Below are positions 1-64,000 of a stretch of DNA of 64,000 nucleotides, piece after piece; the first letter of the stretch is position 1; every line of letters begins with the position of its first letter. A program made the position numbers and the translations under genes. The stretch is from Rebecca billardiae RCC1528 (lineage: Eukaryota > Protista > Haptophyta), in the NCBI GenBank assembly GCA_965240325.2, contig OZ251243.1, forward strand, positions 434,001-498,000. The letters are read 5' to 3'. The notes beneath the pieces were generated by a model. The model was not told where the DNA came from. It ran no database searches and was given only the letters and a program-made list of their open reading frames with translations.

Positions 1-83
1 CTTGATCAAAGATCTTTTTGAAACGTGGTTAGGGCCCACGGAGCGGGCTCCACGCTGCGCGTTCCGCCCTGCACCGCGGGCCA
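1..83 (+). mobile_element. Right end of dispersed repeat family 'TGACCGCG...CCGCGGGCCA' (truncated by window edge)
   Basis: CTTGATCAAAGATCTTTTTGAAACGTGG...CTGCACCGCGGGCCA followed by TTA; near-identical copies end at 34427, 34970 and 49678. Confidence 0.75.
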
Positions 84-1503
84 TTATTTTTAGATTCCTG
101 TCTGACTCTGAGTGGCATCACTCTCTCAGTCCCGGATTCCGGCGGCGTCGACCGGTCACCGGACCGAGCCGCGATCATCCGCGCCCGTCATCGGCCCCGC
201 GGCCCGTCTGACTGACTGCCATTCACTGCTGATCATTCTGAACTCTCCGGGGCGTGCCTCCGGCCGGAGTGCCGTTCGGCGGCCACTCAACGGGAGAGGC
301 TAAATAACTATACTCATTAGTAGTATTACTTAACAGCGGCCGGCCTACTGAGTCATCGTCACTTGTCGGTACTATTGACAGTGAAATATTGAGCAGTAGT
401 ATTATCGTCATCAATAAGCTATAATAATGAGTGACGACGCTGCTGACAGATGATTACTATTAAACGGCCTTTAATTTAGTTCATTAGATGATATATTAAT
501 TATGACGACTCGTGATAGTAAATACTGATAATGCTGCCAGCGCACCGCGCAGCCGAGTACTCTCTTCCGGCTCACCGGGCCGCCTGTGGCTGCATACTAG
601 TCACCGCGGCGCCCTACTGTGAACTCGTACTGACAGCGAGCTCACTGCCGTGTAACTGCGCCGCGTCCGACGAGCCCGCCGGCCAGTGCCACTCGCGCGC
701 CGCGGTCCGTCTAACTGACGTACCGGGTGCCCGGATTAGTCCGGCTGGCGTCTGCTGATTGAGCTGCTCGTCCGGTATCATCCGGTCCGCCTTGCTCTCA
801 TGATCGGACTTCCTGATGGTCATACACAGGGCAGCAGACGCCCGACCGGGAGGCAGGCACGAAACTAGTGTCAGTGCCGTCGGCAGCCACACCGTCAGTC
901 TGTGAGTCAGGGCGGCGCCATCCTGATCCTGTTCGGAGACCGGAGAGTCCGGCACCAAGTCCAATGGCGTGTGGCACAACCACTTCACAGAGCGTATGTA
1001 TACCGTATTTAGAATGGGTGCGCGACGACTCGATGGAGGAGGCGAGTATGTTGTTGCGGACGACCGCGGAGGCGTCGCGTGGGCGAGGCAGCCACGCGCA
1101 CTGCTTGGCCCACCGGCTGTTCGGCCTTGTGGCGCTGCTCACGAGTTTCGTTCTTGTCGGTTGGGTACCTCGTTGGGGGGCAAGCAATTCCATCAAAAGC
1201 GTTCAGGGCTGCCCATTGGTGTGCTGCGCTAATCAGAACGACTATCGAACCTCTTTTTCATCAACAAATAGTCAGTATGAACGGCACGCGACGTGCATGC
1301 CCAACCCAAGGTACGGCACGATTCTACATTCTCATACCTGTAATCTGTGCATTCGTCAATAAGGACTCGGCGCATGAAATTACGCACGGTGGCAGTGGCG
1401 GCAGCCGCTCGTCAAGTCGAAAGCGCCGGCACACACACGTCGGCCGCAGGTCGCCCCCCACGCAGGCGCGCGCGGAGCACGCGCCACCACCGCCAAGCCG
1501 CGC

Positions 1504-3564
1504 ATGCCGGCGCCCGTCCGCTCCACCGCGCACTCGGCGCTCGAAGGCTCCGTCTTCGACGCCGTCGCCGAGACCGTGCGCACCAACCTCGACCCGGAGG
1601 TGCACCCCGAGCTGCACGCGCGCGTCGAGGCGAGCCGGCGCTCCTCGCCCGACGCGCGGCGCGCGGACGTGCAGGAGGCGCTGGAGGCGCTCGAGGCGGA
1701 CACGTCGGGCGGCGTGGTGGGTCTGCACCTCGTCCTGCTGCTCCTCGAGCCGGCCGGGCCGGGCGGACCCGGCGTCAGCCTCAGCTCCGCGCAGGCGACC
1801 ACGTTTGCGCGCGCCATCGTCCGACGCCTCCAGTCCGTCGAGGAGCGGTGCAAGGGCGAGGAGCTCACGGCGCACCGGCTGCCGCTGCTCAGCTACCTGG
1901 TCGAGCTGTACCGCCCGGACCACGACGTCCGCGCCGCGCGCGAGGCCCTCATCGCCGACGCCAACTTCCTCGAGCTCGCGGCGAAGGCGATCGGCGCGGC
2001 GCGCGCCGACGCCAACCCTGGGCGGGCGTACGTGACGGCGGCGCTCGCGACGGACCTCGCGGCGTGGCTGATGCACGAGCAGCCGCTGGCCGTGCACTGC
2101 GGGGTCGCCGGCCACCCCGCGCTGCTCGCCGCGCTCGGCTCCGCGCTCGTCGGCACCGCGACCCACCCCGTGCCCGCGAGCCGATACGCCCTTGAGCTGC
2201 GCTCGGCGGCGCTCAGCCTGCTGCACGCGTGCTCGCGCGCGTGGCCGATGACGGAGGAGCTGGCGCGCGAGGAGGAGCGGCGGCAGGTGTACGAGCGCGT
2301 GATCGAGGCGGGCGTGCCCGCCGCCATCGCGCACTGCGCCATGGCGTACCGCGAGCCCGTCCTCATCCACGCCGCGCCCGCCGACCGCAGCGCGGCGCGG
2401 CTGCTCGATGTCGGCGCGCCGCTCGCGCCCGAACTGGCCAACCCGCTGTGCCACCTGGAGACGCAGGCGCTCGAGTTCTCGCGCGTGAAGGAGTACATGC
2501 TGGTCGCGACCGTGGCGACCGCGCTGCTCGCCGGCCTCGGCGTCGAGGCGTGGTACGAGTCCAGCCCGGAGCAGCGCGGGCCGGTCCCGCCGTTTGTGCA
2601 CGCGGCACATGACCAGCTCGTGCGGCGCGGCCGCGTGCGCGCCTTCCTGCCGATCGTCAAGCGGCTGCTCAGCCCGCCGGCGGAGGCGTCGGCGGGGTCG
2701 AAGCTGCAGTGCCGCGCGACCGGCGTCAGCCTGCTCGGCGCGCTGCTCACCGCCGCGCAGCGCAACCTGCGGCTGCTCGACCAGCCCTGGCCGACGGCCG
2801 ACGGGAGCAGCGGCGCCACCGACGATGCGCGGGGAAGCGGCTGGGCGGAGGCGGCGTTCGGGGCCACGCCCGTGGAGGCGCGCGGCCGCATGCTGCTCGC
2901 GACGGAGTTCTCGACGTGGATGCTCGTCGACTGCGCAGGCGAGCCGCTCGTCCGCACGCTCAAGGTGTGCCTGCGCGACGGCGCGCTGCGCGAGCTCTCC
3001 GTCCGGGGCTGCCTGGCCGTCGATCTCGCGCTGCATGCTCTCATTGAGGCCGATAGGACTGACGGCACCGAAGCGCCGGCGGGCGCGGGCGCGGCGGCGC
3101 CGGCCGATGCGGGCGCGGCGGCGCCAGCCGATCCGCCGGCGCCGAACGGGACGCCGCCGCGCACGCGCTGCGCCGTCGTCGCGCAAGAGCTCCGCGCCGC
3201 GCCCGCGTGGAGCGCCGGCGTCTCGCCCGCCGCCTCGCGCGCCGCCGCCGCCGCACTGGCCGTTGGCCTTCAGGCACTGGAGGACGACGCACATGACGCG
3301 GCGCGCGTGGCGGGCTGCGCCGCGCCGGGCTGCCGCGGCGCGGCGGGGGGGCAGCCCGTCGCCGGTGAGGGCGGGCTGCGGCTGTGCTCGCGCTGCCGCG
3401 CCGTCTCGTACTGCTCGCGTGAGTGCCAGGCCCGCCACTGGAAGTCCGCCCACCGCGCTGAGTGCATCGCGATTAGTGCTCCGGCGGCGCTGCCGGCCGC
3501 CGCAGCGCCGGGGGCGAAGCACGCGGCGGCGCCGCCGGGCGAGGAGGTGCTCAGCCTCGCCTGA
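1504..3564 (+). CDS. MYND-type zinc finger protein (686 aa, helical N-terminal region)
   Basis: C-terminal CAAPGC...LCSRCRAVSYCSRECQARHWKSAHRAEC matches the MYND consensus; long ORF with GC3-biased codons. Confidence 0.85.
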   Translation: MPAPVRSTAHSALEGSVFDAVAETVRTNLDPEVHPELHARVEASRRSSPDARRADVQEALEALEADTSGGVVGLHLVLLLLEPAGPGGPGVSLSSAQATTFARAIVRRLQSVEERCKGEELTAHRLPLLSYLVELYRPDHDVRAAREALIADANFLELAAKAIGAARADANPGRAYVTAALATDLAAWLMHEQPLAVHCGVAGHPALLAALGSALVGTATHPVPASRYALELRSAALSLLHACSRAWPMTEELAREEERRQVYERVIEAGVPAAIAHCAMAYREPVLIHAAPADRSAARLLDVGAPLAPELANPLCHLETQALEFSRVKEYMLVATVATALLAGLGVEAWYESSPEQRGPVPPFVHAAHDQLVRRGRVRAFLPIVKRLLSPPAEASAGSKLQCRATGVSLLGALLTAAQRNLRLLDQPWPTADGSSGATDDARGSGWAEAAFGATPVEARGRMLLATEFSTWMLVDCAGEPLVRTLKVCLRDGALRELSVRGCLAVDLALHALIEADRTDGTEAPAGAGAAAPADAGAAAPADPPAPNGTPPRTRCAVVAQELRAAPAWSAGVSPAASRAAAAALAVGLQALEDDAHDAARVAGCAAPGCRGAAGGQPVAGEGGLRLCSRCRAVSYCSRECQARHWKSAHRAECIAISAPAALPAAAAPGAKHAAAPPGEEVLSLA

Positions 3565-4653
3565 TCTCGAGCCGGCGCTGCCGCAAGCGCCGCAAGCGCT
3601 GGGCGCACCGCAGCGGCGTTGGGCGCACCGGCGCGCGAGCTCGAGCCGCGCCGGTCGGGCCGCGCGTCGGCTTGCGCCCGCGTGGGTCGGCCCGACTCAG
3701 GCACTCCGAGGGTGGCCCTCCGAGGAGCCTCGTCCGCGGGCGCGCCGCCGACGCGTCTCGGCTGCTGTCGTAATCGCATCAGTCGGACGTCGGCAGCAGC
3801 GCGCTGAGCAAGCAGACGCAGCACGCGCAGCGTGACGCAAGGGAGATAGCCGCGTCACGTAATAAGACGCGTGACGACCTGCTCACGCGGAAGTTATTTC
3901 TCGTCTATCATGGCTGAGATGTGGTTGGAGCAGATACCCCTGGCCATGCATAATCTCGCCTGCCTGAGCTGTACATGTGCGTCTCTTAATCTTAGTAAAC
4001 TGTACAATATACGGCGAGCCGCGAGATCTGATAATGAGCTCTGACGCACAACACACTTTTACCTGATGATCCCCCCCCGACTCCGCTATCGTATTGGCAA
4101 ATAGGATATTGTTCGCGCATCGAACTCCAGCTCAACCTTCAAATTCATCGTATCACGAATAGGCGAGATTGAACAGCACCGTTCGCGTTATCGTTTCCGC
4201 AAGGGCCCTTGGTTTCCGGTCAGATTATTGTATTGACGTCTTGACGAATTAAAGCGCGCACATCAGCACTTGTTCACGTCTCACGACCCGCCTGACGAAA
4301 GTTTGAGCGGGTCATCGCCTCATCGGGTATCCATGTCCATACAGAAGGTCACAATCTCTGCACATGAATACTGAACAAGTCCCGTACTGGGTAGTCTCTC
4401 GAAGCTGTCCACAGCTTCTGAGTTCTGACGTGCACGAAGATACCTCTTCCACGCACCCAAATCCAGCAAGATACCCCATCAACAGGACGTGTTGAGGGCT
4501 GCTGCTACCCCAGCCTACCCCGCCTCGACCGCGGCGAGCGCTCCGATGCTCCGCGGGGTGAGCGTTGCGGGGGTGCCTTCGCGGGCGCAAGAGCGCCAGA
4601 CTACGCTGCCACCTGCTCGCGCGACGGTCACGCCGTCCACGAGCAAGAACCGG

Positions 4654-7600
4654 ATGTCGAGCCCGGCCGCAGCGTGGCGGGCGCGCGACGCGGAGGACTC
4701 GTCGCTACACGCGAAGCCGGTGCCAGCCGCGTCCATGCCCAAGGTGGCGTCGGTGCCGGACATCTCGCGCACGCCGCACTCACAGGTGGCGTTCGAACGG
4801 AGTGACGCCGAAACCAGGACGACTCTCGCGCCGCTCAGCACCGTGCTCGTGGGCCAGGTGCTCAAAGGCGCCACGTCGATTCTGCGCGCGGACGAGCCAG
4901 TCATTCCGCTCGGCGGGCGCAGGGACTTCTTCGCGGGCGACGAGCCCCTTTGGCCAACGGATGCCTCGGCTCGGCCTGCAGCGCCACCCGAGCGCATGGC
5001 CGACTCGCTGCCGCCGCCTTCGCCCGCGGTCCGCCAGCAGCGGCCGCAGCTGAGAGATCCGCTCGGCGCGGCTGCTGACGTGCTGCCACGCAGCCCATCG
5101 CCCTTGGCGAGCGCCGCGCGGCCGCGCACGGCCACGTCGGCCGACGCCGGCTCGCCCGAGGGCGCAGAGAGGGCGTTGCGCCCTCCCGGCGCGTCGCGCT
5201 CGGCCTCTGCCGCGGCCAGCCCGGCTGCATCGTCGCGCTGGCCACTCCGCCGCCCGGCTACATCTCGGGGCACGGCGCCGCTCGAGCAGAGCCACTCGCT
5301 TCGGGAGCGCGCCGTCTCGCAGCAGCTGCCCGCTGGCGCCTCGACGGCGCCGCCGCGCGTGCGGCGTCCGGCGCGGCTGGTCCCCGAGCAGCCGCTGGTG
5401 CCGCTGCTCAGCCGCGCCGCGTCGGACGGCGAGTGCGCGCCGTCGCCGCCGGCCCAATCGGAGCAGCAGGGTCAGGCGCCGCAGCGCGACTCGGCGACCG
5501 CGCTGGCCGCAGCGCTCGAGGCCGAGCGCGCGCGCACGCTCGGCCTCCTCGAGCTGCTGAACGCCATCGGCGCGGCGCGTTCGGAGGGCGAGCTGCATGC
5601 GGCGCTGTGCGCGCACGCGCGCGCCGCGCTCGGCTGCGATGGCGTGAGGCTGCTCGTGCTGCGTGACCAAGGCTCAGGCTGGCGCGTGGCCGCGCACTCG
5701 GCGGGCGGCCAGGCCGTCGCGTCAGCGCCGGCGTACCCTGCCGCCGCAGGGCCGCTTGCCCACGCGCCGCCCGCGCTCATCGGGGCCGCCATGACGGACG
5801 GCGGCGCGGTGTTTGCGCCCGGCTGGAAGCTCGTCGCGTCGCGCAGCGCGCGTGGACCGGCGCTCGCGCGGCGCGCGCAGCCGGCCAAAGTGGCGTACGC
5901 CGCGTGCCCGCTGCGCGCCGACGAAGGCCGGCCCGTACGCGCTCTTCTCGAGCTCTCGTGGCCCCACCGCGCGCCCGGCGCGGCTGAGGACGACGGTGCC
6001 TCCGCCAAGCAGGAGCACGACGGTGCGAGCGCGCAGGACGCCGCGGGCAACGCGGACAGCCCCGGCCGCGCGAGCGCGACGGCCACGTGTGCGGCGACGG
6101 CGCAGCGGGTCGACGTCACCCTGGGCGTGGCGCGCGCCGCGTGCGCCCGGCTGATGGCCCTTGGGCACGACGCCGTGGCTGACAGCAGGCCGGGAGCTGC
6201 ACGCGCCGACGAGAAGGGCGCGGAGAACCCCGCCGTGGCCGAGCAGGCGTGGGCACGCGCAGTCCCCGCGCTGGCCGCGTCGCAAGGCTGGGCGTGTGTG
6301 ACGCGTCATGACGTGACGTAACGTCATGACGTCATGACGTGACGCGAGGAATGGCGTAACGTGACGCCCGGACAGCGCTCTGCCCACGCCTGGCACACCC
6401 GGACCGTCACAGTAGTGCCACAGGCGGCTACGAGCGCGCGCGCGCGCGCGCGCGCGCGCGCGCCACGGGCGGCGCGCCGCGCAGTGCTTCGGGACGGGCC
6501 GCGGTGCAGCGCCCACGGCGATAGCTCGTGGATCCTCCAGCTCCACGGCCACATGGGTGCGGGAGCGGGGGCCCTCGCCTTTGGGCGACGAGCCCACTGC
6601 TGTGCCGCACTGCCACTGACTAACTAGATACGGGAAGGGAACCCCGAAACCAGTTCAACTCGTTTTAATATATCATCAATTACAAGAATACATACGTAAC
6701 GGACGAAACGGTACCCGCCAAAAGACGTGTTGCTATGACGCGTAAATTACGCGTAAAACGCGTTACGTCATGACGTGACGCTGGAAATGGGCGTCATGAC
6801 GCGTCATAGCCCACCCCTGCCGCGTCGGCACTCGGCTGCGTTGGCCTCGGCGGCGGTGGCGGTGAGTCGGGCTTGTACACGGCACTCGGCGCGCTCAGCG
6901 AGCACGGTAGCAGCCTGCTACCAGGCTGCGTGCGCTGTGAGCTGCTCGAGCTGTCGCGCTCGGGGCGAGGCGGTGCGTCGGGCGGGCAGGAGGCGACGGT
7001 GCGCCGGCTCGCGGGCTGGCACGCCGCAGCCGCGCCTGGCGAGGAGATCGGCATCGCCGATGCGCCCGTGGGCCTGCGCTCGCTTCCACTCGGTCTGCGC
7101 CGAGCAATCAACCGGGCGTGCGCGCGCTCTGCCGCGCCGGGCGATGACACTGACGACGGCGGCGGCGGCGAGTCGGCGGCCACTGCTCCGGCGGGCGGTG
7201 AGCTGGTGGTGGGCGCCGGGGCGCACGGCGCGCACGCGCCGGGCGCATTCGCGCTCGCTGTGCTGACCTTTGCGGGGGACGACGGATCGCCCGCACTTGC
7301 GTGCGAGCAGCGCACGGCCGCGGGTGCGCGCTGGCGCCGCCGCGCCCCATCCTTGCCGCCGCCGCGGCCGTGCGGATGACCGAATGACGGCCAGACCGTG
7401 GCGCACCGCCCACCAGCCCGCGCGCCCCTCCCCGCACCGAGCGCGCGCGGCGCGGGCGAGAGGGATCAGACCGTCTGACCACCGGCACCCCTCCGCCACT
7501 CGCGCCGACTGCCGCGCAGACGTGCTCGGAGCGGCTGCCGCGGCCCTCCTCCGCACGCGCAACAGCGTCGTCACGCGCGCGCGCGCGCGCATGCGCTGGG

Positions 7601-8847
7601 CGCGCGCGCTGGACCGCACGCGTCAGCAGGCGACGATGCAAACGTGAGCGCCGCGCGCGCGGCATGGCACCTCGCCGCGCGCCGCCCGCGCCGCCCGCGC
7701 CGCCCGCGCCGCCCGCGCACGCCGCGCCGCCCGCGCACGCCGCGCCGCTCACCACCCCGCGCGCGCCCCCTTCCACGCGCGCAGCGTCGCCGAGCGCGTG
7801 CGCAAGGCGAACAAGACTGCCCACGACATCGAGGCCACCTTCCGCCGCTCGCGGCTGCTGCTCGAGAGCGCCGCGGCGCTGGGCGAGCTGCAGGCCGCGC
7901 TCTCGCACCACGGCGACGAGGGCCAGATCGCCGCGGCCGCGACGAAGGAGTACCTCAAGCAGACCGCCGTGCTCCTGGAGGAGAGCATGTCCGTGCGAAC
8001 GGCGAGTGTGCTTCTGCTCGAGCCGGGCTCGAGCTCGCTGCGCGTCGCGCACACGGCCGTGCGCGGCTCGGCGGGTGACGGCAGCGCAGAGGCGTCCGTC
8101 AAGGCGGCCATCCCGTTGCTCTCGGCCGCCGCGGTGGGCAGCGCCGACACGGTCGTCGTCGACCCGTCGCACAGCGGGCGCCCCACTGCCGGCCAGCAGG
8201 GCCAAGCCCGCTCGATCGTCTTGAAGCGCCAGTCGGCGCTTGCGGTGCCGTTGCTGCGCGCGGGCGAAGTGGTTGGCGTGCTGCAGCTGCTCGGCCGCGT
8301 GCAGACCGGCCGGCTCGTGGGCTCGAGCGCGTCGCGCGAGGCGCTGGCGTTTGAGCCGGAGGACTTGGCGGCGGTGAAGGCGGTGGCCACGCAGCTGGTG
8401 AGCGGCCTCAGCCTCGCGATCGTCAAGGCCGACGCCGAGCACGCGTGGGGGGTGCTCCACCCGACAAGCCGCCCCAGCCTTTCGCTCACGCAGCGCACGC
8501 TCGAGGCTAGAGGGTTCGGCGAGCAGCATGGGGCGGGCGGGCATCGCGGCTCGGTCGGCTCCGTGGCCTCGAGCGTGTCGATAGCCTCGGCAAAGCAAGC
8601 CTACCTCGATACCACGGCGGCGATCGCGAAGCGGAGGCTGCATCGCCGCTCGATCGAATCGGTGTCGCGGCGCTCCTCGACTGACACCGTCAGCGCGCGC
8701 CCGGCGATCGCGATGTCACCGCCGTCCCCAGGCCCAGGAGCCGCCACTTTGACTTTGGACGAGAGACTGAAAAGGCTGTCGGCGGCGGCGCAGGTGGATG
8801 CTGCTGAGGCGGCGGTGGATTCGTCGCCGCAGGTGATGATGGTCTAA
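4654..8847 (+). CDS. Multi-exon protein with several GAF-like domains (exon structure approximate)
   Basis: Coding-like segments at 4654-~6297, 6810-~7310 and ~7790-8847. GAF-like motifs: LLELLNAIGAARSEGELHAALCAHARAALGCDGVRLLVL and LAVPLLRAGEVVGVLQLL...FEPEDLAAVKAVATQLVSGL. Confidence 0.55.
6299..6806. repeat. Intronic segment bounded by 15-bp inverted repeats TGACGCGTCATGACG/CGTCATGACGCGTCA
   Basis: 6299-6313 is the reverse complement of 6792-6806; TGACGT/CATGACG motifs cluster near both ends. Confidence 0.5.
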
Positions 8848-9099
8848 GCCCACGCGCATCGGCCGAGACCGATTGCAGCGTGTAGTCGCCTGCTGGCGGA
8901 CATGCACTGCGGAACGATGACCGCGGAACGTACGCGTCAGCAATAACTCTCTAGACGCGACTACCTGTTTACGCTGGCATATATCAAGTCTGCTGCGCTA
9001 GTGCATGTAGTCGCGCATCATTGTTATATATGTCGTAGGTATATATATATTGTCATCATCGTCATCCGAATAATCATCGTCATCATCATCATCATCATC

Positions 9100-9110
9100 A
9101 TATATCATAT

Positions 9111-9160
<50 letters not shown>
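9100..9160. repeat. (TA)n microsatellite preceded by (CAT)n
   Basis: Seen directly. Confidence 0.95.
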
Positions 9161-9163
<3 letters not shown>

Positions 9164-9212
9164 GATGATGATCTGCTGCACGGCCTCGCTCCAGCCGCGC
9201 GGACCGCCGAGA

Positions 9213-10571
9213 TCACGCCACCTTGGCGGCAGAGTTCTGATGACGACTCGTCCGAAGCCGAGCGTACACGGCGCGGATGGCCAGCGCGAGGCGGCGCCAC
9301 TTGCTCGCCTCCTCGCGTCTGTCATCAGCGCAGTGCACGGCGATGAGCTCGTCCAGCGTGCGATCCCCAAAGCCATCGCAGCCCGATAGCGCCGTGCGCC
9401 AGTTCGGAGGGAACCAGCAGGGCACTGGCGCTGGCTCACCGCCGCCCTCCGGCCCGTACCAGCGGCTGCCAAGGAATCGCGAGAGCTCGCCCCGGTGGTA
9501 GGAGACGAGCTTCTGCTTCATGATCGACGGGATGCCTGGCACAAAGGTGAGCTCGCCGAGCACCGGCCCGTCCGCCTGCGAGATGTACCAATCGATTCGT
9601 ACGAAGGCGCCGAGCGCGCCTCCAAGCAGCCGGCTGAGCTCAAGGAGTGCCCTCGCGTGCGGAGGCGGTGGCGCGAATGCCGCGGGGCGTCCACCGGCGC
9701 GCCGCCCGGCATATGCCAGGTATTTGGGCTGCACGACGTAGCACTCGAGCGCCGCGCCGGGGCTCGTACAGCCGAGGCGCGTGTACTCGCACATGACGCA
9801 GTCGCGCGAGCGGTCGGCCGTCTCCCATCCGTCACGCGTGCCGTGCGGGTCGGGCGGGGGCAGCATGCGCAGCATGGGCACGTCCTCGCCGAATGCGAAT
9901 GCCTTCACCTCGAGAGCGGGCGTGGGTACCACGTCCTCGACTATGTACAACACCTTCGCCGCCCCGCTCTCGTTTGCCATTTGGTCGAATGCCTGCGCGA
10001 TCGATGCGGGCGTCACGCTTTGGCCGCGGATCAGGTCGACGCCGTTATGCACCACGAAGACTTGAGCCGAGGCATATCCCTCCGAGCGTTTGGCTACGTA
10101 CGCCGTGCGTGAGGCGCTCGCCGGCGCGTCGTGCATCCGGACCAAGTCGGATGTGTGCGCGGTGCACATGCGCCACCGGTGCGTCGGCATGCCGATGGCT
10201 CGAGCAAAGTGGTGGAGGCTCTGCTTCAGGCCGCTCAGCAAGACCATCCATTCATGCGCGCCACGCGTAGTGTTGGATGTGTGCGTTCTGCAGGAGGGCG
10301 GGGGCTTGAGCGCGTGCCAGCACACGCCTCGCGCCCACACGTGTTCTTTCAGCCCCATCGGCCGCCCGCGGGCCTCTGATGCCGATGCGCACGCATCGTG
10401 CTGCTGCTGGCAGTAGCGAATGCGCCCGGCTGAGGGCGGCAGGGCTCTGAAGTCGACCGCTGCCATCACATGAGAGCCACCGTGCCGCACGCTCGCAGGG
10501 GCCGCCCGCGACGAAACGAGCACGATGACGACGACGGCGAGCGTCGCGTGAGCGCGAATGGCCGCCATCAT
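9213..10571 (-). CDS. TupA-like ATP-grasp protein with N-terminal signal/anchor
   Basis: EVKAFAFG and LSRLLGGALGAFVRIDWY...PVLGELTFVPG resemble the ATPgrasp_TupA C-terminal motif (FVRVDFY...GELTFxPG); hydrophobic N-terminus TLAVVVIVLV. Confidence 0.7.
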   Translation of the reverse strand: MMAAIRAHATLAVVVIVLVSSRAAPASVRHGGSHVMAAVDFRALPPSAGRIRYCQQQHDACASASEARGRPMGLKEHVWARGVCWHALKPPPSCRTHTSNTTRGAHEWMVLLSGLKQSLHHFARAIGMPTHRWRMCTAHTSDLVRMHDAPASASRTAYVAKRSEGYASAQVFVVHNGVDLIRGQSVTPASIAQAFDQMANESGAAKVLYIVEDVVPTPALEVKAFAFGEDVPMLRMLPPPDPHGTRDGWETADRSRDCVMCEYTRLGCTSPGAALECYVVQPKYLAYAGRRAGGRPAAFAPPPPHARALLELSRLLGGALGAFVRIDWYISQADGPVLGELTFVPGIPSIMKQKLVSYHRGELSRFLGSRWYGPEGGGEPAPVPCWFPPNWRTALSGCDGFGDRTLDELIAVHCADDRREEASKWRRLALAIRAVYARLRTSRHQNSAAKVA

Positions 10572-10684
10572 GGGGAGTGATGAGTTGTGATCTCACTTTT
10601 TCTCGCAGAGTGTGGTCAACGTCGTCAAGGGAGCGCTTGGTGTGGTGCTGTTTGCTGACGTTTGATGCGCGCCGCCATGAGCCC

Positions 10685-12043
10685 ATGACGACCCACGACC
10701 GCATGACGATCGGTGCCGGGACAGCCGCCGGCCCGCCGCCGTTGGGACTGTCGAAGCAGCAACGCCACAAGCCGGGGAACCAGCCTATCCCCGTGGTGTG
10801 GCGCGCCGGCGTTCTTGCCGTCGTCGGCTTTGTCATCGTGCCGGCAACGACGCTAGCGCTCGGCTTTGCGTTTGGCGCGCTGCTCGCAAAGCTCGAGAAT
10901 TGGGACGTGTTCACGGGCGGGCTGTATATGCTCTCCAACCTCACCGGGCTGGGCACGCCGCTGACAAGCGCCAGGCCGACGACCGACTTTGGCATAGCCG
11001 CTGACATCATCATCTCCGCGTGGGCGCTCGCGGTCGTGGGGACGGTGGTTGGCACGTACAGCAACCTGACGGTGATGCCGACGCTCATCCACAAGCTCGA
11101 GGGGCAGCGCACGCGCCTCTCCACGCCGCCACTCGCGCGGCAGCTGGGCGCGTACCTGCTGCTCTCGATGGTGATCGCGCCCGCGCTCATGCTGCTGGTC
11201 GCCGCGCTCCTCGGCGCCGGCCTGGCCGCCGAAGAAGGATGGAGCACGCGCGAGGGGGTCCTCTACATGATGTCCACCACCGTCGGCCTCGCCGACCCGC
11301 TCGTCGACGTCTCGCCCACGACGCGCGCGGGGCAAGTCCTCGACATCGCAGTGTCGCTGTGGACCGTCGCGCTCGTGGGCGCGACGCTCAGCGCGGTGAG
11401 CTCCATGTCCTTCCCTGCGACGTGCGCGCGCGTTCTCGAGTATGCGCTCATCCACACCGAGAGCGCACTGATGCCCCGGTGGCTCAGCGCCACCTCGCTC
11501 GAGGCGCTGCGGAGGGACGCGCTCAAGTCGCGCGAGGCGGTGCGCGCGCCCGAGCTCCACGCGCTGCTCGTGGGCGGCGGGCTCGTGCGCTCCGAGGCGC
11601 AGGCGCAGCGCATCTTTGAGCTGTTCGACCTCGACGGCTCAGGGCTGGTCGATAAAGCCGACGCCGAGCGCGTGGCCGAGTGCCTTCGCATCGCCGCGGA
11701 GCTCGAGCGACGGCGCGGGGGCGCCGAGGCGCAGGTGGCGCGCGGTGGCGCGTGGCTTCTCGCGCCGTGCTGGCCGGCCGGCGGGGATGCAGTCGCCGAC
11801 GAGAACGCCCGCCGCGCGCCACCGTGCCCACCGTCGGAGCCAGCTGACAAGCTGGAGCCCGTCGCCCCGGCGCCTCCAGGCGATGAAGGCGGCGGCGTGA
11901 GGGGCGCGGCGGGGGGCGCCGCTGGGCGGACGATGCCCGCAGCATGTGCGCGGGCGCCCGACCATCTCGGTCGCGAGCGCCGTGGATTCAACGGTCGCGA
12001 CACTCAGCTGCCACAGCATCCAACAGTCTATAGCCGCTGCTGA
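10685..12043 (+). CDS. Two-pore-domain (TPK/K2P-like) ion channel-like protein with EF-hand
   Basis: Two TM-pore-TM modules (LENWDVFTGGLYMLSNLTGLGTPL..PTTDFG; EEGWSTREGVLYMMSTTVGLADPL..PTTRAG) and an EF-hand loop DLDGSGLVDKAD. Start codon uncertain (10685 or 10703). Confidence 0.7.
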   Translation: MTTHDRMTIGAGTAAGPPPLGLSKQQRHKPGNQPIPVVWRAGVLAVVGFVIVPATTLALGFAFGALLAKLENWDVFTGGLYMLSNLTGLGTPLTSARPTTDFGIAADIIISAWALAVVGTVVGTYSNLTVMPTLIHKLEGQRTRLSTPPLARQLGAYLLLSMVIAPALMLLVAALLGAGLAAEEGWSTREGVLYMMSTTVGLADPLVDVSPTTRAGQVLDIAVSLWTVALVGATLSAVSSMSFPATCARVLEYALIHTESALMPRWLSATSLEALRRDALKSREAVRAPELHALLVGGGLVRSEAQAQRIFELFDLDGSGLVDKADAERVAECLRIAAELERRRGGAEAQVARGGAWLLAPCWPAGGDAVADENARRAPPCPPSEPADKLEPVAPAPPGDEGGGVRGAAGGAAGRTMPAACARAPDHLGRERRGFNGRDTQLPQHPTVYSRC

Positions 12044-13155
12044 CACTGATCAATGATGCGGATGAGCAACAGTGTGTCATCAGCTGATGCTGATCCTGAT
12101 GTTCGTAACGGTAAACGGCCTGACGCCCGGCCGCCATTGTCAACTCACAGCAACAATATATATATATATATATAAGTACTGTTGACGATCAGGTTTAGAC
12201 GATCAAAGATCACCGCGCATGATTCACGAGAAGAGAGAGAGAGAGATCTCGAGAGAGAGCTATCTAGAGAGATTGAGAGAGAGTCTCAGAGAGAGAGAAA
12301 GACTAAAGAGATCTCTGAGAGAGAGAGGCAGAGAGAGCGATGTAAAGTAGGGAGAGGGAGTCAGTCGTATGGAGATAGCGCTCGTTGGAACTTGAGCGCC
12401 CGGTTTGGCGCCCACGCGGCGAGGGCGACGACGCGCGTGGCCGGCGGCGGCGGGAAGCGCGCGGGCGCGGCCGAGAACGGCACGGTCCGGACGCCTCTCG
12501 CCAGCCGCGGACGCGCACCGCGCCTCCTCCTCGCAAGCTGCTAACTTGCCAAGCGGTGGTTTTGCTGCCGACCAGCTCAAGTTCCACGGCTGGTCAAGGT
12601 TCGGCTTGCGACCTAGCCGCTGGTGCTTGCAAGAAGGTACACGAGTTGGTCGAACTCCCGCGCACCCGCTCTGCGCTCGTCGACGCCCTCCGCTGAAGGT
12701 GACTCGGGGTGCATGCGGGGCAGTGGAACGGCAGTGGTTCGGCGTTGACTCTCAGTCGTCCAGCGCGCAGGCCATGTAGCGCGGATGTGGTGCGCGCATG
12801 GCCCGGTAATTCGGTCGCGGCATGTCTGTCTGGGCTGCCCAAGGCCTGCCGCACCGCGAAGCGAGCGCTCAGGAGCGTGTGCCGAGCGCGCCAGCCATGC
12901 GAAGTGAGATGGGGCACTTCGCTGGAGAAGAGTCGGAAATTTCTATCGCCGCGGCGCCCCCGCGAGGGTCTCCCGGACTCGCCGGCTCCCTCCGCGGCTC
13001 CGCCGCACCGCTCTCGCTCGATAAGCACACCGCCGCCGCCAGCACGGTCGGGCGTTTGGCTCGGTGTGTTTGTGGGCCAAAACGGCTCACGTGCGTGGAC
13101 GTGAGCGGCGCGCGCTCTCGGTTGGTGGGGCGCGTGACGGGCAGCATTCGCGCCG

Positions 13156-14064
13156 ATGGAGCGGTACAAGCGCGAGCGTGTGATCGGTAAGGGCGCCTTC
13201 GGCTCGGCGCTCCTCGTCACCGATCGGCACTCGGGCGCGCGCTACGTGATCAAGCAGGTGGACGTCTCGAAGATGGGGCAGAAGGAGCGCGACGACGCGA
13301 AGAAGGAGGTGAAGCTGCTCGGCTCGTTCAAGCACCCGAACATCGTGCGGTACCGCGAGTCGTTCATCGACCAGGGCATGCTCTGCATCGTGATGGACTT
13401 CGCCGACGGCGGCGACCTGCACAAGCTGCTCGCCGAGCAGCGCGGCGCACACCTGCCTGAGGAGCGGGTGCTCGACCTCTTCGTGCAGATCTGCCTGGCG
13501 CTGAAGCACATCCACGACCGGAAGGTGCTGCACCGCGACATCAAGTCGCAGAACGTCTTCCTCACCTCCAACCGGCGCATCGTCAAGCTCGGCGACTTTG
13601 GCATCGCGCGCGTGCTCACGAACACGCGCGAGCTCGCGCGCACCGCGTGCGGCACCCCTTACTACATGAGCCCCGAGATCTGCGACGGGAAGCCGTACAA
13701 CGACAAGTCGGACGTGTGGTCGCTGGGCTGCCTGCTCTACGAGATGCTCACGCTGCGCTGCCCCTTCGACGCGCGCGACATGCGCGGCCTCGTGATCAAG
13801 ATCCTCCGCGGCCACTACCCGCCGCTGCCTGTCGGCAAATACTCTCGCGGCACGTCCGAGCTGGTGGCGCGGCTGCTGCGGCGGAGCCCGACGGAGCGGC
13901 CGTCGGTGAACGAGATCCTGCGCATGCCGATCATGCGCGCGCGCATCGACTCCTTCCTCTCCACCGAGGTCAAGGCCGACGAGTTCTCGCACACGGTGCT
14001 GCACCGCAATCCGTCGCACAACCGCGCCGCGCTGCCGAGCTCCGAGCTGGCCGCCGCCGCCGCC

Positions 14065-14096
<32 letters not shown>

Positions 14097-17000
14097 CGGC
14101 GGCGGCGGCGGCGGTGTGGGCGGCGGCGCGAACGGGTATGGCGCGCCGCCGGGCGGCGGGCAGGCCGGGCCGAACGGCGCGGCGCAGGGGCCGGCGTACG
14201 GTGGGCGCGCCGCGGCGGGTCCGCCGATCCTGCCTCCGCCTGCGCATGCCGCGCACAACGCCGCCAACGCGCCGCCCGACCCGGCGGCGCTGCGCGAGCG
14301 GTACCAGGCGCAGCGCCGCGAGCGCGACGCGGCGGTGCGCGTCGCGAGCGCAGCGCAGCGCAAGCTCGCGGAGGAGGCCGCGGCCGCGGCCGAGGCGGAG
14401 CGGCGCGCGCGCGCGGCCGAGGCGCGCGAGGCGGCCGAGCGAAAGAGCAGAGCGCGCGTCGAGGCGGCCGCAGCCGAGCGTGAGCGCGCCGAGCGCGCCG
14501 CGGCGCACGCGCGCGAGCTGGCGGAGCGGCGTGTGAAGCAGCACGAGGAGGCGATGGCGGCGCGGGCGAAGGCGCGTGCGGAGGAGGCCGCGCGGCTGCA
14601 GGCCGCGCGTGAGAAGGCGGAGGCACGCCGCGCCGCCGCGGCGGCCATGTTCGCGCCGCCGCCGGCCGCGCCCGCGCCCGCCGCCGCCGAGCCGCCGCAG
14701 CAGCAGCCGCCGCCCATGGGCCCGGCGCGCGCGGCGCTCGCACACGACGCGCGGCGCCTCGACCTGGAGCGGCAGCGGCGCGAGCTCGCGGAGCGGCGCG
14801 AGGCGCTCCAGCGCAGGCGGGAGGAGGAGGAGGCGCGCCTTGCGGCCGAGCGGCGCGCGCGTCACACGCCGCGCGGCGCCGAGCCGGCCGCGCCGCCGCA
14901 AGGCTCGCCCGGCGCGCAGCACTGGCAGCGCGTGCGGGAGTTCCGCGAGCGGCAGGCGGAGGCGGAGCGCAACCGTCGTCGCGGCCGGCCGCAGAGCGAC
15001 GCGCCCGGCCTGGACGACGGCCGCGCGGTCGACGGCGTCGTCGTGATGACCGCGGCGCAACGGCAGGCGATTGCCGCGCGCGCCGCGGACGCCCTCGACG
15101 CCCCGAGAGCGCCTGCGGACGGGGCGGCCGCACTGGGCGACGCGGCGACGCGGCACGCGTTCCCGTCGCCGCCGGGGCCTGGGCGCGCGGGCGCGCGGGC
15201 GCGCGACGGCGCCGACGGCGAGCCGCCCGCGCCGCCCGCGCCCGCGGGCGGCGCTGTGCCTTCCAGCCTGCCACCCGTCGCAGGGCTGGGCGGCGCGCCC
15301 GCCGCCGCCGCGCCGCGCCCAGCGCCCGTGCCCGTCGCGGCGTGGCTCCCGCCAGCCGCGCCGCCGCCGCCACAGCAGCCCGCGCCGCCGCCGCCGCCCA
15401 ACCCCCTCGACGACGCGGCGGAGCGGCGGCGCATCTGGGAGGAGAACCAGTACGCCGTGCAGCGCAACCGCCAGCGGGTGGCGCACTCGGAGGCTGGCAG
15501 TGTCACGCCCTACTCGTCCGAACAGCCCGGCGCCGCGCCGCCGCTGCCCGCTCGGCGGCCGTCGGTCGACCACGCGCACGCGCGCGCCGCCGCGCCGCCG
15601 GCGCCGGCACCGGCGCTGCCGCACGCCGGCCGCGCCGCCGGCCTCGACGGCTTCGACGAGCTCACGCCGCAGCAGCTGGCGATGCAACGCAAAATTGAGC
15701 GGCAGGCAGCGGACGAGGCGCGCTACAAGGCGGAGGCCGAGCGCATACGCCGCGAGAACTTCGAGGCGAAGCGCGCCGCGGCCGCGCGGCTGCGCGCGGA
15801 GCATTCGACGCCGACGCAGCCGCCGCCGCCGCCGCCGCCGCAGCGCACGCCGTCGGGCTCGGCGGAGCCGACTGTCCAGCGCAGGCCGAGCGACGGCGGC
15901 GGCGGCGGCGGCAACGCCGCCGCCGCCGCCGCGCTCGCGATTGCCAACGCCGGCAACGCGCGCTCCACTCCGCAGCGCCAGCCCTCCTCCGGCTCGGCGG
16001 CGGTGGACCTCGCGGAGCTCGACGCTCGCGCGGCGGAGGCGCTCACGCGGCTCCAACGGATGCACGACGCGATCGACAGCGCGGAGCGCGCGAGCGGCGT
16101 GCCGGAGGTGCAGCGACGAGGCTCGGCGCCCGCCGCGCCTCCGTATCACGCGGTGGCCGGCGCAGCGGCCGGCGCCGCGCCCCCGCCGCCCGCTCTCCCG
16201 GAGCCGGTGAGCGATCGGATCGCGTCTCGCGAGGCGCAGCTGCAGCGCGTGGCGGTGCAGCGGCGGTGGCGCGGTGGCGCCGGCGGTGGCGCTGCCGAGG
16301 AGGACGGCGGCGGCGCGGAGGGCGCGGGCGGCGCGGGCTCGCGCGAGCGCGCGCGCTGGCAGCCCGATGACCCTGTGCAAATTGCGGAGCAGCTCCGAGG
16401 CGCGAGCGGCGCGCCTGCGCCGCGCTCGCAGCCCGAGCCCGCGGCGGCAGCCGCGCCGCCGCCCGCGCGCCAGCTCGCGCTGCCCGCCGCCGCCGCCGCC
16501 GAGCTCTTCGCCGCGACGAAAGGCTTCTCGGAGCCGCCGTGCACGCCGCGCGACGCGGCATCCTTCTCGGCCGTGCAGCCTGCCCACGCCGACGCCGACG
16601 GCGGCGGCGCCGCGCGCGACGACGACGACCGCAGCAGCCAAGGCAGCGGCGGCGACGATGTGCGCGCACGGGCGCGCCGCCGCCCCGCGCCCCGCCTCGG
16701 CCGCTCACTCACCCCGCGCTCCTTCCTCCCTGCCCCGCGCCCACACCCCACCCCGCCCACTCCCGCCCAGCCTGAGGCGGAGGCACCCTCTCTGCGCGCC
16801 ATCCGCGAGGAGCAGCAGTACGCTGAGATGCTCGAGACGATGCTCAACCTCTCCGCCGAGCTGGAGGACTCGGAGGAGGCTGAGGCGGGGGCTGCGGCGG
16901 AGGAGGCGGCCGATTCGCAGCCGGCGGGCGGGTTGGGCGGAGCCGGCGCGCCGCGCGGTGCGAGGCGCGGGCGCGATGGCGAGGAGGCGGCGGCGGCGGA

Positions 17001-17415
17001 GGTGCGCGCAGCGATGCGACAGGACGGCCAGGCCGAGGTTGCGCGCATGCGCGCTGCGCTCGTGCAGCAGCTCGGCGAGGATCGATTCGGCGCCGCGTAC
17101 AGCCGGTGCGCGCCGCGCGCCGCGCCGCGCCGAGCGTCCTCTGCCTCTTGGCTGCCGCGCGCGCGCGCGTGGGGCAGACGGGTGGGGCGCACGCGCGTCG
17201 CTGTCGGCTGACGGGCCCGCGCTCGCCACACGCGCCGCGCCGCGCCCGCGCCGCGCGGCAGGTTGCTCGCCGTCGCCGAGGAGGACGACGACGAGGCGCT
17301 GGCACGCGACGTGCAGCACATCCTCGGCGCAGAACACATGGCCGTGCTCGGCGACGTGCTGCACCTGATCGACTGCGAGGAGCAGCTGCAGGAGCGCGGC
17401 GCCATCTGGCACTAG
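13156..17415 (+). CDS. NEK: NIMA-related (NEK1-like) Ser/Thr kinase; introns 16660-16770 and 17106-17261
   Basis: IGKGAFG, VIKQV, HPNIVRY, LHRDIKSQNVFL, DFGIARVL, GTPYYMSPE; coiled-coil middle region; spliced C-terminal LGEDRFGAAYSRLL; stop TAG at 17413-17415. Confidence 0.92.
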
Positions 17416-17626
17416 CTACTTGGCCTGGCTTCCGTTACTAGCTTCCGCCCGTGACCCTCGGCCTCGGCCTCGGCCTCACCCTCCGGTACACTTGACACTA
17501 CGTACTACTGAGTCTCGGTGAGTGAGTAGCTCACTGGACATCGCATTCTGACGACGCCAGAGCAAATATAGACCGCGGGCGCGGCGGCGCTGCGCGTATG
17601 ACTATGACATAATAACAATAACAATA

Positions 17627-17630
<4 letters not shown>

Positions 17631-17712
<82 letters not shown>
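17631..17712. repeat. (AG)n microsatellite
   Basis: Seen directly. Confidence 0.97.
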
Positions 17713-17717
<5 letters not shown>

Positions 17718-17805
17718 TAGATAGCATACATATATATATGATGTCATCAGAGCTGACTGTGCGACGCTGACTCAGGCCAGCCTCGGGGTGTTCATGCCGC
17801 CGGCG

Positions 17806-18789
17806 TCACGCGCCGCTGCCGCGCCCGCTGCCGCTGGCAGCATCGGCATCGGGATCGGCCCCGCACTCCCCGCCGGCATCGCAGTGATTGACGACGATGT
17901 CGTGCTGAGCAGCCGCAGGCGCCGCCTCCCCGTGTGGCGGCTGTGGCTGTGGCTCGGACGGGCCCTCGTCCTCTCCTCCATCCTCGCTACTGCCGTCCGA
18001 GATCTCCACCTCGGAGATCTCCATCTCGGCGTTATACCGCTCCGCCTCGGCCCACTGCCAGCGGCTCACTGAGCGCGAGAGCAGCCTGTCGCAGAGGGGG
18101 TCGGTGCGGCTGTCGTTCACGTCGCGTTGCATCGGCGTGGTGGAGTACACGACCCACGGCGAGTTGAGCACGAAGCCCCACGACGGGTGCCGCTGCACCA
18201 CCTCCGTCGGGAAGGGCAGGAAGTCCGGATGCGTCACGGCGAGCGCACGCCCTGATTGGTCCGCCTGCCATAGCGACTTGATGCGCTCGCCCGGCAGCGC
18301 GACGAAGCGCCAGGTCATGTTGTTGAAGCTCTCGTTGTCCCATCGGACGCGCCCGTCGAGCTCAAACCGAACGGTGCGCGCGGGCTGCCCCCGGTGGTAC
18401 GGATCCCGCTCCATCCAGTGCGCGCCCGCCACGCGCTTGAAGCGAAAGTGCCACACGTGTGAGCACAGCTCCTTGCGCGTGATGCGGGTGCGGCGAGCGT
18501 CACGGATGGACGCGAAGTAGCGCTCTCGCGCGGGCGTGCCAGCCTTGTTCTCCACGAATCGCGAGTGCACGTAGCTCTTGTCCGCCCACAGCTTGGCACA
18601 CAACGCCTCCCACAGCCGTTCAGAGCGCGCAGCGCGCCGCCACGCCCGGCACACGCACGCGGCCTGCAGCAGGTCGGGCGCGGCGAGGCTGGAGAGCACG
18701 TGATTGATGAGCTCTGGTAGCAGCTCGGCGAGCACGCGCGCGCCGCTCAGTTGGGCGCGCCTGCTGGTCGATCGGCGCGTGGACACCAT
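17806..18789 (-). CDS. F-box protein (327 aa)
   Basis: LAELLPELINHVLSSLAAPDLLQAACVCRAWRRAARSERLWEALC matches the F-box consensus. Confidence 0.88.
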   Translation of the reverse strand: MVSTRRSTSRRAQLSGARVLAELLPELINHVLSSLAAPDLLQAACVCRAWRRAARSERLWEALCAKLWADKSYVHSRFVENKAGTPARERYFASIRDARRTRITRKELCSHVWHFRFKRVAGAHWMERDPYHRGQPARTVRFELDGRVRWDNESFNNMTWRFVALPGERIKSLWQADQSGRALAVTHPDFLPFPTEVVQRHPSWGFVLNSPWVVYSTTPMQRDVNDSRTDPLCDRLLSRSVSRWQWAEAERYNAEMEISEVEISDGSSEDGGEDEGPSEPQPQPPHGEAAPAAAQHDIVVNHCDAGGECGADPDADAASGSGRGSGA

Positions 18790-18871
18790 CGGGGGCTTTC
18801 TTTGCCCGCGCCGCCCGCCGGGTTGCGCAGCGCTGATGAACAGTGATGGCAGGACCGGCCGTCAGGGGAAT

Positions 18872-19765
18872 TGACACTGGCCCACAGGGGGGGGTTCCGA
18901 ATTGGTCCCCCGACCTCGAGCTCGATGGCTGCCGCACGTGCGTGCCCAGCGTGCCTCGCGCGTGTACGTGCACGGTAGGGCGTCCCGACAGCGGCGGGGT
19001 GGCGTAGATGGTCGCATGGGAGGTGCATCCGTGTGTCGGAGACGTCTTGGCGCCTCGGTGGCGTGCCCACACCTCTCCTTGTCGCCGCTTGCCTGCTGCG
19101 TGCTCGGCCAGCCGTTTGGAGTGCACGCCTGCACGTGCACGGCCAGTGTCGGGCGGATCGAGCCGTAGCGAGTGTGCTTGCGGGTACTCCCACCCGATGC
19201 GGCTCTCTGCCGCCGTCGCAAGCCCTCGCGCGTGTCCTGGAACCTGCCGAATCTAGTCGGGCATGCGCCCAACATGCTCGCGAACATTGCCCAGGAATCG
19301 CATCAGAAATGCGCTATTTGAAAATAAAACTGGACAGCATGTGGTGTACCACCATGACAACACTGAACACGTCGTGGGTTGGAGTGCACGGCTTGGGATT
19401 GATGCACGAGAGCTACTACGACGGCGGCAGAGAGCCGCATCGGGTGGGAGTACCCGCAAGCACACTCGCTACGGCTCGATCCGCCCGACACTGGCCGTGC
19501 ACGTGCAGGCGTGCACTCCAAACGGCTGGCCGAGCACGCAGCAGGCAAGCGGCGACAAGGAGAGGTGTGGGCAGGCCACCGAGGCGCCGAGACGTCTACG
19601 ACACACGGATGCACCTCCCATGCGACCATCTACGCCACCCCGCCGCTGTCGGGACGCCCTACCGTGCACGTACACGCGCGAGGCACGCTGGGCACGCACG
19701 TGCGGCAGCCATCGAGCTCGAGGTCGGGGGACCAATTCGGAACCCCCCCCTGTGGGCCAGTGTCA
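18872..19765. mobile_element. Foldback/MITE-like element A with ~350-bp inverted arms and ~200-bp spacer
   Basis: About 18870-19218 is the near-perfect reverse complement of about 19419-19767; mirror-image ORFs in the ORF track (18902-19168 + and 19469-19735 -) confirm this. Confidence 0.85.
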
Positions 19766-19769
19766 ATAG

Positions 19770-20670
19770 TCCCCCTCGGGGCGCCAGTCCGGCTCAAAAG
19801 CGTTGCCGCGGCTCGCGAGATGGCTGCCCATCGCTCCCAGCGTGGGCCATCTCTCGCACAACGAGGGAGCGCCCACGCGGACACCACGGGCGCGACGGCG
19901 CGTGTGGCGTTGCGGGTTGTGTGACATGTACGTGCTACGCACATTGGCGCCTGTAATCTACCTCCATTGTCGCTTGGCTTGTGCAAGCGACCGCTGCTGT
20001 GATCTTTGATCGTACGCCCGCCCGCGCGGGCGCCCTGCTCGGATTCTTACCCTGCGCTCCTGGATGAGTGAACGCGAGCAGTGCACGTAGCCTTCGGAGG
20101 GAGGCTGCCAGCGCGTGCGCGAGCTCTCGAGCCCATCCGATCCTTGCAGACACCCCCAGGAAGAGCTCCAGAGCCATACATGACAGAAGCTGCAGAAAAA
20201 TCCCAATTCAAAAAGCAATCACCGTAATGCCTGGTATACTACCACAGGAGCGGAGACGCTGGCCCTGGAGCGGCGAGCGAAACTACATGCGAGCTGCGAG
20301 CGCTGACGGCATTCCATGAACGATGCGCAAACATCCACCACCGACAACTCCGGCCTCCCCCGGCGTTATGCACTTGTCTTTGCCCCGTGCACGGTCGGCG
20401 TGCACGTCGATCACAGGCCATGCGGAAGCAGGGACAACAGGAGCTGGAGAGAGGTGGATACGAGTCGCCCAGCGATGCCAAGGCCTGAAGAAGAGTCATC
20501 TACGACCATCAAAGCCCCGCGCCCTGCCGTGCCCGCCCTTTCATGCCTCCCATACCTCGGCCCTTGTGCGTCGTGCCGCACTGGCACGCAGTGGGTCGTC
20601 ATCACGAACCAAAAGCCTTGCGGCAACGCTTTTGCCTCAACTGCCGGCAGCCATCGTGCCCCGAGGGGGA
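19770..20670. mobile_element. Non-autonomous TIR element B (TCCCCCTCGGGGC...GCCCCGAGGGGGA)
   Basis: 13-bp perfect TIRs (18 bp if the flanking AATAG/CTATT is included); 901 bp; no recognisable transposase. Confidence 0.65.
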
Positions 20671-20674
20671 CTAT

Positions 20675-21641
20675 TCCAGACTTGGGAGTGAGTGCAGGTT
20701 TCGAGTGAGTGCGTGCCTGTGCCAGGGCCGGCATGCGTGAGTGCGTGCAGAGTCCGGCTGGCGCGGCGCCAGGACTCCGCAGGAACGAGTGAGTGCGTGC
20801 GGGGCCGGCTCCGCCGGCCAGTGAGTGCGTGCACTCGAGTGCACCGCATTATAGTTTACTATGATTTAACGTGCACACTTGGTTAAGGCGTGATTATAAT
20901 TATTCAATAATAACAATTCAATCGGATTACCGGCCGCCGTGACGCAATTGAATTAAATAGCCTGGCTACTAAGTCTTAAGTCATTCCGAGATCATTCAGT
21001 CGTCGTCGTGGCCCGCTCCTGCGGCTCCTGAGCCCGGCCATGGGGCGCGCCCTGTCAGTCGTGCGCCTCAACGAGGATGCGCTGCTGACCAAGGCCAAGG
21101 GCGACTGCAAGGACATCGCCGCGCTCACTCCTGCGAAGAGGAAGCGAATCGAGGCCGAGCTCGAGTGCCGCATCGAGCGAGGTGAGGCTGGCTATATGCC
21201 GGCAGCGGCGGACGAGGAGGAGGATGGTGGTTACGACAACTTGCAGATGACAGCGACAGTCACAGAGAGTGAGAGTATAGCGCAGTAGCAGTGTAGATAG
21301 GGCCATCTGACTCATTGCCGCGCGCAGCGCGGCTTAGCTCCGGAGGGTCTAATGCGGCAGAACGCGCGCCGCCGCGCCGACCCCGTGCGCCGGGCCCGCG
21401 CCGGCCCCGCGCCGGGGCCGGCGCCGCGCGGCGCCGGCGGCGCGGCCCGCGGCGCGGGGCGGCGCCGCACTCACTCCTCATGGAGTGAGTGCGTGCGACA
21501 GGGTGGTAGCCACCAAGTGAGTGCGTGCAGAGTCCGGATGGCGGGGGGCCGCCGACGAGTGAGTGCGTGCGAGTCCGGGAGTGAGTGCACCGAGTGCACT
21601 CACTCCGAGTGAGTGCACCGTGCACTCACTCCCAAGTCTGG
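20675..21641. mobile_element. Non-autonomous TIR element C (TCCAGACTTGGGAGTGAGTGCA) with CTAT target duplication
   Basis: 22-bp perfect TIRs at 20675-20696 and ~21620-21641; CTAT on both flanks (ACTATT if the termini are shifted by 1 nt); many subterminal GAGTGAGTGC motifs. Confidence 0.8.
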
Positions 21642-21759
21642 ACTATTCCGAATTACCCCCAACCAACCGGACTTGAAACTCTTTCCGACTCTTTGACGCC
21701 AGCAAGGTCGAGTGCGCAAAGGGCGTCCAGAAACGCGCGGCCGCCGAGTCGGGCGCGAC

Positions 21760-22401
21760 ATGAACATGTTCGCGGGACGTCTGGCCGCGGTGCTCATGCT
21801 CGCCTTGCAAAGCCCATTCATGCACACCAAGACAGGCAAGGCCATCTCGCCCATCGGCCTGATCACCAAGTTCGTCGTGGAGAACTCGAAGAAGGAGGGC
21901 GGCACTGAGATGAGCGACAACGCGCGCACCATGCTGCGCGTGCTCAACTGGCCGGCACACATGTTCGACGAGTGCGTGCTTGACCCGCTGCTGAAGGGAA
22001 AGGAGAGCAACTGCGACCCTACGTTCGTCTACGAGCGCGCCATCCCGCACGCGGTGAAGGAGACGGCCTTCTACGGCGCGCTGCCCGAGCAGTCGCAGCA
22101 GATTCTCTTCGGCGGTTGCACGACCACCGTGTTCGGCTCAATCGTCTCGCTGGCGACGGGGCGCACGCACCTGCTCGCGCTGCTGGGGAGCGGCCTGCTG
22201 GGATATGGGATGTTCCTCTGCGAACTCACCCCCACCTTCCAGTACGTCGTGTGCCTGCTGATCGCCTTCCTCGGCATCCGCTCGCGGGCAACAACTGCTG
22301 GCGCGCGCTTCCCCGCGCCTCCGCCAACTGACCCGCCGCCGCAGGCCACCGCGGCCAAGCCCGCGGCGGCGAGCTCGAAGAAGGGTAGGAAGGCTGAGTG
22401 A
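21760..22401 (+). CDS. Hypothetical membrane protein (~213 aa)
   Basis: Strong GC3 codon bias, three hydrophobic segments, Lys-rich C-terminus (KKGRKAE); no family recognised. Confidence 0.7.
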   Translation: MNMFAGRLAAVLMLALQSPFMHTKTGKAISPIGLITKFVVENSKKEGGTEMSDNARTMLRVLNWPAHMFDECVLDPLLKGKESNCDPTFVYERAIPHAVKETAFYGALPEQSQQILFGGCTTTVFGSIVSLATGRTHLLALLGSGLLGYGMFLCELTPTFQYVVCLLIAFLGIRSRATTAGARFPAPPPTDPPPQATAAKPAAASSKKGRKAE

Positions 22402-23545
22402 TGGACGCGATGCCCGTGCGCACAGGCAGGCCCCGCCGTGCCAAAGCTTGGCTCCAGGTCTGAGTCACGTGGCCTTGCTGCCGACGCCAGTGGCGAGTGC
22501 CGAGTCCCTGCCAACACGCGGGCACGCGATGAGCTCATGGTCACAGCGACACCCTGGATGCCGCACATGTCGTGGAAGGATGGCGTCTGCTGGAGCAGGT
22601 CGCTGCTAGGCGGCCCGCCGTGGAGTCGGGCAGCGGTGCCCGCGGGTCATATTCCGATGCCGTGCACCGCCCGCGACTCTGCTCGGACGCCGTGCCCGTG
22701 GGCGTGGCGCGGCCCGCGGGCGCGTGGCGACGCGGCGGCCGCACCGGCCACCGGCACCGGGTCCGGCCGCGCGGCCGTGTCCGTCTGAATAAGTATAGAT
22801 TATTATATATAATATTCAGCGCACCAATTTATATATATATATATCGATATATAATAGTAGAATCTAAATTATTTGAGCTGCTATAGCTGCTGTCGTCTCT
22901 AAGAATAAGATGACGACCGTAGTTGACCGACTTGACTCAACTTATTGACCGTAGTCCATAACTCAGTGAAGTAACTGTCAGACGACGGGCTGCCGCAGGC
23001 GCTTAGCTGCTGCAGCCCGCACGACGTCGACGACCCGGGACTCTCGTTACGGCCCCGTGACGGCCAACGACTCTGACAATCACAACGAGTAGTCAGAGCC
23101 GTGAGCGAGTAGGGGCCCGTTGGCGTTGGTTGGGTCTCAGAGTGGCGGACCACCGTGCGGCACTCGGACACGCCACACTCGGTCGTCCAGTCGGTCCTGA
23201 TGACAGATGAGCCCGTAACAGTGACTATCAATCATATCAGACTCTGTGTGACGACGTGTGGCCGCACGGTCCCCGGGGGGCCGGGGACGTCAGGGCTCAG
23301 GCGGTGACCCCGTCGGACCCGTGTCCCGTGCCGTCTATAAGTCAATATAATAAAAGTGTACGACTCGGCGTGAGGGCAGCTGGCAATAATAGTCTCGGCG
23401 TAGTCTGATGCTATCAGTATATATATATATATATATTAAATATATATTTAATATATATATAAGCAGTCACGAATGTAGAACTAAGCGGCTCGGCCGGCCG
23501 CCGTGAGGCCAAGCTTCGTGACGTCTGACCGTTGGCAACAACAGA

Positions 23546-25236
23546 CTATCGAGTATCGTGGCGCGCGATGGCTGCTTCGAGGGCGGATGCCACGTCGAGG
23601 CGCTCGCACGCCGCCACGCAGCGCTCGGCCATCACTGTGATGAGCTGCTTGTCTGCGACGAAATCGGCCACCCCGGACGTCACGACGGCCGCGAGCAGCG
23701 AGTACAGCGCGTGCAACCTGTACTGCTCCCACGCCTCGGGCGCACTCAGCTCGGGCGGCCGCGCGCCGCCCTCGCGTGCGCACCGCGAGGCCACGCTGGC
23801 GTTCAGAGCTTCCACATACACGCCGAGCAGCCGACGCTCGTGCTCGCGGAGTGTCTCCGGGCAGACGGAGAGGTGCAGAAAGTATGCGAGGTCCCGCACG
23901 CCCTGCTCAGCGGATGCCACCTGCCAGTCGAAGAAGCCGATGCCGCCGCCGATGCCGCTGCCTTCGCCGCGAGCGCGCGCGTCAGGCCCGCCGCCGGCGC
24001 CAGTCGCGGCATCAGCGCAGCCTTCAGCCGGTCGGACGAAGATGTTGCCGGCGTGAGCATCGCCGTGCACGAGCGTGAGCACGCCGGTCGACCACGCCCA
24101 GCGCACTGTGTCGTACCTGCGAGCACGCACGCGCGCGCGGGGGCGACGGGCGCACCGCGTCAGTTGGCATAGTTGGCACTGCCAGGTGGCTGCCGCACGA
24201 TGGCACCACGTCCGTGGCAGCGCGCGGGCATGCCGGCATCAAGAGCTTAGAGCCTGGCTTGAGGTTGGTGGCGGTCCTCTGAGCGTCGCGCCTGCGCACA
24301 CCGCTGGACGAAGCGTGCGAAGAGCCGCTGCACCCACGGCGGCAGCGCGTCGGGGTGCGCGCTCCTGCGCGCCGCGCGGTGCAGGGACGCCCGCACACAG
24401 CAGCGGGTGAGCGCGTGCCAGGCACAGCACGGCAGCAGCACACGCCTGCGCAGCTGCGCGCGCTGCATGCGGCCGCGCGCACAGCAGACGCGCACCAATG
24501 GCGCGTGCTCGGGCGCAGTGGCCGCGTACCGCAGGCGCAAGAGGGTGCCGTACACCAGCATGCGGAAGAACGGTGGGCGCAGGGCTTCAGACCACACCAC
24601 GTACGGCCGCCCGTAGAACGGCGCATGCAGAGCAGCCATCGCTCGCACGACCGCCTCTATGATCTCCAGATCCGAGATCGGCCTCACGAGATTGAAGAGG
24701 GTGCAGCCGCTGGCGCTCACGTCCTCGAGCACGAGAGCAAAGCGCGCGGTCCCGTGCGACGAGACCACGCCGTGCACGCGTGGGAGCACCTCGACCGGCA
24801 GCTGCGGCGCGATCGTCCGGTAGAAATGAATCTCGTTAGCGTAGAGTCCTGTCATGCTCAGCCCAGCGCGCAGCGCGAGCGCGCTCGCGGGGAGCTTGAC
24901 GAAGAGCCGCGTGGATGCGTCATCCGCGGCGGCGTCGGCATACGCCACGTCCAGCCACAGCCGCTCCGTTCCCGTGGCGGCGTCACCCACGATGCCCGCG
25001 GGCGGCGCCGACGTGACGGCGCGCACGGGGCGGCCCAGGAGGCAGCCGAGCAGCTCGCACGCGCGCCGATCGGCCCGCAGAACGTCGGCCTTCCTCACAC
25101 GAGGCAACGAGGGCGGTGTGGCGCCGAGGGCGGCGAGCGCTTCCGCGAGCGCGATGCGCGCGAGAGCCCACCAGAATGCGGCCGAGAGGCGCAGGGGCTC
25201 CGTGAGCCACCACCATGCAATCCTCGACGACGCCAT
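23546..25236 (-). CDS. EcKL/APH/choline-kinase-like phosphotransferase (multi-exon)
   Basis: LFVKLP, NEIHFYRTIAP, LVLEDV, MAALHAPFY in the 5' ORF; TLVHGDAHAGNIF, FFDWQ, RDLAYFL in the 3' ORF; intron-like sequence between them. Confidence 0.8.
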
Positions 25237-25518
25237 ACTGGTCCGGGGAGCTGCAGGCCTACACTTCTACTAATACTACTGTGCACGTTAAATCATAGTA
25301 AACTGTAGCAGTACTACTGTGTGCGGGTTTGAGCGACTACAGTAGGCCTAGCGGTTGGCCGTGCTGACGCAACAATCGGTTGCCTGTCTCCGCCCAAGGC
25401 GGCAGCGATTCGCGGACTGCCGCAGTACTACAGTCTACGGTCAGAACTCAGATCTGCTGAAGACGCTTGAGCGTCGTGAGTGAGAGGTCGAGTCCGTCGA
25501 GTGCGCGCGCGCGCCGCC

Positions 25519-26805
25519 TCAGTTAGTGTTGGACTCATTGATTAGATTTGATCGCCGCCGGCGCCTGGCCCCGCTGAGCCGCCTCATGACGAGAGTCTTT
25601 GTGGGTTCTCCTGGTTTCGTAATCGGCCGCTCAGGCAAGTCCCGGTCGCTTCCATTGGCATTGGCCCCCGGCCAAAGCACGCCCTTGTCCCAGTCGAGCA
25701 CTCCAGTGCCACGCGACAGGCACGAGCGCAGGGGCATGCGCCTATTGCGCAGCCAGATATTGCGCCCGATGGCGCCGGGATAGATGGGGCTGTACGTTCC
25801 TGGGCTCGCCCTCAAGATGTAGTCGAGCACTTGCTGCTGGTAGCCGTCCGGGCGGAATCGGGGGTCGACCTCGATCACCAGCACGCCAAACTGCGTCGCC
25901 CGCCAGTCGACTGTCTTCAGCACGGACAGCTCGGCCCCCTCGACGTCAAAGATGGCGAAGTCGACCCAGGTCACATTCAGGTACCTGAAAATGTCGGCGA
26001 GCGGCAAGCAGCTCACTGGGGCGATGCGATTGCTGTCGCCGAGTCGCTTCGGCTGCGAGCCGCTGCGCCGCGTCGGCGGCGAGCCGCTGCGCCGCGCCGG
26101 CTGCGAGCCGCTGCGCCGCAGAGAGCGGCTGATTTCAGCCTTTGTGCCATTGGAGTGCTTTGCGTTGACGTGGGCCTCGACGCGCGCCCAGCTCCTGCCC
26201 AGCTGGTCGTAGAGCGCCAGCATCTGCGGGTGGAAACGCTGGAGAAAGTTTGAGGGCATAAACTCGGCGATGCCGCTGACGAACGGCCTCCCATTCGTGT
26301 AGAACAGGTAGTGCGCAGTGCTCACGTTGTTGCACACAGCAGCCTGCACGCCGATGGCATTCGCCGCAGCCCGCTGCCTGGGCTCGCGCATGGCAGGATT
26401 GGCCTCGACGAGGACACGGCGCGATCGAAGCACCTGCTCGAAGACAAGCGTCTCGCTGTGTAGCACGCCATCCACCGCACCCATCTCGAAGACGAGTCCG
26501 TCCGTCTGCTCGCAGAACATCGAGCGCAGCGCATCAAACGCCTCGCAGTCATTTGAACCCACGTCCTTGTTGCACGCAGTGCCCAGGTGACGCAGAGCGC
26601 GCTCATGCCAGCTGACGGCCTCGGAGTACGATTGGACCAGCCTGAGCGGCTTGTGCAGCGCAGCTGGGTGGCCACTGGCATCGTGCGCCCACTTGGGAAG
26701 GTCGATCGCGTTCCTCAGCCGCTCCTCGATCGAAGGTGCAGGTGCCGCATCGAGGACCATCAGGGTTACGAGCGCGAGAGCGCGACGGGTGAACGTTAGG
26801 GCCAT
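25519..26805 (-). CDS. FkbM-family (Methyltransf_21) methyltransferase with signal anchor
   Basis: FEMGAVDGVLHSET, VLVEANP, VDFAIFDVEGAELSVLKTVDW; short RRSGS(Q/P)P tandem repeat x3. Confidence 0.85.
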   Translation of the reverse strand: MALTFTRRALALVTLMVLDAAPAPSIEERLRNAIDLPKWAHDASGHPAALHKPLRLVQSYSEAVSWHERALRHLGTACNKDVGSNDCEAFDALRSMFCEQTDGLVFEMGAVDGVLHSETLVFEQVLRSRRVLVEANPAMREPRQRAAANAIGVQAAVCNNVSTAHYLFYTNGRPFVSGIAEFMPSNFLQRFHPQMLALYDQLGRSWARVEAHVNAKHSNGTKAEISRSLRRSGSQPARRSGSPPTRRSGSQPKRLGDSNRIAPVSCLPLADIFRYLNVTWVDFAIFDVEGAELSVLKTVDWRATQFGVLVIEVDPRFRPDGYQQQVLDYILRASPGTYSPIYPGAIGRNIWLRNRRMPLRSCLSRGTGVLDWDKGVLWPGANANGSDRDLPERPITKPGEPTKTLVMRRLSGARRRRRSNLINESNTN

Positions 26806-28918
26806 CGAATGCGCAGCGCACACGCCGGCGGCCCGCGTTGCTCACGTGGGCTGGTCCCGCATGGGCGCGCAGGCGGTACGTATGAGCAGGTAGGGCGTTC
26901 GGAGTCAACGCAGGTCGCACTCAGATGCGACGCGGCGGCCGGCAGCGCTATGCGCGTCGCGCTCCTTCTGGCGATCCGGTGTTTACGATAGGCGGATGCA
27001 GGGGTTGCCTGGGGCCGCCAGTCGCCACGGGGGGGGGCAGGGCGGCGAGGCAGCGCCCGCCCGGCAGCACATCGCCCCCCCCGTGGACGCTGACTCAAGC
27101 CGCACCCACCCCAGCGCGGCGATCCCACGCCAGGGAGGGCGGGCGGGAGGCGGAGGAGCGCCGCTGGCTGTCCGTGAGTGTGCCGGCGCCGCCGCGGCCT
27201 GCCGCCCGGGGGCCCCGGGCCCGGGCGGGGCCGCTGTGCTCAGGCGTCGGCCGGGGCAGGGTGCGCCGGGGGGCAGTCGCGGCGGAAGCGGTCGGCTGCA
27301 CGACGTGGGCTGCCCTGACCGGCCCCGAAGGTGCGCCTGTCACGCCGAGGGTCGGCCCTCCTGCAGGTACGCTCACTTTCCGCTTGGTACCCGCGCCGCA
27401 AAGGCGAGCTGCTTCCGACTCACATCTCGTCACCGTGCGGTCACTCCGGCGATGCCGCTGCGAGCGCCGAGCCCGCGTCCGGCCAGGTATACGCCCACCT
27501 AGCGGGGAGGGGCACGGGCGGCGGCGGAGCAGCGACGCGGCAGTCATAACGCGATAACCGCCGCGGACTGCCAAACCCACCACTCCCGTCGCGTCGGCCA
27601 TCGCCCCATAACCGCGCGCGCGTCGCGCTCCTTCTGGCGATCCGGTGTTTACGATAGGCGGATGCAGGGGTTGCCTGGGGCCGCCAGTCGCCACGGGGGG
27701 GGGCAGGGCGGCGAGGCAGCGCCCGCCCAAAGAGGCGCAGCGCCAGGCGCCACGCCGGCGTGGCCGGCGTCGGCCGGCGCGGCCGAGGCCAGGCCCGGCC
27801 CCGACCCCCAGAGGCGCAGCGCCCTGCCCACCACCACGCCGCACGCCGCCGGTGTGAGGCCGCGGAGCGGCGGACTGGGTGCCCCCCCCCCCTCCCCCCC
27901 AGCGCTCAGCCCCTGCCAGAGGTCGCCGAGAGCCCGCAGCGACCGGCGGACCACAGGACCACTGGCGTAACCCGCCCGTCGTCGCGCGCCGGCACAGGCC
28001 AGGCGAAGCGCTGCAGGTGACCCGCAGGCCACGCCGTCCACTTGCCCGACGAAACCGCCCAGCAGCACGCGCGCACCGCCGCCGCCGCCGCCGGCCGGCG
28101 AGAGCGCATGCGCCCGAGCCGTCGCGGAACACACCCGAGCCGACATGAGGCGCAGGTATCGACGTCGGCTTGCCGACAACGTCGTCAACCACGCGCCTGC
28201 AGACCGCACGAGCGCCCGTGAAAGCGCGCCGAAAAGGGGCGTGCGAGGTGACGCGCACGGTGCGCGAATGGTGATGGCCGTGCGGCGCACGAATGACGAT
28301 CGGTGCGCGCGCACGATGAGCGGTGCACGCGCGGGCGGATCGGAGCGCGCGCATGATAAACGGCGCATGATACTCGGCGCGCGCGCATGACGGCGCGCGC
28401 GCATGATGATCGGCGCTGGTCGGTGCGCGCGCATGATGATCGTCACGCGATGATCGGCGCGCGCGCATGACCATGCGCGCGCGTGACGAATTCGCCGCAA
28501 CGGCTCGCGCGAGAGGCACAAGGCGATTGACGATGAACGCGACCACGTTCGAGCGCTCGAGCGAAGCAGGAGGTGATGAGTGAGGAAGATGGCACAGGAA
28601 TGGGAGAGGAACGCGTGGCGCGTGGCGGGAAGGGCCAGGCACGCTCGGCGTGAGGAAAGGAACGCGCGTAGAAACGGAACGGAACGGAAAGCAGCGGTTC
28701 GAGCGATAGACAGGAGGTGATTGACGACGATGAGCGCGTGCGCGCTCGAGCGACGCAGAAGGTGACGAGCGAGGAAGACCAAGGCCAGGTGAAAGCGCCG
28801 CAGGTGGCCAGCGGGCCACGTCGCTTTTCGCGCCCGAAAACGCCCAGCAGCGCGCGCGCCCCGCTGCAGTGGCAGCCGACCGGCGAGAGCTGCATCCGCC
28901 AGAGCCGCCACGCGGCGC

Positions 28919-29250
28919 AGGTATCAACGCCGGCCCGCCGACAACGTCGTCCCCGACACCCCGGCCACAGACACCACGTACACCCATGTAAGCGCGCCGA
29001 AAGGTGCGCGCGAGGATGGCGCACTCGGCACCCGAATGATGATGATGGTTGCGCGGAGCACGAATGATGATCGGCGCGCGCGGGTATCAACGCCAGCCCG
29101 CCGACGACGTCGTCCCCCACGCCCCGGCCACAGACACCACGTACGCCCATGTAAGCGCGCCGAAAGGTGTGTGCGATGATGGCACGCTCGGCACCCGGAT
29201 GATGATGCGATGGTTACGCTGAGCACGAAGTGATGATCGGCGCGCGCACA
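28919..29250. repeat. ~163-bp tandem duplication, with a diverged third copy near 28152-28312
   Basis: GGTATCAACGCC..CCGCCGAC..CAGACACCACGTAC..CATGTAAGCGCGCCGAAAGG repeated. Confidence 0.8.
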
Positions 29251-29339
29251 TGATGATGATCGGCGCGCGCGCATGAGAAGACAGGTGCGAGTGACGCGCG
29301 GAGAAGATGCGCGCGGAGACGATAGGCGCGGAGGACATA

Positions 29340-29944
29340 GGCGCAAGTAACGCGCGGAGGAGATAGGCGCAAGTAACGCGCGGAGAAGATAGGCGCAAGT
29401 AACGCGCGGAGAAGATATAGTAGGCGCAAGTAACGCGCGGAGACAGGCGCAAGTAACGCGCGGAGAAGATAGGCGCAAGTAAACGCGCGGAGAAGATATA
29501 GTAGGCGCAAGTAACGCGCGGAGACAGGCGCAAGTAACGCGCGGAGAAGATAGGCGCAAGTAACGCGCGGAGAAGATATAGTAGGCGCAAGTAACGCGCG
29601 GAGACAGGCGCAAGTAACGCGCGGAGAAGATAGGCGCAAGTAAACGCGCGGAGAAGATATAGTAGGCGCAAGTAACGCGCGGAGACAGGCGCAAGTAACG
29701 CGCGGAGAAGTAGATAGTATAGGCGCAAGTAACGCGCGGAGGAGGTATAGGCGCAAGTGACGCGCGGAGACAGGCGCAAGTAACGCGTGGGGAAGTAGAT
29801 ATAGTAGGCGCAAGTAACGCGCGGAGAAGTAGATAGGCGCAAGTGACGCGCGGAGACAGGCGCAAGTAACGCGCGGAGAAGTAGATAGTAGGCGCAAGTA
29901 ACGCGCGGAGATGAGATAGGCGCAAGTGACGCGCGGAGAAGATA
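29340..29944. repeat. Tandem array of ~22 copies of GGCGCAAGTAACGCGCGGAG with 3-14-bp linkers, organised as an 80-bp trimeric higher-order repeat
   Basis: Linkers cycle AAGATA / AAGATATAGTA / ACA. Confidence 0.95.
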
Positions 29945-29991
29945 GGGTGCGCACACGATGATCGGCGCATGATGATCGGCGCGCGCGCGAG

Positions 29992-30071
29992 GGATAGACA
30001 GATAGACAGATAGACAGATAGACAGATAGACAGATAGACAGATAGATAGACAGATAGATAGACAGATAGAC
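29992..30071. repeat. (GATA/GACA)n microsatellite
   Basis: Seen directly. Confidence 0.95.
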
Positions 30072-31625
30072 GCGCGAGTGAGCGACGGCGAGCTGTAGAG
30101 AAGGGTGAGTCGTGCGGCGGCGAGTGGCGGCGGCGTGCTTGCAGCGCGGCAGCGGCGTGCGGCGAGCGCGAACACGCGGAGCGCGCGCGGCTCCGCTGTT
30201 GCGCCCCGAGGGGCCCGCGCCGAAGAAGCGCGCTCGCTCGAGCGGGGGGCAGATCGAAGGTGATGAAGCGCGCGGTTCCGCTCAAGCGAAGTAGAAGGTG
30301 ATGAGCGACGAGTGTGCCCGACGGACGACAGCGCAACGACACCTCACGCGCCGCCCCGCCGGCCGCCCAACAGATGGCCGAGAACGGGACGCCGAAGTAG
30401 CATGTGTGCGCTCACTGCCCGCGCCGCCGACATGCGCTCCAGCTCGGACGAAGGGCAGAAGGTGTTGTTGAGCGCGCCCCCGCGAGCGCGCAGCAGCTGG
30501 TGAGGAGCGTGTTGTTGAGTACGCCCCCGCGAGCGCGCAGCAGCTGGTGAGGAGCGTGGAGCGTGCCCGACACACGCCCGCTGGCGCCGCCCCGCCGTGC
30601 GCCCAGCCGCCGGACGCTGCCGATGGACGCAGAAGCAGCATGGATGCGCACGAGTCTCGTCCAGCGCCAAAATGCGCTCGCGCGCGAGCGAGGCAGACAG
30701 CGCCGAGCGCGCCCACGCTCGAGCGAAGCAGGTGGAGATGAGCGAGGAGCGCGCACGACGGACGGCAGCGCACCGGCACCTCACTTACCACCCCGATGTG
30801 CGTCCCCGATGGGCGCCCGGCCACCGGACGCCTCAGAAGGACACCCAGCACAAGCGTGGTCGCGCACGAGCGGATGAGAGAAGCAGAAGGCGCTGAGCGT
30901 TCCCCTCGAGTAAAGCAGTGGGCCATGAGGAGGAGGGAGCACGACGGACGGCAGTGCCCAGCACCTCGCGCTCCGCCTCGCAGTGCGCACGACCGTCGGA
31001 TGCCGCCGCAGAAGGACGCCGAAGCAGCATCGTGAGAGTTCGAGCGTGATGCACGCGCACCACGCCAGGGGGGGACAACGAGGAACGGGGAGCGAAGGAG
31101 GCGGAGGAGCGCCGCTGGCTGTCCGTGAGTGTGCCGGCGCCGCCGCGGCCTGCCGCCCGGGGGCCCCGGGCCCGGGCGGGGCCGCTGTGCTCAGGCGTCG
31201 GCCGGGGCAGGGTGCGCCGGGGGGCAGTCGCGGCGGAAGCGGTCGGCTGCACGACGTGGGCTGCCCTGACCGGCCCCGAAGGTGCGCCTGTCACGCCGAG
31301 GGTCGGCCCTCCTGCAGGTACGCTCACTTTCCGCTTGGTACCCGCGCCGCAAAGGCGAGCTGCTTCCGACTCACATCTCGTCACCGTGCGGTCACTCCGG
31401 CGATGCCGCTGCGAGCGCCGAGCCCGCGTCCGGCCAGGTATACGCCCACCTAGCGGGGAGGGGCACGGGCGGCGGCGGAGCAGCGACGCGGCAGTCATAA
31501 CGCGATAACCGCCGCGGACTGCCAAACCCACCACTCCCGTCGCGTCGGCCATCGCCCCAAATCAGCCCGGGCTGATTTAGCGCTGCCGCGCGGCGGCCGC
31601 GCGTGCCAGCGCACACGCCGCTGGG

Positions 31626-32648
31626 ATGGTTGACCTGAAGCGCCCCAAGTGTGATCATGCTGGCTGCACCAAGCAGCCTTCGTGCAGCGTGCCGGGCGGC
31701 GCGCGCCCCAGCCAGTGTGCTAAGCACAGGCTGCCTGGCATGGTCAACGTGAAAAACCCAGCGTGTGACTATGCCGGCTGCAACAACCCGCCTTCGTTCG
31801 GCATGGCGGGCGACGCGCATGCCAGCCGGTGCGCTGCGCACAAGCTGGCTGGCAATGGCATGGTCGATGTGAACAACCACAAGTGTGATCATGCGGGCTG
31901 CACCAAACAGCCTTCGTTCGGCATGCCGGGTGACGCGCGCCCCAGCCTGTGCGCTGCCCACAAGCTGGCTGGCATGGTCAATGTGGTGAGTCCCAAGTGT
32001 GATTACGCTGGCTGCACCAAGCAGCCTTCGTTCGGCATGTCCGACGACCCTCGTGCCAGCCGGTGCGCCGCGCACATGGTGGTTGGCATGGTCAATGTGA
32101 GGAGCCCCAAGTGTGATCATGCCGGCTGCACCAAGCAGCCTTCGTTTGGCATGCCGGGCGCCGCGCGTGCCAGCCGGTGCGCTGCGCACAAGCTGGCTGG
32201 CATGGTGGATATGAAGGGCCGCAAGTGTGATCACGCCGGCTGCACCAGGCGGCCTTCGTTCGGCATGCCAGGCGACACGCGCGCCAGCCTGTGCGCTGCG
32301 CACAAGCTTGCCGGCATGGTCGACGTGAAGAACCCCAAGTGTGATCACGCCGGCTGCACCAAGCGGCCTTCGTTCGGCATGCCGGGTGACACGCGCGCCA
32401 GCCGATGCGCTGTGCACAAGCTGGCTGACATGAAGCTTTTTGGGAGTGGTGCGCACAAGCGCGAGCTGGAGCCAGGCATGAGCACCACAGAATCGAGCGC
32501 CGCCAAGCGCCAGCGGATGCGCACTTTAAGCAGCACAGCCACTGCCCCGGACGTCGCGGCAGCGCAGCTGGGACCGCTGGTCACAGCCCGCGTTGTATCG
32601 GCGGCGCCGCCGAATGTACCGCTGGTGATGGCCAAACGTGTATTATAA
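31626..32648 (+). CDS. EsV-1-7 cysteine-rich repeat protein (7 repeats of ~38 aa)
   Basis: Seven copies of MV(D/N)VxxPKCDHAGCTKQPSFGMPGDARASRCAAHKLAG (C-x4-C...C-x2-H), matching the EsV-1-7 repeat; basic KRQR motif in the tail; no introns. Confidence 0.88.
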   Translation: MVDLKRPKCDHAGCTKQPSCSVPGGARPSQCAKHRLPGMVNVKNPACDYAGCNNPPSFGMAGDAHASRCAAHKLAGNGMVDVNNHKCDHAGCTKQPSFGMPGDARPSLCAAHKLAGMVNVVSPKCDYAGCTKQPSFGMSDDPRASRCAAHMVVGMVNVRSPKCDHAGCTKQPSFGMPGAARASRCAAHKLAGMVDMKGRKCDHAGCTRRPSFGMPGDTRASLCAAHKLAGMVDVKNPKCDHAGCTKRPSFGMPGDTRASRCAVHKLADMKLFGSGAHKRELEPGMSTTESSAAKRQRMRTLSSTATAPDVAAAQLGPLVTARVVSAAPPNVPLVMAKRVL

Positions 32649-32670
32649 TAATAATGTCAAGCGCTCATTA

Positions 32671-34970
32671 TGACCGCGTTCCGCGGTTCTTTTCTGCATA
32701 GAATTAACGCAGTTGGGGGCCCGCGGTGGCCGTGCAATCGCGGCTCTCCGCCGTAGTAGTGGCCGAGTTCGCCAGTTGAAGAATGAAGTCGGTTCTGAGA
32801 TGACTGAAGCTATTATACTCATATGACCGCGTTCCGCGGTCCTTTTCCGTAGAACCAACGCAGTTCGGGGCCCGCGGCGCAGTGGTTGAGAATGAGACTG
32901 ACGAGTCAGTCAGTCCGAGTCAGAAAGACAGTTCAGCCACTCTGAGAGGGAGAGTCAGACCCGAGACCGAGTCTCGGACTCGGCGCGAGTATGCGGGCGC
33001 GCACGGCCAAGGGTGGCATGGGACACCAGCGGACGGGCCGCGCGGGGAAGCGGGGCGGCGCGCTCGCACTCGCAGGGCGAGAGGCGCGGACGGGCCGCGC
33101 GGGGAAGCGGGGCGGCGGCGCGCGCAGGGCGAGAGGGCGAGAGGCGCCGCGCGGCGCCGGGCCGGCGCGTGCGCGCGTGCGGGCGCACCTGCTTCAGCTT
33201 GCAAGGTGCTCGCGCTGCGCCATGCGCTCGACGAAGGGCCGCTGGTCGCGAGCCGGCGCGTGCGCGCGAGCGGGCGCACCTGCTTGAGGTACTCGCCCTG
33301 CGCCATGCGCTCGACGACGGGCCGCTGGTCGCTCAGCCGGCACGCCTCGTGCCGGCAGAGCGAGAGCGCGCGCCACTGCAGACTGCTGGCCCGCCGGCCT
33401 GCCGGCCGGCTGCGCAGCCGCGCACCGAGACCGACCGGAGCGGAGCTCGGGGCGGTGGAACGAGGCGAGCGGCGCGTCGCGCCTGCCGCCGCGCGTGCGC
33501 GCCTGCTCCACCGCGCCGCCGTGCTCGCCCGCCGCCTCCTCCGCCGCGTCGGCCTCGAAGACGGCGGCTGCCAGCGGCAGGCTGAGCTGCGCGCGGCTCA
33601 CTCACACTGTCTGTGAGTCCTCACGCTGCTGCCGGACCTCCGCGCCGCCGTCGACCGAGTTGAGGAGGAGCTCGCGCTCGGCGTCGAGGCGCGAGCTCGC
33701 GTGCTCGAGCTCGCCCTTCAGCCGCGCGAGCTCCGGGCGCATCCGGCTCATCAGCTCTGCCGCGCCGCTCGCTCGGCGGCGGCGGGCGGCGCGCTCTGCT
33801 CCGGTCGGCGAGCGACGAGCTCGCGTGCTCCGGACTCGGCTCGCCCTTGCGCGCTGCTCCTCGAGTGACGAACGCGCCCGCGGGCAGGTTGTTGCCCGTC
33901 GCCCCCGCTGCGATCTCGCCGCCCCCGCCGCGATCTCGTCGCGCATGTGTCCGTGGCGCGCGCCTGCGAGGTGACAGGCGGGCCGCGAGCTCAGCCTCGG
34001 GGAGAGCGGAGCGAGCGAGGAGAGGGCGAGACGCGCGGCCTGCGAGGCGACAGGCGCGCTCGGGGAGAGTATTTTACTATTCACATTTACAAGTGATCAA
34101 GTTTCCCGAGCCCTTGCCTTGCCGTTTTTATCGGTTGGCGGTTGGCGGCAATCTCATACTTAAAATCGCGCTCGTAACGAACCGTTACACTAATGTCACG
34201 TCCAGCTGACGTCCAGATCGCACTTTACTTAAGGGAATCAGCTGGACGCGCTTTTTTTCGGCCTAATAGACCTCTCTATGCGATCTCAAAAACTCGAAAC
34301 TCGGTCTCCGCCAGCCCTAAAAATCGCCCCCCGTCCCTTTTTTCTTGATCAAAGATCTTTTTGAAACGTGGTTCGGGCCCGCTGGTGCGGGCTCCACGCT
34401 GCGCGCTCCGCCCTGCACCGCGGGCCATTAGTCCGATGACCGTCGCCCTGCCTGCGCGACCGCGAGACTCATTCACACTTCACACAATCACAGCAGCGGA
34501 CCTGAGACCGTACCCGGCACCGGTCGTCAAATGACGGACGTCCGTCTGACAACTAGCTGCCAAATGCTGTCCAACTGGCTGATCAGCTCGGATCCGACCC
34601 GTCCGCGATCGTGCCATCGGCATCGGAATTACTACGAGTAGCTGCCAAACTGTCCAACTCTGGCTGATGATCAGCTCGGATCCGACCCGTCCGCGATCGT
34701 GCCGAGTGAGTCGTGCCGCGGAGCTCGGAGTACTGAAGGAGTCGGGTGTGACAGCAGGGTGCTTTAGCGCTGCGGCCCGTGCCAGCCAACGACCAGACGT
34801 ACTCTGGCCACTTGGCCCGTTGCACGGGTGAGTGACAGTACGCCCTGCCTACCGCGCGCGCACGCCCCCCGTCCCTTTTTTCTTGATCAAAGATCTTTTT
34901 GAAACGTTAACGTGGTTCGGGCCCGCAGTGCGGGCTCCACGCTGCGCGCTCCGCCCTGCACCGCGGGCCA
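32671..34970 (+). mobile_element. Nested pair of asymmetric-ended elements (outer 32671-34970, inner 32824-34427)
   Basis: Left-end motif TGACCGCGTTCCGCGG..TAGAA..AACGCAGTT.GGGGCCCGCGG at 32671 and 32824; right-end motif ...GATCTTTTTGAAACG...CCGCGGGCCA ends at 34427 and 34970. Outer flanks TTA/TTA, inner ATA/TTA. Pairing of the ends is inferred. Confidence 0.55.
33160..33950 (-). pseudogene. Coiled-coil gene fragment with an internal duplication, inside the inner element
   Basis: MRPELARLKGELEHASSRLDAERELLL ends at a stop; DQRP(V/F)VERMAQ.E is duplicated at ~33165-33330; frames are broken. Confidence 0.35.
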
Positions 34971-36542
34971 TTAGCTAGGTCGCGTACTTTCTGATCCGCA
35001 GGGCGCGGTCTGCAATAGTAACGCCCCCGAGTCGAGTGACTCGGACGAGTGAGACGACCACTGACCGCGGTTCAACAAGTTCTGAAAGTTCAACTTCACG
35101 GGCCGCATTCGCGCGGACCCGCTACTGGCACTGGGCCTGGCAGTGGCAGCCTGCGCAGAATCGTGACAGATCGAGTAGTGTGACTCATCCGGATGACTAC
35201 GGCGCCTCTACTAAGCTAGTTAAGCGATAGTAGTTATACCGCGTAGTTACGCCGCCTAACTCTTATTGTAACTCTACCGAGTACCGGGTCACGTACTACG
35301 ATGCCTCATGCGGCGGACAGCCGCCAGCCGGCGGCGCTGGCACCGAGTCCGAGTGCCCGAGCGGCCGAGGCGACGCCCTCCGAGACGAGTGACTGACGGA
35401 GTGCCGCGCACCGCGCGCACGGTCCGGGCGTCTCCGGCGCCGTAGCGGGCACTACTGTGTCTAGTGTGTCTATCCGTATACTGTAGGCTGGTCAGGCGGT
35501 CCCGGACCGGCGGCGGACCCGGCGGCGTGGTCTCGCGGCCACTCTCGGCGGATTCGGTCCCGCGTCGGGCTCAGCCTCGGGGCCGGGCGCCGGCCGGGCG
35601 GGCGGTGGCGCGGCGGTGCCGCCGCGACAAACATTGAACAACGGCAATAATCGCGGGCCTGAGACTTATATATATTTAACGACGTGGCAGCATCGGACAA
35701 GCGTCAGTAGTAGTGATGAGTGTGGTGACGCCGGATGACGACACGTTGACGTGACAATTTCATTGCCTGCTTACGCGAGCCGCTTGCGCTGAGTTGCGGC
35801 TTATTGCCCGCGCTCGGCTGAGCGCGTTTTGGCGGATGTCGCCGTTGGACTCTCGTAGTAGAAATAAAACAGGCCTGCTGCTGATATATGCTCTGTCACT
35901 CACTGTTCCATGGGTTTGCATCGTCATCGTGGTCCGGGCGGTGAGCACGGGTTTTCCCGATGGCGGCCGAGGTTCATGCATGGCCGCCGCCGCCATCGGC
36001 CAGCCCGCTGCGCCGCGCGCCGGCTGCTTCGTCGCGAGTGCTCGACAGAGCGCGCTGCTATTACGCGCGCCGGTGCACCGGCGCGGCGCGTGCCGTCGCC
36101 AACGGCGCGGCGCGCTCGTGCTCCGCCCGAGGAGGGGGCCAAAACTTGGTCACCTCCCACTCTGTTGACTCGTGTGGCTCCTGTGAGGATCCACACGCGT
36201 CACCCGGCCTCTCCCACCCCTCTGTTGGGTCTGTGTGCGCACTCGGGAATAGCCCTCGTGCCGGGGCCATACCTCCCACTGGGAGGGCGTACGACACTTA
36301 AAGAGCGTAGCTTAGTATGGCGGCAACTGATGATCAGGTCTCAGATGGTCTTATTACTTATAACTGATGACTGCTGTGTCAGCAAATGCTTCATTCATCG
36401 TCATCATTGTCATTATATTGTCAATGTCAGCGGCGGCGGGGCGGCACTCGCGGCACGGACCGGTCACGGCGTGACCGACGTCAGCACTCCGAAGCAGGTC
36501 CGGTCCGCGGACGGAACGTGGCCATGCTGCCGGATGGGGTGC

Positions 36543-36600
36543 ACCGCGGGCCCCCAACTACGTTGGTTCTACGCCAAAAGGACCGCGCGGACCGCGGTCA
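36543..36600 (-). repeat. Solo left-end copy of the TGACCGCG family
   Basis: Reverse-complement match to the motif at 32824 and 48075; flanked by TAA. Confidence 0.7.
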
Positions 36601-36661
36601 TAACTCACATGTATGCCGGATATTCGTAGCACGGCGCCGCTCGCCGCCTGGGGTGGCACGG

Positions 36662-38944
36662 TCATTCATGTGGCGAGCTCGACTCCTTGGCACGCCGATT
36701 CGGAGGTACGTAGGCGGCCGATTCCACCCTCGCGGTCCTAGACCCCGCCGAAGTCGCAGTCGGCGCGGCCGGATTGGCGGCCGCCGCAGCCTGCGGCGGC
36801 GCGCCTCGCGCCGCGGCGGTTGGCGGCGAAGGCGCAGCCGCCTGCTGCGCGCTCTGGCCCTGCGTCTTGCCCAGCTTGGCCGCGAGCAGCGCCTTCCGCC
36901 GCTTCGTGTACTTCCGCCTGAGCGTCGCGATGTCCTTCTCGAGCGCGTCGTCCAGCCCAGCCAGCTGAGATTCGATCTCGTCGAGCGTCTTGTCCGAGAA
37001 GTCATACTTGGCCTTGGCCTTGGTGCCAGAGGACTGGTGAGTGACGCCGGCGGGATGGAGCAAGCCGGCGGGCAAGGCGGGCGCGGCCGGCGTGGACGGC
37101 GAGTCGACCTCGCCGCTACTCACGGGCGCGCTCTGCCCCGCCGGCACCTGCGGCTGCCTTTGCAGCGCGGACAAGGCAGAGCCTTGCAGCCGAGCCTGCG
37201 CGGCCGGCGCCGCCGCCGGCTGCTGCGACTGCGCCGGCGGCCCGGGCGGCGCATTCCGTGTGGACGACGCCGGCGGCGTGCTCGGCTGCGGCTGAGCCTG
37301 CGGCTGGGGCCGCGCGACCGGCGCGGGCGGGAAGCCCAGCCAGTTCATGCTCCGCATGAACTTTGGCCACTCGGCCGCGCCTGCCACGCTGGCTGCACCG
37401 GCGCCGCCACCACCGCTGCCACTCTGCTGCTGGGCTGCAGCCGCGGCCGCACCGCTGGCGGCCGCGTTGAGGGGCGCCACGTTGCCACCTGCGGCGGTGG
37501 GCAGCGGCACGGGCGGCGTGGCAGATCGCTCGGTGACATCCATCGCCACCTTCACCGCCTCGCCGCCGCCGCCGCCGCCGCCGCCGCCCACTCCGCTACC
37601 GCTGCCAGCGCCGCCGCCGCCTCCGGCCGCAGACAGGCTGTCGAGCACTGGCCGCAGGCCGCGCGGCGAGGCGGCGCCGTTCCGCCCGACAAGGGCGGCG
37701 GCAGCGCCACCGTCATCCTCGACGTCGTCCTTCACGATCATCGTGCCCCAGCCGCCCTCGCCCCCACTCAGCTCGCCCACGTGCATCGTGCCACCGCCAC
37801 CACCGCCGGCGCCGCCAGCCGCGTCGACGGATCTGCCAGTCGGCGGTGACTGCTGCTGCTGCTGCTGCCTCCGACGCTTCGCGTCGGCGCGATCGCGCTC
37901 GCGCGCCTCCGCCTGCTCGCGCTCGAGCTCGCGCTGCTGCACGAGCAGCGCGCGGCTCTCCGCCACCAGCCGCTGCAGCGCGTCGCCCTGCCCCGCCACC
38001 GCGCGCACGATGAACGGGTGCTCGAGGAGCGAGCGCGTGTCGGCGCGCTGCGCGGGCTCCTTCACGAGGCAGAGCCGCACAAAGTCGCGGAAGTCGGCGC
38101 TCCAGCGGTCGGCGTCGGCGAGCGTGGGCGGCGGGCGCGTGGGGATGACGAAGATCGCGCGGAGCGGGTGCACGTCCGAGTACGGCGGCTTCGCCTCCGC
38201 CAGCTCGATCGCGGTGATGCCGAGCGACCACACATCCGCGCGGTTATCATATGTCGCCTCCTGGATCACCTCGGGCGCCATCCAGAACGGCGTGCCGATG
38301 ACGGTGCGCCGGCGCGACATGGTGGAGGAGAGGTGGGCGGAGACGCCGAAATCGGCGAGCTTCACCGCGCCGTCGCCGGTGAGCAGGATGTTCCCCGCCT
38401 TCACGTCACGGTGAATCTTGCGCTTGGAGTGCAGATAGCTCAGGCCGCGCAGTGTGCCGGCGAGCACGCACGCGATCTGCTGCTCGGCGAGGCCCTCGCC
38501 GCGCGCGGCGATGAGGTCACTGAGGGAGCTTCCCTCGCAGTACTCCATCACGATCCACAGGTCGCCGTCCTTGTAGTACGAGCCCCGGTACTTGACAATC
38601 GCGTCGGAGTCGCAGCCGCGCAGAATCTCGATCTCGTGCGCGACCTCGGCGCAGTCGGTCTCGACGGGGACGATCTTGACCGCGACGAGCTCGTTCGTCT
38701 CAATGCGCACGCCCTTGTACACAACGCCGAATGAGCCCTCGCCCAGCTTCTCGAGCAGCGTGAACTCCTGCGCGGCGAGAGCGCGTGGCGCAAGCGCGCG
38801 CGCGCGACGGGCTCAGCGGCACGAATGGCACGCGCGGGGCCGGCGCCGGCGGCGACCAAGGCGGGAGCGCGCGGCGCGCGGCACCTCGGTTGGGTCGCCG
38901 GGCTGGTCGTACGGGAAGCCCACCTCGTCCTCGTCCTCCTCCAT
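36662..38944 (-). CDS. STE20/MST (Hippo-like) kinase with a SARAH-like C-terminal coiled coil; intron 38768-38884
   Basis: LEKLGEGSFG, VAVK, HRDVKAGNILL, DFGVS, TVIGTPFWMAPEVI, PLRAIFVIP; tail YDFSDKTLDEIESQLAGLDDALEKDIATLRRKYTKRRKALLAA. Confidence 0.9.
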
Positions 38945-39254
38945 CGCCAGCCAGCGCCGCTCGGAGCGCGCGCGCACGGTGGTGGGCGGCGCAGCGCTGC
39001 TCGATGGCAGGCAGCCACCACTGCTACACTGCGCTACTGAAAGCAGTCCGGTCCGGAGACCATCATAAAGTAGACAGTGGTGCAGTCTAGTAGTACGGTA
39101 CTCACCTGGGTGTGTTGTGATAGTGCCAGAACGTCTATGCCTCATAGTGGCCAGCATATGGGGGTATGGGGGTATCTTTGAGAGCAAGTGTCCGGGCCTG
39201 TCGCCCCACGCCGTGTCGTCGAGGCGAGTGGCGAGCGCGACGGCCGCGCGCGCG

Positions 39255-42200
39255 ATGGATCCGGTGCGCGTGCGGCTGCGCCCGCTGTGGGGCGAGGGCG
39301 CGGACGAGCCGCTGTGCAGCGTGCTCGAGGTCGACGGCTGCACCCTCCTCCTCGACTGCGGCTCGACCGAGCGCTTCGACCTCCCGGCGCTCGAGCCGTT
39401 GCGCGAGCTCGCGCCGAGCGTTGACGCCGTCCTGCTGTCGCACGCGGACCTCGCGCACCTCGGCGGGCTGCCGTACGCGTACGGCCACCTCGGCCTGCGC
39501 TGCCCGGTGTACGCGACCCTGCCCGTGTGGAAGATGGGCCAGATGTTCCTCTACGACGCGTACCAGGCGCGCGCCACGGAGTGCGGCGGCGCGGTCGACG
39601 GCTTTGACTTAGACGACGTCGATGCGGCCTTCGAGCACATCACGCAACTCAAGTACGCGCAGCTCGTGCGGCTGCGCGGCGCGCGCGGCCGCGGGGTCTC
39701 GATCACGCCGCTCCCCGCCGGCCGCACCCTCGGCGGCGCCATCTGGCGCGTGCGCAAGGAGACGGAGACGGTTTTGTACGCGGTTGACTTTGGGCACACC
39801 GCCGAGCGGCTGCTGCTGCCGGCGGCGCTCGAGGAGATCCAGCGGCCGAGCGCGCTGATCGTGAGCGCGCACGCGATCTCGCGCGAGGCGGCGCCGCTCA
39901 AGCAGCGCGTCTCCACCCTCGTCGAAGCCACCGTCACCGCGCTCCGCGCCGGCGGCAGCGTGCTGCTCCCTGTAGATACCGCGGCGCGATCGCTCGAGCT
40001 CGTGCATACTCTCGCATCGCACTGGGCGAACGCCAAGCTGGGGCACTACCCGCTGGTGTTCCTCGGGCACACGTCGTACAACACGCTCGAGTTCGCCAAG
40101 TCGCAGATGGAGTGGATGTCCGACGCGGTGATCCGCCGCTTCGACGTGTCCGGGCATGCGCTTTCGTTCCGCGGCGTCATCCCGTGCACGTCCCTCGAGG
40201 AACTAAATGACCTGGCCGAGGCGGCTGCGGGGCCCATGGCCGTGTGCGTCTCGACCGAGGCGTGCGACATGGGGCTGTCGCGCGCGGCGATCGCGCAGTG
40301 GCTGGCCGAGCCCCGGCGCCTCGTGCTCTTCACCTCGCCCGGCCCGCCCGGCTCTGTCGCGCGGCGCCTCACCGCCGCGAGCGAGCCTCCTGCCACCGTG
40401 CAGCTGCCGCGCTGGCGGCGCGCGCCGCTCACGGGGCCGGCGCTTGACGCGTGGCGCGCGCGGCGCGCGGCGGCGCAGCGCGCGCGCGACGAGGCGGCGG
40501 CTGCGGAGGAGCGCGAGGCGCTCGCGGCGGCCGCCGCCGCGATGGCCGGCGCGCCTGGCGCCGAGGCGGGCGCGCCCGCGGCCACCGTCGGCGGCGCGGA
40601 CGGCGGCGCAGGCGCGGCCGCGGACGGCGCCGAGGGCGTTCTGAGGATGGCCGCCGCCGCGGCGGCCGCCACCTCTGTCGAGGCGCTCCCGCTCATGCCG
40701 TACCGCGAGCACTTCCCGCGGCGCGACGAGTGGGGCGAGGAGGTGCGCAGCACGCGCGCCCCGCGGCGCACGCACGCCGCGCGCGCGCGCGCCTGCGCGC
40801 CGCGCGCGACGGCGCGCCGCGCGGAGTGCGGAGGGTGTAGCAGGTGCTCGCCCGCACGCGCGCTGCGGCGGAGCGGCGCTCTCGCTCATCGCGGCCGCGA
40901 CCCGCGCCGCGTGCGTGCACGGCCGCAGGTGTCCGAGCCGGAGTGGGGCCGCCTCGCCAAGGTCGCCGCCGAGGCCGAGCGCTCGAGCCTTGACGGCGCG
41001 AGTGCGCCGCGGGATGGCGTGGTGGCCGCACCGGACGCGGGCGGCGCGGGCGGCGCGGGCGCTCTCGGCGCGGACGCGGCTGCGGCCAACGGCACGGCGC
41101 GCGCGGCGCGCGAGAGTGCGGCGCCGAAGCCTTCGGGCGCGGCGTCGGCGGCGGAGCGCGTCGCGCGCGCGCGCACCACCGACGGGTCGGCCGCCGACGA
41201 CGACGCGGCCGATGCCGCCTTGCTCGGTGCCGACGGCGAGCAGGCGCAGCGCGCTCGACTTGAGCTCGCCGCCTGCCGGCGCGGCGCGGCCGCGGCGGCC
41301 GCGGCGGCGACGGAGGAGACGGCGGCGTTGGACCCGGTGGCGCACCCTGCCGGCGCGCTCGCCTCGCTCGGCGCTGACGCCGCCGTCGACGGCGTCCCGG
41401 CCGGCGTGCTCGTCGTCGGCGCGGGCGGCGCCGCCGCCGAGCCGGCACCCCTGGGGTGGGTGGAGGGCCCTGGCGAGGAGATTTCGGTCCGATGTCGAGT
41501 GCGGCTCGTGCCTATGGACGGGCACTGCGACGCGCGCGCGTTCAAGGCGCTGCTGGCGCGCGCGGCGCCAGGCGCGCTCGCGCTGCTGCGCGGCACCGCG
41601 TCGGACAAGGCGCGCGCCACCGCCGTCGCCACGCGCGCCGGTGTCTCACGCGCGCTCACTCCGAGCGTGCGCGGCCCTCCGCTCGACCTGAGCTCAGGGG
41701 TGCACATGACGCGCATCAGCCTCCCCGATACCCTGCTGTCCGCGACCGAGTTCCAGCAGGTGGGCGGGTACGAGGTGGCGCGCGTGCGCGGCGTGCTGCA
41801 CGTGCCGAGCACACCGGACTCGACCGCGCCCGACGCGCCCGCGCTCGCTGGCGGCCTGGACGCGGCCGCTGCAGAGATGGGCGGTGGCGCCGTCGCTGAG
41901 ATTGCGCCGCCGACAGCGGGCGGTGACGCGGCGGCGCCCGCGGCGGCTGACGGCGGCGAGGCCGAGGCCGCGCCCGCGGCGGCCGCCGCCGGCGATCCGA
42001 TGGAGGTGACGGCACTGCAGCCCGCCGGCGGAAGTGCTCTCCCACCGCGGCGCGCGGGCACGCACGCCGCCCTGGCCGAGCTGCGCGCAGCGCCCGCCGC
42101 GCAGAGCGCGATGGCGCCGAGCTCGGCCGGCACGCTCGCGGCCACCGGCGGCTCGCGCGCTCTGAGCTTCGTCGCGCACGGCGACCTGCGGCTCTCGGAC

Positions 42201-42380
42201 TTCCGGCAGACGCTCGCGCGCGCGGGGTACCGCGCGGAGTTCGTGTCGGGCGTTCTCGTCGTGAACGGCAAGGTGCGGCTGCGCAAGGCGGGCCCGCGCA
42301 AGGTCGCCCTGGACGGCGTGTACGGCGACGACTACTTTGCCGTGCGGCAGCTGCTCTACTCGCAGTTCCGACGCATCTGA
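39255..42380 (+). CDS. CPSF2: Cleavage and polyadenylation specificity factor subunit 2 (CPSF100); in-frame intron 40743-40928
   Basis: LLDCG, VLLSHADLAHLGGLPY, ATLPVWKMGQMFLYD, FAKSQMEWMSD; C-terminal GDLRLSDFRQTL..G..AEF.SGVLV..YFAVRQLLYSQF. Confidence 0.93.
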   Translation: MDPVRVRLRPLWGEGADEPLCSVLEVDGCTLLLDCGSTERFDLPALEPLRELAPSVDAVLLSHADLAHLGGLPYAYGHLGLRCPVYATLPVWKMGQMFLYDAYQARATECGGAVDGFDLDDVDAAFEHITQLKYAQLVRLRGARGRGVSITPLPAGRTLGGAIWRVRKETETVLYAVDFGHTAERLLLPAALEEIQRPSALIVSAHAISREAAPLKQRVSTLVEATVTALRAGGSVLLPVDTAARSLELVHTLASHWANAKLGHYPLVFLGHTSYNTLEFAKSQMEWMSDAVIRRFDVSGHALSFRGVIPCTSLEELNDLAEAAAGPMAVCVSTEACDMGLSRAAIAQWLAEPRRLVLFTSPGPPGSVARRLTAASEPPATVQLPRWRRAPLTGPALDAWRARRAAAQRARDEAAAAEEREALAAAAAAMAGAPGAEAGAPAATVGGADGGAGAAADGAEGVLRMAAAAAAATSVEALPLMPYREHFPRRDEWGEEVRSTRAPRRTHAARARACAPRATARRAECGGCSRCSPARALRRSGALAHRGRDPRRVRARPQVSEPEWGRLAKVAAEAERSSLDGASAPRDGVVAAPDAGGAGGAGALGADAAAANGTARAARESAAPKPSGAASAAERVARARTTDGSAADDDAADAALLGADGEQAQRARLELAACRRGAAAAAAAATEETAALDPVAHPAGALASLGADAAVDGVPAGVLVVGAGGAAAEPAPLGWVEGPGEEISVRCRVRLVPMDGHCDARAFKALLARAAPGALALLRGTASDKARATAVATRAGVSRALTPSVRGPPLDLSSGVHMTRISLPDTLLSATEFQQVGGYEVARVRGVLHVPSTPDSTAPDAPALAGGLDAAAAEMGGGAVAEIAPPTAGGDAAAPAAADGGEAEAAPAAAAAGDPMEVTALQPAGGSALPPRRAGTHAALAELRAAPAAQSAMAPSSAGTLAATGGSRALSFVAHGDLRLSDFRQTLARAGYRAEFVSGVLVVNGKVRLRKAGPRKVALDGVYGDDYFAVRQLLYSQFRRI

Positions 42381-42972
42381 TGACAATGATCATCATTGAC
42401 GACCAGCAGCCGCATCGGAGACTACATTTTGATTTGACGGATCAGCAGGATGCTTAGCTCGGGCCACGAGCGCGGTCCTAAGTGACTGACCTAACTCCTA
42501 TTTAGAGTCCTAAGGCCGCTGTGTGGCGGCAGCGTCCTAGCCATATTATTTAATATATATATATATTATTTTCGGATACGTAGTATTTTTATTATTTATT
42601 TATTTTCGTCGCGGGCGCTGCGGATATGGCGGGCGCCGTAGTGATTATTTTGACAGCCTGCACGGCCCTGCTTCTTGAATCTTGGAGTTGGGAATGGGTT
42701 ATGGGAGGGGAATCTGATGGGCCAGGCCCAGCGCTGCTATGTATTATTTATATGTAACATGAGTATCATCATATTCAGCAGCTCTCACTCTGCGTCTGGC
42801 TTCGGTCTCGGAGTTCGATTGTCCTCGCCCTGCGGGCCCTGCCACGTCAACTAAAAGTGATGCTGACTGCTTCAGCAGTATTCAGAGCGATATTGAATTT
42901 ATTATTGGGCCAACATTTACATGAACACGGGCACGACCGAAGGCGAATTGCACAGGCAGGCTTCCTCTATAT

Positions 42973-44452
42973 TTCAGACTCTATTTTACTATATGGCGGG
43001 CCGTAGGTCCACCCCTTGTAGTGCCCGGGAAGAAGATAAGAAAAAGAAAAATAAAAAGAAAATCGCCTCGCCAAGAAAAGAAAATCGCTTCGCTCACTAC
43101 CGGGCGCCCTCGCAGCTCCCACTGGGGACGCTCGGCCGAAAACCATCTGGCGCCTGGCGCGGAGCGCATGGGCCGCGCGCGCCAAATCCAACGCCGGCGC
43201 GGACATCGCGCGAGGATTCCCTAGAGGCTTTTTCGCCCGATTCGCGTTTGCTGCCCTCGTCGTCTCGCGTGCAGGTCGAACGGGGGCTAAATCGACGCGT
43301 TTGGAGCGGTACGCCCGGTTACCCGGTACGCTCGGCGCGTCGACACGATCGTGCGACCTGGGGCGATCCTCGCCCGACGTGCACGTCGAAAGCTCGCACA
43401 GGCCATAGCATCATGCGCTGCGCACGATGACCGCCTCGCGCGATCCACCGTCGCGCGTCGAGCTCGGTGCGAGAAAGCCCTCATCACGAGGCGTCTCGCG
43501 GGCGGGAAGCGCCATCGCACGCGACGCAAGATTTGGCGCGGCCTTCTGAACTCGATCGCCGGAATCCGCGCACCGGACTCAGTCATTGCTCGCGGTCCGG
43601 TCCCTCAGCCGAAGCCCACGTCCGGCCTGCATGGCGTCGACGGTGACCAATGCGACGGAAGCGCAGCGCCAACGGCGTACGACGCGCAGCGGAGGCACCT
43701 CCCGGGTCTGTCGCCGTGGCAGCAACCGCGTCTTCGCGAGTTGGCGACCCTCGCCGCAGCGCGACACAGACAAGCCCGTGATGCCATCCACACAGAGATG
43801 AAACGTCGAGCATGCAACATCGCCGCGCCATCCTCGTCCATGGCGCAGGCGCTGCGGGACGAGGCGGAAGTCGTCACGCCGGTGACGGATGCGCTGCGAC
43901 TCGTGTGCCCGCGTGAGCAGCGCTTGCCCACTCTCGATCGCGAGTGGCACACGCTGTCGCTGTGCGCGCGCGCGCGCACAACCAACAGCTCATCGTGCCG
44001 CCTGAGCACGCGAGCGCCAGACCTGTCGAAGAGGCGAAGAGCGACGACCGCGTGAACGTCAACGCGCTCGTGATTCCCTCGTGGGTGTGGGCCTCGCTGA
44101 TGGAGTGATGCGCATACTACTAAGAGTACAGACCGTGAGACGTGTGTACACGTCGGAGAGCCAACAATTCATGGTCACAGGTCCTTGCAGTTACTTGCAC
44201 TCGACTGTCCGTCACCCACGGCCACGAGCGAATAATGTGGAAAGCAGACGCGAACCCCGACCCGCAAAGGATACATTGCGACAGCACTGGCACGGCCCGC
44301 CGCCCCCCCGCCCGCCAGGGCACAGTTTGTATTTACCCATCTCAGACTCTGGTCAGAACACGGCCCAGGAACGATCCGGATGCGCGCGGTCCGTAGCTAT
44401 TGGAATAAAGATGTCACCGGACTGGGTAAATAGCTATGAAAAATTCTGGAAA
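42973..44452. mobile_element. Probable degraded non-autonomous element of the TTCAGACTCTATTTT family
   Basis: TTCAGACTCTATTTT at 42973-42987; 44327-44441 is an inverted, diverged copy of the family end seen at 47961-48069. Confidence 0.45.
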
Positions 44453-44600
44453 CCCACGAGAACAAAGGCACGACTTCACGCTGGGGACCAGCCCGTCGCA
44501 CGAGTCTGAACTAAAAGGACTCGCACGCAGGCGGCCGCGGGAGCTCGCAGCCGGGCGAGCCGGCGGGTGCGAGGGAAGCCCCCGAATCGGGACCGACACC

Positions 44601-45203
44601 ATGACGACGAAGCCCCTGCTGCACCTGCGGCAAGCGCTGGGCGACAACCTCACAGGCGTGAACGAATCCAAGCAGATCATCATCGACGGCTGCTTCTGCT
44701 GCAACACGTCGCTCTACCTGGAGCAGCCCGGGTGCGCGCGTGCACGCTCGCGCGCGTTGCACATGCTTGCGCCGTCGGCATCACTGTCACACGTGGTGTG
44801 GGGTGGGGGGATGGGGGGATGCGGCCCAGATTGAGAGCGGTAGAGACGCCCCTCTGCCCAAGCATGGTCCGGAAAACGTCCGCTGACCGCCACCCGACGC
44901 GCCGTACGGAATGCCTGCAGGTGTATTGGCATCAGCTCAAAGGCTGAGCTCTGCTGCCTTGAGGGCGAGTGCTGCCTGAAGCCCAAGGTCCCGCCGATCA
45001 GCAAGCTGTACTGCATCGACATCCGAGTCGCAAAGTTCCAGCTGCGCCTTAAGGAGCAGATCCAGTGCTGCTGCTGTGTCACCAACTTTGCGCTGCCGCC
45101 AGACAGTGAGGTGCCGCTCACGTTTGCCAAGTTTGGCCTCGCCGTCTACCCAAAGGTGGGCTGCCTCCAGACGCAGGGGGCGCTGATGATGGGACGGCTC
45201 TAG
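44601..45203 (+). CDS. Small cysteine-rich protein (137 aa); intron 44732-44920
   Basis: GT-AG splicing gives a continuous frame: ..IDGCFCCNTSLYLEQPGCIGISSKAELCCLEGECCLKP..QIQCCCCVTNFALPPDSEVP..GCLQTQGALMMGRL*; typical codon bias. Confidence 0.78.
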
Positions 45204-46494
45204 GGCAGATGGGGTTGAGGAGCGTGCGTCGGCCTGTCGATGCCCGTGCTGTGCGACTGTGCACTTGCTGCAGCAGACGATGCTGCGCTGGCCGACGGCG
45301 ACGCCCCGGAGCGCGGGCCGAGGCCCGACTTAGGATGACTTCAGGATCAAGGCGGACAGATAAGAGAGAGAGACTCTAGAGCTCTAGAGAGAGAGAGAGT
45401 AGACATATGTAGATCTCGTCATTAACACAGAGACTCTGAGAGCCGCCCGCCTGCTGGTGCGGTGGTGCCCCGCCGCCGCAACCACGCGGCCCACGCCCGC
45501 GGGCCACGGCCACTGCGCCCACTGGCACTGCCGGGCGGCTCGAAGCGGCGCCGCGCCGCCAGGCAGTGCCGCGGCCACCGTGTCGTCCGTGACCGGGATA
45601 ACAGCAGACGACTGTCAGACATAGCATCAGTGCGTTCCACTCCCCGGAGTGCACGCGACCCCTTGGCGGGCCCTCGGGCGCCAACCGTTGCGTCGTAGGC
45701 GGCGCGTACCGCCGACCGCGTCGGTGGGCGCAGCCGTGAGTGACCCAATGAACCCTCTCGCACCGCGCCCGGGCAGACCTCGACACCCGCCAGAGAGTGA
45801 GCGTCACAGTCGGCCCGTCACTCGCTCGCGCGCGGCCGCGGAGGCCCCCGAGTGCACTGCGCCGAGCACCCGGCCGGCACCCGCGCGCCGGCCAAGCTGG
45901 CGAGAATGGCGCGCGGAGGGATGGCGGCGAAGGCGCGTCAGCGTTGCCCACGCGAGCGATCATCACGCCCCGCCGGCGCCTGCCGCCACCGCCGCAGCCG
46001 CCATCGTGCGCCCTGACCCGCCGGCCCAAGCGCGGCACGCGCGGTGCCCGGGCTGGGGAGGGCCGGGCGCGGGCCCGACGATGGCTGATCAGCCGCCGCC
46101 ACCCGATTAGGCGCGGGCGCGCAGCCGCCGCCAGCATTAGGATTAATACGGGCGGCTTCAATGGGAATCTCACATACAAACTACGACGTACGTACGCGCA
46201 ATCGCAAATCTAATCAGCGGACTGTCATAGCCCACTCACTACACCAAAAATTTCCCGGCTAAATCCAACCCCACAAATTCCCCTTGACGATGAAAATCCT
46301 GCGCGCATTATCTTTTTTGATTTTGCTGAGCACGTGATGCGCCGCGCCCCCGGCTTTCGCTCACGCTCAGTCCTTTCGGGGCGTGCGCCATTATTGCGAT
46401 AACCGCGGGCTCAGGCACTGACGGGCCGCCATTGATGAACTCCGCCCCCCCCCCCGGCCGCTACCAGAGCACAGTTCATTCCATATACATATAC

Positions 46495-46533
<39 letters not shown>

Positions 46534-47340
46534 GCGTTATTGGCACAATAATGAGTGTCTACTCTAAGAGCGACACCGCCAAGATCCGGCTCGCTTGGCA
46601 TCATCAGACATCAACCAGCTGTCCGGCCGGGGCGCCCGCCGCCCAGCGCGCGCAGTCCTGGTCGGACCCCTTTTCGGCAGCCAATCCGGTCGGCACCGGG
46701 CACGGCCTGCAGGACTTCCGACTTGCTCGGCGATTCCTGTTTCCTTCCAGGCGGCTCTTCTGGGCTTCTGGCTTTCGGCGCGGCGCGGCCCAAGGTACGG
46801 GGGCGTGGCACGACACAAAGCGCCGAGCTGGGCAGGGGGGCCATCGGACACCGCACGCTACACTCTCCTCCGACCACTCTTGTGAGCTCGGCACACAGGA
46901 GGTGTACGCCTTTGGCAGTCCCCTCTGCTCGGTGAGGTTGCTGCTATCAGCGCCTCCGCCCTGCCAGCGCCACAGTCCACACCGCAGCCGCGTCGTCGCT
47001 CGTCTGGCATCAGATTCTGGCGTCCAGCAGCTCACGTGCTGCCAGTCCGTGCTGCCGCGTCAGCTCGGGCTGCTCAGCTCCGCGGCGGCGGTTCATTCTC
47101 CGCACTGCCCGCGCCCGTCGTTCGTTGGTTAAAGCCCCGACCTATATGACACCTACAATGATATAACATGATCGTGCCCCAATCATGATGATCGTGGACT
47201 GTCCCAAGGCCAAGACGCAGTTCACGCCACGACCATCCAGCTCTCGGTCGTGCTCGACGACGCTTCGAGCGAGCAGGGCATGGCGGAGTGGAACCTACTA
47301 TACATACTGCTAGTGTTAGACACAATCATGTATACTTCAC

Positions 47341-47640
47341 GACGTGGCATGCAACGTCAACGGGCAAGCGTCCAAGGCTCACAGAGTGCAGCAGACACAT
47401 AGATAGAATGCGTCCGCGCCTTCGTCCGACCAGGTCAGGCAGTGCGCCACCCGCAGCCCTGCCCCCCTACGGGGGCGGGGCCGGGATGGAGCACCGCCTC
47501 GGCCTGAGGCATTCGGCGGCGACGGCAGATGCCGCCGCGGCCGAGCGCCTTCCGGAGCACTTGATGGATGGATTATGACGGGTGAGGTCGTAGCGCCGGT
47601 CAAGATGTCGCCGCAGCCCGCCGACCTAGCGGCGCCGAGC
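47341..47640 (-). repeat. Inverted dispersed copy of the 53093-53891 repeat unit
   Basis: Reverse complement of ..CAAGTGCTCCGGAAGGCGCTCGGCCGCGGCGGCATCTGCCGTCGCCG..GCATGCCACGTCGT with small insertions. Confidence 0.85.
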
Positions 47641-47950
47641 ATAGCTATGTACTATCTATCAATCTATCTATCTATCTATCTATCTATATATATTAAGAGA
47701 GAGAGAGAGTAAGTGAGCCAGTCATCAATCGTTATATATTCGATTCATCGCGTATCATAAAGATGATCGTCGGCACAGGCTCTGGCTCCGGTTGACCCCT
47801 GCCAGTCCGGTCATAGAAACCGGGCGTACCGAAAATGATCTTCGCATTCCTGCGGCCGAATGAACGCCCGAAGTGTCCCACAGGGCTCCAAGTAGGGTTA
47901 ATATGGATGGCCAATAAGTGCCCAGGGTGTGAAACTCAGTTTGTGACTAC

Positions 47951-49692
47951 TTCAGACTCTATTTTCATAGCTATTTACCCAGTCCGGTGGCATATTTCCA
48001 ATCGCTACGGGTGCATCCGGATCGCCCCCGGACCGTGTTCTGACCAGAGTCTGAAATGGGTAAATACATAGTAATGACCGCGTTCCGCGGTCCTTTTCCG
48101 TAGAACGAACGTAGTTCGGGGCCCGCGGTGGCGGTGCACCCTCCGTCGCAGTCGTCCCGTACACGTGTAACTAGACTCCATCCAGCGGCGCGCCGCCCAG
48201 CGCCGCGCCGCCGCCGGCGTGCGCCGAGTGTGGATGTCGGTCGTCGGCCGAGCTGCCCTCATCACAGACGGCCCTTACCTGACCCCCTGCGCGTGCGCGA
48301 CGGCCGACAGGCGGATGCGACTCGGCGTGATCGACGCACGAGCGCGACTCTTGCACGCCAGGCCACCGGCGGAGCTGACTGACAGCCAGGGAGCCGGACG
48401 GCGCGGGACCGCGCGGATTCGACCGTTCGTTCGGGCCTGCCGCTGACCGTCGTCGCCGCGACGCCAGCAGCGCAGGAGTAGATGATCTGCAGGTCAGTAG
48501 GGTTCGACCTGCGCGCCTGCGCGACGGCCGACAGGCGGGCGCGAGGCGTGAGCGACGCATGAGCGCGACTCTACGTGCACACCAGGCACCACGCGGCCGA
48601 GCTGACTGACCGCGAGCCAGGGAGCACGGTGCGAGCAGCCATGCAGCACCGGTGCTTGCTTGCGCGCGCCGCGCGTGCACGGGGTGACACACCTCGGTCA
48701 GGCTCGGCACGCGTCGCAGAGGCACGGCCAGCTCTGGGCACGCCAGGCGCCCAGGCCACGCGGAGCTGACAGCCACTGGGAGCCGACGGCGCGCGGGGCC
48801 GCGGCCAGTTCCGAGTTCGACTTGCGCCTGCTCTGAAGAAGAGTTCTGGGAGACCCTGGCGGAGAGGCATGGCAAGGGGGGCGTGTGGTGAAGTCGGAGA
48901 CTCAGAGATCGATCAGTCCGGCATCATGCGCCGCTGCCCCCGAGCTTGCGAGAGCCCGAACACAGGGCGGCGGCTGCGGCGGCGGCGGCGCGGCCGCGCG
49001 GCCGGCCGCGCAGGCATCGACAGGGCGCGGCAGGGGCGTGCGGAGTGACTAGTGAGCGGGCACGAACGCGATGTCGACGGCCGTCGGGACCCGCCGCAGA
49101 CGCGCGCTCCAGGCGCCACTCGGCACTCGCCACGCGCACCTGCCCATCGAGCGCCCCCTTGCGGACCAACCAAGAGTCGTCGCGGCTCGCTCGCCACCCC
49201 TGAAGAAACCTGCACACGTCGTCCTTGCGACGGCGGCAGGTTTTGAGCTCGCCAGCTCGGTAAGTCAGTGACTATGGAATGGGCTGGCAACGAATAGCTG
49301 CGCGGGTATTTTCAATAAGGCTTGCGGGTTTTAGACTCTAGATACCAACCGCCGCGAAGCCAAGTTCATATTCATCAAGGCGGAGGCAAACTATCATCAC
49401 ACATGAACGAGAGTCTACCCACAAAATTTACTCAGCCTGGCACACTTGGGCGTGGGTTTCGTTGATTCCTCTGTTTGTTCACTATTCAAGACGGCGGCCG
49501 CGTCCTTTTTCGACGCTAATGCACCTGTAAGGGAGTCTCAAAATCGAAACTCGGTCTCCTCCAGCCCTAAAAAATCGCCCCCCGTCCCTTTTTTCTTGAT
49601 CAAAGATCTTTTTGAAACGTGGTTCGGGCCCGCTGGTGCGGGCTCCACGCTGCGCGCTCCGCCCTGCACCGCGGGCCAAAATAGAGTCTGAA
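47951..49692. mobile_element. TTCAGACTCTATTTT-TIR MITE interrupted by a 1.6-kb TGACCGCG-family element (48075-49678)
   Basis: 15-bp TIRs at 47951-47965 and 49678-49692, flanks CTAC/CTAT; inner element has the left-end motif at 48075 and the right-end motif ending at 49678. Confidence 0.6.
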
Positions 49693-49989
49693 CTATAGAG
49701 TGAAGTGCTTGTTGGCGCGCGCCCAATATCGCTCTGAAGTCATATCATCTAGGCATCCATTGAGGTCCTCCTGTGCAGTTTTCACGAGTGACTTCATGTC
49801 TTCATGAAGGAGCTCACAGTGCCCGTCTAGCTGGCAGGGTCGTCAACCGAAGCCAGAGCCCACCGATATATCATAGCGTAAGCAAGGCTGCGTCGGTCAT
49901 CCTATAGTGGTGCTATAGTGTAGCACCGTCACCGACCGATCGACTACAGCACGACCTCGTCGGAGCGGGTGGCTCAGCCCAGGGGCCGC

Positions 49990-50982
49990 TCACGGCTCAG
50001 CCCCGGCGCCGGCGGCCGCCGATTCGTCACGCGGGCGTTTGCTTGATGACGGAGCGCGTGCGAAGAAGTCGCCGATCTTCTTGCGCGCCTCCTTCGGCGC
50101 GCGCGGCACCGACTCGCCTGCCAGTGCGTGCGTGAGCGCGCGCAGCCGCCTGGCGTTGGCGTGCATAGCGCACGGCCGCTCTCCCGTGTCGTTGAGGATG
50201 CTCACGTAAACATCGAGCCCTCGCGTCCGGAGCTCGTGCAGCTGCGCCGCGTACTGGGCGAGCTCCGTATCCGTGTACCGGTACGTGTGCTCATCGTTCC
50301 GCCCGTGCAGCCGCACGTATGCAAAGTCTGCGGTGACCACCGGCTGCAGGGCCTCGAGCTCGTAGCTCGCACTCGAGCCATCCCGGCCCTCGCCCTGCCT
50401 GCCGACCGTCGCGCGCCCGACCGAGTTGGGGTGGCAGCAGAGGGCCCAGTTGTGCACGCGCATGAAGGCTAGCACTGCTTCGTCCTCGAACCAGCTGCTG
50501 TGGCGGAACTCGAACACAATCCGCGGCCGTTCGCCGGCTCTCGCCGAGAGCACTGGCTCAAGTGCATGCAGCCGACTGACGTCTGCCGTGAGCGTGCGCG
50601 GGCACTGGAAGAGGATGGGCCCTGCCGCCTCGCCGAGGTGCTCCGCCGCGACGAGCAAGGCACGCACGCGGTCGAGCACCCCGTCCGACAGCCCACCGTC
50701 GTGAGTGATGGCGCCAGGCGCCTTGAGGCCGAGTTCGAAACGCCGCGCGCACCGCGAATGCCACGAGCCAATCGTCGCGAGTGAGGGAAGGCCGTAAAAG
50801 GACGAGTTGATCTCCACGAAGTCGAAGTGCTCCTGGTACAGGTCGAGGAAGTCAGTCGACTTGGTCCGCCGAGGGTACAGGTCACCGACCCACGTCGACT
50901 GCCCAAGCCCCGCGCACCCCACGCGCAGCGCACCGACCTGTGCCGGCGTCGGGTCGATACCGCCATTGTCGTGCGCCGCCAT
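49990..50982 (-). CDS. DUF72 (YecE/YunF-like) domain protein
   Basis: VGCAG..W.GDLYP, YQEHFDFVEINSSFY, LKAP..ITH, GPILFQCP, FEFRHSSW, YVRLHG..YRYTD.EL. Confidence 0.9.
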   Translation of the reverse strand: MAAHDNGGIDPTPAQVGALRVGCAGLGQSTWVGDLYPRRTKSTDFLDLYQEHFDFVEINSSFYGLPSLATIGSWHSRCARRFELGLKAPGAITHDGGLSDGVLDRVRALLVAAEHLGEAAGPILFQCPRTLTADVSRLHALEPVLSARAGERPRIVFEFRHSSWFEDEAVLAFMRVHNWALCCHPNSVGRATVGRQGEGRDGSSASYELEALQPVVTADFAYVRLHGRNDEHTYRYTDTELAQYAAQLHELRTRGLDVYVSILNDTGERPCAMHANARRLRALTHALAGESVPRAPKEARKKIGDFFARAPSSSKRPRDESAAAGAGAEP

Positions 50983-51059
50983 CGTCGTTTACTCGTTTTC
51001 ACCTGAATGAACATGATACATTGAATGAACCAAGGGCGGTACTGGTGACTGTGACTCTG

Positions 51060-51158
51060 TGAGCTGTGTGCGTCTCTTATTCTTATAATAGTAAACTGTA
51101 CAGCCGTACGTACAGACGTACAGTTTACATACTCAGAATAAGAGACGCACGCAGCTCA
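51060..51158. repeat. ~100-bp hairpin/MITE-like element; partial copy at 3963-4006
   Basis: 24-bp outer inverted repeat (23/24 match) and 11-bp inner inverted repeat GTAAACTGTAC/GTACAGTTTAC. Confidence 0.7.
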
Positions 51159-51343
51159 GGTGTGCGGGACTATGGTAACAGTCGACTCACGCCCAAAGGC
51201 TTAGTACATTGTTAGAGTACTATGATTTTTAAAACGTGCCGACTCACTTGGCGACGGTCTTGCGACTGTTATTATATATAACGGGGCGAGTGATTGACGC
51301 CATCCAACCGTAACTGCACAAAGACACACAAATAACACGCCTA

Positions 51344-52183
51344 TTACGCCGACGACGTCACCTCGGCAGTCGAGTGAGGATTCTTGCAAGCGGCCTCGTA
51401 GCTGGTGCCGGGCCTCGCAAACCATGTGTTGAACCTGTGCTGCCCGGGCAGTGTCTTGCATACGATATAGCCAGCGCGTCTCATGAACTTGAGGATCGCC
51501 TTGTGGTGGGCGGGGGACATCCAGGTCTCGATGACGAAGACATCGATCGTGGTCGCCTTCCAGTCGATCGTGCTCAGCACGTCCAGCTCAGAGCCCTCCA
51601 CGTCGAGCGAGAAGAAGTCGACGTGCGGCACGCCCGAGAGGTATTCGCTCATGGGCGCGCAGGGCACGTCCACGACGATCGGCTTCTTCGAGGCCGCGGC
51701 CGCCGTGGCGTCGTGCTTGTGGAAATAGCCGACGAACTTTCTGGACATCTTCCCCACCACGCCCTGCGTCGAGTTGTAGGCCATCGGGTCGTCCATGAAC
51801 TGGACGCTCCGCTTCGGAGGCACGCAGACCGCGCCCCCGTGTGCAGTCGCTTTTGGTCGGTAGAGGCGCACGTTCTCTAGCAGCTTTGCTGCATTCGTCG
51901 GGCTGCCCTCGACGAGGACCCCGGACCACCCTCGGCAGGTCTCGAGGTAGAGAGTGTTGGATATGGTCAACCCATCCAGGGCGCCAAGCTCCACGAAGAC
52001 GCCGTTGCGTTTCTCGCCAAAGAAGATCAGCGAGCGCATCTCCTCGCCAAATTGCGAGCGCGACTGCAAGCAGCCGGTGCCGGTGGGTGCGGCATGCCCC
52101 CCTCGCAGCGCGGAAAGGAGGTGCGCAAGCGCACCGAGCGCGGAGATCGGCGTTCGGTGCCCCCGCGCCTCGCGCGGCGGCAT
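51344..52183 (-). CDS. FkbM-family methyltransferase
   Basis: RNGVFVELGALDGLTISNTLYLETCRGWSGVLVEGSP and HVDFFSLDVEGSELDVLSTIDW; start codon uncertain. Confidence 0.88.
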   Translation of the reverse strand: MPPREARGHRTPISALGALAHLLSALRGGHAAPTGTGCLQSRSQFGEEMRSLIFFGEKRNGVFVELGALDGLTISNTLYLETCRGWSGVLVEGSPTNAAKLLENVRLYRPKATAHGGAVCVPPKRSVQFMDDPMAYNSTQGVVGKMSRKFVGYFHKHDATAAAASKKPIVVDVPCAPMSEYLSGVPHVDFFSLDVEGSELDVLSTIDWKATTIDVFVIETWMSPAHHKAILKFMRRAGYIVCKTLPGQHRFNTWFARPGTSYEAACKNPHSTAEVTSSA

Positions 52184-53092
52184 CAGAGGCGCGGCGGTTG
52201 GCGGCCTGGCCGATACGACCACCCTTGCCGATACACACCCGGCTCGCTCGATCTGCGCGTGCGGTGAACCACGCTCAGAGCGGCCGGGGCTAAACCTGGT
52301 GACGAAACATGGCAGCGCCTCGAGACGCGTGGCCGGCGCAGGGGGGCGACACGCGCGGTGCTCGTTTAGCGTGGCGCGGCGTCGGACCGGTCGCGCGCTT
52401 GGCAGATGGACGCACCTGCACGTTCTTCGGGCACACACGCCTCAGGTCCGTGCGCGCACGCCTCTCTCGCCACTTGCGCGGGCTTGCTTTCAGCAGCTGC
52501 CCGCGCCGCACCCGGCTCAGAAAGTGAGGAGCTGGAACTCGAAAACGCGGTGAAACGCGGTGTGCAGACGCATTCTGCGCGGTGATCTAGTGGTATGTGA
52601 GAAGGTTGGATGCGGCCGTTTTCGTGTAAGACTGTGAGCACTCACACGCGCCCCCTTGGCTACCAGTGCGACTGCCGTTGTCACCGAACTCGCCGCTCGG
52701 GCGGTGCGCCACGCGCTCAGCATCTCGGCTGGTGAAGAAGCAGCATCCCGGTGTCGCGACGAGCCCGGACGCACGGAACTAGTCGTCTACTTCCAAGCCG
52801 CGCGCACCTGCCTGGAAGTGGCTAGCAAGCAAAACGGAGCCGAATGCAAGATTCATGATGGCACTCTCTACGCTCTGCTCGGACTCTCGGAGCCTTGTCA
52901 GTGCGAGCACGACGGGAACGCCGTACGCGAGGCGAGGCGGCGCAATGTGTATATATATACATACAAGCACTGCATCTGCAGCAGCCCGCCGGCGGGCTGG
53001 GCTGCGACATCGACTACAACCTCATCCGTGCTTCATCGCCCATGGAGCGCGCTAGGCGGCGCGCTCACTCTCCAAGCCCCTCTTCTGCAGCT

Positions 53093-53891
53093 GCGCGCCG
53101 CTTGGCCGGCGCGCGGCGACGCGTACTACGACCTCATCCTCATCCAGGCGCCCACGCGGGCGCACGGGGGCGACAGCCGCGGCTGCCGCTTGCCGGAGCT
53201 GCTCGCCGCTAGGTCGGCGGGCGGCGACATCGGATCACACATCGACTACGACCTCACCCTCATCCAAGTGCTCCGGAAGGCGCTCGGCCGCGGCGGCATC
53301 TGCCGTCGCCGCCGCGTGCCCCAGGCCGAGGCGGTGCTCCATCCCGGCCCCGCTCCCGTAGGGGGGCAGGGCTGCGGGTGGCGCACTGTCTGACCTCAGA
53401 CCTGGTCGGAAGGCGCGGACGCAGTTCTATGTGTCTGCTGCACTCAGCCTGACGCCTGCCCGTTGCATGCCACGTCGTATATTTATTTATTTATTTATTT
53501 ACACAGCGCGCCGCTTGGCCGGCGCGCGGCGACGCGTACTACGACCTCATCCTCATCCAGGCGCCCACGCGGGCGCACGGGGGCGACAGCCGCAGCTGCC
53601 GTCTGCCGCAGCTGCTCGCCGCTAGGTCGGCGGGCGGCGACATTGACTACGACCTCATCACGGCTCACCCTCATCCAAGTGCTCCGGAAGGCGCTCGGCC
53701 GCGGCGGCATCTGCCGTCGCCGCCGCGTGCCCCAGCCCCAGGCCGAGGCGGTGCTCCATCCCGGCCCTGCTCCCTCAGAGGGGCAGGGCTGCGGGTGGCG
53801 CACTGCCTGACCTGGTTGGAAGGCGCGGACGCATTCTATATGTGTCTGCTGCACTCTGAGCCCTGACGCTTGCCCGTTGCATGCCACGTCG
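53093..53891 (+). repeat. Tandem duplication of a ~390-bp unit (53093-53478 and 53506-53891), possibly a gene fragment
   Basis: Both copies encode LTLIQVLRKALGRGGICRRRRVPQ but differ by indels. Confidence 0.85.
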
Positions 53892-54658
53892 TTAAATAAA
53901 TAAATAAATAAATAAAATAGAGAGAGAGACGAGAGAGAGAGATTCAAGAGAGAGAGAGAGATCGAGACGGAGCCAGAGAGAGAGAGAGACGAGAGAGAGA
54001 GAGATGAGAGAGAGTCATTGACAGTAGTAGACATTATATTATAATTATTATTATATATTATTCGGACATTGTCATTGCGAAGTCGTCAACGACAACGAGT
54101 GTCAGCCCTAGTACCGTCACCGTGCCGGCCGCATGCGCAGCCGCGGAAGGGTGATCTGTACGGATGCATGCACGCATCACTGTGAGTGCTGATGCGATGA
54201 TGACGACGATCGATGTGATGTTTAGACTTTAGCAGTGACGAGTGTCAGTGACAGATCGACGACGACAGATGTATACATGCGTATATTCGCAGCGGGCCAG
54301 GCCCAGGCCGGACTACGGCCGAGCGACAGATTATTGTCACAGAACGTGCGCGGCGGCCGGCGGCGCCGGCGGCGCGGGCCTACCCGCTACCGGCAGTGGG
54401 ACTCGGCTACTCGGTACCGGCACTCAAGCCTGACAGCAGTCGTCAAGACTGTGCATATATGTCTCATCTCTCATGGGCGCACTGTCAGGCTGGCACTGGC
54501 AGCGCGGGCATCAGCGGCAGAATGATCGACGACGATGATGTCGATCGCAGCTCGTAACAAGCTGTGAGACACTCGCGGATTCAGCGCATGGAGCCCGTAA
54601 CAGCGTGATGCCGATCATGTACACACGAGCGGAGCCGGCGTCGGCCGGTCACACCCGC

Positions 54659-56120
54659 TCACCAGAGCACGCGCGTCTTCACGTTGAACGACGCGCCGCG
54701 CAGCAGGTTGACCACCTCAGCCGACACCTCCTTGTTCATGTCGATGAGCACGTACCCGACATTCTCGTCTGTGCCGAGCACCTGGCTGGTGATGTTGGCG
54801 CCCACATCGGAGAGGCATTTGTTGATCATCGAGAGCACGCCGGGCTCGTTGCGGTGCGCGTTGAGGATGCGGTGCGACGTCGGCTTGAGCGGCATCTCCA
54901 CCGTCGGGAAGTTCACCGCGCCCGTCGTCGCGCCGCCGTTGATGAACGCCTTGAAGGCCGACGACACCTCCAGGCCGATCGCGCGCTGCGCCTCCATGGT
55001 GGAGCCGCCGACGTGCGGCGTGAGGATCGTGTTGGGGCAGCCCTGCAGCACGCTCTCGAAGACGTTCTCACCGCTCGCCTTCGGCTCGGCTGGGAACACG
55101 TCCGCCGCGGCGCCGGCCAGGTGCCCGCTTTTCAACGCGTCCGCCAGCGCGTCCACCACCACCTGCGCGTGCGCGCGAGCGCCCCATGCGATTCGACGCA
55201 GCGCCGGCGCCATGCGCGGATCCTCAAGAGCCGGCCGATGGGCGGGCGCGAGCCGGCGTTCGCGCGTCGGCCGGGCGGCGCGCGACGCACCACTTCGCCC
55301 CGCGCGCAGTTGATGAAGAAGGCGTCCTTCTTCATCTTGGCGAACTGCTCCTTGCCAAACATGTTGCGCGTGCTCTCAAGCCGCGGCACGTGCAGCGAAA
55401 CATAGTCGGACTGCGCAAGCACGTCGTCGAGCGAGTCGCACGAGATGGCGTTGCCCAGGTTGAGCTTGGCAGACGTGTCGTAGAAGACGACGCGCATGCC
55501 CAGCCCCTCCGCGAGGATCGAGAGCTGCGAACCGACGTGCCCGTACCCCACGATGCCAAGCGTCTTGCCGCGGATCTCGTGGCAGTTCTTCGCCGTCTTG
55601 TACCACGCGCCGCGGTGGCACTCGGAGCTGCGGTCCATCATCCCTCGCGAGAGCGCGATGATCTGGCCGATCACGAGTTCAGCTGCGCGCCACACCGCGT
55701 GCGCGCGCGACGGCCGCAGCCGGGCGGCTGGTGAGCGCTGCACTCGGGCGGCGCGCATGGTGAGTGCGCGAGTCGCGCGCGGCGCGCACCGACAGAGCGC
55801 GTGTTGCTGAAGGGCGCGTTGAAGACAGGGATACCCTTGCTGGCGGCGTAGGGCAGGTCGACACGATCCGTGCCGATGCAGAAGCACCCGATGCACAGCA
55901 GCTTGTTCGCGTTCTCGAGCACCTCCTTGCTCAGCGGCGTCTTGCTGCGGATCCCAATCGCGTGGACTGTCTTAATCTTCTCGATGAGCTCGTCGTGCGG
56001 GAGCGCCTCGGCAGTCTCGACGGTGAAGCCATCCTTCCGCAGGTCGTCGACGGCCACCTGGTGGATGTTCTCCATCAGCAGGATCTTGATCTTGTCCTTG
56101 GGGTATGACGTCGTCGCCAT
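54659..56120 (-). CDS. serA: D-3-phosphoglycerate dehydrogenase (E. coli SerA/yeast Ser3-type with ACT domain); introns 55163-55290 and 55683-55789
   Basis: KIKILLMENIH, IGIRSKT, GCFCIGT, FNAPFSNTRSVAE, GKTLGIVGYGHVGSQL, LTPHVGGSTMEAQ, HRNEPGVL. Confidence 0.95.
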
Positions 56121-56354
56121 GGCTGCCTCTCGTGCGGGATATCCGATCGGGCTCGGCCGTCGTCAAAGCACGTGGACGGAGGGGTCCAAGAATCTCGGCT
56201 GATGACAATGGCCAACGCTCGGGGCTCGGGCGCGAGCTTGGCGCACAATCGAGTCGTCAGTCACCCAGTTCCGTGGCCGCCATCGCCAACGCGGCCAAGG
56301 CGCCAACGCTGTCTGGCAGGCCGGGGCCCCGCGTGCTCTGGAGGCGGCTGCCGG

Positions 56355-56564
56355 ATGGGGAAGAGCGCCAAGCTGACCAAGGTCGCAGCACCGAAGAAGA
56401 AGACGGATCCCAACAAGGGGCTGATGAGCCCCTCCGCGTCAATCCTCGGCAGGGGGAAGGGTGGCATCGCCAAGCAGCGCAAGGAGAAGGGCTCCGGCGT
56501 CGGCGGGAAGCACGCCGGCAAGTTTGTGCTGTCCTCCTCCAAGCAGCCACGCCCACGCACATGA
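56355..56564 (+). CDS. Small basic Lys-rich protein (69 aa)
   Basis: ATG-initiated MGKSAKLTKVAAPKKK..., AAG-only Lys codons; divergent from serA. Confidence 0.55.
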   Translation: MGKSAKLTKVAAPKKKTDPNKGLMSPSASILGRGKGGIAKQRKEKGSGVGGKHAGKFVLSSSKQPRPRT

Positions 56565-57672
56565 AGGCTGCGCATGCTTTCATGTTATTGTATGGCGCAC
56601 ACCTTCATGCGCGCAGCACACGCGGGGTGTGCCGCAAGGGCACACACCGCTGCCGTGCTTCTGACGGGGTGTGCACCCTTGCGGCTCGCAGCGCCGGCCT
56701 GCCGCGCGCGCGGGACCCGGCCGCCCGCTGAGCCCACCGCCGTACGGTGACGGCTGAGAGTACTGACGCGGGACTCGGCTCAGGTCGGCTTCCCGAATCC
56801 CGCCCGGGCGGGATCGGGCATCGTCGGCCATCCACCCATCCCAGTCTCTGAGTGCAGCTCCGCCAGGCCTAATCCGTTAAGACGGTGCCGACTATAGTAC
56901 TATCGCCGGTCCGGCCCGCGCGAATTGAGCGGCTTGTACCGGTCGATTGGACCGGTCATCAGACCGATCTGATATATATATGTATATATATATATATATA
57001 ATTGCCAGCCATAGCAGCTGCCACTAGTGACTGGTATTGGCCGCGTTATTAGTGCCACGCCAACGCCGATTATCAATCACGCGGTTAATGCACCGAAGTG
57101 TTCAATAATAGCGGACGATCGCCGCCATCGCGGCGGGCCCGGACCGCCGCTGCGGCGAACAAGGCGCCTGACGAATTATCAGGCCAGACCTGCCGCCAGA
57201 AGTCCTGGCGTCGTACCTGTGTCGTTATTAAATAATATATATATATATAGCTATATAGCTATAGCAGAATATGAGTCTGTATGGCCCGATCGGGTCTGTC
57301 TGTCTGAGTACGCTCATCACGACATGATTGATCAGATCACAATCATGATTCATTAATCTAAAGTATCATACGACGACACTCAGCATAGTAGTTACTAAGT
57401 AGTTAGTTCAGAGCAGCGGTCCAAGTGCGAGTCCCGCGGCCGCGCGCGGGCTGGCGGGTCGGACACTGACTTAAAGCAGTCCGCGCACGCCGCGTTGACG
57501 CGGCTGCTCCGCCAGCCCCGCCTCACGCCGCTCGTGGCACCGCGGGCCATTATTATAATAATATGAATATATATATGAATATATATGAATATATATATAT
57601 ATAGCAGTAGCTAGTTGTCCGACGAATAATGTCGGAATCATCTCAAGTACTAGCCGTGGTATTAAAAAACGC

Positions 57673-59061
57673 TCATGCCGAGGCGAGCCCGCCATTGATC
57701 TGTTTCACCAGCGAGCCGTGCAGCACTTTTACGCTTGCGCGGTCGAGCACTGGCTTGGCGGCGCGCACGATCGCACCCTCGCCGGCGCCTGCGCCCGCCG
57801 AGACCGCCTTTGCACCGACCTCGGCCCCTTTGAGGGCCAGATCAATGCCCGCCTGCAGCTTCTCCACCTGGAGGACGCGCCTCATGAGGAATTGCACCGA
57901 CACGTTGATGACCGTCTCGACCAGCCAGAGCAGGTTGGGCATGATGCGGTCTGCGTGCACGGCAAACGCGCCGAGCACGTTGCACAGCAGAACGCCCAGG
58001 GCGATCGCGGCGTCTCCCGCGCCGTTCATTCCCGCCATCAGAAGGACGAGGGCCTGCGCGAAGACTAGGCCAGTGAGCAGACCCGCCCACAGGAAGGGCA
58101 CAAGCGGCGTCGGCCGCTTGCTCCACGCCGGGAACACCTCGTCGACGCGTGGGATGAGCGCCATCACCTCGCGCAGCGCTTGGCGCAGCGGGGTGAAGAG
58201 CACTTTGACCACCCTGCCCACGAGCCGCTCGGGCACGCCGATGGAGACGACCAGGCTCGAGATCGTGTTGGGCAGCACCTCGAGCAGCTCCGAGAACGCG
58301 TAGTCGATGATGTCACCCAGGTCTTGAAGCAGCACGGCGATGCCGCGCGCGATGGGCAGCGAGACAAAGTAGGCCTGGGCGACGATCGCGCTGAGCGCCA
58401 TGCACACGGCCACGTACGGCAGCAGGATCGAGACGAGCGGCCTCCACGGCGCAGCGAGCACGGGGCCGAGGAAGTCGAGCGTGGCTGCGATTGCCCAGCG
58501 GAGCGCGCCCCAGCCCGCGACCATCAGCACCGGCGCGACCGAGACGCGCACGCGTACCTTCTCCATGAGCCACACGATCGCGCTGCGCGTTGGCCTGCGG
58601 CAAGGGCCTGGGCAGCACGCGCACGTACTGCACGCGTAGCAGCCCCTCGGGCACGCGCAGAGGCACATGCAGAGGCAAGAGAGCCAGCATGGCCGCCGTG
58701 GCGGTGTCGGGGCCTGGGCCTCCAGATCAATCGTTGGCATGCGGTCCCCCAACTCCTTCAGCGCGCTGCCACCCGCGGCGGACGCCGCGGTGGCGGCCTG
58801 GGTGCCTGCGGCCGAGGCTTTGGCGACAGCCTGAGTGCTTGCGCCGGCAGCTGCGGCGCCCACGGGGCCAAGCGCGCGCGCCGACTTGCTGCCCATCTCC
58901 ATCAGGCCGCCTGTGGCGGTTCGCGCGAAGCCGGCGATCGCAGACTTGGGTCGCTCCTTACGCTCGGGCATCCTCAGCCGGACCGTGCACAGGCTGAGGA
59001 GCTTGTCCACGTCGATGAGTTTCTCATCGCCATCATCCGCCGCCCCTCCCTTTGCCGCCAT
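57673..59061 (-). CDS. Hypothetical multi-pass membrane protein with a Cys-rich segment
   Basis: Long ORF, several hydrophobic helices, CWLSCLCMCLCACPRGCYACSTCACCPGPC cluster. Confidence 0.72.
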   Translation of the reverse strand: MAAKGGAADDGDEKLIDVDKLLSLCTVRLRMPERKERPKSAIAGFARTATGGLMEMGSKSARALGPVGAAAAGASTQAVAKASAAGTQAATAASAAGGSALKELGDRMPTIDLEAQAPTPPRRPCWLSCLCMCLCACPRGCYACSTCACCPGPCRRPTRSAIVWLMEKVRVRVSVAPVLMVAGWGALRWAIAATLDFLGPVLAAPWRPLVSILLPYVAVCMALSAIVAQAYFVSLPIARGIAVLLQDLGDIIDYAFSELLEVLPNTISSLVVSIGVPERLVGRVVKVLFTPLRQALREVMALIPRVDEVFPAWSKRPTPLVPFLWAGLLTGLVFAQALVLLMAGMNGAGDAAIALGVLLCNVLGAFAVHADRIMPNLLWLVETVINVSVQFLMRRVLQVEKLQAGIDLALKGAEVGAKAVSAGAGAGEGAIVRAAKPVLDRASVKVLHGSLVKQINGGLASA

Positions 59062-59348
59062 CGCCGCCTGTGGGTGTACAGAACCACGGACGGCTGTTTC
59101 GACAAGACTTCGGCGCGCGGCCGCGCGCGGCGCCCGCCAAACGCGCGCCCAACGGTCGACACACCCTTTCGTCGGCGGCTGTTTCACGTCCTACGGTAGC
59201 CTCTCCCACCCGTGTACGTTACCGCAATTAGTTGGAAAGTAGTAAAACGGAAGCACTCGCCGCAGCTCCGCGCCTCATTTTTCATCGTGGCCGGCCCTGG
59301 CCAGCGTGTGTTCACTTGTGTCGGCGGCTTGGCCGCCATCGGCCACCG

Positions 59349-62213
59349 ATGAGCTCCGCCGACGCCTCCTCGACGGGCGATGAGGGCGGCGTGTCTCCCG
59401 ACGTGGTCCAATTCACGGCCGTGGTTGTCAGCCAGGCCACGGCTCTCGGCACGTGGTACGGCGCGTTTGTTGTCCTTCGCACACTCCGCCCGGCTCTCTT
59501 TGCGGGCGCGCGGCCAATGTCCGACATCTCGCGGGCGTCCAACGTGATCAGGTGGCTCGTGAGCGCGATCCGACTGGACGAGGAGACCATCCACGCGGCG
59601 AGCGGCATCGACGGCGTCCTGCACGTGCGCGTGGCCACGCTCCACGTGCAGCTGTGCGCGCTGCTGACTCTCACCTCACTTCCAGCCCTTCTTACCTACG
59701 CGCTCGCCGCGGACGCGGCATCGGGGTTTGGGCGCATCGCGCTCACGAACGTGCTGGTGGACTCAGGCGCGAGCTGGGCGCTGTGGGTGACCGTCATCAC
59801 CCTGTGGGCCAACACGCTCGGCGCGCTCATCTTGCTCGACCGGCACGACGAGCGCGCGGCCGGGTACGTGCTTCGCACGCTCAGGCGCACCGCGCCCCTC
59901 CACCAGTACGCCGTCGTGGTGCACGACCTGCCCGAGGGCGTGGGGCGGCGCGAGCTGCTCGAGCACTTCACGCGCGCGCACGGTGACGGCGCCGTCGCGG
60001 CGGTGCACATGATCCGCCCCCATGGCGCGCTCGACGGCGGCATGGCACTCGGCAAGTCGAGGGAGGCCAAGGGCCGAGCGAAGGCGAGTGGCGGCGTGGC
60101 GGCTGACGCGACGGCCGCGCACGAGAACGAGGCGGGTGCGGACGCGCGCAAGAGCAAGGGCGCGGCCGCGCCGCTCCTTGGGATGCTGCGCCCCAAAGGC
60201 GTGCGCGCCCTCACGACCGCGTACGTGCTGGCCCTCGGCGCTCTCGCGAACGCCGAGGCCGAGCCCGAGGCACCGGCCGAGGCACCCGCTGAGGCGCCGG
60301 CCGAGCCGGCAGCCGCGTCGGCCAAGCCGAGCGCAGGCGCAGCACGAGCCGGCCACGCCGCCGGGTCCGAGGGCAAGGGCGCGCTGGCGCGGTTCGGGCG
60401 GGGGAGCGAGCCCGTGAGCAAGGCGGTGAAGGCCCGCGCGCACGCGGAGGAGCTCCGCCAGCTCCTCGCCACCGAGCTCTCGCGCTACCCCGCTGTGCAG
60501 TACGATGGCTCGGGCGACGAAGGCGGCGCACTGCCGCGCGAGCCGCCCGCAGCGCCGGAGAAGTCCGGTGCGGGGCGCTCGCTCTTTGGCGGGCATGGGA
60601 GCGCGCATGCCCGAGGGCAGGGTCGAGCCCCGACGCGCGCCATCGCCTCCGCAGGCGCGCACGCCGAGCCGGCCCACGCGGACGTGCTGCCGGCGTCGCG
60701 CGCGCGCGCCGCTGTGGTTGTGTTTGCATCGCTCAGCGACGCGTCGACGGCCGTGGCCTCGGCAGCGACGGGCGGTCTGCGCGCGCTGCCAGCGGGGCGC
60801 GGGGGCGGCTCGACGGCGGCGTCGGTGTCGTGGACGCTCGTCGCCGCGCCCGAGCCGCGCGAGATCATCTGGCCTACTCTCGAGCTCATCCCGCCCCCGG
60901 CCAAGCGCCGCTCGAAGGCGCTCCTCCGTCTCGCCCTCCTAACCGGCCTGTTCATTTTCTTCTCGACGATTCTGGCGGCGCTGGTGAGCGCGTTCGTGGC
61001 CGTGGCGAGCTTCGCGGCGCAGGTGCCGAACGAGACGGTGCGCGGCGTGGTCGTCGTACTTGGCGGCATTGTGCCGCCCGCCATCCAGTCCGCCCTGCTC
61101 AGCGGCATGCCCGCCCTGCTCGACGTGCTCGCGCGCACGCTCGGAAGCCGTTGGACCGAGTCGACGGTCGCCACCGACGTGCAGACACAGTTCGCGTTTT
61201 TTCTGCGCCTCGTCGCCTTCTTCGTGCCGCTCGTTGTGGGCTCGGTGGCGTCGTCGCTGTTCGGCGCGCTCGTGGTGCTCGCGCAGCGCCCGCTCCTCCT
61301 CGTCGACCTCCTCGCCGCCGCCGCCCCGGCCAACGCGTACTTTTTGATGTCCTTCCTGTTGCTCAAGGCGGTCGGCGTGGCGACGGGGGCGACCGGGGTG
61401 TCAGCCGCTGCCGTTGCGTGGGCCAAGCAGCGCTACCTCGCGAGGACGCCGTTCCAGATGGCGGAGGCGCTGCGCGCGCCGACCAAGCGGGACATGCTGC
61501 GCGGCGCGTGGCTCGCCTACGCCTCGCTTGTCGCCCTCGCGTTCGCGCCCATCGCGCCGATTGTCGTGCCAGTGTGTGCCCTGTACGCGCTAGCGGCCGC
61601 GCTCGCCGCGAGACTGGAGGCGGGCGCGAGCGCGCGCGCGCACTTCGACTCGGCGGGCGTGCTCGCGCAGCTCGCGGCGCAGCAGCTGGCGGACAACGTG
61701 ACCATCGCCGCACTGATCGGCGTGGCCGTCATCGCGCTCGCCGGCCGCGGCGCCGGCTTCCTCCAGCTGATCCCGCTCGCGCCGCTGCCCGTGCCAATTG
61801 TCTACTTCCAGCTGCGCATGCGTCGGCGGCGCGGCGCGGCGCTCCAGGGACATGCGCGCGCGGGGCTGCTGGCGGAGGACGCGGCGGGCGTGGACGCAGC
61901 GCGGCCGCGCGGGCAGGTGGCGCACAATCACGCGCGGCTCGGAGGCGCGCTGCGGGCCTGGGCGCCGCCCTATGCCGCCGCAGCCGCCGACGCGGCGCAG
62001 GGCGCGGCCGCGGGCGCGCCGCCCGGCGCCTCCCTCGACGCCGACGCGGAGGCCGCGGCCGGTGAGGACGTCCAGGTGCGGCTCGCGGCCTGGCTCCGGC
62101 GCTACGAGGGGAGCGAGGCGGTTGCTTATATCGCTGGTGATGGGACCAAGCCAGCCAGCTCCGCGCAGCCGCCGGCCGCCCGCAGCCGCAAGCTGTGGAG
62201 CAACAGGGTGTAA
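59349..62213 (+). CDS. OSCA/TMEM63 (CSC1/ERD4-like) mechanosensitive channel family protein, divergent
   Basis: IHAASGIDGVLHVR (RSN1_TM-like), QYAVVVHDLP, AAVVVFAS..APEPREIIWPTL, followed by a multi-TM C-terminal region. Confidence 0.8.
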   Translation: MSSADASSTGDEGGVSPDVVQFTAVVVSQATALGTWYGAFVVLRTLRPALFAGARPMSDISRASNVIRWLVSAIRLDEETIHAASGIDGVLHVRVATLHVQLCALLTLTSLPALLTYALAADAASGFGRIALTNVLVDSGASWALWVTVITLWANTLGALILLDRHDERAAGYVLRTLRRTAPLHQYAVVVHDLPEGVGRRELLEHFTRAHGDGAVAAVHMIRPHGALDGGMALGKSREAKGRAKASGGVAADATAAHENEAGADARKSKGAAAPLLGMLRPKGVRALTTAYVLALGALANAEAEPEAPAEAPAEAPAEPAAASAKPSAGAARAGHAAGSEGKGALARFGRGSEPVSKAVKARAHAEELRQLLATELSRYPAVQYDGSGDEGGALPREPPAAPEKSGAGRSLFGGHGSAHARGQGRAPTRAIASAGAHAEPAHADVLPASRARAAVVVFASLSDASTAVASAATGGLRALPAGRGGGSTAASVSWTLVAAPEPREIIWPTLELIPPPAKRRSKALLRLALLTGLFIFFSTILAALVSAFVAVASFAAQVPNETVRGVVVVLGGIVPPAIQSALLSGMPALLDVLARTLGSRWTESTVATDVQTQFAFFLRLVAFFVPLVVGSVASSLFGALVVLAQRPLLLVDLLAAAAPANAYFLMSFLLLKAVGVATGATGVSAAAVAWAKQRYLARTPFQMAEALRAPTKRDMLRGAWLAYASLVALAFAPIAPIVVPVCALYALAAALAARLEAGASARAHFDSAGVLAQLAAQQLADNVTIAALIGVAVIALAGRGAGFLQLIPLAPLPVPIVYFQLRMRRRRGAALQGHARAGLLAEDAAGVDAARPRGQVAHNHARLGGALRAWAPPYAAAAADAAQGAAAGAPPGASLDADAEAAAGEDVQVRLAAWLRRYEGSEAVAYIAGDGTKPASSAQPPAARSRKLWSNRV

Positions 62214-62376
62214 ACAGTCTGTGTGACTTGAGACTGTCTCGATCTACAGATCGGCCGAGGCCCGAGAGCCGAAGGGATCCGGTCGGGACCGGGACGCGGA
62301 GCCGCCCGCGGACGAGGAATACGAACGGCAGATTTATTCATCAGATCAGCCAGCAGGAAAAACACCCGCCGCCAGC

Positions 62377-63029
62377 ATGTCGCTGCACGAGAGAGTGCCC
62401 GTCGCCTCCATTGGCAGCACGGCTGCCGGCCTCCTCTTCGGCGTGGGATGGTACGTGTGGATCGATGGGTGCGCGACAGCTGAAGACGGCGTCAAAGGCG
62501 AGTACTGGGTACGTCGCGGGCGCGCCCTGAGCGCCTGTGGCGGACCCTTTTGACGCGTGCTGCACCCGCGCGGGGCTGCGCTTGCAACGCGCAGATCCCG
62601 GGCGTGCTGCAGACCATCGCGCTCGTGATGGTGAATGTGCTCAACTGGGGCATGCTGAGCGACGACGCAGCCTTCGACACGGACAACTCCGCCGCCATGG
62701 CGAAGTGCTGGGTGTTTTTCGCCTTTCTGGTGGCGTTTTCGGGCGTGATTGGCGCCGTGTGGATCATGGTGGAGGAGAACAATGCGTCATCTGGCAAGGG
62801 TGCAATGTGGGCATCAGTCGCGGGGTGAGGGCTCGCCAGCACGCGCGCAGGCGGCCGAGGGCACGCCATGTGCGCGCGCGCGCAGACCATGCGCGCGGGC
62901 GGTGTGATGACCGCGACCGCGCCACATGCGATGCCCGCCACGCGCAGGCTGTTGCAAAATGTGTTCATCTTCATGAGCTCGCTCATCTTCCGATTCGCGC
63001 GCATGCAGACTGAATCGTCTGGGTTCTGA
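62377..63029 (+). CDS. TMEM50/Vps68 (UPF0220) family protein; introns 62509-62594 and 62825-62947
   Basis: Spliced product AGLLFGVGWYVWIDG..YW|IPGVLQTIALVMVN..AKCWVFFAFLVAFSGVIGAVWI..G|LLQNVFIFMSSLIFRF. Confidence 0.88.
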
Positions 63030-63839
63030 TCATTGACAACGCGCGCCTCGCGAGGTCTACCCTGGGAGCGGAGCCGTGCGGGCATGGACACTGGCACCTG
63101 GGAGTGGGAGTTGCTGATCATAATAATACGGGACGGCCGGAGCGGCCATGCTGACGGATGGCGCCGACGGTGGTGGGTGCAGAGGGGCCGGGCGGTGCCT
63201 GCTCTGGAGCTCGGTGGCCCGTCCGTGGGCCTCTCCGCAGCCCGCGGACAAGTCCTGATGGCCGGTGCCAGTGATGTCAGTGATGAGTGTAAAGGCCCCA
63301 GAAGGCCTCTGATGAGCGCCATTGAGTGCGATCGGGCCAGTGACCAAGTCCCTGGCACCGCGGCAGGCGGCGGTGACTACGGGTGCTAGCAGACTGAGTA
63401 CCGTCGTCCGCCGAGTCGGCGGAGTCGGATAAGTTATAAATTAGTTTCACTCGGGCCGTCCGATTCCGAATTCGGTCATCAAGTGAAAGACTACTCGGAC
63501 CGGTCGTGACTTGACCCCCCGGATAAGGGCAAGGCCAATTATATTGCCAATAAGGCCCACGCGTCAGGACGCGGGACGGCCGCCGGCGGAGGGCCAGGCA
63601 CGTCGGACCCGTCGCGGACAGCCGATGATCAGCTCACGGACCGCGGATCCGAGTATTAGCAGAATCTAAGCAGACAGTGCAGTCCCGACTATCACTATCA
63701 GTATGCTGATTGACCCGGCGGGTACACTCTGAGTCTGACTCTGTCTGTCACTACTAACGACTACTAATGTCTGATCTATAGTTTAGTGTCAGTGACGAGT
63801 CGTGCCAGTCTACTATATATATACGGTATATATATGTGT

Positions 63840-63849
63840 CGTGTGTGTG

Positions 63850-63891
<42 letters not shown>
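63840..63891. repeat. (GT)n microsatellite
   Basis: Seen directly. Confidence 0.95.
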
Positions 63892-63897
<6 letters not shown>

Positions 63898-64000
63898 CCG
63901 ACTAGTCTGTCTGTCTGTCTACGTATCCCGCCCGGCTCCGGGCTTCCGCGCCCCCTCCCGCCCTCGGCCCTCCACGAGGACCGCCCGCCGGGAGACTCAG

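Follow-up and report, generated by a model that had tools for sequence, protein, structure and literature searches.

Tyrosine-recombinase retrotransposons are, to our knowledge, the least understood order of retroelements; we know of no reconstitution of their integration step, and DIRS-1 is the only member that we know to have been tested experimentally. A split-direct-repeat layout defines the Ngaro, PAT and VIPER elements of this order (PMC8547959, PMC4157794, PMC6681497). In DIRS-1, the internal joint region was shown experimentally to be required for retrotransposition, and the DIRS-1 reverse transcriptase (RT) made cDNA in trans from a protein-deficient truncated element, with retrotransposition not completed (PMC7192593). 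Known non-autonomous relatives are TOC1 (PMC9940879) and SIRE (PMC6681497). The locus described here lies in a 64,000-nucleotide stretch of the genome of the haptophyte Rebecca billardiae RCC1528 (contig OZ251243.1, positions 434,001 to 498,000; hereafter the window), and with good confidence we regard it as a very young copy of a non-autonomous split-direct-repeat retrotransposon of the Ngaro-like branch of the DIRS order, with cis parts that it has in common with a 6.7-kb relative. We place it as a clear-cut further case of an already known class and not as a novel element type.

Results

A preliminary description of this locus reported a repeat X and a repeat Y in the order X-Y-X-internal-Y, with copies that looked identical by eye. 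Alignment bore this out: the two copies of X (26952-27062 and 27618-27728, 111 nt) are 100% identical, and those of Y (27146-27608 and 31097-31559, 463 nt) form one gap-free block, also at 100% identity. The window copy runs X1, an 83-nt spacer, Y1, 9 nt, X2, a 3368-nt interior and Y2; read on the minus strand, this is A1-interior-B1A2-(u)-B2. The features are as follows, the RT-encoding relative L041 (the partner) being described further below:

26952-27062, minus strand: B2 (X1), the 3'-terminal repeat in sense orientation, identical to 27618-27728; the outer ATAACCGCGC is missing here
27063-27145, minus strand: spacer u, unique, 83 nt, between A2 and B2; once per copy and, by alignment, strongly conserved in L041
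27146-27608, minus strand: A2 (Y1), the 5'-terminal repeat in its internal copy, matching 31097-31559 at all 463 nt
27609-27728, minus strand: B1 (X2 with the preceding 9 nt, TAACCGCGC), which forms the joint with A2
27729-31096, minus strand: non-coding interior
28301-28511, no strand: array of ATGATCGGCGC-type units of 16-30 nt; the motif is also in the far longer array of the partner
28915-29248, no strand: two copies of a 163-nt unit, 89% matches
29275-29946, no strand: main tandem array, about 24 copies of a 26-nt unit with higher-order periods of 81/161 nt; its length differs among copies
29993-30071, no strand: (GATAGACA)n microsatellite, 9.9 units, by tandem repeat finding
30462-30558, no strand: two copies of a 47-nt unit, by tandem repeat finding
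31097-31559, minus strand: A1 (Y2), the 5'-terminal repeat in sense orientation, identical to A2; the right boundary CCATCGCCCC is invariant at 18 of 18 distinct loci
31559-31564, plus strand: target-side motif AAATCA; the family consensus right after CCCC is R-A-A-W-Y-T

This order, with A1 = A2 and B1 = B2, was kept in all 14 of the full copies examined. At the level of the family, X is 121 nt long and directly adjoins Y1, most copies having ATAACCGCGC ahead of X1; these 10 nt are missing before X1 in the window copy. Y is 462 nt long at this level and terminates in CCCC, with 31558 as the last base of the element proper; the base at 31559, an A in the window and a G in 12 of 18 copies, is probably target sequence. 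The internal Y/X joint, CCCC/ATAACC, is the right end joined to the left end, and in nine complete copies the right terminus CCCC and the left terminus ATAACCGCGC together give the internal joint CCCC/ATAACCGCGC.

The interior was 100% identical at 10 loci. A tandem array had been noted within it, and several were found; the exact ATGATCGGCGC motif occurs seven times within the element and not once in the rest of the window. TOC1 also carries an internal tandem array, of 76 bp. The earlier reading that the element holds no recognisable protein was upheld by the searches made: the six longest ORFs gave no Pfam family at E<=0.001, the sole match listed in the element ORFs (Cytochrom_B559, 16.5 bits, E 0.0056, no passing stretch) being noise, and tblastn of the partner ORFs against the element, interior included, found no trace of them. 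An Rfam search of the element gave no family. RNA folding of the B2-u region was modestly more stable than that of shuffled sequences (z = -2.2 only), and therefore no self-priming hairpin is claimed.

A search of the genome revealed at least 35 copies of the family with unrelated flanks, and the loci that it returned were used for the flank comparisons. Ten full-length copies at unrelated loci differed by 0-4 substitutions over 4607 bp, and X1 = X2 and Y1 = Y2 inside every copy compared. At least 15 contigs of the 41-contig assembly carry the same structure, again between unrelated flanks; the left boundary at 26952 recurs, with unrelated flanks, at more than 20 loci, and more than 20 loci have received the whole X-u-YX-interior-Y unit undivided. 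Single-unit forms were also present, namely X-u-Y at C21:1045080-1045745, a match limited to query positions 1-666, and X-interior-Y in L051, and no permuted copy (X-interior-YX-u-Y) was among the genome matches of the element. Altogether, these data demonstrate that the element is real and mobile and that the family is very young, being active currently or very recently; the full-length copies with conserved ends that one would look for at unrelated loci were found.

The window copy is flanked by GCTAT and AAATCA and has no target-site duplication (TSD), as first described, and the comparison of empty and filled sites agrees. Empty paralogous sites (n = 19) read GCCAGCT/GAAACTGG, and at the filled site on C32 the element sits exactly at T/GAAACT, with zero duplication and zero deletion. 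Another subfamily is represented at exactly this position in another host-repeat copy; two subfamilies have struck this T/GAAACT spot independently. Following CCCC, the target base was G or A at +1 in 17 of 18 cases, A at +2 in 18 of 18 and A at +3 in 14 of 18; an exception to the rule of no duplication is one copy (L036) with a duplication of 14 bp. The window copy lies upstream of an EsV-1-7-repeat gene, at a distance of 67 nt. A copy on C22 likewise lies beside EsV-1-7 repeats and was considered as a paralogous site of the window copy; it was rejected, since it takes a different position inside the repeat unit, and the resemblance is a coincidence.

The A1 end is constant, in contrast to the B2 end, which varies. 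Among 21 distinct left (B2) junctions, nine are complete, nine are short by 1-4 nt and three are short by 10 nt; additional copies miss 59-123 nt at this end, and in 9 of 15 copies of the partner family the XYX match begins 3-172 nt inside. A variable B2 end is not predicted by a purely reciprocal site-specific crossover. Compared with the joint, the C32 copy is short of the dinucleotide AT, which does not turn up at the opposite junction either; the C32 junctions were not reproduced by a simple reciprocal crossover in which 3 nt overlap, the 'trinucleotide' idea that PMC7192593 cites. Just an imperfect xAA pattern is present, TAA on the element side and RAA on the target side.

Longer coding copies had been predicted from the window sequence, and what was found is a 6.7-kb relative, the L041 family, with a gag-like ORF and RT/RNase H; the predicted recombinase was absent from all seven full-length intact copies (6.66-6.76 kb). 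Internal-deletion derivatives of 1.9-5.8 kb also occur. L041 matches the window element in layout, spacer, right-flank signature, ATGATCGGCGC array and joint, the last being identical and following the same right-end-plus-left-end logic. Its minus strand carries a gag-like ORF1 (773 aa) and an RT/RNase H ORF (574 aa, PF00078). Non-coding blocks alone are held in common: X (83%), the final 100 nt of Y (89-90%), the spacer, and the array, which lies at 2660-3490 in L041 and is next to B1 in the window element. That the termini are only 83-90% alike counts against the partner reading; all XYX matches were compared with all Pfam RT matches in case another coding element had more similar termini, and no pair lay within 6 kb. 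The 574-aa pol ORF, with RT and RNase H only, gave no match to a Dam or other methyltransferase, and neither an endonuclease domain nor an integrase was detected in the partner. The partner family is young, as is the window family, which is compatible with co-activity.

Relatives of the partner RT were examined among the 150 best representatives, and some of them, at E about 1e-27 to 1e-31, have a C-terminal recombinase (P0027, P0078) or a Dam methyltransferase (P0132). The recombinase domains of P0027 and P0078 matched the L042 recombinase by BLASTP (E=7e-7 and 1e-7, respectively). The best solved-structure match of the partner RT was Ty3 RT, at only 4e-8; its nearest neighbours in a language-model feature search included Euglenozoa RT/RNase H clusters, as a lead only, and a word-index protein search gave only four matches, without names. 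By sequence similarity, the partner RT is placed in a clade of recombinase-linked RTs, and the partner appears Ngaro/VIPER-like rather than PAT/TOC-like; it is judged nearer to Ngaro/VIPER, as defined in PMC4157794, because it has no methyltransferase.

The split-repeat layout recurs in four unrelated families of this genome, and recombinases were found only in three other split-repeat families (searches with PF00589 and two recombinase protein queries). The recombinase-encoding families differ from the window element in joints and termini, and only family 2 has the same ATAAC end. Family 2 has a single recombinase-bearing copy, which lacks A2-u-B2, and in its recombinase N replaces the usual H of HxxR. 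Family 2 (L043/L051; RT 51% identical to that of the partner) and family 3 (L052; RT 33% identical) were rejected as nucleotide relatives, as neither has nucleotide similarity to the window element, and the L042-type RT-RH-recombinase element was unrelated by BLASTP. In family 3, which encodes a recombinase, B2 is truncated in two of seven copies and is 5 nt short in one more; a variable B2 is therefore not specific to the families that lack a recombinase.

Discussion

The element has no coding capacity or ORF remnants, and its termini are shared by a coding element of this genome, as is expected of a non-autonomous element. Judged from these shared sequences, it most likely spread by borrowing the RT of the 6.7-kb relative. 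What it keeps in common with that relative is confined to cis parts: the B repeat, both ends of the A repeat, the spacer, the B/A joint and the ATGATCGGCGC array beside B1. A transcript would run from A1 to B2, and the RT/RNase H of the relative, probably together with its gag-like protein, would make cDNA from this transcript in trans. Internal B1A2 would then be the template for restoring the termini, keeping A1 = A2 and B1 = B2 identical, and the product would enter T/RAAWYT sites with the ends CCCC and ATAACC and no target duplication. As the partner lacks a recombinase, integration would most probably depend on a tyrosine recombinase that another family provides.

The preliminary description had proposed a non-autonomous, TOC1-like element of the tyrosine-recombinase clade. 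Layout, a partner with shared termini and the RT clade speak for that proposal, and the recombinase itself and a PAT/TOC-type methyltransferase did not materialise. Autonomous members of the DIRS order have a recombinase, which neither the element nor the partner carries; this lack is expected for a non-autonomous member and unexplained for the partner. Tentatively, and with some doubt, one might propose a recombinase-less Ngaro-like lineage, made up of the partner, its deletion derivatives and the 4.6-kb family, that still inserts precisely at T/RAAWYT without duplication, either by a linear-cDNA route or through a three-tier chain, in which the non-coding element would take RT from a recombinase-less element that would itself take its recombinase from a third family.

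The same element and RT partner could also be combined with integration that uses no tyrosine recombinase. The intermediate would be linear cDNA, possibly single-stranded, whose 3' end (CCCC) is fixed and whose 5' end varies, and it would enter T/RAAWYT through the partner's ORF1, the N-terminus of the partner's RT, target priming or break repair by the host. Such a route would accommodate the seven of seven full partner copies that lack a recombinase, a B2 junction that varies by 0-4, 10 or 59-172 nt beside an invariant right junction, the AT that the C32 copy has lost and that does not turn up at its other junction, and the single 14-bp TSD, and DIRS-1 intermediates are chiefly linear single-stranded cDNA (PMC7192593). 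However, we consider it unlikely: the CCCC/ATAACC break lies within continuous B1A2, so that defining it takes a site-specific step, the partner ORFs have no detected endonuclease domain, B2 is also truncated in recombinase-encoding family 3, and a strong target motif with no TSD suits conservative recombination.

Crypton-like DNA movement, in which a recombinase excises a circle via the repeated Y/X joints and puts it back elsewhere without passing through RNA, would fit the absence of a TSD, the site-specific target, an internal joint that equals the joined ends and the existence of recombinases in the genome. It is nonetheless very unlikely, as the only relatives with shared termini encode RT, with a Ngaro-type coding strand and repeat layout, the 35 or more near-identical copies would be hard to obtain by cut-and-paste, and no permuted copy was among the matches. 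An ordinary LTR remnant is highly improbable, and so is a pair of elements, neighbouring or nested (a mini X-u-Y beside X-interior-Y): the structure can formally be divided into two head-to-tail X...Y units and single-unit forms were found, but the entire unit moves as one piece, its layout is repeated in unrelated families, its X and Y ends differ and are not of LTR type, TSDs are absent and the partner has no integrase; the single-unit forms are the expected leftovers of inter-repeat recombination, comparable to the solo AB repeats in Cafeteria (PMC8547959). Perfect repeat identity could arise from collapsed or mis-joined reads, but with unrelated flanks on so many contigs and existing empty paralogous sites, the chance of an assembly artefact or segmental duplication is negligible. 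Of the outcomes that the preliminary description had named as fatal to its reading, neither a single copy nor TSDs with an integrase-encoding partner was found.

For the preferred reading, a non-autonomous Ngaro-like element served by an RT partner, one genome offers a non-coding element, an RT-only partner, separate recombinase-bearing families, exact ends, a target motif and natural empty sites. This set would allow one to ask where the recombinase comes from and whether a linear cDNA intermediate underlies the variable B2 end. In annotation, this family, with its copies of about 4.6 kb, at least 35 in number, should be masked as transposable elements together with the partner family, so that neither is taken for genes.

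Comparison with known systems

Similar to the Ngaro elements of Cafeteria burkhardae (PMC8547959), the element described here has the order A1-[interior]-B1A2-B2, identical repeat pairs and no TSD; in its partner, RT/RNase H comes after a gag-like ORF and a methyltransferase is absent, and both systems reside in a high-GC protist host and include recombination-derived single-unit forms. Dissimilar from those elements, the window element is non-coding, its RT-encoding partner also lacks a recombinase ORF, and the window family has an often shortened B2 and a defined target motif, T/RAAWYT. TOC1 of Chlamydomonas reinhardtii (PMC9940879) is likewise a non-autonomous, multi-kb element with split terminal repeats, and it relies on the proteins of related elements, as the window element probably does; however, autonomous PAT/TOC members have a methyltransferase and a recombinase, whereas the partner here has neither, and TOC1 belongs to a different host lineage and has no sequence similarity to the window element. 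SIRE, related to VIPER in Trypanosoma cruzi (PMC6681497), is also a non-coding derivative with the terminal repeats of an RT-encoding split-repeat element, but SIRE consists of the A2-B2 region only, about 0.4 kb, while the window element keeps the full A1...B1A2-u-B2 and adds an unrelated 3.4-kb interior. Lastly, DIRS-1 of Dictyostelium discoideum (PMC7192593) shares an internal sequence that equals the joined termini and has many fragmented genomic copies, yet DIRS-1 differs in its inverted terminal repeats, its complementary internal region and a recombinase of its own.

Structure and copies of the element

The X and Y repeat pairs of the preliminary description were recovered at the same positions by a repeat search and by pairwise alignment, and both pairs are 100% identical. 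The order of the element is X1, an 83-nt spacer, Y1, 9 nt, X2, a 3368-nt interior and Y2:

26952-27062 and 27618-27728: X1 and X2 (B2 and B1), 111 nt
27146-27608 and 31097-31559: Y1 and Y2 (A2 and A1), 463 nt
29275-29946: largest interior array, 26/81-nt period (Tandem Repeats Finder)

Tandem Repeats Finder placed five arrays in the interior, where one had been noticed before. The G+C content of the element is 65-72%, as in the remainder of the window, a composition at which chance alone should produce long ORFs; in keeping with the earlier reading of no recognisable ORF, the six longest matched no Pfam family at E<=0.001. An Rfam search of the element gave no match. The sole Pfam match listed for its ORFs, Cytochrom_B559 at 16.5 bits, is noise.

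Copies were searched for in the window's own assembly (72 Mb, 41 contigs). There, more than 15 contigs carry the X-spacer-Y-X block together with the interior, at 35 or more positions in total; all copy counts are lower bounds, with 40 candidates scored in each search. When 40 fetched loci were compared with the window by BLAST, similarity repeatedly began at 26952 and ended at 31558-31563, with unrelated flanks, and the full-length copies with the same ends that the preliminary description had anticipated at unrelated loci are thus present. Ten full-length copies carry 0-4 substitutions relative to the window copy in 4607 bp, a second subfamily is ~0.5% divergent and differs in array length, and a third has an interior ~78% identical; within each copy examined, X1 equals X2 and Y1 equals Y2. 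The window element is mobile, and its ends are exact. A match to X-spacer-Y alone (query positions 1-666) was also observed at G000:C21:1045080-1045745, which is the form expected from A1 x A2 recombination and is comparable to solo AB repeats or to SIRE.

In most copies ATAACCGCGC precedes X1, which makes the B repeat 121 nt long and directly adjacent to Y1. The internal joint reads CCCC|ATAACCGCGC and so joins the right end of the element to its left end; in the window copy these 10 nt are missing in front of X1.

Target sites and the neighbouring gene

At 18 distinct loci the bases that follow the terminal CCCC are G (12), A (5) or T (1), then A (18/18), A (14), A or T, C or T, and T, and the base ahead of a complete left end is T in 8/9 loci. 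Copies of different subfamilies at C32:883821 and C16:636325 have nearly identical left flanks, and a pattern search with the C32 flanks joined returned 19 uninterrupted copies of a host repeat reading GCCAGCT|GAAACTGG. The C32 insertion lies precisely between the T and G of the empty site, with the target neither duplicated nor deleted; insertion is therefore free of target-site duplication (TSD) and site-selective, and one host-repeat base was used twice, independently, by the element family. The exception is a window-family copy (G000:C7:1038092-1044100) that, unlike all the others, combines a 14-bp direct target duplication (TAATCTCAGGTATC) with a left end 10 nt short. Most of the 19 occurrences of the host repeat, which carries GCAGTGGCGGATGCCAGCTGAAACTGGGGCTTTTGG (L045-L050, e.g. 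G000:C15:1896077 / 1905793), form inverted pairs spaced 7-10 kb apart, and a large DNA transposon probably has this repeat as its terminal inverted repeats.

At the right junction of the window copy, a perfect 20-nt palindrome (AAATCAGCCC GGGCTGATTT) occupies 31559-31578, and the left flank at 26930-26951 (…GGCAGCGCT) is the reverse complement of the right flank at 31579-31600 (AGCGCTGCC…). This copy may have inserted into a site able to form a hairpin, or into the terminus of a different element. A gene follows:

31626-32648, plus strand: intronless ORF, 340 aa, about seven 114-bp (38-aa) Cys/His-rich repeats

These repeats we take to be of the EsV-1-7 type. Only 67 nt separate the ATG from the A1 end, and the insertion is therefore within the upstream region of this ORF; in a paralogous gene, a repeat unit is interrupted by a further copy of the element (C22, L033).

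A coding partner without a recombinase

Weak matches to the interior adjoin a Pfam RT match at C1:3348012, and the fetched locus (L041) holds a 6.67-kb element with the X-spacer-YX-interior-Y layout of the window element and two ORFs:

First ORF, minus strand: 773 aa, zinc-knuckle-like C-terminus, no Pfam family
Second ORF, minus strand: RT/RNase H, 574 aa (PF00078, 34 bits)

The two elements have in common the joint, the spacer, ~120 nt following X2 and an array of ATGATCGGCGC units, of which seven exact copies lie within the window element and zero in the remainder of the window. X is 83% identical between them, and Y is 89-90% identical over its last 100 nt and ~70% over its first 150 nt; the right flank of L041, CCCC|AAAACA, is the signature of the window family. 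No trace of either L041 ORF was found in the window element. Seven intact copies of the partner RT (99-100% amino-acid identity) are present in the genome, along with fragments; full partner elements measure 6.66-6.76 kb among copies with both ends scored, and internal-deletion derivatives 1.9-5.8 kb. Judged by the coding strand of the partner, the window element has its sense strand on the minus strand, as first proposed. Of the proteins sought in longer copies, a gag-like ORF and RT/RNase H are present in the partner; what is unusual is that no copy of this RT-encoding partner has a recombinase.

The best solved-structure relative of the partner RT is Ty3 RT (only 4e-8). In an exhaustive profile search, 27 representatives scored under 1e-30 and 2453 under 1e-10; most of them are RT/RNase H proteins that stand alone and measure 500-650 aa. 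Among the longer relatives, P0027 and P0078 have a C-terminal recombinase domain, with weak Pfam PF00589 matches and BLASTP matches to the genome's own recombinase (E=7e-7 and E=1e-7, respectively) that include the H-S-[FL]-R-R-G motif, and P0132 has a Dam methyltransferase; DIRS-order elements have both as accessory domains. Recombinase and methyltransferase domains are each missing from the partner, and the lack of the latter would place it, by domain content and the definitions of PMC4157794, nearer Ngaro/VIPER than PAT/TOC.

Recombinase-bearing families and the ragged B2 end

A PF00589 profile search of the genome gave matches confined to five copies of one family (L042), and P0078 as query revealed two further recombinase sources, family 3 and one copy of family 2:

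G000:C33:126500-134500, about 673-6299: L042, split-repeat element, five copies, internal 36-nt array
G000:C19:144000-155000, element about 145041-153970: family 3 (L052-L054), ~8.9 kb, complete Ngaro-like element
G000:C20:1651000-1660000, 2404-8528: family-2 copy L051, X-interior-Y, lacking A2-spacer-B2

L042, flanked by (TG)n and (TA)n, has one ORF of 1286 aa in which RT-like and RNase H-like motifs, recognised by eye where Pfam detects no RT, are followed by a C-terminal tyrosine recombinase. Family 3 (at least 6 copies) has four ORFs (gag-like, 523 aa; RT, 438 aa, 33% identical to the partner RT; RNase H, 240 aa; recombinase-like, 364 aa), A and B repeats of 797 and 536 nt, and the joint CTAA|CCCC. 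L051, whose form looks as if produced by B1 x B2 recombination, alone among the family-2 copies has a recombinase-like ORF (552-aa frame; R...K...NxxR...W...Y, with N replacing the usual H of HxxR), and its RT shares 51% identity with the partner RT. Family 2 is the best, though weak, candidate recombinase donor because it has the ATAAC left end of the window family (joints AACA|ATAACT vs CCCC|ATAACC).

ATAAC/GTTAT motifs cluster near the B|A joint in the window (27546-27617) and in the same region of L041, L043 (family 2) and L042, in three unrelated split-repeat families. The copies are direct in the window family, and in family 2 and L042 they form inverted pairs. These clusters are possible recombinase-binding sites.

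The left (B2) end is ragged: among 21 distinct junctions, 9 are complete, 9 are short by 1-4 nt and 3, the window copy included, by 10 nt, and additional copies begin 59-123 nt within X1 or the spacer. Of 15 partner-family copies, 9 have an XYX match that begins 3-172 nt inside, and the A1 end is constant. Such raggedness is not predicted by a strictly reciprocal crossover. It leaves room for recombinase-independent insertion by a linear-cDNA route, and DIRS-1 cDNA was found to be mostly linear and single-stranded (Malicki et al., PMC7192593). In the recombinase-encoding family 3, used as a control, B2 is complete in 4/7 copies, 5 nt short in 1/7 and ~164-191 nt short in 2/7, and raggedness is therefore not peculiar to families lacking a recombinase.

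Proposed mode of transposition

The structure of the window element was observed directly, and it is best read as a non-autonomous Ngaro-like retrotransposon. The element would be transcribed from the minus strand, the transcript copied in trans by the partner RT/RNase H, and the internal B1A2 copy used to restore the ends; the product would then enter T|RAAWYT, with no duplication, through a presumed integrating enzyme. Alternatives weighed against this reading were recombinase-independent insertion, movement at the DNA level, an LTR or composite element, and an artefact. Annotated Ngaro elements are known from a haptophyte (bioRxiv 10.1101/2022.10.25.513657), and TOC1 (PMC9940879) and SIRE (PMC6681497) are known non-autonomous DIRS-order elements, as is proposed here for the window element.
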